A stretch of 57,353 nucleotides of DNA from Gallaecimonas xiamenensis 3-C-1 (GCF_000299915.1 NZ_AMRI01000027.1:1-57353), one strand, 5' to 3'; positions 1-57,353 are shown, counted from the stretch's first letter. The notes: generated from the sequence alone by a model not told the origin. Program-made: numbers and translations.

Positions 1-1
1 A

Positions 2-586
2 CATATCGAGAAGTTGCGGCAGCGGCTCTGTGACCTGTCCTGGTTTATGCGTTGCTTGAACGAGCATATTGCCCGTCGGGCCAATGAAGAAGACCACTGC
101 AAAGGCCGGTTTTGGGAGGCACGTTTTAGGTCCCAAGCCATTTTGGATGAAGCGGGGTTGCTGGCCTGCATGGCTTATGTCGACCTCAACCCCCTTCGCG
201 CCAAGATAGTGGATACCCCTGAAGCCTCAGCAGATGTGTCACTGTCAGCAAGGCTTAGTACTGAAGACGACACTAAGCCCGCGTTACTACCCTTTGTCAC
301 CCAGTTTAAAGACAGCCCCAAAGGCATCCCCTTTGCGCTGGCCGATTACCTGGCGTTGGTGGATTGGACGGGTCGGGCACAACGAGAAGACAAGCGCGGC
401 TTCATCACCACAGAAACCCCTGCCATTTTGGAACGCTTAGGTCTTGATGCCGACAGCTTCCTTATCGCCCTTGGCCAACACCAGCTTTCCCGTGGCTCTG
501 TGATTGGGCACAAGCAGGCTCAAAGTGCCTACGCCAAAGCTCATCATCGACGACACGTGGTCGGCCCACCGATAAAAGCCGCTTAA
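2..586 (+). mobile_element. Y1/HUH (IS200/IS605-like, RAYT-related) transposase, C-terminal fragment; 5' part lies outside the window
   Basis: Frame is open from position 2. Motif RFWEARFRSQAILDEAGLLACMAYVDLNPLRAKIV matches the GRFWq.RY.d..I.....l.....YI..NP..a.lV signature of IS200/RAYT Y1 transposases. No intact N-terminal HUH region is visible. Confidence 0.5.
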
Positions 587-772
587 CTCACCCTTCACCA
601 CCACGCTCATATACCCTCAGCACCCGCTGATAGTCTCGCTCGTCTCTAATTTGCATTTTTAACAGCAAAACACGGTATCAGAGCAAAGCAAACACCCTCA
701 AGGCTGATTAATACCGCACTGTCGATGCAATGCGAAAACTGAACTTTGGGATACTCAGAAGATGGATGTCCT

Positions 773-1135
773 TTATTTTTCGAGTGCATTGGCCATGCCC
801 AGTTTGTTTAGTATGTGGTAATAGCACTTTTTTATACGCGCATAATGCTCAGGTGAAAATTGCATAGTGGTAGATGGAAAATTCCGCGACTCTACATAAA
901 TTCGTTGACTTTCGTTCCATTCGCCGTGTATGTAGGCATTCCGGATGTACTTACATGCCAAATAATCTTCAAAACATTCCCTTTCAGGATTTAAACCTCT
1001 CAGCTCTATTGCTTTATAAAGTTCGTCAATTTTTTCTTCGTTCGGCCCCTTTTTGAGATAGTCGGCAATATCACTCATCATGCCTTCTGGCCTAGCCCAT
1101 TTCTTAATCATGGTTTCTATGCTGCCGACCATCAT
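773..1135 (-). CDS. hypothetical protein (120 aa) in AT-rich islet, possibly the C-terminal part of a split gene
   Basis: ORF sits in low-GC DNA. An upstream reading frame (..EEIFKLIDEFIDAYSDDQIYLEMIEKLVDDHPTESLVPDSIILHFVVFGS*) ends in TAATG overlapping this start codon. Confidence 0.35.
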   Translation of the reverse strand: MMVGSIETMIKKWARPEGMMSDIADYLKKGPNEEKIDELYKAIELRGLNPERECFEDYLACKYIRNAYIHGEWNESQRIYVESRNFPSTTMQFSPEHYARIKKCYYHILNKLGMANALEK

Positions 1136-1394
1136 TACGACCCAAAGACGACAAAATGAAGAATAATGCTATCCGGTACTAGGCTTTCTGTGGGATGGTC
1201 GTCCACCAGTTTTTCTATCATTTCAAGATAGATCTGGTCATCTGAATATGCATCTATAAATTCATCTATCAATTTGAAAATCTCTTCACACTAGACCGGC
1301 CACTAACGCCCCGCTAAACGGCGAGCGTTAGCGAGTCCGGTGGAGGCCACGTTTTTTTTGTGGCCGGAACGAATTTGAGCGGTTTGTTATACGC

Positions 1395-1577
1395 TTACTC
1401 ATCACCAGGTGGCGTTGGATTATTAGTAGGATTATCGCCACCACTAGTAGTTGGAATGTAACCCCCTTGAGGTTTTGGATCACCAGTGGGTTGTGGTGTT
1501 GGTTTGGCTGGTTGATACCCTTTTTCAATTTTTTGGGGGATATAGCCTTCATTGATTGGTTTTTTATCGTTAGACAT
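1395..1577 (-). CDS. small Pro/Gly-rich hypothetical protein (60 aa) with degenerate GYIP/GYQP repeats
   Basis: ORF lies 12 nt downstream of the 194-aa membrane protein gene on the same strand. It has repeated GYIPxK / GYQPAK / GGYIPT motifs and no signal peptide. Confidence 0.3.
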   Translation of the reverse strand: MSNDKKPINEGYIPQKIEKGYQPAKPTPQPTGDPKPQGGYIPTTSGGDNPTNNPTPPGDE

Positions 1578-1588
1578 AAAGCCTCCTT

Positions 1589-2173
1589 TTAGCTTCTAAG
1601 CTCGATATGGGATATTTCACTCGACAGAATTATTACCCCTGCCGTATTGTTTTTGGCCCGTTCAAAACCGCCTTTATCATTAAGCACCCACGTTTCTTCT
1701 AAGTAAATTTGCTCTGGTGCGGGAGCACTCGATGCAAAAGATTTATCAGCGTATCTACCGGCTATGATAGTGCCATCTTTCAGCGTAACTTTAACCCAGT
1801 AGGGTTTTCGCTGTGCAAATACATAATCCCACGGTTTTGCCGTTGGGTGCGGTGCGTTACGCTGAAAGAAATCACGTGTTCTGAGGTATTTCCAGATAAG
1901 AACCCAAATAATGGGGGCGATAAATAGAACAAAAATATAGAACAGATAGTATAGGAATCTACATGTTTCCTTGAGAGTTCCGGACTCAATAGAAATTATT
2001 GGGAAAATTAGCAATGCATAGTTAATAGAGCTGTAGGCTATGGCATCTACAAGCTGGTCAGAAGTTGCCCGCTCCGTTCCGGGGAAAGCAAGTTGATACG
2101 CTTTTATGCTAATGAAGCCGGGAATTACAAACGCAATAAACAATGCCAGCTTATCAATTTCCCATACGTCCAT
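1589..2173 (-). CDS. hypothetical integral membrane protein (3-4 N-terminal TM helices plus a soluble C-terminal domain)
   Basis: 194-aa ORF in an AT-rich region. The N-terminal half is hydrophobic (LALFIAFVIPGFISI..., YYLFYIFVLFIAPIIWVLIW). Confidence 0.5.
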   Translation of the reverse strand: MDVWEIDKLALFIAFVIPGFISIKAYQLAFPGTERATSDQLVDAIAYSSINYALLIFPIISIESGTLKETCRFLYYLFYIFVLFIAPIIWVLIWKYLRTRDFFQRNAPHPTAKPWDYVFAQRKPYWVKVTLKDGTIIAGRYADKSFASSAPAPEQIYLEETWVLNDKGGFERAKNNTAGVIILSSEISHIELRS

Positions 2174-2223
2174 TTAATACTCCATAGTTTGATTGCGTAT
2201 AACAATAGTTATGAAGCCGGCTC

Positions 2224-2990
2224 GCTTTCACTCATCAAACCACTGGAAAGAGTGATGTTAACCACCTGACTTCCTTGGTGATATCTGCGACCCCATCAAT
2301 CACCCTGCGTGAAAACGAGCCGGCTTCTTTTGCTGATCGGACCGGCTTCTTATCATGAAGTCGGACTACCTGAAAAATCAAAATTAATCAGTATCTTAGC
2401 TAGTAACTGCTGGAATAAGCGAGCCTGGCATCCGTAATAAAGGTGCCAAATATCCATAGTGCGCCTGGATATACTGTATGCCCATCCAAAAACCTGAACG
2501 GAGCAGCCGACCAATCAGTTGGCAGCCTGACCTGCTGGTACAAGGCTCTTCCGCCCCGTTAAGCGCAGCGCTGAGCCGTAGGGAGTGAAAGGCCAGCCGA
2601 GACAAGACGTCGAGGCAGGTGAGTACGTGCCGGGAGCGCGTACGAACCGGTGGCCTGAGAACGACCAGAGGCGAAGGAGAAGCGTAGCGTGGGGCAGGGT
2701 TTTGGGTACTTTTGCCCCCAAAAGTACCGCGCTGCGGGGCGCCCCCCGCCAACAAAAGCCAGTGCCCGCTGGGCACATTCGAGACACGCTACCGCCCGTG
2801 GGTTACAGCTCCCAAACCGCTGATAGCATCCTTGTCATCAACTAAACCGTCCATAGTCGCAGGTCTATTGAAAACCAATCTCGGCAGAGCTGCGACTGAA
2901 ACCTCAGACTAACCCACTGACACTATTCGGTAAATAACCCAATGCCGATAGACAAAGCAGCCCAGCGACAACCGCCACCGCGCCACCAAA
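2224..2990. other. ORF-free GC-rich segment dense in inverted repeats; unassigned structured non-coding region or relic
   Basis: Only overlapping low-complexity shadow ORFs on both strands. Perfect hairpin GGTACTTTTG-CCCCC-CAAAAGTACC (2705-2728). 12-bp IR GAAGCCGGCTCG/CGAGCCGGCTTC (2213-2224 and 2316-2327). Several further 6-8 bp stems. Confidence 0.3.
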
Positions 2991-3002
2991 GCAACACAAA
3001 AG

Positions 3003-4337
3003 CTAGGGTTTGCCAAAGCCTTCGTTGAGCACCCTGACCTCCCGCTGCGGGAAGGGGATTTCAAAGCCGTGCTCGTGCATGGCTTCGAGGATCATCAGCA
3101 GCAGATCCCCCCCTACCCTGTTCTTGCCGTCGTCTATGCCGTACATCCAGAACTCCACGAACATGTTGATGCCTGAATCGCCGAAGCTGTCGATTTCGCA
3201 GTCGGGCCTTTCTTCTATGGGCAGTTCCTCGCCGCTCAGCACCTTGGGATGGGAGGCCACCACCTCTTTTATGACTTCCACCAGCTTGCGCACGTCGGTG
3301 CGGTAGGCCACGGAAAAGTCCACCCGGTAGCGCTGCTTTTGGTTCTTGTGGGTCCAGTTGGTGAAGGTTTCGGTGACGAACTTTTCGTTGGGCACCATGA
3401 TGTCTTTGCCGTCGAAGGTTTCCAGGGTGGTGGAGCGCAGGCTCAGTTCCCGCACTATGCCGGTGCGCCCGTCCGCCAGTTCGATGTAGTCGTCCACCGA
3501 TACCGAGCGGTCCAGCAGGATGATGATGCCGGAGATAAAGTTGGAGGCGATGGCCTGCAGGCCAAAGCCCAGACCCACACCCAGGGCGCCGCCGAATACC
3601 GCCAGGGCGGTGAGGTTGATGCCCATCACCTGCAACAGCAGCAGGAAGATCACCAGGAAGATGGCCACTTCCAGCAGCTTGGCGGCCACTTCCTTGGTGC
3701 GAAAATCCAGTTTTTCCTGGCGGCGGATGATCTCCTGGCCGGTACTGTTGGACAGGCGCCCCAGCCAGAACAGCACCGACCCGAACAGCAGCACCCGCAC
3801 TATGCCGTAGGCGGACACCTGGATATTGCCGATGGTTACCGAGATGGCGTCGAGGATCTCGATAAGGGGGCCAAGGCCGTCCACCAGGTGCAAGAACAGC
3901 AGCGGCAGCCCCACCCAGCGAAACACGAAGGCGATAAAGTCGCTGCGCACGTGGTCACGGATGATGGCGTTGAACACCAGCAGCATGGCCACCAGCAGGG
4001 CGGTGCGCACCAGCCAGGACTGGCCCAGCAGCTGGGCGCTGATTTCCACAAAAACGCTGAGGGCCAGGATCGCCAGCAGGGGGAAGAACAGGTTGCCCAC
4101 CTTGCCGGTGAGGCGGCGCAGGGGGTTGGCCTTGGCCTCGGTGGGCAGTTCGGCAAAAAGGGGCAGATAGTGCCTCAGGCGCCGGGCCAGCAGAAAACTG
4201 ATGGCAAACACCACCAGCACCAGCGCCAACTGCGCATAGGTGCTTGGCATCATCAAGGCGTCGGCGGCGCTTTGGCCGGCATCGAGCATGGTGCTTTTAA
4301 AGGTAGAGAGGTCCATAACGGCGACTCCTGGTACCAA
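3003..4337 (-). CDS. mechanosensitive ion channel, MscS family (YbdG/MscM-like)
   Basis: Multi-TM N-terminus followed by a conserved MscS beta-domain region (..GIIILLDRSVSVDDYIELADGRTGIVRELSLRSTTLETFDGKDIMVPNEKF..). Exact start is uncertain. Confidence 0.85.
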   Translation of the reverse strand: MVPGVAVMDLSTFKSTMLDAGQSAADALMMPSTYAQLALVLVVFAISFLLARRLRHYLPLFAELPTEAKANPLRRLTGKVGNLFFPLLAILALSVFVEISAQLLGQSWLVRTALLVAMLLVFNAIIRDHVRSDFIAFVFRWVGLPLLFLHLVDGLGPLIEILDAISVTIGNIQVSAYGIVRVLLFGSVLFWLGRLSNSTGQEIIRRQEKLDFRTKEVAAKLLEVAIFLVIFLLLLQVMGINLTALAVFGGALGVGLGFGLQAIASNFISGIIILLDRSVSVDDYIELADGRTGIVRELSLRSTTLETFDGKDIMVPNEKFVTETFTNWTHKNQKQRYRVDFSVAYRTDVRKLVEVIKEVVASHPKVLSGEELPIEERPDCEIDSFGDSGINMFVEFWMYGIDDGKNRVGGDLLLMILEAMHEHGFEIPFPQREVRVLNEGFGKP

Positions 4338-4427
4338 AACGTAAGCCCGCCTGAACCAGCCGGGTTTTGCCTTGGTTTAGGTTTACGCCATGGCCTTTCT
4401 TTTGGCCAACCTGGCCCGGTTGGCAAC

Positions 4428-4453
4428 AAAAAAGCCCGGCATGGCCGGGCTTT
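4428..4453 (-). terminator. Rho-independent terminator after the DUF885 gene
   Basis: GCCCGGC-atg-GCCGGGC stem. Read on the minus strand it is followed by TTTTTTGTT. Confidence 0.55.
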
Positions 4454-4469
4454 GGGTCTTGGGGGCGCC

Positions 4470-6197
4470 TTAGCGGTATTTGGGCACGAAGTCGGCCATC
4501 ACCGCCTTTTCCAGCAGCTCTGGCGGCAGCAGGCCCTGGGCCAGGATAAAGTCGTGGAAGGCTTGCTGGTCAAACTTGTCCTTGAGCTTGAGTTCGACCT
4601 TGGTGCGCAGCTCCCGCAGGGCCATGTAGCCGTAGTAGTAGCTGGTGGCCTGGCCCGGGGCGCGGAAGGTGTAGCGGTCCACTTCCTGGGTGGCGAAAGG
4701 TTCGGACAGCACCACGTCGTCCATCAGCACTTTCTTGGCGTCGTCCGGGCTTATCATGCCCAGGTTCAGCATGGGGTCGAGGAAGGCGCGGGCCGCCCGT
4801 TGCAGGCGGGCCTGCAAGGAGAACAGCTGGCCGTCCAGGGGCAGGTACTGCTTCATGATGGCTTCGGAGTACAGGGCCCAGCCTTCGACGTTGGCGCTGT
4901 TGAAGGCGAAGATGGCCCTGGCCTGGGACACACCGCTTTCTACCATCTTGGAAAATTGCAGTTCGTGGCCGGGGCGGGCTTCGTGAATGGTCAGGGTCCA
5001 GGCGAAGGACTCGTTGGTAAAGTCGTCCTGCAGCTTGCCGCCGGCATTGGGGTTGTTAAGGGGCAGCACAAACTCGCCGTATTCCCCCTTGTTGCCAATC
5101 AGGCGCGGCGGGTTCATGTGGGGAGCCGGCTGGGCCGCCGACTCGGCCTCGGAGGCCAGGCGGATATTGGCTTCGCGGCTGGGCAGGGTGACGATGTTAT
5201 GGTCACGCACCATCTGTTCGATGCTGGCCAGGCGCTTCTCGTAGAAAGGCAGGATAGCGGGGCCGATGAGCTGGCGTTTTTTCAGCTCACGGATCACGTC
5301 CCGGTAGTCGCTGCTCTTAAAGCCTTGTTCCTTGGCGATACGGCCGGCCAGGGACTGCATCTCGTCACGGATCTCGGCATAGCCAAACAGCGCCCGCTCC
5401 ATCAGTTCCCTCGGCGCCATGTTCACCCCGTAGTTTTTCAGGGCGTTGGCGTAAAGGGCTTCTGGCAGCACGTGGCTGTCACGGGCGTGGGGTAGCAGGG
5501 TGGTTTTTACCCAGGCGTCGTAGTCGGTCAGTTCGCCGGACAGCTTGTCAAAGGCAGGCTGCCAACCTTCAAGCTTGTTGGCTTCAAAGAGCTGCTTGAT
5601 GCCTTGCAGGTAGCGCTGGGTGTTGGCCAGGCCCTGCTCCACTTCCCGCTGGTAGGGGCCGATAAGGCCTTTGACCTTGAGGCGCTCTTCGGTGCGGGCA
5701 CGGGCCTCTGCCACCAGGCTGGGCTTACCACTGAGGCCCGCGTAGCTTTTCAGGCGCTCAACGGCCTTGGCCTTGCGCGCATCGCTGTTGCGCTCGTCCA
5801 GCAGGCTTTGCAGGCCCTGGAACAGGGTTTCGCCGACATTGTAAAAGGGCAGCAGCTGGTCGTGTTCCAGCTTGGACGAGGCCAGGCCCCGGTCGACGGT
5901 AGCGATCATGATGCCAAGGTCCTGCTGAACCCTGGGGTCCTTTTCCTTGGCAAGCTCGGCCTTGAGCTTGGCCAAGATGGCGGCGCTGTCTTTCTGGGAG
6001 CGTTCATACACCCCTTTGGACAGATCCAGGGTCTTGCCGTCGTAGGCTTCCAGCCCCAGGTAGGAGCCCATCTCGGGGCTGTATTTAGCCATCTGTTCCA
6101 GCACCGGGGCGGCGTATTGGTTGGAGGTATCCACCCAGGCCGGTTCGGCAGCCAGGCCCAGGCTGGTCAGGCTGAGCAGCAGCAAGGACTTCTTCAT
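4470..6197 (-). CDS. DUF885-family lipoprotein / putative zinc peptidase
   Basis: Signal peptide MKKSLLLLSLTSLGLAA preceded by SD AAGGTGGA. HEARPGHELQ motif typical of DUF885. Confidence 0.8.
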   Translation of the reverse strand: MKKSLLLLSLTSLGLAAEPAWVDTSNQYAAPVLEQMAKYSPEMGSYLGLEAYDGKTLDLSKGVYERSQKDSAAILAKLKAELAKEKDPRVQQDLGIMIATVDRGLASSKLEHDQLLPFYNVGETLFQGLQSLLDERNSDARKAKAVERLKSYAGLSGKPSLVAEARARTEERLKVKGLIGPYQREVEQGLANTQRYLQGIKQLFEANKLEGWQPAFDKLSGELTDYDAWVKTTLLPHARDSHVLPEALYANALKNYGVNMAPRELMERALFGYAEIRDEMQSLAGRIAKEQGFKSSDYRDVIRELKKRQLIGPAILPFYEKRLASIEQMVRDHNIVTLPSREANIRLASEAESAAQPAPHMNPPRLIGNKGEYGEFVLPLNNPNAGGKLQDDFTNESFAWTLTIHEARPGHELQFSKMVESGVSQARAIFAFNSANVEGWALYSEAIMKQYLPLDGQLFSLQARLQRAARAFLDPMLNLGMISPDDAKKVLMDDVVLSEPFATQEVDRYTFRAPGQATSYYYGYMALRELRTKVELKLKDKFDQQAFHDFILAQGLLPPELLEKAVMADFVPKYR

Positions 6198-6362
6198 CTT
6201 CTTATCCACCTTTGTTAAAGACGTTGCAGGCGTTCGGCTCAAGGTAACAGCCGGATACTGCAAACAACATAGTTGTTTTCATTATGAAAAGTAACTAGAT
6301 ATGACAGGGTGTCGGCCGCCCTAGCAGGCCCGGCACCAGCCCCCAACAAGGAGTGTCCCGCC

Positions 6363-7358
6363 ATGGCCCTAAGGCTGATGACCCTGGTGGTAGCCCAGGA
6401 CAATAAGGACAAAGTGCAAGCCATTTTGGACGAGCGCAAGGTCAGGGATTGCTGGCAGGAACGGGAAGACGGCCTGCTGCTCACCAACCTGCTGCTAAAC
6501 GCCGAACAGGCCGAGCCGCTGATGGACGCCTTCAGCAGCGCCTTTGCCGACCAGGACAGCTTCAAAGTGATCCTGGTGCCGGTGGAAGCGGCCCTGCCCC
6601 ACCCCGAAGAAGAGGACCAGGCCCCCAAGGCCGAGCTGGAAGAAGAAAAGAAGGCCGCCAACCGGGTCAGCCGGGACGAACTCTACGAAGAGGCGTTAAG
6701 CGGCACCAAGCTGGGCCGCAATTACCTGCTGATGGTGCTGCTGTCGGCCCTGGTGGCGGCGGTGGGCCTGTTGCGGGACGACATCGCCATCATCATCGGC
6801 GCCATGGTGATAGCCCCGCTGCTGATGCCCAATATCGCCCTGAGCCTGGCCACCACCCTGGGGGATATCAAATTGGGTAAAAAAGCCCTGTGGTGCAATG
6901 CCGCCGGCCTTGGCCTGGGCTTTTTACTGGCCGGGGCCATCGGCTTTGCCATCAAGGTGGACCCGGCCATACCGGCCATTGCCGGGCGCACCCAGGTGGC
7001 CCTGTCGGACCTGGTGTTGGCCCTATGCGCCGGGGCCGCCGGCACCCTGGCCTTTACCGCCGGCCAGGCCGGCGCCGTTATCGGCGTTATGGTGGCGGTG
7101 GCGCTGATGCCGCCTTTGGTCACCGCCGGTTTGCTGCTGGGCAGCGGCGAGCTGGCCCTGGCGGCCAGGGCCGGGCTCTTGGTGTTTACCAACCTGGTGT
7201 GTATCAACCTGGCCGGGGTGGGCACCTTTTTATTGCAAGGCCTTGGCCCTCGCCACTGGTGGCAGGAAGAAAAGGTGCGCAAGGCCAGCCTGCGCGCCTT
7301 TGCCATCTGGGTGGCGCTGCTGCTGGCCCTGGCGGCGGTGATAGGTACCCTGCTTTAA
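6363..7358 (+). CDS. DUF389 / TIGR00341-family integral membrane protein
   Basis: Start MALRLMTLVV lies behind an AAGGAG SD. Soluble N-terminal domain, then 6+ TM segments with the Gly/Ala-rich composition typical of DUF389. Confidence 0.7.
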   Translation: MALRLMTLVVAQDNKDKVQAILDERKVRDCWQEREDGLLLTNLLLNAEQAEPLMDAFSSAFADQDSFKVILVPVEAALPHPEEEDQAPKAELEEEKKAANRVSRDELYEEALSGTKLGRNYLLMVLLSALVAAVGLLRDDIAIIIGAMVIAPLLMPNIALSLATTLGDIKLGKKALWCNAAGLGLGFLLAGAIGFAIKVDPAIPAIAGRTQVALSDLVLALCAGAAGTLAFTAGQAGAVIGVMVAVALMPPLVTAGLLLGSGELALAARAGLLVFTNLVCINLAGVGTFLLQGLGPRHWWQEEKVRKASLRAFAIWVALLLALAAVIGTLL

Positions 7359-7729
7359 AGCAGGTGGTTGGACAGGGTGCGGTACAGCTCCCTGACGTCA
7401 TTGCCCTTGCCCAGCTCGCGGCTGATGGGTTCGGGCTCCGAGCCCACCCACAGCTTGATTTCGGCGTCCAGGTCGAAGTGGCCGGCGGTTTCCAGGGCGT
7501 ATTTGGTGACCTTGTTGTAGGGCACCGACAGCACAAATTGCTTTTTGCCGGTCAGGCCCTGTTTGTCCACCAGGATGATGCGCTTGTTGGTGAACACGAA
7601 CAGGTCGCGGATCAGCTGGTAGGCCTTGTCTATCTGTTCGCCGTCGGCCAATAGCGGCCCCAGGGTGGCGTCCAGCTTCTCGCTGCTCACCTCTGAGCCC
7701 ATGCCCAGTAAACCGGAAAAGAGTCCCAT
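7355..7729 (-). CDS. bacterial PH-domain (bPH_2 / YdbS-like) protein
   Basis: 124 aa with motif FTNKRIILVDKQG and an AAGGAG SD. Confidence 0.55.
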   Translation of the reverse strand: MGLFSGLLGMGSEVSSEKLDATLGPLLADGEQIDKAYQLIRDLFVFTNKRIILVDKQGLTGKKQFVLSVPYNKVTKYALETAGHFDLDAEIKLWVGSEPEPISRELGKGNDVRELYRTLSNHLL

Positions 7730-7916
7730 CTTGTCATCTCCTTATCAAAAGCCGCCCCGACACTATCACAACCCCCTGTTTTTGGCAGCCAGGGGCCTGT
7801 TGTGGCGGGGCTGGTGCTTTGTTAAACTAGCGCGCCCCTTGCCGGACCCGGCAGGAGGATCGATCGGTTTCTTGGTCGCGGGAAGCCGATAACTTACTTA
7901 TTTTTGGAGTAATACC

Positions 7917-8522
7917 ATGTCTTATATTTTTGAAGCAGAACTCCGTACTGACCTGGGGAAAGGTGCGAGCCGCCGCCTGCGTCGTGAGGAAAAAGTACCT
8001 GCTATCGTTTACGGTGCTGACAAAGAGCCGGTCTCCATCGCCCTGGATCACAACAAAGTGATCGAAGCCCAGGCCGAAGAAGGTTTCTACACCCACATCC
8101 TGACCCTGAACATCGCCGGTGCCAAAACCGAAGTTCTGGTTAAGGACATGCAGCGCCACCCCTATAAGCCGAAAGTCACCCACATCGACTTCCTGCGCGT
8201 AGACGCTTCCCACAAAGTGGTCACCAAAGTGCCCCTGCACTTCGTTGGTGAAGAAGCTGCTACCAAGAAAGGCGGCGTAGTTGCCCGTCTGGCTTCCGAA
8301 GTGGAAATCACCTGTCTGCCCAAAGACCTGCCTGAGTTCATCGAAGTGAACGTAGCCGGTCTGGAAGTAGGCGCTACCCTGCACCTGACCGACCTGGCCG
8401 TACCTAAAGGTGTTGCCCTGGTTGAGCTGGCTAAAGGCGAAGACCACAACCAAGCCGTATTCTCCCTGAACGCTCCTAAAGGCGGCGTCAGCGAAGAAGC
8501 TGAAGGTGAAGCTGCTGAGTAA
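7917..8522 (+). CDS. rplY: 50S ribosomal protein L25 / general stress protein Ctc
   Basis: Full-length L25/Ctc with an acidic C-terminal tail. Conserved rplY-pth-ychF synteny. Confidence 0.9.
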   Translation: MSYIFEAELRTDLGKGASRRLRREEKVPAIVYGADKEPVSIALDHNKVIEAQAEEGFYTHILTLNIAGAKTEVLVKDMQRHPYKPKVTHIDFLRVDASHKVVTKVPLHFVGEEAATKKGGVVARLASEVEITCLPKDLPEFIEVNVAGLEVGATLHLTDLAVPKGVALVELAKGEDHNQAVFSLNAPKGGVSEEAEGEAAE

Positions 8523-8525
8523 AGC

Positions 8526-9110
8526 GTGAGCGATATTCAACTGCTTGTGGGCCTGGGTAATCCAGGCCCCGAATACGCCCAAACCCGCCATAATGCCGGC
8601 GCCTGGTATATCGAGGAGCTGGCCCGCCTTCACCGGCAATCCCTGACCCTGGAAAGCAAATTCTCCGCCTTCACTGCCCGCATTCAAATCAAGGGCAAGG
8701 ATGTGCGTTTGCTGGTCCCCACCACGTACATGAACCTCTCTGGCAAAGCCGTCGGCGCTTTGGCCAACTTTTACCGTATTCCGGTAGAGAGCATACTGGT
8801 GGCCCACGACGAGATGGACCTGCCTCCCGGGGTAGCCCGCTTCAAGCAAGGCGGAGGCCATGGCGGCCATAACGGCCTGAAAGACATCATGGCCAAGATG
8901 GGCAACAACCCGAATTTCCACCGGTTGCGTATCGGTATCGGCCACCCGGGAGACCGCAACAAGGTCACCGGTTATGTGCTGGGCAAGGCTCCGGCCGCCG
9001 AGCAAGAGCAGATCAACGCAGCCATAGACGAAGCCATCCGGGCCACCGACATTCTGTTCGACAGCGGTATTACCGCAGCCCAGAACCGGCTTCACGCCTT
9101 TAAGGCCTAA
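8526..9110 (+). CDS. pth: peptidyl-tRNA hydrolase
   Basis: GTG start. [21 protein letters not shown] motif of Pth. Confidence 0.9.
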
Positions 9111-9128
9111 ATTTTCGAGGAAGACTCC

Positions 9129-10220
9129 ATGGGATTCAAATGTGGCATTGTGGGCCTGCCCAACGTCGGCAAATCCACCCTGTTCAATGCGCTGACCAAG
9201 GCCGGCATCGAAGCCGCCAACTTCCCCTTTTGCACCATTGAACCCAACACGGGTGTGGTTCCGGTTCCGGATATCCGCCTGAACAAGCTGGCCGAGATCG
9301 TCAACCCCCAGCGGGTACTGCCCACCACCATGGAGTTTGTGGACATCGCCGGCCTGGTGGAAGGTGCCTCCAAAGGTGAAGGCCTGGGTAACAAGTTCCT
9401 GGCCAACATCCGTGAAACCGACGCCATTGCCCACGTGGTACGTTGCTTCGAAAACGACAACATCATCCACGTGGCCGGCAAGGTAAACCCGGCCGAAGAC
9501 ATCGACGTCATCAACACCGAACTGGTGCTGGCGGACATGGAAGCAGTAGACCGCGCCCTGACCCGGGTACAGAAAAAGGCCAAGGGCGGCGACAAGGAAG
9601 CCAAGGCCGAGCAGGACGTGCTGCTGAAAATTCAGCCGCACCTGGAAGCCGGTAAGATGCTGCGCTCCTTCGGCCTGAGCGCCGAAGAAAAGGCCGCCAT
9701 CGGCTACCAGAACTACCTGACCGGCAAGCCCACCATGTACATTGCCAACGTCAATGAAGACGGCTTTGAGAACAACCCTTATCTGGATAAGGTACGGGCC
9801 ATCGCCGCCGACGAAGACGCCATAGTGGTGCCGGTGTGCGCCGCCGTTGAGTCTGACATCGCCGAGCTGGACGACGAAGACCGCCAAGCCTTTATGGAAG
9901 AGCTGGGCCTGGACGAGCCGGGCCTGAACCGGGTGATTCGCGCCGGCTACGAGCTTTTGAACCTGCACACCTACTTCACCGCCGGTGTCAAAGAAGTGCG
10001 GGCCTGGACCATCAAGGTCAACTCCACCGCCCCCCAGGCGGCCGGTAAGATCCACACCGACTTCGAAAAGGGCTTTATCCGCGCCGAAGTGGTGGGCTAC
10101 GAGGACTTTGTCGCCAACAACGGCGAACAAGGAGCCAAAGAAGCCGGTAAATGGCGCCTGGAAGGCAAGGAATACATCGTCAAAGACGGCGACGTGATCC
10201 ACTTCCGCTTCAACGTCTAA
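9129..10220 (+). CDS. ychF: redox-regulated ribosome-binding ATPase YchF
   Basis: [19 protein letters not shown]-loop, TGS domain, 363 aa. Confidence 0.92.
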
Positions 10221-10234
10221 CCCCGTTGCAACGA

Positions 10235-10263
10235 AAAAAGCCGCCCTAGGGCGGCTTTTTTTA
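10235..10263 (+). terminator. Rho-independent terminator after ychF
   Basis: AAAAAAGCCGCCC-tag-GGGCGGCTTTTTTT. Confidence 0.7.
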
Positions 10264-10274
10264 TGGCCAGCGCC

Positions 10275-10535
10275 TTACAACACCAGCAGCAGGCCGCCGA
10301 ACAGGTAGGCCACCAGGCTTCCCATTACGCCGCCCGCCACCAGGCTGGGCTTCCAGGCCAGCCCCGGCGGCGCCAGGTGCAATGACAACACAGTGGCAAG
10401 GGCGGCCAACAAGGCCCCCGCCAGCAGTACCAGGGGCCCGGGGCCCCGGTACAGGTAAAGACTCCAGGAGCTGCCTACCGCCAACAGATTACCGCCACAG
10501 CTAAGGGGAATGGCCCAACGCAGTACGGGTTTCAT
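10275..10535 (-). CDS. small hypothetical membrane protein
   Basis: Hydrophobic ~86-aa ORF (MKPVLRWAIPLSCGGNLL...). No clear SD. The longer annotated ORF start is less likely. Confidence 0.3.
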   Translation of the reverse strand: MKPVLRWAIPLSCGGNLLAVGSSWSLYLYRGPGPLVLLAGALLAALATVLSLHLAPPGLAWKPSLVAGGVMGSLVAYLFGGLLLVL

Positions 10536-10615
10536 AAAGACGCCTTTTTTTAAGGGGACGCTAAGGCAAAGATAGCCGCCCCGGCGCCACAAGAGGTCGT
10601 AGCAGCGGATGGCCC

Positions 10616-12505
10616 TTAGTCGCAGCTGCCCAGGTACCAGCTCTGGCCGTCGTCTGAATGCAGGGTGTTTACCCCCCAGGTAGAGCCGGCCATGGGCTGG
10701 TCGCTGCCGGTGGCAAAGTAGTCCGGCGCCAGGGGGTTGCCGGTGCTGTAGGCGCGGCCCGCCACCTTCTGGCTGTAGTTATTGGTGGTAAAGGTTTGGC
10801 AATCGCCGTCCCCTTCATCTGGGGGCGGCGTGCTGCTGCCAGAGCAGGCCTGCACCGGCCCCTGGCAACTGGCGTCATCGTCCTGCCAGCGGCACTGCTC
10901 GCCGCTGGTCACCTCACGCAGGGTAAAGCTCGCCGTGCCGTATTCGAGGTAACAATTGGCGTAATTGGTGTAGTCGAGGCGCCCGGCGCTGATGTGGCCG
11001 TCAAGGGTAGCGGTTTGGCCGGCGTCGATTGCAAAATCCAGTACCTGGCTGGTACTCAAGCCCCCGGCGTCGGTGGCGGTGACGGTAACGCTGTTGCTGC
11101 CTCCCGGCAGGTTGCAGCGCTGGCCGCTAAATTGGCTGGCGCTGATATCAGCATTTTGGGTGGCGCCAGCAAAGGCCAGGGTAACGGCGCTCAAATCCTC
11201 ATTCACATCCACCACGGTACCGGTCACCAGGGCGCATTGGCCGCTTACCGCCACATTGAGGTTGGACAGCACCGGGGCGCTGGCCGGTGGCGCCGGCCCT
11301 ACCCTGGCGCTGCCTTGGTAGAGGTTGCCGTCCAGGCCTTCGTCGTCGGTGGCGAGCACCGCCACCTGGTAAAGGTCATTGGCAAGGGCCGGGCTTTGCA
11401 GGCTAAAGCTGCCATCGGCCGCTACCGTGGCACTAGCAGATTGCTCGCTGCCATTGCTGGCCACAAAGCGGGCGCTGACGGCCGCCACGCTGCCCTCAGC
11501 ATCCACCGCCTTGCCGGTGACCAGGATGCGATCACCATTGACCCCCAGCGCCACGTTACTCAGCACCGGCCCCTGGTTGCGGCTGACCCTTTTGTTGTTC
11601 TCCATAAAGTAGCGGCCAAGATAGCGGGCGTAGTTGATGCTGGCGCCGTTGATGTAACTGCCGCTGGCACCCTCGCCGCCAGACCAAGCGTGGTCGACAT
11701 TGTTGAACCACAGCATGGATACCCGCCCGTCTCGCCACAGGCTTTGTTCGGCGCTGTGGCCGCTGCCTTCGCTGATAAGGGTGCTGCCCGGCAAGGGGCT
11801 GACCCCATAAAGGGCCGCCATGCCCTCGGCGTTTTGGCTGTTGTAACAGAGGTTGACGGTGCTATCGCTATCCCCTTGGGCGATGGAGGCGATTTGGCTG
11901 CCAAGATAGCTTTGGTAGCTGCCGGCGTATTGGCTACAGCGGCTGGCCACATCGGCGCTTTCACAGGGGCCAAGGGCGCCGCTGGAGCTGGTGCCGATGC
12001 TGGGCCCGGCGCTGATGCCCATGCCGGCAAAAACGTCTGGCGCCAGGCAGGCGGTGGTATTGGCAAAGCTGGCCCCAGACGACAGCCCGGCGATATAAAC
12101 CTGGTTGGCATCGATATGGCGGCTGGTATCCGCCACCAGGGCCTGGGCCAGGTTTATGAGGTTTTTATAGTCGCCGCTGCTGCGGGATTTGGTGCCGCTC
12201 CAGTAAGACCAGCAGCTAAAGCCGGCCTTGTTCATTGCGTCCGGCACGGCGATCACCAGGCCAAACTCCTCGGCGGCGTCTTCAAGGTTGGCGGTCAGAT
12301 AAGCGTCGATGGCCTGGGTGCAGCCATGCAATACCAGCAGCAGGCCACGGCCGTCGCCGATGCTCGACTGGCTGTCCGGGGTATAGATATGCACCTTGTT
12401 AAAGCCCCCCAGGCTTTGGTTTTTACTCCAGCTGCCGGCATAGGCCACGGCGCCCAGCCCCAGCCATAAGGCCAGAGCCAGTAGGATATCCTTCTTCGTT
12501 ATCAT
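10616..12505 (-). CDS. secreted PHB-depolymerase-family esterase with C-terminal Ig-like repeat and Cys-rich domains
   Basis: Signal peptide. GLSSGA (GxSxG) nucleophile elbow within a PHB depolymerase / esterase-like N-terminal domain. Thr/Ser/Gly-rich repeats and a Cys-rich C-terminus. Confidence 0.7.
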   Translation of the reverse strand: MITKKDILLALALWLGLGAVAYAGSWSKNQSLGGFNKVHIYTPDSQSSIGDGRGLLLVLHGCTQAIDAYLTANLEDAAEEFGLVIAVPDAMNKAGFSCWSYWSGTKSRSSGDYKNLINLAQALVADTSRHIDANQVYIAGLSSGASFANTTACLAPDVFAGMGISAGPSIGTSSSGALGPCESADVASRCSQYAGSYQSYLGSQIASIAQGDSDSTVNLCYNSQNAEGMAALYGVSPLPGSTLISEGSGHSAEQSLWRDGRVSMLWFNNVDHAWSGGEGASGSYINGASINYARYLGRYFMENNKRVSRNQGPVLSNVALGVNGDRILVTGKAVDAEGSVAAVSARFVASNGSEQSASATVAADGSFSLQSPALANDLYQVAVLATDDEGLDGNLYQGSARVGPAPPASAPVLSNLNVAVSGQCALVTGTVVDVNEDLSAVTLAFAGATQNADISASQFSGQRCNLPGGSNSVTVTATDAGGLSTSQVLDFAIDAGQTATLDGHISAGRLDYTNYANCYLEYGTASFTLREVTSGEQCRWQDDDASCQGPVQACSGSSTPPPDEGDGDCQTFTTNNYSQKVAGRAYSTGNPLAPDYFATGSDQPMAGSTWGVNTLHSDDGQSWYLGSCD

Positions 12506-12910
12506 TTTTTGCTGCCCTCTTTGGATGATGTCTCGGTGTGGGCCGGCATCGGCTCATGCCCTGCACAGCGCCTTTCATCCCAGAAAGCAGCAAGCCAGTC
12601 CTGCCTCCATCCTAGGGACCGATAGAGAAAGAGGGTTTAGTACTTTAGTGTTAATTGCGCCGCCGCTGGCGGCGGGAAAGCCCCTCGGACCCAGGCCACG
12701 CAAACCTTTGCGCGATGGCGGCTTTCACCATTTTTTGACCTGCTTATCCTTGTAAAACAGCTTCTTGATCAATATTGCCTTAAGGCGAATTACCCTTTTT
12801 GGCCAGCCCTTTGCCTAGGGCCTTGGCCATTGACGGCCCAGGCCACCTCTTGCCAGACTGTCCAGGTCAATTTTTGACCCATAACGATAATGACAGTGGG
12901 GAAGGCAAGG

Positions 12911-14260
12911 ATGGCAACCAGGACAGAGCATGGTTGGTTACTGGAAGACCGTTGGGGGCGCAGCTACCTGTGCAGCCAGGGATTGCCCCGCCCCGACGCC
13001 CTCGACACCTGGCAACTGATCTGGCTGGACAGCCCAGGCCCGGCCGCCCAGTTTCTAGACGACCTAACCGATCTTGGCGACCTTGGCACTGAACTGGGTC
13101 TTGGGGGCCAGGGGGATGTCAGGGCCAGGCTGGTAAGCAAGCTGGTCAGGGGCGATCTGAAGGTATGGCAACTGCCCAATCCCTGGAACGAACCTGGCAT
13201 AGCCGGTGCCAGCGCCCTGTCCTCGGCGGAGGCCGACAGCCAGGATGCCCCCCGCCAGCAGCAGGCCGGCCCCAGCAGCGCCGCTGCCGCTGCGCCCTTG
13301 GCCCGGTTGGGTGACAACGCCGAGGCCCTGGCCGCCTTGGACCCCGTGGCCGCCCGCCAACAGCGCTACCAGGCAAGGCTTGGCCTTATCGATCAGACGG
13401 CCGGTATCCCAGAAGCCGCCGCCGCCAATGCCCGCCTGGCCTTTAACAACGACAATATCCTGCGGGCCGAAGCGGCCCAGTATGTTTACCGGGTTGACGA
13501 GTTCCGCCGGGGCGCCCTGGCCGAACTGCCGACGCCGCCGGTGGGCCTGACGCTGCTGGAAGGCAGCGATGTGCCCGGCATGGCCGGCGCCAACTTCTCC
13601 GATCCGGACAGCGGCTTCGGCGCCGCCCTGTTCGAGTCGCAAATCAACGGCGAAGTGATGCTCACCTACAGGGGCACCAACAACGCCGTGACCGGTAAAA
13701 AGGACTGGGCCACCAACTTCGCCCAGGGCATGGGCAAGGAAACCGGCCAATACAACCAGGCCATGGACCTGGCCAAGCTCACCAAACGGGCCCTGGGGGA
13801 CGACTTCACCATAGTGGGCCACTCCCTGGGGGGCGGCTTGGCGTCGGCCGGGGTTGCAGTGACAGGCCAACCCGGTTACACCTTCAACTCTGCCGGGTTG
13901 CATCCCAAGACCGCAGCGCGGCTGGGTGGCCTGAGCAATGCCGATGCCGGCAAGCTGATCCAGAGCCAGGCGGTGGACGGGGAGATCCTGACCATGGCCC
14001 AGAAATACGGCAACGCCGCTCTGAGTGGGCTGCTGGCCACAGCCGGCGGCCTCTTGGGTGGCCCCCTTGGCGCCGTGGCCGGCTTGCTGATCGGCGGCGT
14101 GTTGCCGGATATTCCCGAGGCCATAGGGAGTATCAGCCCCTTACCCAGCGTTCAGGGGGGCAACCCCATAGCCCGCCATGGCATGGATCAGGTGATCGCC
14201 GGCATCGAGTCCCAGAAAGCCGAAGACATCAGTACCCTCAGCGGTTTAGTGGGAGGATAG
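12911..14260 (+). CDS. alpha/beta-hydrolase lipase (class 3 lipase-like, GHSLGG) without signal peptide; candidate secreted effector
   Basis: GHSLGGGLA nucleophile elbow in the C-terminal half. ~200-aa N-terminal region of unknown function. Start chosen at the second ATG, behind GGGGAAGG. Confidence 0.65.
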   Translation: MATRTEHGWLLEDRWGRSYLCSQGLPRPDALDTWQLIWLDSPGPAAQFLDDLTDLGDLGTELGLGGQGDVRARLVSKLVRGDLKVWQLPNPWNEPGIAGASALSSAEADSQDAPRQQQAGPSSAAAAAPLARLGDNAEALAALDPVAARQQRYQARLGLIDQTAGIPEAAAANARLAFNNDNILRAEAAQYVYRVDEFRRGALAELPTPPVGLTLLEGSDVPGMAGANFSDPDSGFGAALFESQINGEVMLTYRGTNNAVTGKKDWATNFAQGMGKETGQYNQAMDLAKLTKRALGDDFTIVGHSLGGGLASAGVAVTGQPGYTFNSAGLHPKTAARLGGLSNADAGKLIQSQAVDGEILTMAQKYGNAALSGLLATAGGLLGGPLGAVAGLLIGGVLPDIPEAIGSISPLPSVQGGNPIARHGMDQVIAGIESQKAEDISTLSGLVGG

Positions 14261-14261
14261 G

Positions 14262-15062
14262 TTGAAACCCATAGGGATAATCATGGTATTGCTGGCCCTG
14301 GCCAGCTGCGGCCTCAAAGGAGACAGTATGAAGGCAACGGACTTTTTCAGCCCCCAGATGGTCACCTTGCTGGAGGACATTGCCCAGGGCAACCAGGGGG
14401 ACGCCCAGCAGAAACTGGCCGGCGGCCTGGACCTTAACAGCCGGGGCCAGGAGGGCATCACCCCCCTGTTCTGGCTGATGATGGAAAAGGACAAGGACGC
14501 CGTAAAAAGGGCGCTGCAACTGGGCGCCGACCCCAATTATCCTTCCTGCACCGGTAACACCCCGGTGGCGGCCGTGGCCGGCGGTAATGACGATGCCCTG
14601 CTGGCGCTGCTGCTGGACCAGGGCGGCGACCCCAATTCGGTCAACCAGAAAGGGGAGCCGGCTCTCTTTGAGGCCATAGGGGAAGAGCGCTGGTCCCAGG
14701 TGCAGATGTTGCTGGACCACGGCGCCGACCTGGACAAGCTGGACAACCTGCACCGCAACAGCGCCCTGTACGCCGCTACCCTCAACAAGTACGAGATCGC
14801 CTACAAGCTGGTGGAGCTGGGCGCCGACTACCGGCTGCGCAGCACGGTGGATGACGATATCGCCTGGAATATCCACGAAGGGCTCAGCCAGGGGCTGCTC
14901 AACCCCGCCTACCCCGCTTACGGTTGGGCCCAGAAGCTCAAAACCCTGCTGATAGAAAAAGGCGTGCAGTTCCCGCCTCTCTCACCCCGTGAGGTGAGGA
15001 TCAAAGAAGGCCGCCCCAACCGCTGGGACCTCAAGGCCCAGGCCAAGGAAAAGCAGCATTGA
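14262..15062 (+). CDS. ankyrin-repeat lipoprotein; candidate cognate immunity protein
   Basis: TTG start 1 nt after the upstream stop, with a GGAGGA SD inside the upstream gene. Lipobox LLALASCG. At least 4 ankyrin repeats (GITPLFWLMME..., GNTPVAAVAGGNDDALLALLLDQGGDPN...). Confidence 0.7.
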   Translation: MKPIGIIMVLLALASCGLKGDSMKATDFFSPQMVTLLEDIAQGNQGDAQQKLAGGLDLNSRGQEGITPLFWLMMEKDKDAVKRALQLGADPNYPSCTGNTPVAAVAGGNDDALLALLLDQGGDPNSVNQKGEPALFEAIGEERWSQVQMLLDHGADLDKLDNLHRNSALYAATLNKYEIAYKLVELGADYRLRSTVDDDIAWNIHEGLSQGLLNPAYPAYGWAQKLKTLLIEKGVQFPPLSPREVRIKEGRPNRWDLKAQAKEKQH

Positions 15063-15090
15063 AAAAGCCGCCCCAAGGGGCGGCTTTTTT
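15063..15090. terminator. bidirectional Rho-independent terminator
   Basis: AAAAAGCCGCCCC-aa-GGGGCGGCTTTTTT between convergent genes. Confidence 0.6.
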
Positions 15091-16648
15091 AGGCCCAGAC
15101 GCTGTCTTTGGCCCGGCGCCTGGCGGCAATGCCCGCCAGCCACCACAGCAGCCCTGCCCCCAGCAACAGGGTGGCGTCCACACTCAGGGTGGCCAGGCTG
15201 GTTGAGGGCCAGCTCAAGGCGCCAAGGGCGCCCAGCAGGGAACCGAGGGGCACGGCCAAGGCCAGCAGCGCCGTGGCTCTCATCAGTGCCGGGGCGCAAC
15301 CCGCTCCTCTTAGCAGGCAGCAGACAACCACCGCCAGGAAGAGCCCGTAGTAGAGCCCCAGGTACCAGTTGTTGATATTGCCGACACTGCCCTGCAGCCA
15401 CTTGGCCGCCAACATGGCCCCTACGACGCCGGCCACCGACCCTAAGCAACAGCCGACGGTCAGCGCCCCCATGATGCGGCTGGACAAGGTCTGAGGCGGC
15501 AGGCTGCCGTCTTTACGTTGGCGCTTGCGCCGGCTTTCCAGCCACAGCAGGTTGCCGGTATAGAACACCGCCGCCCCGGCCAGCCCCAGCAGGAAATAGA
15601 CCCACTTGATGACCGGCCCGCCGAAGCTGCCAAAGTGCAGGGTAAAGAAGCTGTTAACCGCATTACCCCAGCCGTTGCTGCCCTCCGGCAGGTAGTCGGT
15701 GAGGGTGACATCGCCGCTGTAAGGGTCGAGGGTCAAAAAGCCCCCTGTGGCTCCCCGGCTGAAATAACGGTCCGAGTAGGCTTTGGCCCTGGCGCTGGCC
15801 CTGGCTGATCCCAGGCCCGACAGGGACAACTCCTGCACCTCGAACTCGGGGGCTGCCGCCCTGGCCTTGGCCACCAGCTGTGCCGGCGGCAACGGGCTGG
15901 CGCCGCTCTGGTATTGGGCCGTTGGGAAACGGAACAGGTTGCCCTGCTGGTAGACGCTCTGTTGCAGGCCGTCGTAGAAGATGTCGTGAAAGGCAAAGAC
16001 CACCACGCTCAGGCTGATCAGCACGTGGAAGGGGAAGCTGGTCAGCCCCAACAGGTTATGGGTGTCCAGCCAGAACCGCTTGGCCGATGGCTGGCGCAGG
16101 GCAAAGAAGTCTTTGACCAGGGTCGGCAGCAGCAAGATAAGCCCCGACACCAGGGCCAGGAAGTAAAGGCCACTGGCCACCCCCATCACCAATACCCCCA
16201 GCATTTCATGGCCCAGGTTGCCGGGAATGCCGGCGGTGCGGTGCAGCAAATCCACCAGGCCAGCCAGTTGGGAAGGCACTACCTGCACTACCTGGAACTG
16301 GCCGTGCTCGTCCAAGCCGGCCAGGGCCCGTTCACCGTCAAGGTCCAACCGCCGCCCAGCCGGCTTTGGGGTCCAGCTGAGGGTGGCCAGATCCCCTTCC
16401 AGGTGCAGGTTGTAACCGGCGTTAAGGCCAGGATAGCGAGCACTCAGCTCTGCCAGGTGCGACGACCACTCTGCCAGGGGCAAGGGCCTTAACTGCTGGG
16501 CCTTGGGTGTGGCCCAGGCATCCAGGGCCGGTTTGAACATGGACAGGGCTCCGGCAAAAAAGCCGATAAAGAGCACTATGCCGGCACAGATCCCAACCCA
16601 AGTATGCAGGTCCTTGTAAACCTTAAGGATATGACCACGGATCTTCAT
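15089..16648 (-). CDS. PepSY-associated TM-helix protein (PiuB-like iron-uptake membrane protein)
   Basis: 519 aa with the typical PepSY_TM architecture. Lies downstream of a TonB-dependent siderophore receptor. Confidence 0.8.
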   Translation of the reverse strand: MKIRGHILKVYKDLHTWVGICAGIVLFIGFFAGALSMFKPALDAWATPKAQQLRPLPLAEWSSHLAELSARYPGLNAGYNLHLEGDLATLSWTPKPAGRRLDLDGERALAGLDEHGQFQVVQVVPSQLAGLVDLLHRTAGIPGNLGHEMLGVLVMGVASGLYFLALVSGLILLLPTLVKDFFALRQPSAKRFWLDTHNLLGLTSFPFHVLISLSVVVFAFHDIFYDGLQQSVYQQGNLFRFPTAQYQSGASPLPPAQLVAKARAAAPEFEVQELSLSGLGSARASARAKAYSDRYFSRGATGGFLTLDPYSGDVTLTDYLPEGSNGWGNAVNSFFTLHFGSFGGPVIKWVYFLLGLAGAAVFYTGNLLWLESRRKRQRKDGSLPPQTLSSRIMGALTVGCCLGSVAGVVGAMLAAKWLQGSVGNINNWYLGLYYGLFLAVVVCCLLRGAGCAPALMRATALLALAVPLGSLLGALGALSWPSTSLATLSVDATLLLGAGLLWWLAGIAARRRAKDSVWA

Positions 16649-16929
16649 AAAGCCCCCTTAAGGCACCAAAAGACCAGGGTGACCAGCAGGCAGGCCAGCC
16701 CCAGCCAGAACCAGGCCCTTAGGCCGGTTGGGAACAGATACACCAGGCTCAGCACCAGCAGCCATACCGGCGCCATCAGCCACATCACGAATTGCGCCTT
16801 GTAGGGGTCCGTCAGCTCGCCAGGCCCCATCAGGGCCACCAGGCTGGCAAGGCCCAAGGCCAACCAAAATCCCAGCAACAGGCCGGCCAGGGTTTTACTG
16901 AGCCAATGGGGTTTGAGGACGCGGGCCAT
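16645..16929 (-). CDS. small inner-membrane protein of the siderophore-receptor operon (DUF3649/DUF3325-like)
   Basis: 94 aa and hydrophobic. Start ATG overlaps the upstream stop (TGATG), and its stop overlaps the PepSY start (ATGA). Confidence 0.45.
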   Translation of the reverse strand: MARVLKPHWLSKTLAGLLLGFWLALGLASLVALMGPGELTDPYKAQFVMWLMAPVWLLVLSLVYLFPTGLRAWFWLGLACLLVTLVFWCLKGAL

Positions 16930-17180
16930 CAGGACGCCCTCCTGAGCAGGCCGCTCAAGGCCACCAGGGGCAGGGTCAGCATCACCAGGCTGGCCCAACT
17001 GAAAATGGCGCTGAGAAGGCTAAAAACCTGGCAAAAGCCCAGCAGGCCAAGGGCCAGGGCCAGCCAGCCCAAGGCGCGCCAGCGCGGCCCAAGGGGAGCC
17101 TGGCGCCAGTGCTGGTGGCTGCTGCAAAGATAAAAAAACAGGCTGCCGGCCAACACCAGCAGCACACTGACAAGGGTCAT
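16929..17180 (-). CDS. small inner-membrane protein (DUF3325-like)
   Basis: 83 aa with 3 TM helices, located between the TonB receptor and the PepSY protein. Confidence 0.45.
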   Translation of the reverse strand: MTLVSVLLVLAGSLFFYLCSSHQHWRQAPLGPRWRALGWLALALGLLGFCQVFSLLSAIFSWASLVMLTLPLVALSGLLRRAS

Positions 17181-17227
17181 GGACTCGTCCTTGTGGTTAA
17201 AAAAGCCGGCCGGGCCGGCACTCCAAT

Positions 17228-19333
17228 TTAAAAAGCCAGGCTGGCGTTAACGGCCAATTGACGTGGCTCGCCGATACGCAGGCCGCCGGTGCCGTCGGTG
17301 CTCCAGTAGCGCTTGTCGGTCAGGTTGGTCAGGGTGGCGCGCAGGGTCAGCGGCCTTTGCCAGAGCCGGGTTTGGTAGCTGGCGCTGGCGTCCACCAGGG
17401 TGTAATCAGGCAGTCGCCAGTTGTTGGCGGCATTGAGGTAACGCTTGCCGTAATACTTGGCACCGGCGTCCAGGCTCAGGCCGGGAATGGCATGAACCCG
17501 GTAGCTCAGGCCAAGGGCCCCCTGCCAGTCAGGGGTCGCTTCCACGTCGTTGCCCTGGATGCTGCTGCCGGGGGCCCTGTTGTCATAGCGACTGTCGAGC
17601 TTCATCAGGTTGGCCCGCAGCGACCAGTTGTCGTCCAGGCGCAGGTGGCCGTCCAGCTCTATGCCCTCAAAGCGGCTTTGGCCGTCCTGCACGTAGACAT
17701 TGTCGCTGTTGCCGTAGGCGGCGCCCTTTTCGATACGGAACAAGGCGGCGCTGGCAAACCAGCGTTCACGCTCAAACTTGACCCCCAATTCGTACTGCTT
17801 GCTCTTCAAGGGATCCAGCATCTGGTCGGCATTGGCGTAGCTGTCGCCCACTATGCCCCCTTCCTCCAGGGCCTCCACGTAGCTGCCGTAGAAGGTGGTG
17901 TCTTGCCAGGGTTTGAACATCAGCGCTGCCGTCGGGGTATTGGCACTGGTGCTGTAGTTGCTGGCCGCCAGGTAGCTGACGCTTTCGTACTGGATATGGC
18001 GCAGCCCCAACAGCAGCTGCCAGTGCTGGCCAAAGGACAGGGTGTCGGACAGGAAACTGGAGCGCTGGCGTACGAAGTAGCCTTTCTCGTTGTTCTCGAC
18101 AAACTGCGAGTCATAGCGCTGAGGGTTGGGGTTGTAGAGATTGTCAAAGGTGCTGGGGTCGCTGGGGTCGGTTAACCAGAACACGTATTTCTGCGGCTTG
18201 TCGGTGCGATAGCCTGTGGTCTTCTGGTAACTGACCCCCGTCACCAGGTTGTGCTCCAGCCAGCCGGTGGCGAACTGGCCGCTCAGCATCAGCTGGCCTG
18301 TATCAAAATCGGTGTCAAAGGCCTGATCGTAAACCCGGACCCGCAGATCGCCGTCGCTGTTGACCAGGTAGTTGAGGGTTTTCACCCAACGGGTGTTGTT
18401 CTCGGTATGGCTGTAGTCGGCCTTGAGCTGCCAGTCGTCGGCCAGCTGCCAGGCCAGGCTGGTCATGCCCACCAGGGTTTGGCTGTCTTCAAAGCTGCCT
18501 TTGGCAGAGAGGTTGCGGCTGCCGTCCACCGTGGCCGGCAGGTCGGCGTCGCTGTCCAAGAGCGACGTGAAAAACCAGGACGTGACATTGTCCACGTCCC
18601 TGTCCTGGTAGAGCAGATCCACTGTCCAGGTCAGCTCCGGGGTCAACTTGCCGTCAAACGCCAGGGCGGCACTGTTGCGGCGGATATGGCCGCCGTCGGT
18701 AAAGGTGTCACCGTCTTCATAGCCCAGATTGGCCCTGAGCCCGAAGCGGTCAGCCTCACCAAAACGGCTGGAGACGTCCAGCTGGGTATTGAAGATGTTG
18801 TCGGTGCGGTAGCCGGCCGCCAGGCTCAGGGAGTCTTTCCTGGCTTTTTTGGTGACGTAGTTGACGATACCGCCGGGGGCGGCAAAGCCGTACATGAAGC
18901 CGGTGGCGCCCTTTAAGACGTCGACCCTTTCCAAGGCTTCGTAAGGCATCTCGCCGGTGAAATTGCTAAAGGGCAGGCCATTGATTTTAAAACTGTTGGT
19001 GTAGTCCAGGGCCAGGCCTCTGATGCTCATGGTCGAGCCCCAGTTGCTGTAGGCGCCTCCCAGCACCGACACCGAGGCGTCGCGGCTGAACAGGGTTTCC
19101 AGGTTACTGACCTGGTGGGCCTGCAGTTCTTCTTCACTGATGCTGACCACCGAGAAAGGCGTATCCAGAATCGACGCCGAGCCCAGTACGCCGTTGTCCA
19201 CCGAGCTGTCCAGCGCCTGGATCTGGCGGCCGATAACGGTGATGGTCTCGGTGGTGTCGTCTGCTGCAAGGGCGGGGCCGGCCAGTGCCAGGGCGATGGC
19301 TGCGGCCAAGGGGGTTGGATTCTGGTAGCGCAC
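17228..19333 (-). CDS. TonB-dependent siderophore receptor
   Basis: Signal peptide, TonB box ETITVIG, plug and 22-strand barrel, C-terminal ..NASLAF. Confidence 0.9.
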   Translation of the reverse strand: MRYQNPTPLAAAIALALAGPALAADDTTETITVIGRQIQALDSSVDNGVLGSASILDTPFSVVSISEEELQAHQVSNLETLFSRDASVSVLGGAYSNWGSTMSIRGLALDYTNSFKINGLPFSNFTGEMPYEALERVDVLKGATGFMYGFAAPGGIVNYVTKKARKDSLSLAAGYRTDNIFNTQLDVSSRFGEADRFGLRANLGYEDGDTFTDGGHIRRNSAALAFDGKLTPELTWTVDLLYQDRDVDNVTSWFFTSLLDSDADLPATVDGSRNLSAKGSFEDSQTLVGMTSLAWQLADDWQLKADYSHTENNTRWVKTLNYLVNSDGDLRVRVYDQAFDTDFDTGQLMLSGQFATGWLEHNLVTGVSYQKTTGYRTDKPQKYVFWLTDPSDPSTFDNLYNPNPQRYDSQFVENNEKGYFVRQRSSFLSDTLSFGQHWQLLLGLRHIQYESVSYLAASNYSTSANTPTAALMFKPWQDTTFYGSYVEALEEGGIVGDSYANADQMLDPLKSKQYELGVKFERERWFASAALFRIEKGAAYGNSDNVYVQDGQSRFEGIELDGHLRLDDNWSLRANLMKLDSRYDNRAPGSSIQGNDVEATPDWQGALGLSYRVHAIPGLSLDAGAKYYGKRYLNAANNWRLPDYTLVDASASYQTRLWQRPLTLRATLTNLTDKRYWSTDGTGGLRIGEPRQLAVNASLAF

Positions 19334-19405
19334 GTCTTCTGTCTCCCTGATAGAAGTGGCCAGGCCGGAGTGCCCGGCAGGGGGCCCAGAATCTAGATCA
19401 AATGC

Positions 19406-19427
19406 GAATCATTATCAATGATGAATC
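19406..19427. promoter_or_regulatory. Fur box in the divergent promoter region
   Basis: GAATCATTATCAATGATGAATC matches the Fur consensus GATAATGATAATCATTATC over 10 contiguous nt plus an inverted half. Confidence 0.6.
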
Positions 19428-27503: not shown

Positions 27504-28907
27504 ATGGACGCCCAGCCCCTTTGCAACCTGACCTTCGACGAGCTGGCCCTGGGCCAGAGCGCCAGCCTGACCCGCACTTTGACCCAGCACGATATCGACC
27601 TCTTTGCGGTGATGTCCGGGGACGTCAACCCGGCCCATATGAACCCCGACTACGCCAAGGCCAGCCTCTTTCATGGCGTTATCGGCCACGGCATGTGGTC
27701 GGGGGCCCTGATTTCCACCGTGCTGGGTACCCAGCTGCCCGGCCCCGGCACCATCTACCTGGGCCAGGACATCCGCTTTTTAAAACCGGTGCACGTAGGG
27801 GATACCATCACTGTCACCCTCACCGTCAAGCACAAGGCCACCGGCAAGCCCCTGGTGGAATTTGACTGCCAATGCCATAACGGCAAGGGCGAGCTGGTGG
27901 TGGCAGGCACCGCCACTGTGCTGGCCCCCACCGAGCACCTGCGCCTGCCCCGCCCGGTATTGCCCCAGGTGGAGCTGTACCAGGACCACTACCAGGACAT
28001 TCTGGCCCGCTGCCGCACCCTGGGAGCCGTCAAGACCGCCCTGGTGCACCCGGTCAACGGCGCCGCCCTGGCCGCCGCCCTGGAAGCGGCCGCCGAAAAC
28101 CTCATCGAACCTGTGCTGGTGGGCCCCAAGGAGCGGATCCTGGCTGCCGCCCGCGACAACAACATCGATATCAGCCCCTGGCAACTGATTGACGTGGAGC
28201 ACAGCCATGCCGCTGCCGCCAAGGCGGTGGAGCTGGCGGCCAGCGGCCAGGTGGCCGCCATCATGAAAGGGGCCCTGCACAGCGACGAACTGCTGGGAGC
28301 CGTGGTCAAAGGCAGCGGCGGCCTGCGCACCGAAAGGCGCATCTCCCATGCCTACATCATGGAAGTGCGGGGCTACCCCAAGCCCCTTATCATCACCGAC
28401 GCCGCCATCAACATCGCCCCCACCCTGGAAGAAAAGGCCGATATCTGCCAGAACGCCATCACCCTGTGGCACACCCTGTTCGGCCACCATCGCCTGCCCA
28501 AGGTGGCGCTGCTGTCGGCGGTGGAAACCGTCACCAGCCGCATGGCCTCTACCCTGGACGCCGCCTGCCTTTGCAAGATGGCCGACCGGGGCCAGATCAG
28601 CGGCGCCCTGCTAGACGGCCCCCTGGCCCTGGACAACGCCATCAGCCCCCAGGCCGCCCGGGAAAAAGGCATCGACTCGCCGGTAGCCGGTGACGCCGAC
28701 ATCCTGGTGGTACCCGACATCGAAGCGGGCAACATGCTGGCCAAGCAACTGACCTTCCTGGGCCAGGCCAACGCCGCCGGCATAGTGCTGGGGGCCAGGG
28801 TGCCCATCATCCTCACCAGCCGCGCCGACAGCCTGCGTACCCGATTGCTGTCCTGCGCCACCGCCGTGTTCCTGTCCGCCGCCCGCCAGCAGGGGGACCT
28901 GAAATGA
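27504..28907 (+). CDS. bifunctional MaoC-like (R)-specific enoyl-CoA hydratase (PhaJ-like) :: phosphate acyltransferase (Pta/Ptb-like) fusion
   Basis: N-terminal ~150 aa hot-dog MaoC domain (..SGDVNPAHMNPDYAKASLFHGVIGHGMW..). C-terminal ~320 aa PTA_PTB domain. Confidence 0.8.
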   Translation: MDAQPLCNLTFDELALGQSASLTRTLTQHDIDLFAVMSGDVNPAHMNPDYAKASLFHGVIGHGMWSGALISTVLGTQLPGPGTIYLGQDIRFLKPVHVGDTITVTLTVKHKATGKPLVEFDCQCHNGKGELVVAGTATVLAPTEHLRLPRPVLPQVELYQDHYQDILARCRTLGAVKTALVHPVNGAALAAALEAAAENLIEPVLVGPKERILAAARDNNIDISPWQLIDVEHSHAAAAKAVELAASGQVAAIMKGALHSDELLGAVVKGSGGLRTERRISHAYIMEVRGYPKPLIITDAAINIAPTLEEKADICQNAITLWHTLFGHHRLPKVALLSAVETVTSRMASTLDAACLCKMADRGQISGALLDGPLALDNAISPQAAREKGIDSPVAGDADILVVPDIEAGNMLAKQLTFLGQANAAGIVLGARVPIILTSRADSLRTRLLSCATAVFLSAARQQGDLK

Positions 28908-30022
28908 CCCAGGCCCTGTTGGTGCTCAATACCGGCTCGTCCAGTGTCAAATTCCGGGTCTTTGCCCTGGCGCCGGGGCTGGCGCTGCTGGCCGGTGGCA
29001 AGATTGAAGATATCGGCAGCGGCGCCAGCATCAAGGCCAATGTGGCTGGCGGCCAGGCCACCCTGGGAGCCCTGCCCGAGGTCAAGGACCACGACCAGGC
29101 GGTATCGCTGATGCTCGATTGGCTGGACAGCCACAACAGCGGCTGGCAGCTGGTGGCCTGCGCCCACCGCATCGTTCACGGCGGCGACCGCTACCAGCAG
29201 GCCACAGCCTTGGACGAGGCCGCCCTCGATTACCTGGCGGGGCTGACCCCCCTGGCCCCCCTGCACCAGCCCCACAACCTGGCCGGGGTGGCGCTGGTGG
29301 CGGCAAGGCGCCCCGGCCTTCGCCATTACGGCTGCTTTGACACCGCCTTTCATGCCCGCCACCAGCCCCTGTTCAACCGCTATGCCCTGCCGGACCGCCT
29401 CTTTGAGCGGGGCATACGCCGCTACGGCTTTCATGGCCTGTCCTACGACTGGCTGGCCCATTGCCTGCGCCAGGAATACCCGGCCCTGGCCCAAGGCAAG
29501 GTGGTGGCCGCCCACCTGGGTAACGGCGCCAGCCTCTGCGCCATGGCTGGCGGCGCCAGCGTCGACACCACCATGGGCATGACCGCCCTCGAAGGGCTGC
29601 CCATGGGCACCCGCTGCGGCAACCTGGACGCCGGGGCGGTGTTTTTCATGGTCAAGGATCTGGGCATGGCCCTGGCCGAAGCCGAGCGCCTGCTCTATGA
29701 AGAGTCGGGCCTCAAGGGGCTGTCGGGGATCAGTAACGACGTCAAGGTACTGCTGGCAAGCGCCGAGCCCAGGGCCCGTTTTGCCCTGGATTTTTTCGCC
29801 CTGAAAGTGGCCCAGCAGGTGGCGGCCATGGCGGTGTCCCTGGGGGGGCTGGACGCCCTGCTCTTTACCGGCGGCATAGGGGAAAACGCCGCCCCCATCC
29901 GCCGCCAGATCCTAAGCCACCTGGCCTTTTTACCGCCCTTTGCCCACCTGGTGATCGCCGCCAATGAAGAGGCCGCCATGGCCACCGAGATCCTCGAAGG
30001 CTTTGCCAAGGAGCTGCTATGA
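28904..30022 (+). CDS. acetate/propionate/butyrate-family acyl kinase
   Basis: LVLNTGSSSVKF N-terminus and ASKHA-fold motifs. Start overlaps the upstream stop (ATGA). Confidence 0.8.
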   Translation: MTQALLVLNTGSSSVKFRVFALAPGLALLAGGKIEDIGSGASIKANVAGGQATLGALPEVKDHDQAVSLMLDWLDSHNSGWQLVACAHRIVHGGDRYQQATALDEAALDYLAGLTPLAPLHQPHNLAGVALVAARRPGLRHYGCFDTAFHARHQPLFNRYALPDRLFERGIRRYGFHGLSYDWLAHCLRQEYPALAQGKVVAAHLGNGASLCAMAGGASVDTTMGMTALEGLPMGTRCGNLDAGAVFFMVKDLGMALAEAERLLYEESGLKGLSGISNDVKVLLASAEPRARFALDFFALKVAQQVAAMAVSLGGLDALLFTGGIGENAAPIRRQILSHLAFLPPFAHLVIAANEEAAMATEILEGFAKELL

Positions 30023-30777
30023 CCCGTCCCCTGTGCGGCCTGATCGTCGGCCTGGCCAACAATGAGTCCATTGCCTTTGGCTGTGCCAAGGCCCTAAAGG
30101 CCATGGGCGCCCAGCTGGCCGTCACCTACCAGAGCGACAAGGCCAAGCCCCATGTGGCGCCCCTGGCCAGCGACCTGGAGGCGGATATCTTTTTGCCCCT
30201 GGATGTGCGGGACGAGGGCCAGATGCAGGCGCTGTTCCAGACCCTTGGCAGCCGCTGGGGGCGGCTGGACTTTGTGCTCCATTCCATCGCCTTTGCCCCC
30301 AAGGCCGACCTGCAGGGGCGCTTTGTCGACAGCTCGGCGGCGGGCTTTACCACGGCCATGGACATCTCCTGCCATTCCCTAGTGCGCCTGGCCCGCTACA
30401 GCGAGCCGCTGATGGCCGAGGGCGGCGCCCTGCTGACCATGAGCTATTACGGGGCCCAGAAGGTGATTGCCAACTACAACCTGATGGGGCCGGTCAAGGC
30501 GGCCCTGGAAGCCAGCGTCCGCTACCTGGCGGCCGAACTTGGCCCCAAGAACATCAGGGTCAATGCCCTGTCCCCCGGCCCGGTGCTGACCCGCGCCGCC
30601 TCTGGCCTGGCCCATTTTGACCAGCTGATGGCCCAGGCCGCCGCCAAGGCGCCCCTGCACCAGCGGGTGTCCATCGACCAGATAGGGGAAGCGGCAGCCT
30701 TTTTATTGTCGGACAAGGCCCGTCATATCACCGGCCAGGTGCTGATGGTGGATAACGGCGTCAGCGCCCTTGGCTAA
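30019..30777 (+). CDS. fabI: FabI-family enoyl-[acyl-carrier-protein] reductase (NADH)
   Basis: HSIAFAP, NYNLMGPVKAALEASVRYLA and RVNALSPGPVLTRAASG align with the E. coli FabI catalytic Tyr/Lys region. Start overlaps the upstream stop. Confidence 0.75.
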   Translation: MTRPLCGLIVGLANNESIAFGCAKALKAMGAQLAVTYQSDKAKPHVAPLASDLEADIFLPLDVRDEGQMQALFQTLGSRWGRLDFVLHSIAFAPKADLQGRFVDSSAAGFTTAMDISCHSLVRLARYSEPLMAEGGALLTMSYYGAQKVIANYNLMGPVKAALEASVRYLAAELGPKNIRVNALSPGPVLTRAASGLAHFDQLMAQAAAKAPLHQRVSIDQIGEAAAFLLSDKARHITGQVLMVDNGVSALG

Positions 30778-31414
30778 GCAGCCAGTCACAGGCGGCGTCC
30801 ATGTCCGCCAACACCGCAGCGGCGCCGCTAAAGTCGTGGCCTTGGGACAATTCGTTGGGAATGGCGATACAGCCAAGGCCCGCCGCCAGGGCCGAGGCCA
30901 GGCCATGGGCGGTATCTTCTACCGCCAGGGCCTGATCCTTATCCAGCCCCAGCCGGGACAGGGCTAACAGGTAGGGTTCGGGGTGGGGTTTGCCAAAGTG
31001 CACGTCATCGCCACAGACGATGGTTTCAAAGAGGCTGTCAAAGCCGTAGGCACGGCAGCTGGCGGCCACTTCATGGCGGCCAGCGCCGGTGACCATGGCC
31101 AGGCGCAGCCCGGCTGCTTTGAGGCGGGCCAGGGTCCGGGCCACCCCGGGCAGCAAGGGAAAGGCCGCCTCGGCCAGGAAGCGGCGGGTGAGGTCGCCTT
31201 TGGCGGCCAATAGCTCGGCCGCCGTGGTTTGCGGATGGCGCCCGGCCAGCAGCTCCGCATTGGCCCGGGTGGGCATGCCGGCAAAATGCCGGTCGTACTC
31301 GGCCTTGGCCAGGCTCAGCCCCAAGGGCGCCAGCGTCTCTAGCCACAGTTGGTAATGGATCTGTTCCGACGCCACCAGGGTGCCGTCATGGTCAAACAAA
31401 ATGGCCTTGAGCAT
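30761..31414 (-). CDS. HAD-superfamily hydrolase (beta-phosphoglucomutase-family phosphatase)
   Basis: FDHDGTL motif I, then motifs II-IV (..MVTGAGRH.., ..GKPHPEPY.., ..VEDTAHG..). Confidence 0.75.
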   Translation of the reverse strand: MLKAILFDHDGTLVASEQIHYQLWLETLAPLGLSLAKAEYDRHFAGMPTRANAELLAGRHPQTTAAELLAAKGDLTRRFLAEAAFPLLPGVARTLARLKAAGLRLAMVTGAGRHEVAASCRAYGFDSLFETIVCGDDVHFGKPHPEPYLLALSRLGLDKDQALAVEDTAHGLASALAAGLGCIAIPNELSQGHDFSGAAAVLADMDAACDWLLSQGR

Positions 31415-31611
31415 GGAGCCTCCAGGGGCCTAAAGGAGCACTTTCAGGGCCGGACCGCAAGCCCGTGCAGGAAAGTGACGAGGGCGACAAAAATGTTGTC
31501 AAAAAGTAAAAACCAAGGTGGTAGCATAACCCCATAACAAAGAAGGGAATACTAGGCTGGGCCGGTTATCCCTCCACCACAAGCGTTTGAAACCGTTACC
31601 AGGGACCTTCA

Positions 31612-33102
31612 TTGCAAAAGCCTTATCCTCCCGAACCTGCCTTGCCACAAAGCTTGCCTTGGCGCCTCAGGTTCAACGCCATCCTGGTGCGCTACCCGCT
31701 GCTGAGCCACTTGCTGTTGGCCTTGCTGTGGCTGGGCATGTGGCGTGCTTCGGCGCTGCTGGAATACGCCCCCCACGCCAGTATCTGGTTCCCCCCGGCC
31801 GGGGTCAGCTTTGCCGCCTTGCTGCTGGTAGGCCGGCGCGCCCTGCCCTCCTTATGGGTTTGCGGCCTTATAAGCACTTTTTGGGAGAACAGCCTTTACC
31901 AGAGCCAGCACCCCTGGCCTGTGCTGGTTAGCGCCGGGGTGCTGTTCGCCTTGGCCCACAGCCTGTCCTACTGGCTGGGTGCCGCCTTTATCCAACTGCT
32001 GGCCAAAAAGGCCCTGCGCCACAACCTGCCGAAAATCATCCTGACCTTCCTGCTGGTGGGGCCCATGGCGGCGCTGCTGGCCACCGCCTTCGGTACCCAG
32101 GCCCTGGCCCTGGGTGGCGTTATGCCAGAAGCGGCAGCCCGCAACATCTGGCTGGCCTGGTGGATAGGGGACCTTATCGGCGTGGTGGTGCTGACCCCGC
32201 TCTTTGTCAGCCTGGTGGCCCAGATCTACCCCAAAAGCGGGGCCTGGCTCAGTGACGTGGGGCTGCGCCAGGAAGGGGGGCCCCTGTACGGCTACCTGAC
32301 CAAGCTGCTGCTGAGCGCCCTGCTGCTGACCCTGGCCATGGTATTGACCGCCCAATTTCACTACCAGGAAGTGGCCTTCTCGGTGTTCTTTCTCTGTATT
32401 CCCCAGATGTGGATCGTCTACACCGAAAATCCCCTGCGCGGCGGCCTGAGCCTGGCCATCCTCAGCACCCTCACCGCCCTTTGGATAAAACTGATGGGCC
32501 TGTCAGAACATGCCCTTATCTACCAGTTCGCCATCAATGTGCTGGCCGCCAGCACCTATTTTGGCCTGACCGTGCCGGTACTGGTGTCCCACAACGTGCG
32601 GCTGCGGGAGCTGGCCCTGGAGGACAACCTCACCAAGGTGGCCTCCCGTAACCACTTTTTCGACCAGGCCCAGCAGGAGCTGCAAAGGGCGGCCCATTAC
32701 CGCCAGCCCATCGCCCTGGTGGTGTTCGACATAGACCACTTCAAGGACATCAACGACAGCCTGGGCCACAGTGCCGGCGACAGCGCCCTGCGCCAGGTGG
32801 CCAAGGCCGCCCGCCAGCAGCTGCGCCAGGCCGATCTGCTGGGGCGCTTTGGTGGCGACGAATTCTTACTGTTGCTGCCAGGCAGCAACCTGGCAGAGGC
32901 GCAAGTGGCGGCCCATAGGCTGCGCCGGGCTTTGCAGGGGATCCGTGTCAAAGGCCCGGAACAGCCCCTTTCCGGCAGCTTCGGAGTGGTGGAAGTGGCC
33001 GAGGACGAAGATATCTTCGCCGCCTTCGACCGGGCCGACGGCCTACTGCTGGAAGCCAAACGCCTGGGCCGCAACCGAGTACAAGCCAGCCCGGCGGCCT
33101 AG
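31612..33102 (+). CDS. MASE1 membrane sensor - GGDEF diguanylate cyclase
   Basis: ~300-aa multi-TM MASE1-like N-terminus. Intact RFGGDEF active site and RxxD I-site region. TTG start is uncertain. Confidence 0.8.
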   Translation: MQKPYPPEPALPQSLPWRLRFNAILVRYPLLSHLLLALLWLGMWRASALLEYAPHASIWFPPAGVSFAALLLVGRRALPSLWVCGLISTFWENSLYQSQHPWPVLVSAGVLFALAHSLSYWLGAAFIQLLAKKALRHNLPKIILTFLLVGPMAALLATAFGTQALALGGVMPEAAARNIWLAWWIGDLIGVVVLTPLFVSLVAQIYPKSGAWLSDVGLRQEGGPLYGYLTKLLLSALLLTLAMVLTAQFHYQEVAFSVFFLCIPQMWIVYTENPLRGGLSLAILSTLTALWIKLMGLSEHALIYQFAINVLAASTYFGLTVPVLVSHNVRLRELALEDNLTKVASRNHFFDQAQQELQRAAHYRQPIALVVFDIDHFKDINDSLGHSAGDSALRQVAKAARQQLRQADLLGRFGGDEFLLLLPGSNLAEAQVAAHRLRRALQGIRVKGPEQPLSGSFGVVEVAEDEDIFAAFDRADGLLLEAKRLGRNRVQASPAA

Positions 33103-33107
33103 GGCCC

Positions 33108-33845
33108 TTACCTCAAATAGGCCGCCAGGGCCGGCAGCTGCTGGCGGATGGCCGCCACCGCCTGATCGCTCATGCGTTGGGCCCCCTGTGGGCTGAAGTG
33201 GGTGTTGTCCTCCACCCCCTGGGGGTAGTTGGGGTTTTGCCCCGGTGCCAACTGCAAAAAGAGGGCCCGGGACGGCTCGGCCCCCAAGCTCACCAGCACC
33301 GCTTCGCTGCGCCTGTGCATATCCAACAGCGGCACCTGTTTATCCATGGCCACCCCCCTGGTGATGGCCGGGTAAACCCCGTGCACGTCATAGAATTGGC
33401 CTTTGTCGTCGAAGCGGCGGCGCATCACCGGGGTCAGCAGTACCGGTTTGGCGCCCTTGGCCCTGACATCCGCCACGAAGCGCTCAAGGTTTTGCCGAAA
33501 AGCGTCCGGCGGCGTGTACCTGTCCACCTTTTCCTTGGACTGGTCGTTATGGCCGAACTGGATAAAGACCCAATCGCCCGGCACCAGGGCATCCACCAGG
33601 GCCTGCCAGCGCCCCTCTTCGATAAAGGTGCGGGTGGAGCGGCCATTCTTGGCCAGATTCACCACCTGCAGTTGCGGCTTGAAGGCCTGTTGCAGCCGCT
33701 CCCCCCAGCCGGTTTCCGGGCGCTTTTCGGGGAGCTTTTCGGCCAGGGTCGAATCGCCGGCAAGATATAGGTGCTGGGGCACCAGAGACGTGCTGGCGCA
33801 GCCAAATAGCCACAGGGCACTGAACAGGATAAGGGCTTTTTTCAT
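33108..33845 (-). CDS. SGNH/GDSL hydrolase, rhamnogalacturonan acetylesterase-like (CE12) lipoprotein
   Basis: Lipoprotein signal MKKALILFSALWLFGCAS. GDS(T) block LAGDSTL. Typical CE12 length. Confidence 0.7.
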   Translation of the reverse strand: MKKALILFSALWLFGCASTSLVPQHLYLAGDSTLAEKLPEKRPETGWGERLQQAFKPQLQVVNLAKNGRSTRTFIEEGRWQALVDALVPGDWVFIQFGHNDQSKEKVDRYTPPDAFRQNLERFVADVRAKGAKPVLLTPVMRRRFDDKGQFYDVHGVYPAITRGVAMDKQVPLLDMHRRSEAVLVSLGAEPSRALFLQLAPGQNPNYPQGVEDNTHFSPQGAQRMSDQAVAAIRQQLPALAAYLR

Positions 33846-33915
33846 CGGGGTTACCTCTGCCTTTTTGCCCACCATACGCCAGCGCCAAACCACCTTTTGG
33901 GCAAAAAGGGGAAAA

Positions 33916-33929
33916 TTCCATATATGGAA
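33916..33929. promoter_or_regulatory. perfect 14-bp palindrome TTCCATATATGGAA in the divergent CE12/CE8 promoter region; candidate operator
   Basis: Located between divergently transcribed pectin-modifying genes. Confidence 0.3.
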
Positions 33930-33982
33930 CAGGCCGTTAGCCAAGGGGCGTTAGCATCGTCTGGCTAACCAAGGAGGCGCCC

Positions 33983-35020
33983 ATGCGTGCAATGATGATC
34001 TGGCTTGTGCTTTTCTGTGGCTCGGCCCTGGCCGAGCCCTATCAAGCTGTGGTGGGCCCAGGGGGTGATTACCCCAGCATTGGCGCGGCCCTGGCAGCGG
34101 TGCCCAAGGACAATGGCAAGCCCTTTACCATCTTTATCCAGGACGGGGTCTACCAGGAAAAGCTCAGCGTCGATAAACCCCATGTGCGCCTTTTGGGGCA
34201 AAGCCAGGGGGGCACCATCATCCGCTTTGGCGACAGCGCCGAGGCCAAGGGCGCAGACGGCAAGGCGGTGGGCACCTGGGGCAGCTATGTGCTGCGGGTA
34301 ACGGCGCCGGATTTCTCGGCCCAGAACCTCACCATAGACAACAGCTTCGATTTCCCCGCCAACGCCGCCAAAAGCGACACCGACCCCACCAAGGTGCGCC
34401 ATACCCAGGCCGTGGCCCTGGCCACCACAGGGCAAAGCGACCGGGCGCTGTTTCGCCGGGTGACCCTTATCGGCTACCAGGACACCCTGCTGATGGACGC
34501 CGGCCGCCAGCTTTTTGAAGACTGCACCATCAAAGGCAACGTCGACTTTATCTTCGGCAAGGGCCAGGGAGTATTTCGCCGCTGCGACATCGTTTCGCGC
34601 AACCGCCCCGGCGCCAAGGTCACCGGCTATATCACCGCCCCCAGCACCGATATCAGCCAGCCTTACGGCATGCTCTTTGTGGACAACCGTTTCATAAAGG
34701 AAAAAGGGGTGCCCAAGGGCTCGGTACGCCTGGGCCGCCCCTGGCACCCCAGCGGTGACCCCAGGGCCGAAGGCTCGGCAGTCTTTATCAACAACTTTAT
34801 GGATGACCATTTCGGCCCACAAGGCTATGCGGACATAGGGGTGACGCTGCCAAGCGGCCAACCGGCCCGCTTCCAGTGGCAGCCCTGGTCGCGGTTTTTC
34901 GAGTACGGCAACACAGGCCCTGGTGCCATCAAAGATTCCAACCGGCCCCAGCTGTTGCCGGCCGCCCTGCCCTGGTACAGCGCCGACGCGGTGCTGGCCG
35001 GTTGGCAGCCGGGCCCCTAA
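33983..35020 (+). CDS. pectinesterase (pectin methylesterase, CE8)
   Basis: Signal peptide. QAVAL, GYQDTL, DFIFG and catalytic-Arg (GRPW) motifs of CE8. Confidence 0.85.
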   Translation: MRAMMIWLVLFCGSALAEPYQAVVGPGGDYPSIGAALAAVPKDNGKPFTIFIQDGVYQEKLSVDKPHVRLLGQSQGGTIIRFGDSAEAKGADGKAVGTWGSYVLRVTAPDFSAQNLTIDNSFDFPANAAKSDTDPTKVRHTQAVALATTGQSDRALFRRVTLIGYQDTLLMDAGRQLFEDCTIKGNVDFIFGKGQGVFRRCDIVSRNRPGAKVTGYITAPSTDISQPYGMLFVDNRFIKEKGVPKGSVRLGRPWHPSGDPRAEGSAVFINNFMDDHFGPQGYADIGVTLPSGQPARFQWQPWSRFFEYGNTGPGAIKDSNRPQLLPAALPWYSADAVLAGWQPGP

Positions 35021-36321
35021 AAGGCCCCCAGGGCGTTGAGGTACATTTCCAGGTTGCTGTACTGGGCCGATAGCTGGTGGCCATTAGGGTCACTGACCCC
35101 GTGGCGCCGCTCCCAGTCGTCGGCCATGCCGTTGTGGTTGGCATCGACAACCGGTGGTTGCTTGAATTCGCGCCCGTAGGCGGCCCAGCTGCCGATGGCC
35201 TGTAGCTCGCTGTCAATCAGCTGGCCCTGGCCGCTTTTCACCTCGGTGAGCACCGCACTGTCAACGCTGTCGCGAAAAAGGCCATGGGCGTTGCGGTTGG
35301 CCCCCACCTCCCCTTTTTGCACCAGCAGCTGATAGCTTTCGGCGGCGCTTTGGCTGGCCAGCATCAACGCCATAGCGGGGTAGCGAAAGGCCTTGGTTTT
35401 TAAGTGCTTGGCAGCCAGCTTGGCCATGTCCTCGTCGTTGAGCCTTGGCCAGGCGGTAAGGCTAGCGGACGCCTTACCGGCCATCAGGTTACCACTTAAG
35501 AAAAGGTCCCCGGCCTTATCGGCGCCCCACAGCTCGAAGATGGCGCGGTGTTGGCTGGCCGGCCCCGGCAGGTAGCTGTTGCCAATGATATTGACCTTGC
35601 CCTGCTCGTTGCCGTAGCTGCCGTGCTCGCCCCAGTTGAAGATGACGTTATTGCGAAAATCCACCAGCTCTTCGCCCTGGGGATAATTTGGCCCCAGGCG
35701 CCAGCCGTTAAAACGGGGCAAGCGGCTTTGATGGTTGGCCAGTAGATTGTGGTGAAAGCTGGCCCCCCGGCCACCCCAGATACCGCCATAGCCGTGCTCG
35801 CCCTTGATATGGCCGGCGTGGTCCAGGCTCTGGGCAATCAGGCTGTATTGCAGGGTAAAGCGATTGTTGTTGTAAAAGCTGGCGGTCTCGTCGATGGACC
35901 AACTCATGGAGCAGTGGTCGATGATGATGTCGCTGTGCTGGCGGCCGTTGATGGCGTCCCAGTCGTCAGCAACGCGCCCTAAGCGAAAGCGAAGATAACG
36001 GATGATCACCTGGTCGGCTTCCACCCGGGTTTCGGCGCCTTTAAGGACGATGCCCCCCGGCGAGCTTTGCCCGGCCAGGGTCAGCTGGCCTTGGCTGATG
36101 ACAAGCGGCTTTTTAAGGTCAATAACCCCGGAGACGCTAAACACCACGATGCGCGGCCCGGCTTGTTCGATGGCCCAGCGCAGGGTGCCGGGGCTGGCAT
36201 CGTCTTTTAACGAATCCACAATCAGCACCTGGCCGCCACGGCCCCCTACCGTGTAGCGGCCAAGGCCATCTGCGCCGGGAAAGGCCAGCACCTGGGCCAG
36301 CAACAATGCGCTCAGGCCCAT
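35017..36321 (-). CDS. pectate lyase (PL1 family)
   Basis: Signal peptide. Parallel beta-helix lyase motifs (..DHCSMSWSIDE.., ..NNVIFNWGEHG..). Confidence 0.8.
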   Translation of the reverse strand: MGLSALLLAQVLAFPGADGLGRYTVGGRGGQVLIVDSLKDDASPGTLRWAIEQAGPRIVVFSVSGVIDLKKPLVISQGQLTLAGQSSPGGIVLKGAETRVEADQVIIRYLRFRLGRVADDWDAINGRQHSDIIIDHCSMSWSIDETASFYNNNRFTLQYSLIAQSLDHAGHIKGEHGYGGIWGGRGASFHHNLLANHQSRLPRFNGWRLGPNYPQGEELVDFRNNVIFNWGEHGSYGNEQGKVNIIGNSYLPGPASQHRAIFELWGADKAGDLFLSGNLMAGKASASLTAWPRLNDEDMAKLAAKHLKTKAFRYPAMALMLASQSAAESYQLLVQKGEVGANRNAHGLFRDSVDSAVLTEVKSGQGQLIDSELQAIGSWAAYGREFKQPPVVDANHNGMADDWERRHGVSDPNGHQLSAQYSNLEMYLNALGAF

Positions 36322-37208
36322 TGGCTTTGCTCGATAATGGCGCCTCGGTAGCCTATCACCCGCCTTGCAAGGGCCGCCCCCAGCTTGGCCGCCTCCAGGG
36401 GGCTTTGGCCGTCCAGGCGCGCCGCCAGGTAGCCGCCGTTAAAGGAATCGCCGGCGGCGGTGGTGTCCACCACCTGCTCGGCCGGGGTCACGGCAAGGTA
36501 CTGACCGTTCACAAAAAGCCGCTCCGGCCCCTGCTTTATCACCAGCTCCTTGACCCCAAGGCCGGTTAAAAAATCTGCCGCCTGCTCCGGGCTTTGCTGG
36601 CCCCACAGCAGCTGATGTTCTTCGAGCCCCGGCAAGGCGATATCAGCGCAGCCATAGGCCTGCGCCAGCCAATGGGCCGCCTCTTCCTTGCCCCAGAGCT
36701 TGGCCCTGTAGTTGGGGTCAAACACCAAGGTGGCGCCTTGGGCGCGCAGCGCCTTTAAGCGCCCCAGCAGCAGCGCCCGGTGCTCGGCGCTTAAAATGGC
36801 CAGGCTAATGCCGGAGAACAGCAGCAGATCGGTACCACTAAAGGCGGCGCCGTTATCCTCTTCGATGCAGCGCACCAGTTGCCGGGCGGCGGCTTGGCTG
36901 CGCCAGTACAAAAAATTGCGCTCGCCGTTCTCGTCCACCTCAATCAAATAAAGCCCAGGCATGGCTCCTGCCAACTGATAGCAGTGGCGGTTGTCGAGGC
37001 CTTCGGCGCGAAAACGCGCCAGCATCGCCTCGCTCATGGCATCGTCGCCAACGGCGGTGAGCAGCCCCACCTGGGCCGGGGTTTTCAGGCTGCGCTTTAA
37101 GTAAACGGCGGTGTTGTAGACATCGCCGGCAAAGCCCTGGCGATAGAGGCCGCCCTCGGCGGCGGCCATCTCCACCATGCATTCCCCCAGCATCAGCAGT
37201 TTTTTCAT
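36312..37208 (-). CDS. kdgK: 2-dehydro-3-deoxygluconokinase
   Basis: PfkB-family sugar kinase (..DTTAAGDSFNGGYLA..) in a hexuronate operon. Confidence 0.8.
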   Translation of the reverse strand: MKKLLMLGECMVEMAAAEGGLYRQGFAGDVYNTAVYLKRSLKTPAQVGLLTAVGDDAMSEAMLARFRAEGLDNRHCYQLAGAMPGLYLIEVDENGERNFLYWRSQAAARQLVRCIEEDNGAAFSGTDLLLFSGISLAILSAEHRALLLGRLKALRAQGATLVFDPNYRAKLWGKEEAAHWLAQAYGCADIALPGLEEHQLLWGQQSPEQAADFLTGLGVKELVIKQGPERLFVNGQYLAVTPAEQVVDTTAAGDSFNGGYLAARLDGQSPLEAAKLGAALARRVIGYRGAIIEQSQWA

Positions 37209-37831
37209 AGGCCCGGCACCTGGCTTTTGGCGGCGGCGCGCTGGCTGATACCCTGCCAGTTACCCTCGGCCACCAGTTTATTGGGGGCTATCCAGCTGCC
37301 GCCCACGGCAAAGACGTTACCCAACGCCAGGTAGCTGGCGAGGTTGTTCTCCGCTACGCCGCCGGTGGGGCAAAAAGTCACGCCCGGGAAAATGCTGCTA
37401 ATGGCCTTTAATAGCGCCACCCCGCCGCTGAGCTCAGCCGGAAAGAGTTTCAGTTGCTGGCAACCGGCCTCGACCATGCGGCCTATGTCAGAGAGGCTCG
37501 ATACCCCAGGGGCAAAGGGCAGCCCGGTGTCCATCAGCGCCGCCAGCAGTGTGTCGGTGGTGGTGGGGGTAACGATAAACTGGGCGCCGGCTTCTCGCAC
37601 CGCCCGGGCCTGCTCGCCGCTCAGCACAGTGCCGGCCCCTACCCGCACCTCTGGCACTTCACTTCGGATAGCCTTGATGCAGTCCAGCGCCTGGGCGTTT
37701 CGCAGCACCACTTCCACCTGGCCAATGCCGCCTTGGTGAATGGCACGGGCAGCGGCCACGGCCGCCGCTGCAGAGTCGGCCTGGATAATGGGGACAAGGC
37801 GGCTTTGGTCCAACAGATCAGTCAATAAGGT
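37205..37831 (-). CDS. eda: KDPG / KHG aldolase
   Basis: Start MTLLTDLL. Eda motifs (..VGAGTVL.., ..FCPTGG..). 208 aa. Confidence 0.8.
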   Translation of the reverse strand, partial: TLLTDLLDQSRLVPIIQADSAAAAVAAARAIHQGGIGQVEVVLRNAQALDCIKAIRSEVPEVRVGAGTVLSGEQARAVREAGAQFIVTPTTTDTLLAALMDTGLPFAPGVSSLSDIGRMVEAGCQQLKLFPAELSGGVALLKAISSIFPGVTFCPTGGVAENNLASYLALGNVFAVGGSWIAPNKLVAEGNWQGISQRAAAKSQVPGL

Positions 37832-39254
37832 CATGAAGGCGTTCTCGTACGCTGTTAAGGGTGATGCCGTCCAGGCGTTGGTAGGCCGCCTTGAGGGCAG
37901 CGGCAAAGACGGGGTTGGCGCCCAAGTCGCCAAAGACCTCGTCGAGCGCCAAGAAGGCATCCGGCCCCCGGCAGGCCAGTAGCTTGGCGGCCAGCGGGTC
38001 GGTAAGGGCATCGCCGCTTTGGGCCTTGGCTTCGATAAAGCGCAGCCAGGCGGCAACGGCCACGCAGAGCCGGTCGATGGAGTGGCCTACCTTGAGGTTG
38101 TCCCGCACCGTGCCCAACAACCGAAACGGCAGCTTTTGCGAGCCGTCCCAGGCGATTTGCGCCAGCAGATGGCGAATGTAGGGGTTGCGATAGCGAGCGA
38201 GGATGGCCTCGGCGTAAGCGGCCAAGTCCATGTCGTCCGGGGCGGTCAGGGACGGCACTATCTCCTTGGCTACCAAGGCGTCGATAAAGTCCGACAGCAC
38301 CGGCTGGCTGATGGCTTCCAGTACGGTTTGAAGCCCCAGCAGGCTGCCGAGATAAGCCAAGGTGGAATGGGTGCCGTTTAACAGCCGCAATTTCGCCTGT
38401 TCATAAAGGGCCACGTCTTGGGTGAAAGTCACTCCAACGGAATCGAGGGCCGGTTTAGGGCCGGAGAAGTGGTCTTCAATCACCCACTGGCTAAAGGCTT
38501 CGCGCTTGATGGGCCAGGCGTCTGTCACCCCCAGAGTCTGGGCGACGGTAGCTTCAAGGTCGGCTTCCGAGGCCGGGGTGATGGAGTCCACCATGGAGCA
38601 GGGAAAGGCCACCTTGGCCGCTATCCAATCCCCAAGTGCCGGGTCGAGGCGCCCGGCCAGGGCCAGCACCGCCCCTTTGAGCTTGTGGCCGTTGTCCACC
38701 AGGTTGTCGCAGCTCAGCACAGTGAGGTTTTCAAGGCCGGCCTGGCGGCGGCGCTGCAACGCAGCCACCAAGAGGCCAATGGCCGACACCGGCGCGCTGA
38801 TATCGGCCAGATCGGCGGCAATATCCGGGTGCTGCCAATCGAGTTTGCCGTCTTTAAGGCAATAGCCCTTCTCGGTAACGGTCAGGCTGATGAGATAAGT
38901 CTCGGGGCTCGCCATCCGCGCCAAGATGGCGGCCATGTCGGTTGGCGCCACCAGCAGCTCGGTAAAGGCGCCGATAACCCGCATGCCGCTGGTTAAATCC
39001 TGCACCGCCAGGGTGTAGAGGTTGTCCTGGGGGCCAAGTTTTTCTTTAAGGGCTGGCGAGCGCAGCGACACCCCGCAAATGCCCCAGCGCGGGTCTGTGG
39101 CCAGCAGGCTGTCGATATACACCGCCTGGTGGGCCCGGTGAAAAGCGCCAGGGCCTATGTGCACTATGCCGGTTTTCACCTCGCCCCGCTGGTAGCGGGG
39201 CTTTTGCACGGCGCCTGGGATTGCGGCCAGGGCGCTACTGGTCAGTCTTTGCAT
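37818..39254 (-). CDS. uxaB: altronate oxidoreductase (tagaturonate reductase), mannitol-dehydrogenase family
   Basis: 478 aa. N-terminal GIVHIGPGAFHRAHQ Rossmann motif of Mannitol_dh. Sits next to uxaC and uxaA. Confidence 0.7.
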   Translation of the reverse strand: MQRLTSSALAAIPGAVQKPRYQRGEVKTGIVHIGPGAFHRAHQAVYIDSLLATDPRWGICGVSLRSPALKEKLGPQDNLYTLAVQDLTSGMRVIGAFTELLVAPTDMAAILARMASPETYLISLTVTEKGYCLKDGKLDWQHPDIAADLADISAPVSAIGLLVAALQRRRQAGLENLTVLSCDNLVDNGHKLKGAVLALAGRLDPALGDWIAAKVAFPCSMVDSITPASEADLEATVAQTLGVTDAWPIKREAFSQWVIEDHFSGPKPALDSVGVTFTQDVALYEQAKLRLLNGTHSTLAYLGSLLGLQTVLEAISQPVLSDFIDALVAKEIVPSLTAPDDMDLAAYAEAILARYRNPYIRHLLAQIAWDGSQKLPFRLLGTVRDNLKVGHSIDRLCVAVAAWLRFIEAKAQSGDALTDPLAAKLLACRGPDAFLALDEVFGDLGANPVFAAALKAAYQRLDGITLNSVRERLHDLID

Positions 39255-39268
39255 AGCGTCCTCCCCGC

Positions 39269-40684
39269 TCAGAGCTTGTAGGCCTTTTTGGCCAGGTCAT
39301 AGGTCAGGGCCCGGGCCAGTTCGAAACCTTCGTCTTCCCCCAGGCGGTGCTCGCTGATAAGCCCAGCCAGGAAGCGGCAATCGATGCGGCGGGCCACGTC
39401 GTGGCGGGCCGGAATAGACAAGAAGGCGCGGGTGTCGTCGTTAAAGCCGACGGTGTTGTAGAAACCGGCGGTTTCGGTGACCTGGTGGCGAAAACGCAGC
39501 ATGCCTTCGGGGCTGTCGTGGAACCACCAGGCCGGGCCCAGTTTCAGGCAGGGGTAGTGGCCCGCCAGGGGCGCCAGCTCACGGGCGTAGCTGGTTTCAT
39601 CCAGGGTAAAGAGGATGATGCTAAGGCGCGGGTCGTTACCGTATTTGTCCAACAGCGGTTTGAGGGCTTTGACGTATTCGGTAGGCGACGGAATGTCGGC
39701 CCCTTTGTCGCGGCCAAAACCTTCAAAGATACGAGGGTTGTGGTTACGAAAGGCGCCGGGGTGAATTTGCATCACCATGCCGTCTTCGATGCTCATCCCC
39801 GCCAGCTCGGTGAGCATCTGGGCCCGAAAGAGCTCCTGCTGGGCGCTGCCTGCCTTACCGCTGATACACAGCTCAAAGAGGGTACGGCATTCGGCGTGGG
39901 AGAGATTAGCGGTGGCCGCCGTGGGGTGGCCGTGGTCGGTGGCGGTGGCGCCGTGGTCTCGGAAAAAGGCGCGGCGCTGGCGAAGGGCGGCCAGATACCC
40001 GTCCCAGCTATGGGTGTCTTCGCCGGTCAGCTCGCCCAGTTTTTTGATGTTATCGGCAAAGTCTTCCCGGGAAGCGTCTACCACGTCGTCGGGCCTGAAG
40101 GTGGTGATCACCCGTTTTTCCATGGCGCCGCCTTTCATGGCGCCGTGGTATTTGAGGTCGTCCAGGGCCCCTTCGGTGGTGGCGATGCACTCGATGTTAA
40201 AGCGGTCCATCAGCGCCTGGGGCTTGAAGGCGTCAGTAGCCAGCTTTTCGGTGATGGCGTGGTAGTACTGCTCGGCGGTGTCGGGGGCCAGGGCCACCGT
40301 CATGCCGAACACTTCGCTAAACACGGTATCAAGCCAGATGCGCGACGGGGTGCCGCGAAAAAGATGATAGTTACCGGCAAAGAGCCGCCAGATGGCGATG
40401 GGGTCGGTTTCCACGGCGGCGCCGTCGCGGCGGGGAATGCCCAGGCGCTCAAGGCTGATGCCCTGGCTGTAGAGCATGCGAAACACGTAGTGGTCCGGGC
40501 GGATAAAAAGCTCGCTGGCGTTACCAAAAGACGGGTTCTCGGCGAACCAGCGTGGATCGGTATGGCCGTGGGGGCTCAGTATGGGCAGATCCTTGATGCT
40601 GTCGTAGAGGCGCCGGGCGATGGCGCGCACTGTCGGGTCGGCCGGAAAGAGGCGGTCCGGGTGCAGGTTCAGTGGCTGTGGCAT
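39269..40684 (-). CDS. uxaC: glucuronate/galacturonate isomerase
   Basis: 471 aa. PILSPHGHTDP and typical UxaC conserved blocks. Confidence 0.9.
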   Translation of the reverse strand: MPQPLNLHPDRLFPADPTVRAIARRLYDSIKDLPILSPHGHTDPRWFAENPSFGNASELFIRPDHYVFRMLYSQGISLERLGIPRRDGAAVETDPIAIWRLFAGNYHLFRGTPSRIWLDTVFSEVFGMTVALAPDTAEQYYHAITEKLATDAFKPQALMDRFNIECIATTEGALDDLKYHGAMKGGAMEKRVITTFRPDDVVDASREDFADNIKKLGELTGEDTHSWDGYLAALRQRRAFFRDHGATATDHGHPTAATANLSHAECRTLFELCISGKAGSAQQELFRAQMLTELAGMSIEDGMVMQIHPGAFRNHNPRIFEGFGRDKGADIPSPTEYVKALKPLLDKYGNDPRLSIILFTLDETSYARELAPLAGHYPCLKLGPAWWFHDSPEGMLRFRHQVTETAGFYNTVGFNDDTRAFLSIPARHDVARRIDCRFLAGLISEHRLGEDEGFELARALTYDLAKKAYKL

Positions 40685-40700
40685 TGCAAGTCTCCTCCCG

Positions 40701-42185
40701 TCAAAGGGTCACGCCGCGTTTCCAGATGGCAATTTCGCGGCTGTGGTTACGTTCGTTACAGGTCAATTCGCCCGAGGCTATGGCCAGCAGGCGCTCAAAA
40801 AAGGCTTGGCTTAAATCGTCCATGGCGACCCCGTCCAGCAGTTCACCGGCATTGAAATCAATCCAGTTGCCTTTGCGCTGGTAGAGATCGCTATTGGAGC
40901 TGATTTTTACCGTCGGTACCGGGAAGCCGAGCGGCGTGCCCCTACCGGTGGTAAAGAGGATCAAGGTGGCGCCGCTGGCAGCAAGGGCGGTGGAAGACAC
41001 AGCGTCGTTACCCGGCGCTTGCAATAGTGCCAATCCCCGGCCATGGACAGGCTCGCCATAGGCCAGCACCTCCTGGACCTGAGCCTGGCCGCCCTTTTGG
41101 ATGGCGCCTAAGGACTTTTCTTCCAAGGTGGTCAGGCCGCCGGCCTTGTTGCCCGGTGAGGGGTTTTCGAACACCGGCTGCTTGTGGTCGATAAAGTACT
41201 GCTTAAAATCCTGCACCAATTTCACCACCGCCTCGAAGGTGGCGCTGTCTTTGGCGCGGTTCATCAGCACCTGCTCAGCGCCGAACATCTCCGGGGTTTC
41301 GGTTAAAAGCACGGTGCCGCCAAGGGCGGTGAAGCGGTCGGTCATGCGCCCCACCAAAGGGTTGGCGGTGATGCCGGAAAAGCCGTCAGAGCCGCCGCAT
41401 TTCATGCCCAATACCAGTTCGCTCGCCGGGCATGGCTCGCGTTTATCCAGCGCCAGCAGCGGCAGCATCTGGCCTATGGCCTCGACACCGGCTTCCACTT
41501 CGTCGTCCACCTGCTGGCTGTTGAAAAAGCGCACCCGATCGCTATCGATGTCGCCGGCCGCTTCCAAAAGCTTGTTGAGCTGGTTGTTCTCGCAGCCAAG
41601 GCCCACCACCAGCACGGCGCCGGCGTTGGGGTGGTTGATAAGGGCGGCGAGAATGGCGCGGGTGTCGTTAAGGTCGTCCCCCAGTTGCGAGCAGCCATAG
41701 GGGTGCACAAAGGGCACGAAGGCGTCGGCGATACCGGCAAACTCCTGCTCGCAGCGGCTGGCGATGCGCTGGGCAATGGCGTTAACGCAGCCAACGGTGT
41801 TGACTATCCACACCTCGTTACGGGTGCCAACCCGGCCGTTTTTGCGCCGATAGCCCATAAAGGTGCCGCCGCCAAAGGCCTCAAGGTTGGGCTCAACCTG
41901 CTGGTAACGGTACTCCCCGGCGCCGCTGAGGTTGGTGGCGAGATTATGGGAATGGACATGCTCGCCCTTATTGATGGCGCTGGTGGCAGAGCCGATGGCA
42001 AAGCCGTATTTCACCACTTCATCCCCCGCCGCCAGCGCCCTTAAGGCTACCTTGTGGCCGGCGGGCAAGTCGGTGGCCAGCAGCAGTTCTTCGCCGTCAA
42101 TCAGGTGGCGGCTGCCCTTGTCCAGGGCCTGGGTGGCCACCGCCACATTGTCCTTGGGGTGCACTTTAACCAGGGCAACTTTCAT
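40701..42185 (-). CDS. uxaA: altronate dehydratase
   Basis: 494 aa. SAF N-terminal domain plus D-galactarate/altronate dehydratase C-terminal domain. Confidence 0.85.
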   Translation of the reverse strand: MKVALVKVHPKDNVAVATQALDKGSRHLIDGEELLLATDLPAGHKVALRALAAGDEVVKYGFAIGSATSAINKGEHVHSHNLATNLSGAGEYRYQQVEPNLEAFGGGTFMGYRRKNGRVGTRNEVWIVNTVGCVNAIAQRIASRCEQEFAGIADAFVPFVHPYGCSQLGDDLNDTRAILAALINHPNAGAVLVVGLGCENNQLNKLLEAAGDIDSDRVRFFNSQQVDDEVEAGVEAIGQMLPLLALDKREPCPASELVLGMKCGGSDGFSGITANPLVGRMTDRFTALGGTVLLTETPEMFGAEQVLMNRAKDSATFEAVVKLVQDFKQYFIDHKQPVFENPSPGNKAGGLTTLEEKSLGAIQKGGQAQVQEVLAYGEPVHGRGLALLQAPGNDAVSSTALAASGATLILFTTGRGTPLGFPVPTVKISSNSDLYQRKGNWIDFNAGELLDGVAMDDLSQAFFERLLAIASGELTCNERNHSREIAIWKRGVTL

Positions 42186-43669
42186 AGGGCCTCCAGCTCG
42201 GTGGCGCTGACAAGCTTGCCCGCCACCCTGACGTTGTTAAGTTCGAGTTTGCCGACGTTCTCCAGCACCGAGGGCGCGGCGACTTTGTCGATGCGGCAAT
42301 TGCTGAGGGTGACCCCTTCGATGGGGGCCGAGGCAAAACCGCGCAGGTAAAAGGCGCGCTGCGCCGAGCGCACCACCAGGTTGTCGATGTGGATGTCCCG
42401 CACTTCGGGCAGGAAGCGGCCCTCTTGGCCTTCTTCGTAGAAGAAATTGATGCTGACCGCGTCTTTGACTTCCCCCACCCGCAGGTTGCGAATACGGATG
42501 CCTTCGATGGTGCCGCCGCGCCGGGCATTGGTTTTGATGCGAAAGGCCCGTTCCAGCTCGGGGCTGTCCATCTGGCAGTTGTCCAAAAAGACGTTGTAGA
42601 CGCCGCCGGAGATCTCCGAGCCCAGCACCAGGCCGCCGTGGCCGTCTTTCATCTGGCAGTTGCGCACCACCAGGTTGCGACAAGCCTGGCCCACCCGGCG
42701 GCCGTCTTCGTTGCGGCCCGATTTAATGGCGATGCAATCGTCGCCGGTATCGAAGGTGCAGCCCTCAATCACCACGTGGTCGCAGCACTCCGGGTCGCAG
42801 CCGTCGTTGTTGGGGCCGTGGCTGCGGCACGTCACTCCCCGCACCGTCACCGACTGGCAAAGCACCGGGTGCAGCAGCCAAAACGGCGAGTTAACCAGGG
42901 TGACCCCCTCAATCAGCACGTTCTGGCACAAATAGGGCTGAATAAAGGCCGGGCGCAGGAAGGAGCCTTGGCCATGTAGGCGGGTGCGCGGGTCGGTGCC
43001 GGCCAGCACCTCTTGCTGCAATTTGTCTCTGGCCGCCTTTTGGGTTTGGGCAATCGGGTCCTGGCGCCAATGGCCCTCGGGGTGCGGCCCCTTCCAGGGC
43101 CACCAGGTGTTGTCGTCGGCGCCGCCGTCCAGCACCCCTTGGCCGGTCACGGCGATATTGCGCTGGCCGTAGGCATAGATGAGCGGCGACAGGCCCATCA
43201 TCTCCATGCCTTCCCAACGGGTGAACACCGCTGGCAGGTAATGGTCGGGGTTAGGGGAAAACACCAGCACCGCGCCCTTATCCAGGTGCAGGTTGACGTT
43301 GGATTTAAGGTGGATGGCGCCGGTTAAAAAGCGCCCTTGGGGCACTCGTACCCGGCCGCCGCCCGCTGCCGCGCAGGCGGCAATGGCCGCGGCGATGGCA
43401 TCGCTATTAAGCACCTTGCCGCCGGGCACGGCGCCAAAGTCGCTGATGGGAAAGTCGCGCTCGGCAAATTTCGGCAGCTGGGTGTTACGGACAATGTCGT
43501 CCGCCAGGGCCCAGTCATCTGCCGGCGCCTGGGTTTTAGGGGCACTAGCGCAGGCTGGCAACTGGCTTAGCACCAGCCCGGCTCCTAAAGCCTTTAACAG
43601 GGTGCGCCGCTCCAGGCTGGGGTCGGCAGCCTTGCCACCGGTGGCAGATTCATTAAAAAAAGCGGTCAT
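42182..43669 (-). CDS. glycoside hydrolase family 28 exo-polygalacturonase (Tat-exported)
   Basis: Twin-arginine signal RRTLLKALGAG. GH28 motifs NTDG, GDDCIAIKSG, GHG and RIK. Confidence 0.8.
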   Translation of the reverse strand: MTAFFNESATGGKAADPSLERRTLLKALGAGLVLSQLPACASAPKTQAPADDWALADDIVRNTQLPKFAERDFPISDFGAVPGGKVLNSDAIAAAIAACAAAGGGRVRVPQGRFLTGAIHLKSNVNLHLDKGAVLVFSPNPDHYLPAVFTRWEGMEMMGLSPLIYAYGQRNIAVTGQGVLDGGADDNTWWPWKGPHPEGHWRQDPIAQTQKAARDKLQQEVLAGTDPRTRLHGQGSFLRPAFIQPYLCQNVLIEGVTLVNSPFWLLHPVLCQSVTVRGVTCRSHGPNNDGCDPECCDHVVIEGCTFDTGDDCIAIKSGRNEDGRRVGQACRNLVVRNCQMKDGHGGLVLGSEISGGVYNVFLDNCQMDSPELERAFRIKTNARRGGTIEGIRIRNLRVGEVKDAVSINFFYEEGQEGRFLPEVRDIHIDNLVVRSAQRAFYLRGFASAPIEGVTLSNCRIDKVAAPSVLENVGKLELNNVRVAGKLVSATELEAL

Positions 43670-44844
43670 TGGGCTAATTCCAGGGCAGCCAGGATAAAGG
43701 GGCCGGTGGCCTTGGGGTCGTTGTCGCGTTTTTGCTCGCCTACGTAGTACTCGAAGCTGCCGCTGCGATAGGGCTCGCCCCCAAGACCGGCGACGGCGCA
43801 GACCTGGGTGATGCTGATAAGCTTGCCGTCGCTCTTAATGAGCTTGTCGGTCAGGCCCTTAAAGCCTTTTTGCGCCACTGCCAGGTACTTTTCTGGCAAA
43901 TATCCCTGGTTCACCCCTCGGGCCAGGGCGTAGACCAGCATGGCGCTGCCGGACGCCTCCAGGTAGTTGCCGTTGCCGGCGCCCTTGTCAGTGACCTGAT
44001 ACCAAAGCCCGGAGCTGTCTTGAAAGGCGCTGACGTTTTTCGCCAGCTCATTGAAGGTGGCAATCAAAAAGCCCCTGTCCTTATGGCCACGGGGGAAGTG
44101 GTCCAGCACGTCTACCAGGGCCATGGCGTACCAACCCAGGGCACGGGACCAAAAATTAGGAGAGGTACCGGTTTGCGGGTTGGCCCAGGGCTGCTGGCGG
44201 CTTTCGTCCCAGCCGTGGAACAGCAGGCCCGTTTTCGGGTCCTTGTCGTGCTGCTCCATCAGCCGAAACTGCTGGGCGATATCGCTAAAACTGTCGCTGC
44301 CTTCACTAAACCACTGGCCGTACTGGGCATAAAAAGGCGCGCCCATGTAGAGGCCGTCCAGCCACATCTGGAAGGGGTAGCGCTTTTTATGCCAAAAGCC
44401 CCCTTCGCTGGTGCGCGGCTGACTTGCCAGCTGCTGGCGCAGCAGATGCATGGCCTGGATATAGCGCGGGTCCTGGGTTTGCTCATAGAGGGGAAACAAA
44501 ATTTTCCCGGCGTTGATCATGTCGATATTGAAATCGCTCTGCTTATAGCCGCGAATGTCGCCGGTTTCGTCTATCAGGGTGTCGGCATAGGCCTTGGCAT
44601 AGTCAAAGTAGCGCACATCGCCGCTTTCCTTATAGAGGCGCAGCATGGCGGTTAGCACCAGGCCCTGGGTGTAATTCCACTTGGGCTTTTTATAGCCCTC
44701 GATGGTCCAGGCCTGTGGATGGCGGGCCATTTCGGCGTCGGCCATCCGTTTGGCCCAGCTTTCCTTGGCCGCTCCCTGGGCGGTGGTGGCCAATGCCAGC
44801 CAGGCCACCAGGGCCAAGGCTGCTCCTTTGATGATGTGCTGCAT
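43666..44844 (-). CDS. unsaturated rhamnogalacturonyl/galacturonyl hydrolase (GH105, YteR/RhiN-like)
   Basis: Signal peptide. (alpha/alpha)6 GH105 conserved blocks (..MWLDGLYMGAPF.., ..WSRALGWY..). Confidence 0.8.
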   Translation of the reverse strand: MQHIIKGAALALVAWLALATTAQGAAKESWAKRMADAEMARHPQAWTIEGYKKPKWNYTQGLVLTAMLRLYKESGDVRYFDYAKAYADTLIDETGDIRGYKQSDFNIDMINAGKILFPLYEQTQDPRYIQAMHLLRQQLASQPRTSEGGFWHKKRYPFQMWLDGLYMGAPFYAQYGQWFSEGSDSFSDIAQQFRLMEQHDKDPKTGLLFHGWDESRQQPWANPQTGTSPNFWSRALGWYAMALVDVLDHFPRGHKDRGFLIATFNELAKNVSAFQDSSGLWYQVTDKGAGNGNYLEASGSAMLVYALARGVNQGYLPEKYLAVAQKGFKGLTDKLIKSDGKLISITQVCAVAGLGGEPYRSGSFEYYVGEQKRDNDPKATGPFILAALELAQ

Positions 44845-44856
44845 AAGTTCCCCTGA

Positions 44857-45891
44857 TTATTCGCTGCCGGGCCACTGGCTGGTGGATTCCCGGATGATGA
44901 GGCTGGGCTGCACTATGTAGTTCACCCTGATGGCCTTCTCTTCTTTGTCTTCGATGGCGCTGATGATCTTCTGGGCCGCCAGGCTGGCCATGTCGGTGAC
45001 CGGCCTGCGGATGGTGGTCAGCGCCGGGATGATGCGCGACGCCAGGATGTTGTCGTCAAAGCCGCACACCGACAGCTCCTCTGGCACCTTGATGCCCAGC
45101 TCATGGGCCACTTTCAGCACCGCTGCGGCCATTTCGTCGGTGTTGGCAAAGATGGCGGTGGGCCTACCCTCCCCGGCCAGCAAGGTGTGGGCGCATTCGA
45201 GGCCGCTTTGATAGTTGTTCTTGCCGTGGGCAATGCGCCCCTCGGGAATGGGCAGCCCCAGGTCTTTGAGGGCGCCACAAAAACCTTCGAAACGCTCGGT
45301 GGAGGAGTGGTAGTGCATGGGGCCGGTGATAAAACCGATGTCCCTGTGGCCAAGGCCCACCAGGTGCGCCGCCATTTGCCTAACGCCGGTGCGGTCGTCC
45401 GACACCACGATATTGGTGTGGTCGTCCAAGTCCAGGGACGCCATGCGCACATAGGGGTGGCCCTCTTCCCTCAAGGCCGCCGCCAGCACTTTGCTCTCGG
45501 ACACCGGCGGCAGCACTATGACCCCGTCCAGCTTTGAGCGGCCTACAAAGGCCAGGCAGTCTTCCACCAGGCTGGGGCTGTCGTACTTACAGGGGTGCAC
45601 CACCAGCTCGTAACCCTGGCGGGAACAGACATCCAGCAGGCCTCTTTGTACCTGGTCGATATAGAGGGCGTCGGGGTTGTCGTAGATGATGCCGATAAAA
45701 TAGGAACGGCTCGACGCCAGGCCCCTGGCCTGCTTGTCGGGCTGGTAATTGAGATCGGCAATGATCTTTTCGATGATCTTGCGGGTCTCTTCACCAACGC
45801 TGGCCGAGCCGTTGAGGACCCTGGACACGGTGCGCTTGGACACCTGGGCGGCCCGGGCCACGTCGTTGATGGTTGGTTTCTTCACTAGCAT
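44857..45891 (-). CDS. LacI-family transcriptional regulator
   Basis: N-terminal HTH (TINDVARAAQVSKRTVSRVLNG) plus a periplasmic-binding-fold effector domain. Confidence 0.85.
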   Translation of the reverse strand: MLVKKPTINDVARAAQVSKRTVSRVLNGSASVGEETRKIIEKIIADLNYQPDKQARGLASSRSYFIGIIYDNPDALYIDQVQRGLLDVCSRQGYELVVHPCKYDSPSLVEDCLAFVGRSKLDGVIVLPPVSESKVLAAALREEGHPYVRMASLDLDDHTNIVVSDDRTGVRQMAAHLVGLGHRDIGFITGPMHYHSSTERFEGFCGALKDLGLPIPEGRIAHGKNNYQSGLECAHTLLAGEGRPTAIFANTDEMAAAVLKVAHELGIKVPEELSVCGFDDNILASRIIPALTTIRRPVTDMASLAAQKIISAIEDKEEKAIRVNYIVQPSLIIRESTSQWPGSE

Positions 45892-45893
45892 GG

Positions 45894-46736
45894 TCAGTTG
45901 CCCATCATTATTGGGTTGGGTGCCTGCATACCGTAGGTCACCAGAAAAGAAGTGTTGCCCGGCGCTTCGCCGCCTTTGGCGCCTCTTTGAAAAACAGCGC
46001 GGTAAATGGCGCTGGCGCCGTCTTTGAGGCCGCTCACCATGGCGTCGAGCCGCTCCCCTTTAAGGTCGGAGGCAGGGCCAGTGCAGCCCAGGGACGCCAC
46101 CACCAGGCCACTGCGGTCACGAATGGGCACCGCCAGGCAGCGGACTTCGTCGTGGTATTCCCGGTCGTCTAAGGCATAGCCCAGGGCGATGACCCTTTTG
46201 AGATCTTTACGCAAAGGTTCCAGTTCGGTGATGGTGCGACAGGTCATGGCGGTGAGGTAGCGGCCGGCAAAGAGCCGCTCCAGTTCGTCAAAGTGGCGAA
46301 AGGCCAGAAACACCTTGCCGGTGGCCGATGCGTGCAGCAGGGTGCTGACCCCGGGCCTGCTGGCGATTTTGGGCTGCAGGCTGGCGTTGCAGACCTCGAT
46401 GATCAGGCTCGAGTCGGTATTGGGCACCGCCAGATGCACGCTAAGGCCGGACTGCTGGGCCAGGCGCTGCACATGGACGGCGGCATGCTGGCGCAGCTTG
46501 TCCGATTGTAGGGCCTGGAAGCCCAGGTTGAGCATGCCAGGGCCGCTGACAAACTGCTTGCCGCGCTTTTCCACCAGGGCTTCGGCGCACAGGGTTTTGA
46601 GTAGCCGAAACACCGTGGTGCGGGGCAGGCCCAGCTCGGCCTCCAGGTGGGTGGCGGACAGGCCGTCACTGTTGGCCGCCAGCAGCTGCAGCAACTGGCA
46701 GGCCTTGGCCACGCTGGGAATTTGATACTTATCCAT
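45894..46736 (-). CDS. kdgR: IclR-family transcriptional regulator (KdgR-like)
   Basis: IclR HTH N-terminus and IclR effector domain, embedded in the pectin/KDG locus. Confidence 0.75.
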   Translation of the reverse strand: MDKYQIPSVAKACQLLQLLAANSDGLSATHLEAELGLPRTTVFRLLKTLCAEALVEKRGKQFVSGPGMLNLGFQALQSDKLRQHAAVHVQRLAQQSGLSVHLAVPNTDSSLIIEVCNASLQPKIASRPGVSTLLHASATGKVFLAFRHFDELERLFAGRYLTAMTCRTITELEPLRKDLKRVIALGYALDDREYHDEVRCLAVPIRDRSGLVVASLGCTGPASDLKGERLDAMVSGLKDGASAIYRAVFQRGAKGGEAPGNTSFLVTYGMQAPNPIMMGN

Positions 46737-46745
46737 GTCTCCCTC

Positions 46746-48041
46746 CTAAAGTCCCATCAGCCTGGGCAGTGCCTCGCTGATGGCCGGCACGTAAGTGACC
46801 AGCATCAGCACCAGGAACATGGCCAGGTACAAGGGCAGCAAGGGCTTTAACAACCTTTCAATGGTGGTATTGGCCACGGCGCAGCCCACGAACAACACGC
46901 TGCCCACCGGCGGCGAACAAAGGCCGATGGACAGGTTCAAGACGATCATGATGCCGAAATGCAAAGGCGACATGCCCAGGGCCTCGGCTACCGGCAGGAA
47001 GATGGGGGTGAAGATCAGCACCGCCGGGGTCATGTCCAAGAAGGCCCCCACCACAATCAACACCAGGTTGATGATCAGCAGGATGATGATGGGGTTGTCG
47101 CTCAGGGTCACCAGCGCCTGGCTGATGGTCTGGGGGATTTGCTCAAAGGACAGCAACCAGGACATGGCGCTGGAGCAGGCGATAAGGAACATGACGATGG
47201 CGGTGGTTTCCACCGCTTTGAGCAAAATGCCCGGCAGCTGGCTGGGGGTCACTTCCTTGTAGAACACCATGGACAGCACCAGGGCGTAAATCACCGCCAC
47301 GGCGCCGGCCTCGGTGGCGGTAAAGATGCCGCCGATAATGCCGCCGATCACCACCACCACCAACAGCAGGCTGGGCAAGGCCGCCGCCACTTTGGGCAGC
47401 ACCTGGGCCAGAGGCAGGCGCTCACCCACCGGGTACCCCTTGGCCTTGGCGTAGCCGCCGCAGACCAGCATCAAGGCCAGGCCCAGCAAGATGCCCGGCA
47501 GGTAGCCGGCCACGAACAGCGCGGCGATGGACACCCCACCGCTGGCGATGGCGTAGATGATCAGGATATTGCTGGGGGGAATGAGCATGCCGGTGGTGGC
47601 GGCGGCGGCGGTGACGGCGGCGCTAAAGTCCTTGCTGTAGCCCTTGCTCTCCATCTGCGGCACCATAAAGCTGCCGATGGCCGAGGTGGCCGCCACCGCC
47701 GAGCCGGAAATGGCGCCAAACAGCATGCAGGACACCACATTGACCAGGGCCAGGCCGCCGGGCAAGGCGCCGATCAGCGCCATGGCGCATTCGATTAGCC
47801 GCCGGGCAATGCCGCCCCGGCCCATGATAAGGCCCGACAGCACAAAGAAGGGAATGGCCAGCAGGGCAAAGCTATCGATGCCCCCCACCATGCGCTGGGA
47901 TACGGTGCTGACCGCCGTATCGAAGTCCAGGTTCAGCAGCAAGGTGGCCAGGGTGGCGATGCCGATGCAGTAGGAAATGGGCAGGTTGATCAGCAAGAGC
48001 CCAAAGAACAGCATCAGCAGCAAGGCAACGGAGGCGGCCAT
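46746..48041 (-). CDS. dctM: TRAP transporter large permease (DctM family)
   Basis: 431 aa, 12 TM, DctM-family conserved blocks. Confidence 0.85.
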   Translation of the reverse strand: MAASVALLLMLFFGLLLINLPISYCIGIATLATLLLNLDFDTAVSTVSQRMVGGIDSFALLAIPFFVLSGLIMGRGGIARRLIECAMALIGALPGGLALVNVVSCMLFGAISGSAVAATSAIGSFMVPQMESKGYSKDFSAAVTAAAATTGMLIPPSNILIIYAIASGGVSIAALFVAGYLPGILLGLALMLVCGGYAKAKGYPVGERLPLAQVLPKVAAALPSLLLVVVVIGGIIGGIFTATEAGAVAVIYALVLSMVFYKEVTPSQLPGILLKAVETTAIVMFLIACSSAMSWLLSFEQIPQTISQALVTLSDNPIIILLIINLVLIVVGAFLDMTPAVLIFTPIFLPVAEALGMSPLHFGIMIVLNLSIGLCSPPVGSVLFVGCAVANTTIERLLKPLLPLYLAMFLVLMLVTYVPAISEALPRLMGL

Positions 48042-48511
48042 CAGTGTTGCCTCCCGCTACGCAGGTGGTCATAGCCGAAGAGCAGCATCAGCAGCCCCGA
48101 TAGCGGCACCACCGAATAGACCCAGCCCATTTCGATGCCCATGGCCGCCGACACCTGCTTAAGATCCAGGGTCAGGCGCACCAGCTTGTAGCCCCCCAGC
48201 ACCATCACCAGGGCGGCAAAGACCATCACCAGCAGGTGCACCAAGGCATCGATGCGCCGCTTCCAAGAGGCCCCGAGGCGGTCGGTCACCAGGCTAAGGC
48301 CCAGGTGGGCGCGGACCCGGTAGCCGTAGGCAGCCCCCAGCATACCCACCCAGATGAGCAGGAAGCGGGCCATTTCTTCGGTGGCGGAACTGGGGCTTTG
48401 CAGCACGTAACGGGACAATACCTGCCAGCTCACCACCAGCACTATGGCCCCCATGGCGGCGATAAGAACCCACTTGAGGGCGCTGTCGAGATGTCGGAAA
48501 AAGGCGTCCAT
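48041..48511 (-). CDS. dctQ: TRAP transporter small permease (DctQ family)
   Basis: 156 aa, 4 TM, translationally coupled to dctM. Confidence 0.75.
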   Translation of the reverse strand: MDAFFRHLDSALKWVLIAAMGAIVLVVSWQVLSRYVLQSPSSATEEMARFLLIWVGMLGAAYGYRVRAHLGLSLVTDRLGASWKRRIDALVHLLVMVFAALVMVLGGYKLVRLTLDLKQVSAAMGIEMGWVYSVVPLSGLLMLLFGYDHLRSGRQH

Positions 48512-48518
48512 CCTGTCC

Positions 48519-49496
48519 TCACATGGTCTTGATACGTTGCAGCAGGGCGCCGATGGCGGTGCCTTGGTAGCTGTCGTGTATGGGTTGCACCGCCGCCATA
48601 AAGGGGCCCTTGTCGGGGCGGATCACCTGCACCCCCTTGGCTTCCACCGCCTTGATGGCGTCGTCCGAGGCCTGCTGCCAGAGGTTTTTCTCAAAGACCA
48701 CAGAATCGTCCATGGCCTGGCGCAGCCATTTTTGTTGCTGGGGGTTGAGGCTGTCCCAGACCTTTTGGCTGGCCAGCACCACGTCCGGCACGAAGCTGTG
48801 CTCGTCCAGGCTGTAGTAAGGGGCTATCTCATAGTGGCGGGACAGGTAATAGCTGGGGGGGTTGTTCTCGGCGCCGTCCACCACCCCCTGTTGCAAAGCG
48901 GCGTAGAGCTCGCCCCAGGCAATGGGGGTAGCGGCGCCCCCCAGGGTATTGACCATCTTCACGGCGGTGGGGCTGTTCAGTAGCCTTATCTTCTTGCCCT
49001 TGAGATCCAGGGGATTTTGGATAAGCCCCTGGGTGCTGTAGAAGCTGCGGCTGCCGGCGTCGTAGTAGCCCAGGCCAATCAGGTGCGCCGGCCGGGTCTG
49101 GGCCAGCAGGTTCTGGCCGATGTCGCTGTCCAGCACCCGCCAGAACTGGTCGCGGTCCTTAAAGACATAGGGAATGGAAAAGAGCTGCATCTGAGGCACA
49201 AAACCCTCGAGGGTGCTGGCCGACACCTTGGTCATGGCCAGGCTGCCGATTTGCAACAGCTCCACCAGCTCCCGCTCGGTGCCCAACTGGCCGTTGGGGT
49301 AGATCATCAAGCGCATCTGGCCGCCGGAATAGAGTTCCAGGCGCTGGGCCATAAATTCCATGGACTGGTGCACCACATGCTGGGTGTCCAGGGTATGGGC
49401 CATCCGCAACACCGTGACCTGCGACTCCTTCTGACATCCCCCCAGGAGTAACAGGCCCAGTGCCACCGGTAGCAATCTGCCGATAAGGGCTCGCAT
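48519..49496 (-). CDS. dctP: TRAP transporter substrate-binding protein (DctP family), likely hexuronate/KDG specific
   Basis: Lipoprotein-type signal. DctP-family SBP. Confidence 0.8.
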   Translation of the reverse strand: MRALIGRLLPVALGLLLLGGCQKESQVTVLRMAHTLDTQHVVHQSMEFMAQRLELYSGGQMRLMIYPNGQLGTERELVELLQIGSLAMTKVSASTLEGFVPQMQLFSIPYVFKDRDQFWRVLDSDIGQNLLAQTRPAHLIGLGYYDAGSRSFYSTQGLIQNPLDLKGKKIRLLNSPTAVKMVNTLGGAATPIAWGELYAALQQGVVDGAENNPPSYYLSRHYEIAPYYSLDEHSFVPDVVLASQKVWDSLNPQQQKWLRQAMDDSVVFEKNLWQQASDDAIKAVEAKGVQVIRPDKGPFMAAVQPIHDSYQGTAIGALLQRIKTM

Positions 49497-49574
49497 AACA
49501 TTTCCCCATAGTGCAGCCCCTGCTGACAGGGCTGCCTTGCTGCTGACATTGCTTATCTTTGTTGTCTGGCGCCC

Positions 49575-50414
49575 TTAACGGAGGACGTCGGCCGGGAACT
49601 TGTCCATGTCGTCGTAATCGAGATTTTCACCGGCCATGCCCCAGATAAAGCTGTAACTCTGGGTACCGGCGCCGCAGTGAATGGACCAGGGCGGCGAGAT
49701 CACCGCCTGCTCGTTCTTGACCCAGATATGGCGGGTTTCGGTGGGCTCCCCCATGAAGTGGCAGACCCCCTGCCCCTGGGGCAGGCCGAAGTAGAAGTAC
49801 ACCTCGTTGCGCCTGTCGTGCTGGTGGGCCGGCATGGTGTTCCAGACACTGCCGCTGACCAGCTCGGTCAGGCCCATCTGCAACTGGCAGGTCTCAACCA
49901 CGCCATTGATAAGGAGCTGATTGATATAGCGCTCGTTGGCGGTTTCGCTGCTGCCAAGGTGCAAGACTTTGGCGTCGCACTTGCCCACTTTTTTATTGGG
50001 ATAGCGGGCGTGGGCCGGGGCGGCGTTGAGGTAAAAGCGGGCCGGGTTCTGCGCATCCAGGCTCTCAAAGGTCACAGACTCGTTGCCGGTACCCAGGTAG
50101 AGGGCCTCTTTGAAAGCCAGCTCAAAGGCGGTGCCGTCGGCAACAACCCGGCCGGGGCCGCCGACGTTGATGATGCCAAGCTCGCGCCGGTACAGGAAAA
50201 AAGGCGCCTTTAAGGGATCGATAGCCTCAAGGGCCAAAGGCGCGGCCACCGGCACGGCGCCCCCCACCATAAAGCGCTCGTAGTGGCTGTACACCCAGCG
50301 CACCTTGCCCGCCTCCATCAGCTCGCCGGCCAAAAAAGCGTCCCGAAGATCCTCGGTGTCCATGGCTTTGACTTCGTTCTTGCCTACCGCGTAGCGCACT
50401 TCATATTCGGTCAT
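49575..50414 (-). CDS. kduI: 5-dehydro-4-deoxy-D-glucuronate isomerase
   Basis: Full-length alignment to E. coli KduI (..QLQMGLTELVSGSVWNTMPAHQHDRRNEVYFYF..). Confidence 0.9.
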   Translation of the reverse strand: MTEYEVRYAVGKNEVKAMDTEDLRDAFLAGELMEAGKVRWVYSHYERFMVGGAVPVAAPLALEAIDPLKAPFFLYRRELGIINVGGPGRVVADGTAFELAFKEALYLGTGNESVTFESLDAQNPARFYLNAAPAHARYPNKKVGKCDAKVLHLGSSETANERYINQLLINGVVETCQLQMGLTELVSGSVWNTMPAHQHDRRNEVYFYFGLPQGQGVCHFMGEPTETRHIWVKNEQAVISPPWSIHCGAGTQSYSFIWGMAGENLDYDDMDKFPADVLR

Positions 50415-50425
50415 GGTTCTCTCCG

Positions 50426-51175
50426 TTATCGGGCCAGCCAGCCGCCATCCACGGCCAGGATATGGCCGTTGACATAGTCACTGGCCTTGGAAGCCAGAAA
50501 CACCACGGCCCCTTTTAAATCATCTGGGTTACCCCAACGGCCGGCGGGGATGCGCTTTTCGATCTCGCTGCTGCGCTCGGCATCGTCCTGCAGGGCCTGG
50601 GTGTTGTCGGTGCGAAAATAGCCGGGGGCAATGGCGTTGACCTGGATGCCGTGTTGGCCCCACTCGTTGGCCAGGGCCTTGGTCAGGCCGGCAATGGCAT
50701 GTTTGGAGGCGGTGTAGGCCGGCACCCGGATACCGCCGCTGTAGGACAGCATGGAGGCGATATTCACTATCTTGCCGCTGCCCTTGGTCACCATGGCCCG
50801 GCCCAGCAGTTGGCTGAGCTGGAAGGCGGCGTTGAGGTTGACCTTGATCACGGCGTCGAAGGCGTCCAGGGGAAAGTCCAGGGCCGCTTCCCGGTAGATA
50901 CAGCCGCCGTTGTTGACCAGTACGTCAACCGGGCCTGCGGCCAGGGCCTGTTCCGCCAGGGCCTGCACCGCCTGGCTGTCCCCCAGATCGGCGGCCAGGG
51001 CCCGGGCTTTGCCACCGAGGGCAAGGATTTTGGCAACCGTGTCATCACAGCCCCCTTCCCTGGAACTGGCACAGATCACCTCGGCACCGTTTTCGGCCAA
51101 TCCCAGAGCCATGGCCTGGCCCAATCCTCGGCTGGCCCCCGTTACCAGGGCTCGTTTTCCGTTCAGCGCAAACAT
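50426..51175 (-). CDS. kduD: 2-dehydro-3-deoxy-D-gluconate 5-dehydrogenase
   Basis: SDR with near-identity of pattern to E. coli KduD (..IVNIASMLSYSGGIRVPAYTASK..). Confidence 0.85.
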   Translation of the reverse strand: MFALNGKRALVTGASRGLGQAMALGLAENGAEVICASSREGGCDDTVAKILALGGKARALAADLGDSQAVQALAEQALAAGPVDVLVNNGGCIYREAALDFPLDAFDAVIKVNLNAAFQLSQLLGRAMVTKGSGKIVNIASMLSYSGGIRVPAYTASKHAIAGLTKALANEWGQHGIQVNAIAPGYFRTDNTQALQDDAERSSEIEKRIPAGRWGNPDDLKGAVVFLASKASDYVNGHILAVDGGWLAR

Positions 51176-51268
51176 GCAGCCACTCCCCACAGATAAAAAT
51201 AAACATTAAAAATCAAACTCTTAACCAAGAGCATCTAAGAGGCATCGGCCCTGTGGCCGTTATTCAGA

Positions 51269-51290
51269 TATGAAATTTTTTTCACTTTCA
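51269..51290. promoter_or_regulatory. candidate KdgR-type operator (TGAAA..TTTCA half-sites) in the kduD/TonB-receptor divergent region
   Basis: ATGAAATTTTTTTCACTTTCA. Loose match to the enterobacterial KdgR box AAATGAAACAnTGTTTCATTT. Confidence 0.25.
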
Positions 51291-51489
51291 GCCTCTTTCC
51301 CTTAAGGTAAAGCTTTGACCTTTACGTAACAGTAATTACACATATAACCATGGTTTGTCATGGGTTGCCGAGAATGTCAACCAAATCATGCCACCGGTGG
51401 CAAACCAGATAACAGCCTGGTTCACATATAAACCGTAAGCAGCAAAACCAGGCTTTGAAGGGCAGTGTCACTTTAGGGGGAATAACCGA

Positions 51490-54231
51490 ATGCAGCCCAA
51501 GTTCAAACTGAATCGTATTGTGTCCAGCCTGTTGCTGGCCGGCTGTAGCTGGAGCCTGGCGGCACCGTTGGCCCTGGCCGCAGAAAGCGACCCGGCCCCG
51601 GCCGCCAATGACGACATGGAAGTGATAGAAGTGACCGGCTACCGAGCCAGTCTGAACCGTTCGATGCTGGACAAGCGTGCCGCCGTCGGTTCCAAAGAAA
51701 GCATCATGGCCGAAGATATCGGCAAGTTCCCGGATCTTAACGTGGCAGAAGCCCTGCAGCGGGTACCGGGGATCACCATCACCCGCGAAGCGGGGGAAGG
51801 TCGCCAGGTGTCCTTGCGGGGCCTGGGGCCCAAGTTCACCCGGGTCACCATCAACGGCATGGACTCGGCCGCCGCCACCGGTGGCTCCGACGCCTCCGGC
51901 AGCGTCAACACCAGCCGCGCCTTTGACTTCAACATCTTTGCCTCTGAGCTCTTTAAGCAGGTGGATGTGTACAAGACCCCGGAAGCGTCCCGCAACGTCG
52001 GCCTGGCCGGCGCCATCAACATGCGCACCGCCCGCCCCTTTGACTTTGACGGCTTCAAAGCCGCCCTGTCCCTCAAAGGCGCCTACTCGGAACTGCCGGA
52101 CAAGACCGACCCCAGGGGGGCGTTTTTGATCTCCGACACCTTTGCCGACGACACCCTGGGCGCCCTGTTCTCTGTAGCCTACTCGGAAAGGTCCATCCGC
52201 GAAGAAGGCCACACCACGGTGCGTTGGCAGCGCAACAACTTTTCCGCCGTGGGGGCCAATGCCAATGGCGAACTGAACGGGGCCTTCTACCCCCGCTTCC
52301 CCCGGGCCACCGGGGTGCTGAACGAGCAGGAACGCCTGGGGGTCACCGCCTCCTTGCAGTACCGCCCCAACGACAAGGTGGAAATGACCCTGGACCTGCT
52401 CCACGCCGAGCTCAACAACGACCGGGACGAGTTCCAGTTCTCGGCGCCCCTGTCCAAGAACACCTCCAGGATCACCCCGGTAGCGGCGGTATTGAACGGC
52501 GACGAGATAGTGGCAGGCAAGTTCGAGCATGTATCTACGGTGTCGGAGTATCGCCGTGACCGCATGGAAACCGAATTCGACCAAATCAGCTTCAATACCG
52601 ACTGGCAAATCACCGACGACCTCAAGGCCAACATCCTGCTGGGCTACGGGGACTCCACCTATAAGAACCCCCTGCAAAACACCGTCGGTATCGCCAACAA
52701 CGACAGCACCTTCTCCTACAGCTACGCCAGCAATGTCGATGTGAACAACATCGTCAGCGGTACGGCGGTGCGCGACATGGATATGCCCAACATGGTGTGG
52801 GGTTTTGATACCACGGACCCGGGCAATTACGAGGTGGACCTGATGCGGGTGCGCTCCACCAAGACCGACAACTCCAACAAGGTGGCTGAGTTCAACTTCA
52901 CCTATCTGGGCAAGGACGACGCCAAGCTGCACTTCGGTGCCGGCTACCGCAAATTCGAGATGGAGTTTCGGGACTATCGCAACAGTGGCGAGAACAACTT
53001 CGACGGCGACACCGTCACCGGCGATATGGCTTACCTGTTGCCCCTGGGTGGCTACGGCGACGGCCTGGACCCCACCTACTTCCCCAACGAAAGCAACTGG
53101 CTGACGCCCAACTACGACGCCTTTATGGATCTGTACATGGGCCAGCCCGGCACCGAGATGGAGCTGTCCGGCCAGCGCTCCTTCGGGGTGTCTGAAACCG
53201 TCTACACCGGTTATGTGCAGTTCGACAACATCTCCACCTTCCTGGGCAAGACCCTGCGCTACAACTTCGGCCTGCGCGCCGAGCGCACCAAGACCACCTC
53301 CGACACCTATGTGGGCGGTGACGTGGATGCCTTCGTCAACTTTGAAAACTACTACACCGACGTGCTGCCCTCGGCCAACTTCGCCCTGGACATCACCGAC
53401 GATCTGGTGGGCCGCCTGTCCATGGCCAAGGCCATTACCCGCCCCAGCCTCGGCAGCCTGGCCGGCGCAGTCAACCCCAGCTCGGTCAACCAGAAAGTCA
53501 GTTCCGGTAATCCCAGCCTGGAGCCGTTCCGCGCCAACCAGGTCGACCTGGGCCTGGAGTGGTACATGGAAGACGAAGGCATGTTGGCCGGCAGCGTCTT
53601 CTACAAAGATATCGAGCAGTGGATCAGCACCGAGACCTCAAGCCGCCTGCTGACCGCCTCGGAAATCGCCGAGTACAACCTGGACACCAGCTACTTCAAC
53701 CCGGCCACCGACCAGTTTGCCTTCACCAATCCGGTGAACTCTCCCGGCTTTGACATCCTCGGCTACGAGTTCATCTACCAGCAGCCCTTCAGCTTCCTGC
53801 CGGGCTTGTTGAAAAACTTCGGGGTGGTGACCAACTTCACCTATGTGGATGCCAAGACCGACTACGAAAAAGAGGACGGCGTCTTTGACTCGGCCCCCAT
53901 CACCGGGCTGTCCAAGATCAGCTACAACGCCACCCTCTACTACGAAACCGATGTTTACGGTGCCCGCCTGTCCTACAACTACCGGGACAAGTACCTCAAC
54001 AACCTGGGTACCACCAGCAACAACGGCAACGACTCCAACGGCTTTAAAGATGTGGGCTACTTGGACTTCTCGGCCTTCTACAACATCAATGAAAACCTCT
54101 CCATCAGCCTGGAGGCCATCAACCTCACCGACGAGTACAGCTTCTTCTGGGTCGACCGGGACGCCCAGCGCCCCTACGAAGTGCTGCACACCGGCCGTCA
54201 ATACTTCCTGGGCCTAAGGGCCACTTTCTAA
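51490..54231 (+). CDS. TonB-dependent outer-membrane receptor (probable oligogalacturonide transporter)
   Basis: Signal peptide, TonB box EVIEVTG, plug domain, long barrel, C-terminal ..LGLRATF. Confidence 0.85.
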   Translation: MQPKFKLNRIVSSLLLAGCSWSLAAPLALAAESDPAPAANDDMEVIEVTGYRASLNRSMLDKRAAVGSKESIMAEDIGKFPDLNVAEALQRVPGITITREAGEGRQVSLRGLGPKFTRVTINGMDSAAATGGSDASGSVNTSRAFDFNIFASELFKQVDVYKTPEASRNVGLAGAINMRTARPFDFDGFKAALSLKGAYSELPDKTDPRGAFLISDTFADDTLGALFSVAYSERSIREEGHTTVRWQRNNFSAVGANANGELNGAFYPRFPRATGVLNEQERLGVTASLQYRPNDKVEMTLDLLHAELNNDRDEFQFSAPLSKNTSRITPVAAVLNGDEIVAGKFEHVSTVSEYRRDRMETEFDQISFNTDWQITDDLKANILLGYGDSTYKNPLQNTVGIANNDSTFSYSYASNVDVNNIVSGTAVRDMDMPNMVWGFDTTDPGNYEVDLMRVRSTKTDNSNKVAEFNFTYLGKDDAKLHFGAGYRKFEMEFRDYRNSGENNFDGDTVTGDMAYLLPLGGYGDGLDPTYFPNESNWLTPNYDAFMDLYMGQPGTEMELSGQRSFGVSETVYTGYVQFDNISTFLGKTLRYNFGLRAERTKTTSDTYVGGDVDAFVNFENYYTDVLPSANFALDITDDLVGRLSMAKAITRPSLGSLAGAVNPSSVNQKVSSGNPSLEPFRANQVDLGLEWYMEDEGMLAGSVFYKDIEQWISTETSSRLLTASEIAEYNLDTSYFNPATDQFAFTNPVNSPGFDILGYEFIYQQPFSFLPGLLKNFGVVTNFTYVDAKTDYEKEDGVFDSAPITGLSKISYNATLYYETDVYGARLSYNYRDKYLNNLGTTSNNGNDSNGFKDVGYLDFSAFYNINENLSISLEAINLTDEYSFFWVDRDAQRPYEVLHTGRQYFLGLRATF

Positions 54232-54277
54232 GCCTTATGGGGGAGCTTGCTCCCCCTTTTTTCAATGGAGTAGATGT

Positions 54278-55486
54278 ATGGATTGCAAAGCCTTCAGCCT
54301 CGCCGTGCTGGCCCTGGCCACAGCCCCGGCCATGGCCGCCGCGCCGCTGTTGACCCTGACCGTTCACAACCCCAACCCCAAGCCCCTGTCCCAGGTGCTG
54401 GAAGTGCCCCTGGCCGGCCACAGCCTGCCGGCCATGCTCAAAAGCGATGGCGGCGACGTTGACCTCCAGGACAAGGACGGTGACGGCAAGGCCGATACCC
54501 TGCTGATTTGGCTGGCGCTGCCGGCCAAGGGCCAGCAGACCATCAATATCAGCCAGGGCAACGCCAAACCTATCGCCCGCACCCATGCCGAGCTGTCGGT
54601 GCGCCAGAGGGGCCAATGGCAGGGCCAAAAGTACGTCGCCGACGGCTTTACCTTTAAAGAGGCCGACCATTACCAAACCCCGCCGCAGCTGACCGACCAC
54701 TCCTTCTACCTGCGCTACGAAGGGCCGGGCTGGGAAAGCGACAAGATTGGCTACCGCCTCTATCTGGATTGGCGTAACGCCTCGGACGTATTCGGCAAAC
54801 GCACCAGCGATATGGTGCTTCAAGACGTGGGCCAGGACGGCTACGAAAGCTACCACCACTTAAGTGACTGGGGCATGGACGTGCTCAAGGTGGGTAAATC
54901 CTTAGGCATCGGCTCCCTGGGCCGCCTCACAGACCAGGGCGTGGCCCATTTCGAGCAGGTGAAAGACAGCCGCTATGCCCTGGAAAAGGACGGCGGCCTG
55001 CGCTCGGCCTTCAAGGTCCATTATCAAGGCTGGGAGGTGGCCGGGGAAAACCTGGATGTGGACAGCCGCTACCAGATTGACGCCGGCAGCCACGCCAGCC
55101 AAGTGACGGTCAGCACCCGCCCTGCCACCCAAAACCTGGTCACCGGCCTGGTTAAGCTCCCCGCCACCGAGCTGTTAAAAGGCGGCAGCGGCGATTGGCA
55201 CTACCTGGCGACCTGGGGCAAGCAGAGCCTGTCCGGTAAGGACGATAACCTGGGCCTGGCGCTTTTTTATAAGGGCAGCGAGGTAGCCCAGGTCAGCGAA
55301 GGCGAGCACGACCACCTGCTGCGCTTTAAGGCCACAGACAAGCCCATTCATTACTACCTGATGAGCTACTGGCCGGATCCGGCCAAGGCCGGCCCAGGGG
55401 ATGCGGCCCAGTTCAAGGCGCTTTTAACCGAGCAACTAACCCGCCTGGCCAGCCCCTTGCAGGTGACGCAGGTTAGCTGGCACTGA
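54278..55486 (+). CDS. DUF4861-family secreted protein (pectin-locus associated)
   Basis: Signal peptide. 402 aa. Located in a pectin utilization locus, as is typical for DUF4861. Confidence 0.55.
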   Translation: MDCKAFSLAVLALATAPAMAAAPLLTLTVHNPNPKPLSQVLEVPLAGHSLPAMLKSDGGDVDLQDKDGDGKADTLLIWLALPAKGQQTINISQGNAKPIARTHAELSVRQRGQWQGQKYVADGFTFKEADHYQTPPQLTDHSFYLRYEGPGWESDKIGYRLYLDWRNASDVFGKRTSDMVLQDVGQDGYESYHHLSDWGMDVLKVGKSLGIGSLGRLTDQGVAHFEQVKDSRYALEKDGGLRSAFKVHYQGWEVAGENLDVDSRYQIDAGSHASQVTVSTRPATQNLVTGLVKLPATELLKGGSGDWHYLATWGKQSLSGKDDNLGLALFYKGSEVAQVSEGEHDHLLRFKATDKPIHYYLMSYWPDPAKAGPGDAAQFKALLTEQLTRLASPLQVTQVSWH

Positions 55487-55490
55487 CCAT

Positions 55491-55519
55491 AAAAAAGCCC
55501 CCTGGCGGGGGCTTATTTC
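55491..55519. terminator. bidirectional Rho-independent terminator
   Basis: AAAAAAGCCCCC-tgg-CGGGGGCTTATTT between convergent genes. Confidence 0.6.
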
Positions 55520-56894
55520 ATCCGTCCAGCTTTTCTGCAAAAGCGGCGGCGTACTTGCGTGTTTTCTTGTAAACCGAGTGGACCGCCATGTCTTCCAACA
55601 ACGGCTGAAAGCTCTTGTTCTCGGAGTTGCCAAGGATGCGGCAGATCCAAGCGTAGAAGTTATCCTGCTTTTGGAAGCGAAAGCGGTTGATACGTGCTTC
55701 GTTATCGAGGATCTGGCTCAGCTGGGCCAACAAGTAGGGGTTTTTGCCATAGTTGCGGGCAATGTCCTTGATGGCATACATACGCTGGTCGTCGTCGCCG
55801 CTGCGCAGCATGTTGGATAGCTGGTTACCACGCCAATCCAGGGAAGGGTCCATGGTCGACACGTTATGGATCTTCTTGGCCAGAGTGATGTGGTAATCCA
55901 TCTGCAACAGGTAACGCTGGCCGTATTTCTGTAAGGACTCGCTAGCGCCCTTATCAGCCACCAACTGCACTGTCGGCCTATATTGCTCCAAACCTGACAG
56001 CGCCAATGCCTTCAGAGCCCAGGTTGCTTCTTCAAGCGCATCAGGGTCGCTGCTCTGATAGTTGTCCAGCACCTGCTTTTGTACCAGGCCATAGAGGGCA
56101 TCGCTGTTGAGCCACACCTTCAGCAGGGATTTATCGGTATCGATTCTCTGGTCGCGGTCGGTGCTGTTAAGACCGGCAATGAAAGGCGCGCTGACATCGG
56201 CGGGAATGTAATCGGGTGACGCAAGGCCTACCGGCCGAATTTCTGCAGCTTTGGCCTGTTCACTGCGGGACTGGCGCTTGGCCAAGATGGCAGCCTTGTC
56301 CATGCCCTTGGTCTTAAAAGTAAAAGCATCGGCATCGTATTGGCGGTCATGCTTAATGTTTTTAACCACCTCGTTTACGATGGCTGCCAGGTAATGGTAT
56401 TCCAGTTTGGCGTCATCCGAGAACAGGCCACTAAGGGGTACTGTCGTGACAAGATTATTGCCATTGTGGGCGTCAAATACCGGGCTAACTTGCTGGAACA
56501 GCATGTCCTCACCGAGATAATGCTTGTCGACAAACTGCATGGTGGGGTTGACCATCTTGTCGAGTGGGAAGGGGGTTTCGTCCCCGACAAAGCGTTGTTG
56601 GTAGTCGATAAAGATGTCCAAGTCCACCACATTGACATCATCTTTATCTGCCAACAGCCCTTCTTTTTCCAGGCAGTACATCAGATATTCCCTGGCCAAG
56701 GCTTTGCCCTGTTCTTCCGGCAGCATGCGCTTGCCAAGACGGTCGAAGGACTTGGAGATGTCCATATCGAACTGGCGAACCTGGTACTTGATGGTGGTAT
56801 CGCTATGGGGATAACGCGGCTTGTCGACTTTATTACTGGCACAACCTGACAGCAGGGCCGCTGCCAGCAATGACACTGAAACTATCCTTAACAT
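55518..56894 (-). CDS. hypothetical lipoprotein (lower GC than surroundings)
   Basis: Lipobox LLSGCAS. 458 aa. ~50% GC. Confidence 0.5.
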   Translation of the reverse strand: MLRIVSVSLLAAALLSGCASNKVDKPRYPHSDTTIKYQVRQFDMDISKSFDRLGKRMLPEEQGKALAREYLMYCLEKEGLLADKDDVNVVDLDIFIDYQQRFVGDETPFPLDKMVNPTMQFVDKHYLGEDMLFQQVSPVFDAHNGNNLVTTVPLSGLFSDDAKLEYHYLAAIVNEVVKNIKHDRQYDADAFTFKTKGMDKAAILAKRQSRSEQAKAAEIRPVGLASPDYIPADVSAPFIAGLNSTDRDQRIDTDKSLLKVWLNSDALYGLVQKQVLDNYQSSDPDALEEATWALKALALSGLEQYRPTVQLVADKGASESLQKYGQRYLLQMDYHITLAKKIHNVSTMDPSLDWRGNQLSNMLRSGDDDQRMYAIKDIARNYGKNPYLLAQLSQILDNEARINRFRFQKQDNFYAWICRILGNSENKSFQPLLEDMAVHSVYKKTRKYAAAFAEKLDG

Positions 56895-57104
56895 CTTTCC
56901 TTGCCTTTGTGGTTGTAGTGGTACGGCCCCGCCCGGCTTGGCAGCACCGGACCGAGGAACTTAAACCTCTACTAGGCGACTTAACAGGAAATTATTATTA
57001 GAATGCCTTATGACATTTTCGGCTCTCTGTCGGCCAGACAGTGAGCAGGAATCAGGCTCTTGCCTAAATAGTCGACAAACAGTCCCAGTCTGGGTGCTAA
57101 ACCG

Positions 57105-57133
57105 TTGACGCTATGCTTTGGTGTCGGCATAAT
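57105..57133 (+). promoter_or_regulatory. sigma-70 promoter of the tRNA operon with GC-rich discriminator (stringent type)
   Basis: TTGACG, 17 nt spacer, CATAAT, then TCGCGCC discriminator, ~18 nt before tRNA-Met. Confidence 0.55.
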
Positions 57134-57151
57134 TCGCGCCGTTCACACGAT

Positions 57152-57228
57152 GGCTATGTAGCTCAGTTGGTTAGAGCACATCACTCATAATGATGGGGTC
57201 GCAGGTTCAAACCCCGCCATAGCCACCA
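57152..57228 (+). tRNA. tRNA-Met (elongator, anticodon CAU)
   Basis: GGCTATGTAGCTCAGTTGGTTAGAGCACATCACTCATAATGATGGGGTCGCAGGTTCAAACCCCGCCATAGCCACCA. Near-identical to E. coli metT. Confidence 0.9.
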
Positions 57229-57236
57229 TGAACAAT

Positions 57237-57321
57237 GCGGAAGTGGCGAAATTGGTAGACGCACCAGATTTAGGTTCTGGCGCCGCGAGGCGTGAGAGTT
57301 CAAGTCTCTCCTTCCGCACCA
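57237..57321 (+). tRNA. tRNA-Leu (anticodon UAG)
   Basis: GCGGAAGTGGCGAAATTGGTAGACGCACCAGATTTAGGTTCTGG..CCGCACCA. Long variable arm. Matches E. coli leuW. Confidence 0.9.
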
Positions 57322-57326
57322 TCTGT

Positions 57327-57353: not shown

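Follow-up and report, generated by a model that had tools for sequence, protein, structure and literature searches.

Are the two adjacent genes at positions 12,911 to 15,062 of this Gallaecimonas xiamenensis 3-C-1 sequence an orphan effector and immunity pair of a type VI secretion system (T6SS), or do they encode an antibacterial lipase that is secreted in some other way? A sequence-only reading of the window, by which we mean the whole 57,353-nt (57-kb) stretch of DNA that was analysed, had left both options standing. The first is supported over the second by homology to the Tle-Tli pair of Enterobacter cloacae, by fusions of related lipases to T6SS carrier proteins, by the synteny of the ankyrin gene, by adjacency of the N-terminal domain to vgrG in other genomes, and by an Hcp encoded in the host. 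We consider it probable that the two genes encode a Tle6/Tli6-family pair, a T6SS cargo effector with its immunity protein, in an orphan locus that is unlinked to the secretion apparatus. The T6SS linkage of the Gallaecimonas pair is drawn from homology and from other genomes, and it is likewise by inference that we ascribe to the Gallaecimonas proteins secretion, binding to VgrG, crosslinking and enzymatic activity. The Tle6 toxin family is already known (2023-24), and taken alone the pair is an ordinary further member; the more interesting part of the locus is the N-terminal domain of the lipase, not the lipase itself.

The lipase and its relatives

The lipase ORF extends from 12890/12911 to 14260 on the + strand, and the ATG at 12911 is backed by alignment with full-length relatives and by the NCBI record. 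Read from this ATG, the tle6-like effector gene (12911..14260, stop codon included) encodes a 449-aa protein, WP_008486117.1, a database entry that is 100% identical. The sequence GHSLGGGLASAG is found in it, with Ser305 at nt 13823-13825, so that both the length and the nucleophile elbow in the C-terminal half are as the earlier reading had them. That reading had also proposed an N-terminal region of about 200 aa with no export signal. The absence of a signal is borne out: there is no hydrophobic N-terminal segment (maximum Kyte-Doolittle(11) of 0.63 in the first 50 aa), and a Sec- or Tat-secreted lipase is ruled out by the lack of a signal peptide. The size needs revision, as the region consists of a folded domain of ∼95 aa, here called Ntd (aa 1-95, 12911..13195, +), and a low-complexity linker of ∼50 aa (aa 96-147, 13196..13351, +) that is predicted to be disordered (pLDDT <50 at aa 91-140), cannot be aligned, and is rich in Ala, Ser, Gln and Pro. 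Homologue alignment, a PDB match and the AF2 model all place the start of the lipase domain at about aa 148. The phmmer search against the PDB, Foldseek and residue conservation identify this domain (aa 148-449, 13352..14257, +) as a Tle6-type alpha/beta-hydrolase phospholipase domain.

The sole PDB sequence match of the lipase is 7ubz_B (phmmer E 1.7e-28, query residues 148-443 against 13-309 of the 313-residue chain), and the top fold match is 9cys_A (Foldseek E 7e-15, TMt 0.73), with fungal class-3 lipases and feruloyl esterases next in rank. The only solved relatives of the pair come from E. cloacae, as 7UBZ/9CYS, a complex of a T6SS lipase with its immunity protein. In E. cloacae Tle, Ser341, Glu393 and His448 form the catalytic triad, and Arg180, Glu458 and Lys461 are the crosslink residues (PMC11470151). 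The former align to Ser305 on the nucleophile elbow (GHSLG; 13823-13825), Glu358 (13982-13984) and His423 (14177-14179), and the latter to Arg156 (13376-13378), Glu433 (14207-14209) and Lys436 (14216-14218), all on the + strand. The three crosslink-equivalent residues are invariant in the homologue alignment, and each of the six positions is invariant or at least 90% conserved among the 22 homologues aligned. Judged by sequence, the two proteins are members of a family already described, Tle6/Tli6, which includes E. cloacae Tle-Tli and Serratia marcescens Slp (Jensen et al., J Bacteriol 2023 / bioRxiv 10.1101/2023.03.28.534661; Nat Commun 2024, PMC11470151).

Other family labels fit less well. 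The lipase had been read as Lipase_3-like, which stands as a description of the fold, shared with the fungal class-3 lipases; as a Pfam assignment it fails, with Lipase_3 (PF01764) scoring 15.5 bits against a gathering score of 22 and covering the elbow only (aa 287-312). The match to Mbeg1-like/DUF2974 (PF11187) is marginal and partial (21.9 bits against a cut-off of 21.1, aa 234-316), and the better-fitting family is PF26363, "Phospholipase-like", by precomputed assignment. Membership of Tle1-5 can be set aside, since there is no match to the Tle1-like catalytic domain and Lipase_3, the Tle2 type, is below threshold; Tle6 itself is placed outside all of Tle1-5 by its authors (PMC11470151). 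The UniRef name "PAAR repeat-containing protein" is likewise rejected: neither PAAR (PF05488) nor DUF4150 matches at E<=0.1, and the N-terminus does not align with the PAAR of the relatives P0027 and P0119. Because the PAAR domain is absent from the lipase, we take this name to be a transfer error. The lipase domain shares 55-65% identity with the C-terminal domains of fusion proteins that carry PAAR, DUF4150, Rhs or VgrG. Such fused lipases of Pectobacterium, Dickeya, Aeromonas, Shewanella and Vibrio have been named as Tle6 relatives (Jensen et al.), and the operon order in Pectobacterium and Aeromonas is hcp-vgrG-PAAR~lipase-ankyrin(x1-3)-DUF4123-Rhs.

The ankyrin gene and its surroundings

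The second gene (14262..15062, +) is a tli6-like gene for a 266-aa ankyrin-repeat lipoprotein, identified from Pfam, a PDB match and synteny. Its TTG start at 14262 begins 1 nt past the TAG stop of the lipase (14258-14260), and a Shine-Dalgarno sequence, GGAGGA (14252..14257, +), lies within the end of the lipase gene, an arrangement indicative of translational coupling; the 1-nt gap, the TTG start and the GGAGGA had been recognised in the sequence-only reading, as had the lipoprotein nature of the product. The N-terminus, MKPIGIIMVLLALASC, reaches a KD(11) of 3.1, with a signal peptide at aa 1-15 and the lipobox Cys16 at 14307-14309 (+). The protein matches Pfam Ank_2 at 3e-15 and Ank at 5e-11, and aligns to E. 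cloacae Tli (7ubz_A) over aa 23-240 against residues 3-227 of 230 (E 6e-20). Its identity to the products of the genes that follow the homologous lipases is 41-50% in every case. Lipase homologues with no adjacent ankyrin partner would count against a functional pair, and none occurred among those examined: a homologous ankyrin gene lies directly downstream of the lipase in every homologue locus that we inspected, in agreement with the description of Tle6 as "invariably" paired with an ankyrin-repeat immunity gene immediately downstream (PMC11470151).

A candidate second start lies shortly behind the lipobox. AAGGAG (14317-14322) is followed after 5 nt by the ATG of Met23 (14328-14330; whole element 14317..14330, +), from which a signal-less, cytosolic Tli may be made. 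Met23 is invariant among 9 homologues, and all ten of the ankyrin genes compared (10/10) carry an SD-like purine run 5-8 nt before an internal ATG, with the Met 7-8 codons past the lipobox Cys. In E. cloacae, alternative starts and a cytosolic Tli have been proven experimentally (bioRxiv 10.1101/2023.03.28.534661), and Tli is required in the periplasm against incoming toxin (PMC11470151; bioRxiv 10.1101/2023.03.28.534661). The internal SD and ATG of the Gallaecimonas gene fit a dual periplasmic and cytosolic Tli of this kind.

Upstream, the divergent gene at 10616-12505 (-) encodes an extracellular PHB depolymerase (NCBIfam 3.4e-50), as the earlier reading had suggested, and other lipid/PHA genes lie near the pair. 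The genes that flank the pair are not conserved beside it in other genomes. Flanking repeats of the sort that would suggest a mobile element are missing; the direct repeats of 99 nt are simply those that encode the ankyrin repeats.

This neighborhood bears on whether the lipase might be a housekeeping or anti-eukaryotic enzyme with an ankyrin chaperone and no role in interbacterial antagonism. The PHB depolymerase and the lipid/PHA genes would suit such an enzyme, and ankyrin repeats are frequent in eukaryote-directed effectors, with partial NCBIfam matches of Tli to Legionella Ank effectors. These matches fall well short of the required scores (43.7 vs 600 bits), however, and we rejected a Legionella-type Ank effector on that ground. 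Moreover, the ankyrin protein is a full-length Tli homologue with a lipoprotein signal, and the neighboring genes do not accompany the pair elsewhere. We consider this explanation very improbable.

The absence of vgrG, hcp, PAAR and adaptor genes, previously noted for 10 kb on either side, extends to the whole window, in which neither Pfam nor tblastn searches revealed a gene for Hcp, VgrG, PAAR, a Tss component or an adaptor; genes for lysis or for another mode of secretion are missing from it as well. For the rest of the genome, where the sequence-only reading had proposed to look for a T6SS, the component identified is an Hcp alone, WP_008483602.1, which is encoded on a 154-kb contig, and the genome of strain 3-C-1 is not devoid of T6SS genes. 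This Hcp is 82% identical to the Hcp encoded at L009, one of the Ntd loci described below, and the same type also occurs in three other Gallaecimonas species. VgrG and Hcp of the same type are found in the Ntd-carrying taxa Thalassomonas, Rheinheimera, Arsukibacterium and Halospina/Halomonadaceae, although the Rheinheimera MAG of one metagenomic study had, by implication, no T6SS (PMC11651098). Our literature search found nothing on Gallaecimonas and T6SS, or on the lipase accession.

A candidate delivery domain

The ∼95-aa Ntd, delimited by profile search, a leave-one-out HMM and AF2, has no match in Pfam, NCBIfam or the PDB. A profile search that covered 1.84e9 representative sequences found it in 83 protein clusters, where it starts at residues 1-21 in all except the weakest match. 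The typical Ntd is ∼100-110 aa long, with G..Y[LAF].[SC] near the start, Y[AG].Q.L, Y..PW, and L.V[WYF] at the end. Attached to it are at least 12 different toxin Pfam families, the partners including Endonuclease_NS_2, Colicin-DNase, WHH, EndoU, deaminase, TNT, RES, Ntox46, VasX_N and Tle1-like domains, and in many of the 57 Ntd proteins scanned the C-terminal region has no Pfam match. Fusion of Ntd to PAAR or VgrG was seen in none of the 83 clusters. A phage origin was considered and dropped, there being no BFVD match with E<1, and a metagenome scan with P0012, an Ntd-lipase, found nothing.

In four independent loci (L009/L010, L011, L049 and L050), the Ntd gene lies directly downstream of vgrG, at a distance of 3-25 nt; L009/L010 is a full T6SS cluster, and the gene order at L049 is clpV-hcp-vgrG-Ntd gene. 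An Hcp (P0445), a VgrG (P0433) and the Ntd-lipase P0012 have a 13,889-bp ENA contig in common. The picture is different in Rheinheimera and Arsukibacterium, where a genome-contig scan with a Rheinheimera-type Ntd alignment gave 34 loci, all of which (34/34) have no T6SS gene within 10 kb. These loci fit orphan cargo effectors, yet supply no positive T6SS link in those genomes. In Rheinheimera, the linker behind Ntd contains a Gly-rich sequence that is conserved, GWGxPPEGNGIGDGGLAP. Each of the five Ntd-lipase loci is a toxin–immunity bicistron that stands by itself.

On balance, we lean toward the view that Ntd represents a T6SS delivery ("marker") domain that has not been described before. 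It would load cargo onto a blunt-ended VgrG of ∼600 aa that belongs to one marine T6SS subtype, and the effectors that bear it, polymorphic and mostly orphan, would form a new class. The class would take in Rheinheimera, Arsukibacterium, Thalassomonas, Psychromonas-like bacteria, Halospina/Halovibrio and Gallaecimonas. The same observations invite a second reading, in which Ntd serves a route other than the T6SS and the lipase is a differently delivered antibacterial protein, for example, a colicin- or pyocin-like bacteriocin with a receptor-binding or translocation module, or the cargo of another contractile injection system. The free-standing bicistrons of Rheinheimera, Arsukibacterium and the Ntd-lipases resemble those of S-type pyocins, a disordered linker follows Ntd (with its Gly-rich motif in Rheinheimera), nucleases of the colicin type are common among the partner toxins, and PAAR or VgrG fusions are missing throughout the clusters. 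Against these points stand the vgrG-adjacent Ntd genes inside or beside T6SS clusters, partners that are typical of the T6SS (VasX_N, Tle1-like and Tle6), the Hcp/VgrG subtype common to the Ntd-carrying taxa, and a window in which neither a lysis gene nor other secretion genes are present. Delivery by a route other than the T6SS is, in our judgment, distinctly unlikely.

The Gallaecimonas copy is itself atypical. The leave-one-out HMM recovers it with a score of 35.8 bits, split into segments at HMM 4-54 and 83-108, and the ∼28 profile positions between them, which correspond to the central helix with Y..PW, the most conserved motif of the family, are deleted. AF2 folds the shortened domain with a pLDDT of 65-87. 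Because the central helix is missing, the loading competence of Ntd in Gallaecimonas is uncertain. The gap could also mean that the module is decaying or domesticated, its delivery domain damaged by an internal deletion, its lipase secreted poorly or not at all, and the locus kept mainly for ankyrin immunity against the Tle6 of neighbors. Immunity genes without a partner toxin are a frequent feature of the T6SS, and the need for E. cloacae Tli in the periplasm against incoming toxin agrees with this reading. However, the 449-codon ORF is intact with all six catalytic and crosslink residues, the translational coupling and the dual Tli start are preserved, the shortened Ntd is still folded in the AF2 model, and a 449-aa copy at least 90% identical to the lipase is present in a second assembly (P0453). 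We regard decay as unlikely, and retain Ntd as a candidate T6SS delivery and VgrG-loading domain.

Proposed mechanism and comparison with known systems

If the pair works as its E. cloacae relatives do, Tli would be made in two forms, a lipoprotein exported to the periplasm from the TTG start and a cytosolic form from the internal SD and Met23. The cytosolic form would bind the newly made lipase domain and place Arg156 and Lys436 for a methylglyoxal-derived Arg-Lys crosslink, which would tie helix alpha1 to the C-terminal helix and render the enzyme competent as a phospholipase A1; Tli-dependent activation by crosslinking has been demonstrated for E. cloacae Tle (PMC11470151). Through its ∼50-aa flexible linker, the ∼95-aa Ntd may then load the effector noncovalently onto the spike of a T6SS encoded elsewhere in the genome. 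The likeliest partner would be the VgrG, blunt-ended and ∼600 aa long, that belongs to the subtype whose Hcp has 159 aa. The lipase would be fired into the periplasm of neighboring Gram-negative cells and hydrolyze their membrane phospholipids, and sister cells would be shielded by the periplasmic lipoprotein Tli.

Should Ntd be confirmed as a VgrG-loading domain, it would provide a handle for orphan T6SS effectors, possibly with new toxin folds, that are otherwise invisible in marine Gammaproteobacteria. It could serve toxin mining as RIX and PIX do, and would be a further case with which to ask why delivery domains are specific to a lineage or T6SS subtype. The Arg, Lys and Glu residues, the lipobox, and the internal SD and ATG are kept in both the PAAR-fused and the cargo versions, which supports the proposal that immunity-dependent activation by glycation may be general to Tle6. 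As a corollary, if the reading of Ntd is true, glycation activation by the immunity protein and a dual-start Tli would span the whole Tle6 family with any carrier.

Russell et al. reportedly described the phospholipase effector families Tle1-Tle5 in 2013. Like these periplasm-acting T6SS phospholipases, which are neutralized by periplasmic or lipoprotein immunity proteins, the Gallaecimonas enzyme is paired with a predicted lipoprotein, and its GxSxG elbow is as in Tle1-4. The closer parallel is E. cloacae Tle, with a homologous lipase domain (29% identity, E and TMt as given above), the same Ser-Glu-His triad, and Arg, Lys and Glu at the positions of the methylglyoxal (MODIC) crosslink, a correspondence of residue conservation only. 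The parallel extends to a homologous six-repeat ankyrin lipoprotein that is encoded directly downstream and has internal starts past the signal peptide. Unlike the orphan Gallaecimonas pair, E. cloacae Tle lies within a T6SS locus beside vgrG; it has its own "novel" N-terminal domain of ∼130 aa, and the Gallaecimonas lipase has a longer hydrophobic, Gly-rich insertion (aa ∼366-401). By identity (the 55-65% noted above, over aa ∼150-449), the Gallaecimonas lipase is much nearer to the PAAR-fused Pectobacterium/Dickeya/Aeromonas branch than to E. cloacae Tle. The lipases fused to PAAR, DUF4150, VgrG or Rhs share its toxin domain and its ankyrin immunity family (45-48% identity), but they are covalent parts of the spike encoded in hcp-vgrG operons, whereas Gallaecimonas has the unrelated Ntd in place of PAAR and an unlinked locus.

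For Ntd, the relevant systems are the delivery and marker domains MIX, FIX, RIX, PIX and WHIX (PMC6688995, PMC10435454, bioRxiv 10.1101/2023.07.16.549128, PMC12135965; Salomon lab and others). The supplementary tables for PIX and RIX contain none of the Ntd taxa, nor the lipase accession. RIX is 55 aa long, Arg-rich and found only in Vibrionaceae and Moritellaceae; PIX is 140 aa long and limited to the Enterobacterales genomes surveyed by its authors; WHIX is bipartite and ∼450 aa long; and FIX, at ∼80 aa, is also found behind PAAR or VgrG. Ntd, which matches no Pfam or NCBIfam model and differs from what has been published for RIX, PIX, WHIX and FIX in length and taxa, apparently matches no catalogued family. 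In its organization, it is nonetheless like MIX, FIX, RIX and PIX: it is N-terminal, it precedes interchangeable toxins that each have a downstream immunity gene, it occurs in a mixture of vgrG-adjacent and orphan loci, and it is confined to bacteria with a particular T6SS. RIX and PIX offer precedents for orphan, lineage-restricted domains, with PIX binding VgrG.

The lipase and its gene neighborhood

The lipase gene (12911-14260, forward strand; 449 aa, containing GHSLGGGLASAG) encodes WP_008486117.1 at 100% identity, which is carried by the whole 57,353-bp contig. We place its start at 12911 rather than at an in-frame ATG upstream, at 12890, because the alignment with full-length relatives begins at the later Met, which has GGGGAAGG ahead of it. 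The first 50 residues contain no hydrophobic stretch (maximum KD(11) of 0.63), and the protein therefore lacks a Sec, Tat, or lipoprotein signal, in agreement with the sequence-only reading. The N-terminal region of ~200 aa described there needs correction: a non-lipase part exists, but it comprises a ~95-aa domain (Ntd, residues 1-95) and a disordered linker of ~50 aa. The class-3 lipase assignment holds for the fold neighbors, but not for Pfam Lipase_3, which scores below threshold (15.5 vs 22 bits).

Among all PDB sequences, the lipase matches a single entry, the Enterobacter cloacae "T6SS lipase effector" (7UBZ/9CYS, E 1.7e-28), with residues 148-443 aligned to 13-309 of the 313-residue crystallized domain. 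The AlphaFold model has a pLDDT of 75.9, with most of the lipase part above 85, and its top structural match is 9cys_A (E 7e-15, TMt 0.73, 29% identity), followed by fungal feruloyl esterases and class-3 lipases, the same neighbors reported for E. cloacae Tle (PMC11470151). This lipase group was named Tle6 by Jensen et al. (bioRxiv 10.1101/2023.03.28.534661). Using the printed alignment and numbering of PMC11470151, we map the catalytic triad S305/E358/H423 to Ser341/Glu393/His448 of Tle. Likewise, R156, K436, E433, and Q435 correspond to Tle Arg180, Lys461, Glu458, and Gln460, which form or support a methylglyoxal-derived Arg-Lys cross-link needed for Tle activity (PMC11470151). All of these residues are invariant in an alignment of 22 homologues except E358, which is at least 90% conserved. 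On every point that can be judged from sequence, the toxin and immunity proteins agree with Tle6/Tli6. We found no support for a housekeeping or anti-eukaryotic lipase, a reading that we consider highly improbable.

The PAAR effector class and Tle1-5 were considered and rejected, as the toxin and immunity proteins do not show the sequence features of either. The UniRef name "PAAR repeat-containing protein" (UniRef100_K2J245) was also rejected; the protein has no PAAR domain, and the name evidently comes from homologues in which the lipase domain is fused to PAAR. Between Glu358 and His423 lies a Gly-rich hydrophobic segment, AALSGLLATAGGLLGGPLGAVAGLLIGGVLPDIP (13994-14113, residues ~362-401), with KD(11) up to 2.4 and low pLDDT at 378-397. 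This segment is longer than the matching region of E. cloacae Tle, is kept in all close homologues, and could form a lid or a loop that inserts into the membrane.

The effector pair adjoins a divergent gene for a PHB depolymerase with Ig-like domains (10616-12505, reverse strand), which is of the extracellular type, as first described, and lies 13 kb from a PHA metabolism cluster (25379-30777, forward strand) encoding PhaC synthase, a MaoC-dehydratase/phosphotransacetylase fusion, acetate kinase, and an enoyl-ACP reductase-type SDR. The absence of T6SS genes nearby extends to the entire contig: Pfam scans of 25 larger ORFs along its length returned housekeeping functions only, and tblastn gave no match to Hcp, VgrG, PAAR, TssA/E/F/G, ClpV, or DUF4123. 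Long antisense ORFs (7827-10202, reverse; 10658-12469, forward; 13064-13903, reverse; 279-791 aa) opposite pth/ychF, the PHB depolymerase, and the lipase, respectively, have no family matches and were rejected as genes, shadow ORFs being typical of DNA with 60-65% GC. A tRNA-like gene (22333-22404, reverse strand; Rfam tRNA 46 bits; abnormal 4-base "anticodon" gtta in ARAGORN) sits between a Band7/SPFH gene and a divergent rtcR-rtcB RNA-repair operon, near which an RlaP gene is found (20176-20934). Since tRNA-like Y-RNA modules occur beside rtcBA in Salmonella, this gene may be related to them. The contig ends (1-3000 and 56000-57353) have a GC content of 0.43-0.52 vs ~0.62, and genes for tRNA-Met and tRNA-Leu occupy 57152-57321.

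The ankyrin gene and related loci

The ankyrin gene, tli, begins with a TTG at 14262 on the forward strand, 1 nt past the TAG of the lipase gene, with its GGAGGA Shine-Dalgarno (SD) sequence at 14252-14257 inside that gene. Its product opens with MKPIGIIMVLLALASC, has its lipobox Cys at position 16, and matches Ank_2 (3e-15), which confirms the ankyrin lipoprotein predicted from sequence. This protein matches E. cloacae Tli (7ubz_A) over its full length (residues 23-240 vs 3-227 of 230, E 6e-20), and nine homologous ankyrin proteins share 41-50% identity with it.

In all ten ankyrin genes examined, including those where gene callers picked a later start, a Met lies 7-8 codons past the lipobox Cys of a lipoprotein signal peptide. 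This Met, which does not vary in the protein alignment, has a purine-rich, SD-like stretch ahead of it, at -5 to -12 (AAGGAGacagtATG at 14317-14330, forward strand, in tli; GGGAGGAcacagtATG in Pectobacterium; TAGGAGGAcacagtATG in Aeromonas). In E. cloacae, the lipoprotein form of Tli confers immunity, and cytosolic Tli from internal starts Met10/16/24 is required for Tle activation (bioRxiv 10.1101/2023.03.28.534661). The recurrence of a lipobox followed by SD and Met in each of these ten genes suggests that a dual Tli, lipoprotein and cytosolic, may be conserved across the whole family. In Aeromonas (L004/L005, 9473-11739), one PAAR-lipase gene is followed by three tandem paralogous ankyrin genes, each with an in-frame lipoprotein signal upstream of the called start; this has the look of an array of immunity genes.

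Many PAAR proteins (Pectobacterium, Dickeya, Aeromonas, Shewanella, Brenneria) end in a domain with 55-65% identity to the lipase domain, as do DUF4150 proteins, a VgrG fusion, and a V. vulnificus Rhs fragment. The gene order in Pectobacterium and Aeromonas is hcp-vgrG-PAAR~lipase-ankyrin (1-3 copies)-DUF4123-Rhs, adjoined by tssM/tssA. The lipase has the non-PAAR N-terminus seen here at five loci: the window, Rheinheimera sp. NSM, Thalassomonas viridans, Halovibrio salipaludis, and a JGI metagenome. The proposed ankyrin partner lies directly downstream in all five, the remaining neighbors differ, and none has T6SS genes within 8-10 kb.

The N-terminal domain and the T6SS

The Ntd shares 21-31% identity with the N-terminal region of the remaining non-PAAR lipases and has no match among Pfam-A and NCBIfam models. 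We searched 1.84 billion representative proteins with a profile made from 11 of these N-termini and recovered 83 clusters (52 at E<=1e-10; proteins of 87-1467 aa), in which the match begins within residues 1-21 except in the weakest hit. Pfam annotation of 57 proteins from these clusters placed Endonuclease_NS_2, Colicin-DNase, WHH, EndoU, deaminase, TNT, RES, Ntox46, VasX_N, and Tle1-like phospholipase domains behind the Ntd; many of the 57 had no Pfam match. Judged by domain architecture, this combination is the signature of a polymorphic-toxin delivery domain, and its N-terminal position ahead of many different C-terminal toxins makes the Ntd a candidate for that role.

With lengths of only 87-148 aa, about 20 of the 83 clusters consist essentially of the domain alone (among them P0138, P0146, P0149, P0150, P0157, P0164, P0165, P0169, P0171, P0174, P0177, P0179, P0185, P0187, P0192, and P0199). 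They may be pseudogenes or genes cut off at contig ends, or may be stand-alone adaptors like those described for RIX and MIX. In Rheinheimera (loci L013-L042), the linker directly behind the Ntd bears a Gly-rich motif, GWGxPPEGNGIGDGGLAP (positions ~103-122), that is nearly invariant whatever the C-terminal toxin. The versions in Gallaecimonas, Thalassomonas, and Halovibrio lack this motif, which may provide a second signal for docking or translocation.

A typical Ntd, that of Rheinheimera, folds in its model (pLDDT 80) into a small alpha/beta domain with a beta-hairpin, 4-5 helices, and a final strand. A profile that excludes the Gallaecimonas copy aligns with it in two segments (positions 4-54 and 83-108; 35.8 bits), which indicates that the central helix, carrying the Y..PW motif of the family, is missing from this copy; on this alignment, the copy is atypical within the family. 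Such an internal deletion would fit a decaying module retained for immunity, yet the lipase ORF is intact, its active site is conserved, and a near-identical second copy exists, so that we regard decay as unlikely.

Four loci place the Ntd beside vgrG. P0152 is encoded 3 nt after vgrG within a complete Psychromonas-like T6SS cluster (tssC-impE-tssE-tssF-tssG-clpV-hcp-vgrG-[gene]-337aa-PAAR-...-Rhs), and P0163 shows the same arrangement, the upstream fragment being a VgrG C-terminus by tblastn. A metagenome search with the Halospina-type VgrG yielded L049, where clpV-hcp-vgrG is followed after 25 nt by a 338-aa Ntd protein (E 1.8e-23) and a 178-aa ORF, and L050, with vgrG and then an Ntd protein (E 2e-26). 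In addition, the longest ENA contig is exactly 13,889 bp for an Hcp (P0445), for a VgrG (P0433), and for an Ntd-lipase (P0012) alike, which suggests that they share one hcp-vgrG-Ntd~lipase contig. Between the Ntd effector and a small PAAR gene, L009 (12277-13290) and L011 (2118-3143) encode a conserved protein of 337-341 aa (37% identity between loci) with a hydrophobic N-terminus and no Pfam match, which may be the immunity protein of the adjoining effector.

Of a T6SS elsewhere in the genome, which the sequence-only reading left to a search, one component was identified: G. xiamenensis 3-C-1 encodes an Hcp (WP_008483602.1), to which the Psychromonas-like cluster Hcp is 82% identical. Close homologues of the latter occur in three other Gallaecimonas species, Thalassomonas, and a Halomonadaceae/Halospina/Salicola cluster. 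The matching VgrG (~600 aa, with a blunt end ...I(S/K/T)LN and no extension) is found in T. viridans, on the same chromosome as the orphan lipase-ankyrin pair, and in T. actiniarum, Rheinheimera baltica, R. fenheensis, Rheinheimera sp. MMS21-TC3, and Arsukibacterium.

All 34 Rheinheimera/Arsukibacterium Ntd loci (up to three per genome) lack T6SS genes within 10 kb; RIX and PIX effectors are likewise orphan. Orphan bicistrons, disordered Gly-rich linkers, and nuclease partner toxins would also be compatible with delivery by another route, such as a pyocin-like bacteriocin. The four vgrG-adjacent loci, T6SS-typical partner toxins, and a co-occurring T6SS subtype argue against such a route, and we think it quite improbable.

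Proposed mechanism and comparison with known systems

The following steps for T6SS delivery are carried over from E. cloacae experiments or inferred. The lipase-tli pair would be translationally coupled, and Tli would be produced in lipoprotein and cytosolic forms. Cytosolic Tli would hold the lipase while methylglyoxal cross-links R156 and K436, giving an active but inhibited enzyme. The Ntd would dock the effector onto the VgrG spike of an unlinked T6SS. Once fired, the phospholipase A1 would attack recipient membranes from the periplasm, with kin shielded by periplasmic Tli.

In working as an N-terminal delivery-type domain, the Ntd would resemble MIX, FIX, RIX, and PIX, the published N-terminal T6SS delivery or marker domains of cargo effectors. 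By their published sizes and taxonomic ranges, and by the PIX and RIX supplementary tables, it does not clearly belong to any of these classes, although it may still correspond to FIX or to the "novel N-terminal domain" of E. cloacae Tle. We class the window pair as a variant of a known effector family, Tle6, on a probably undescribed carrier domain.
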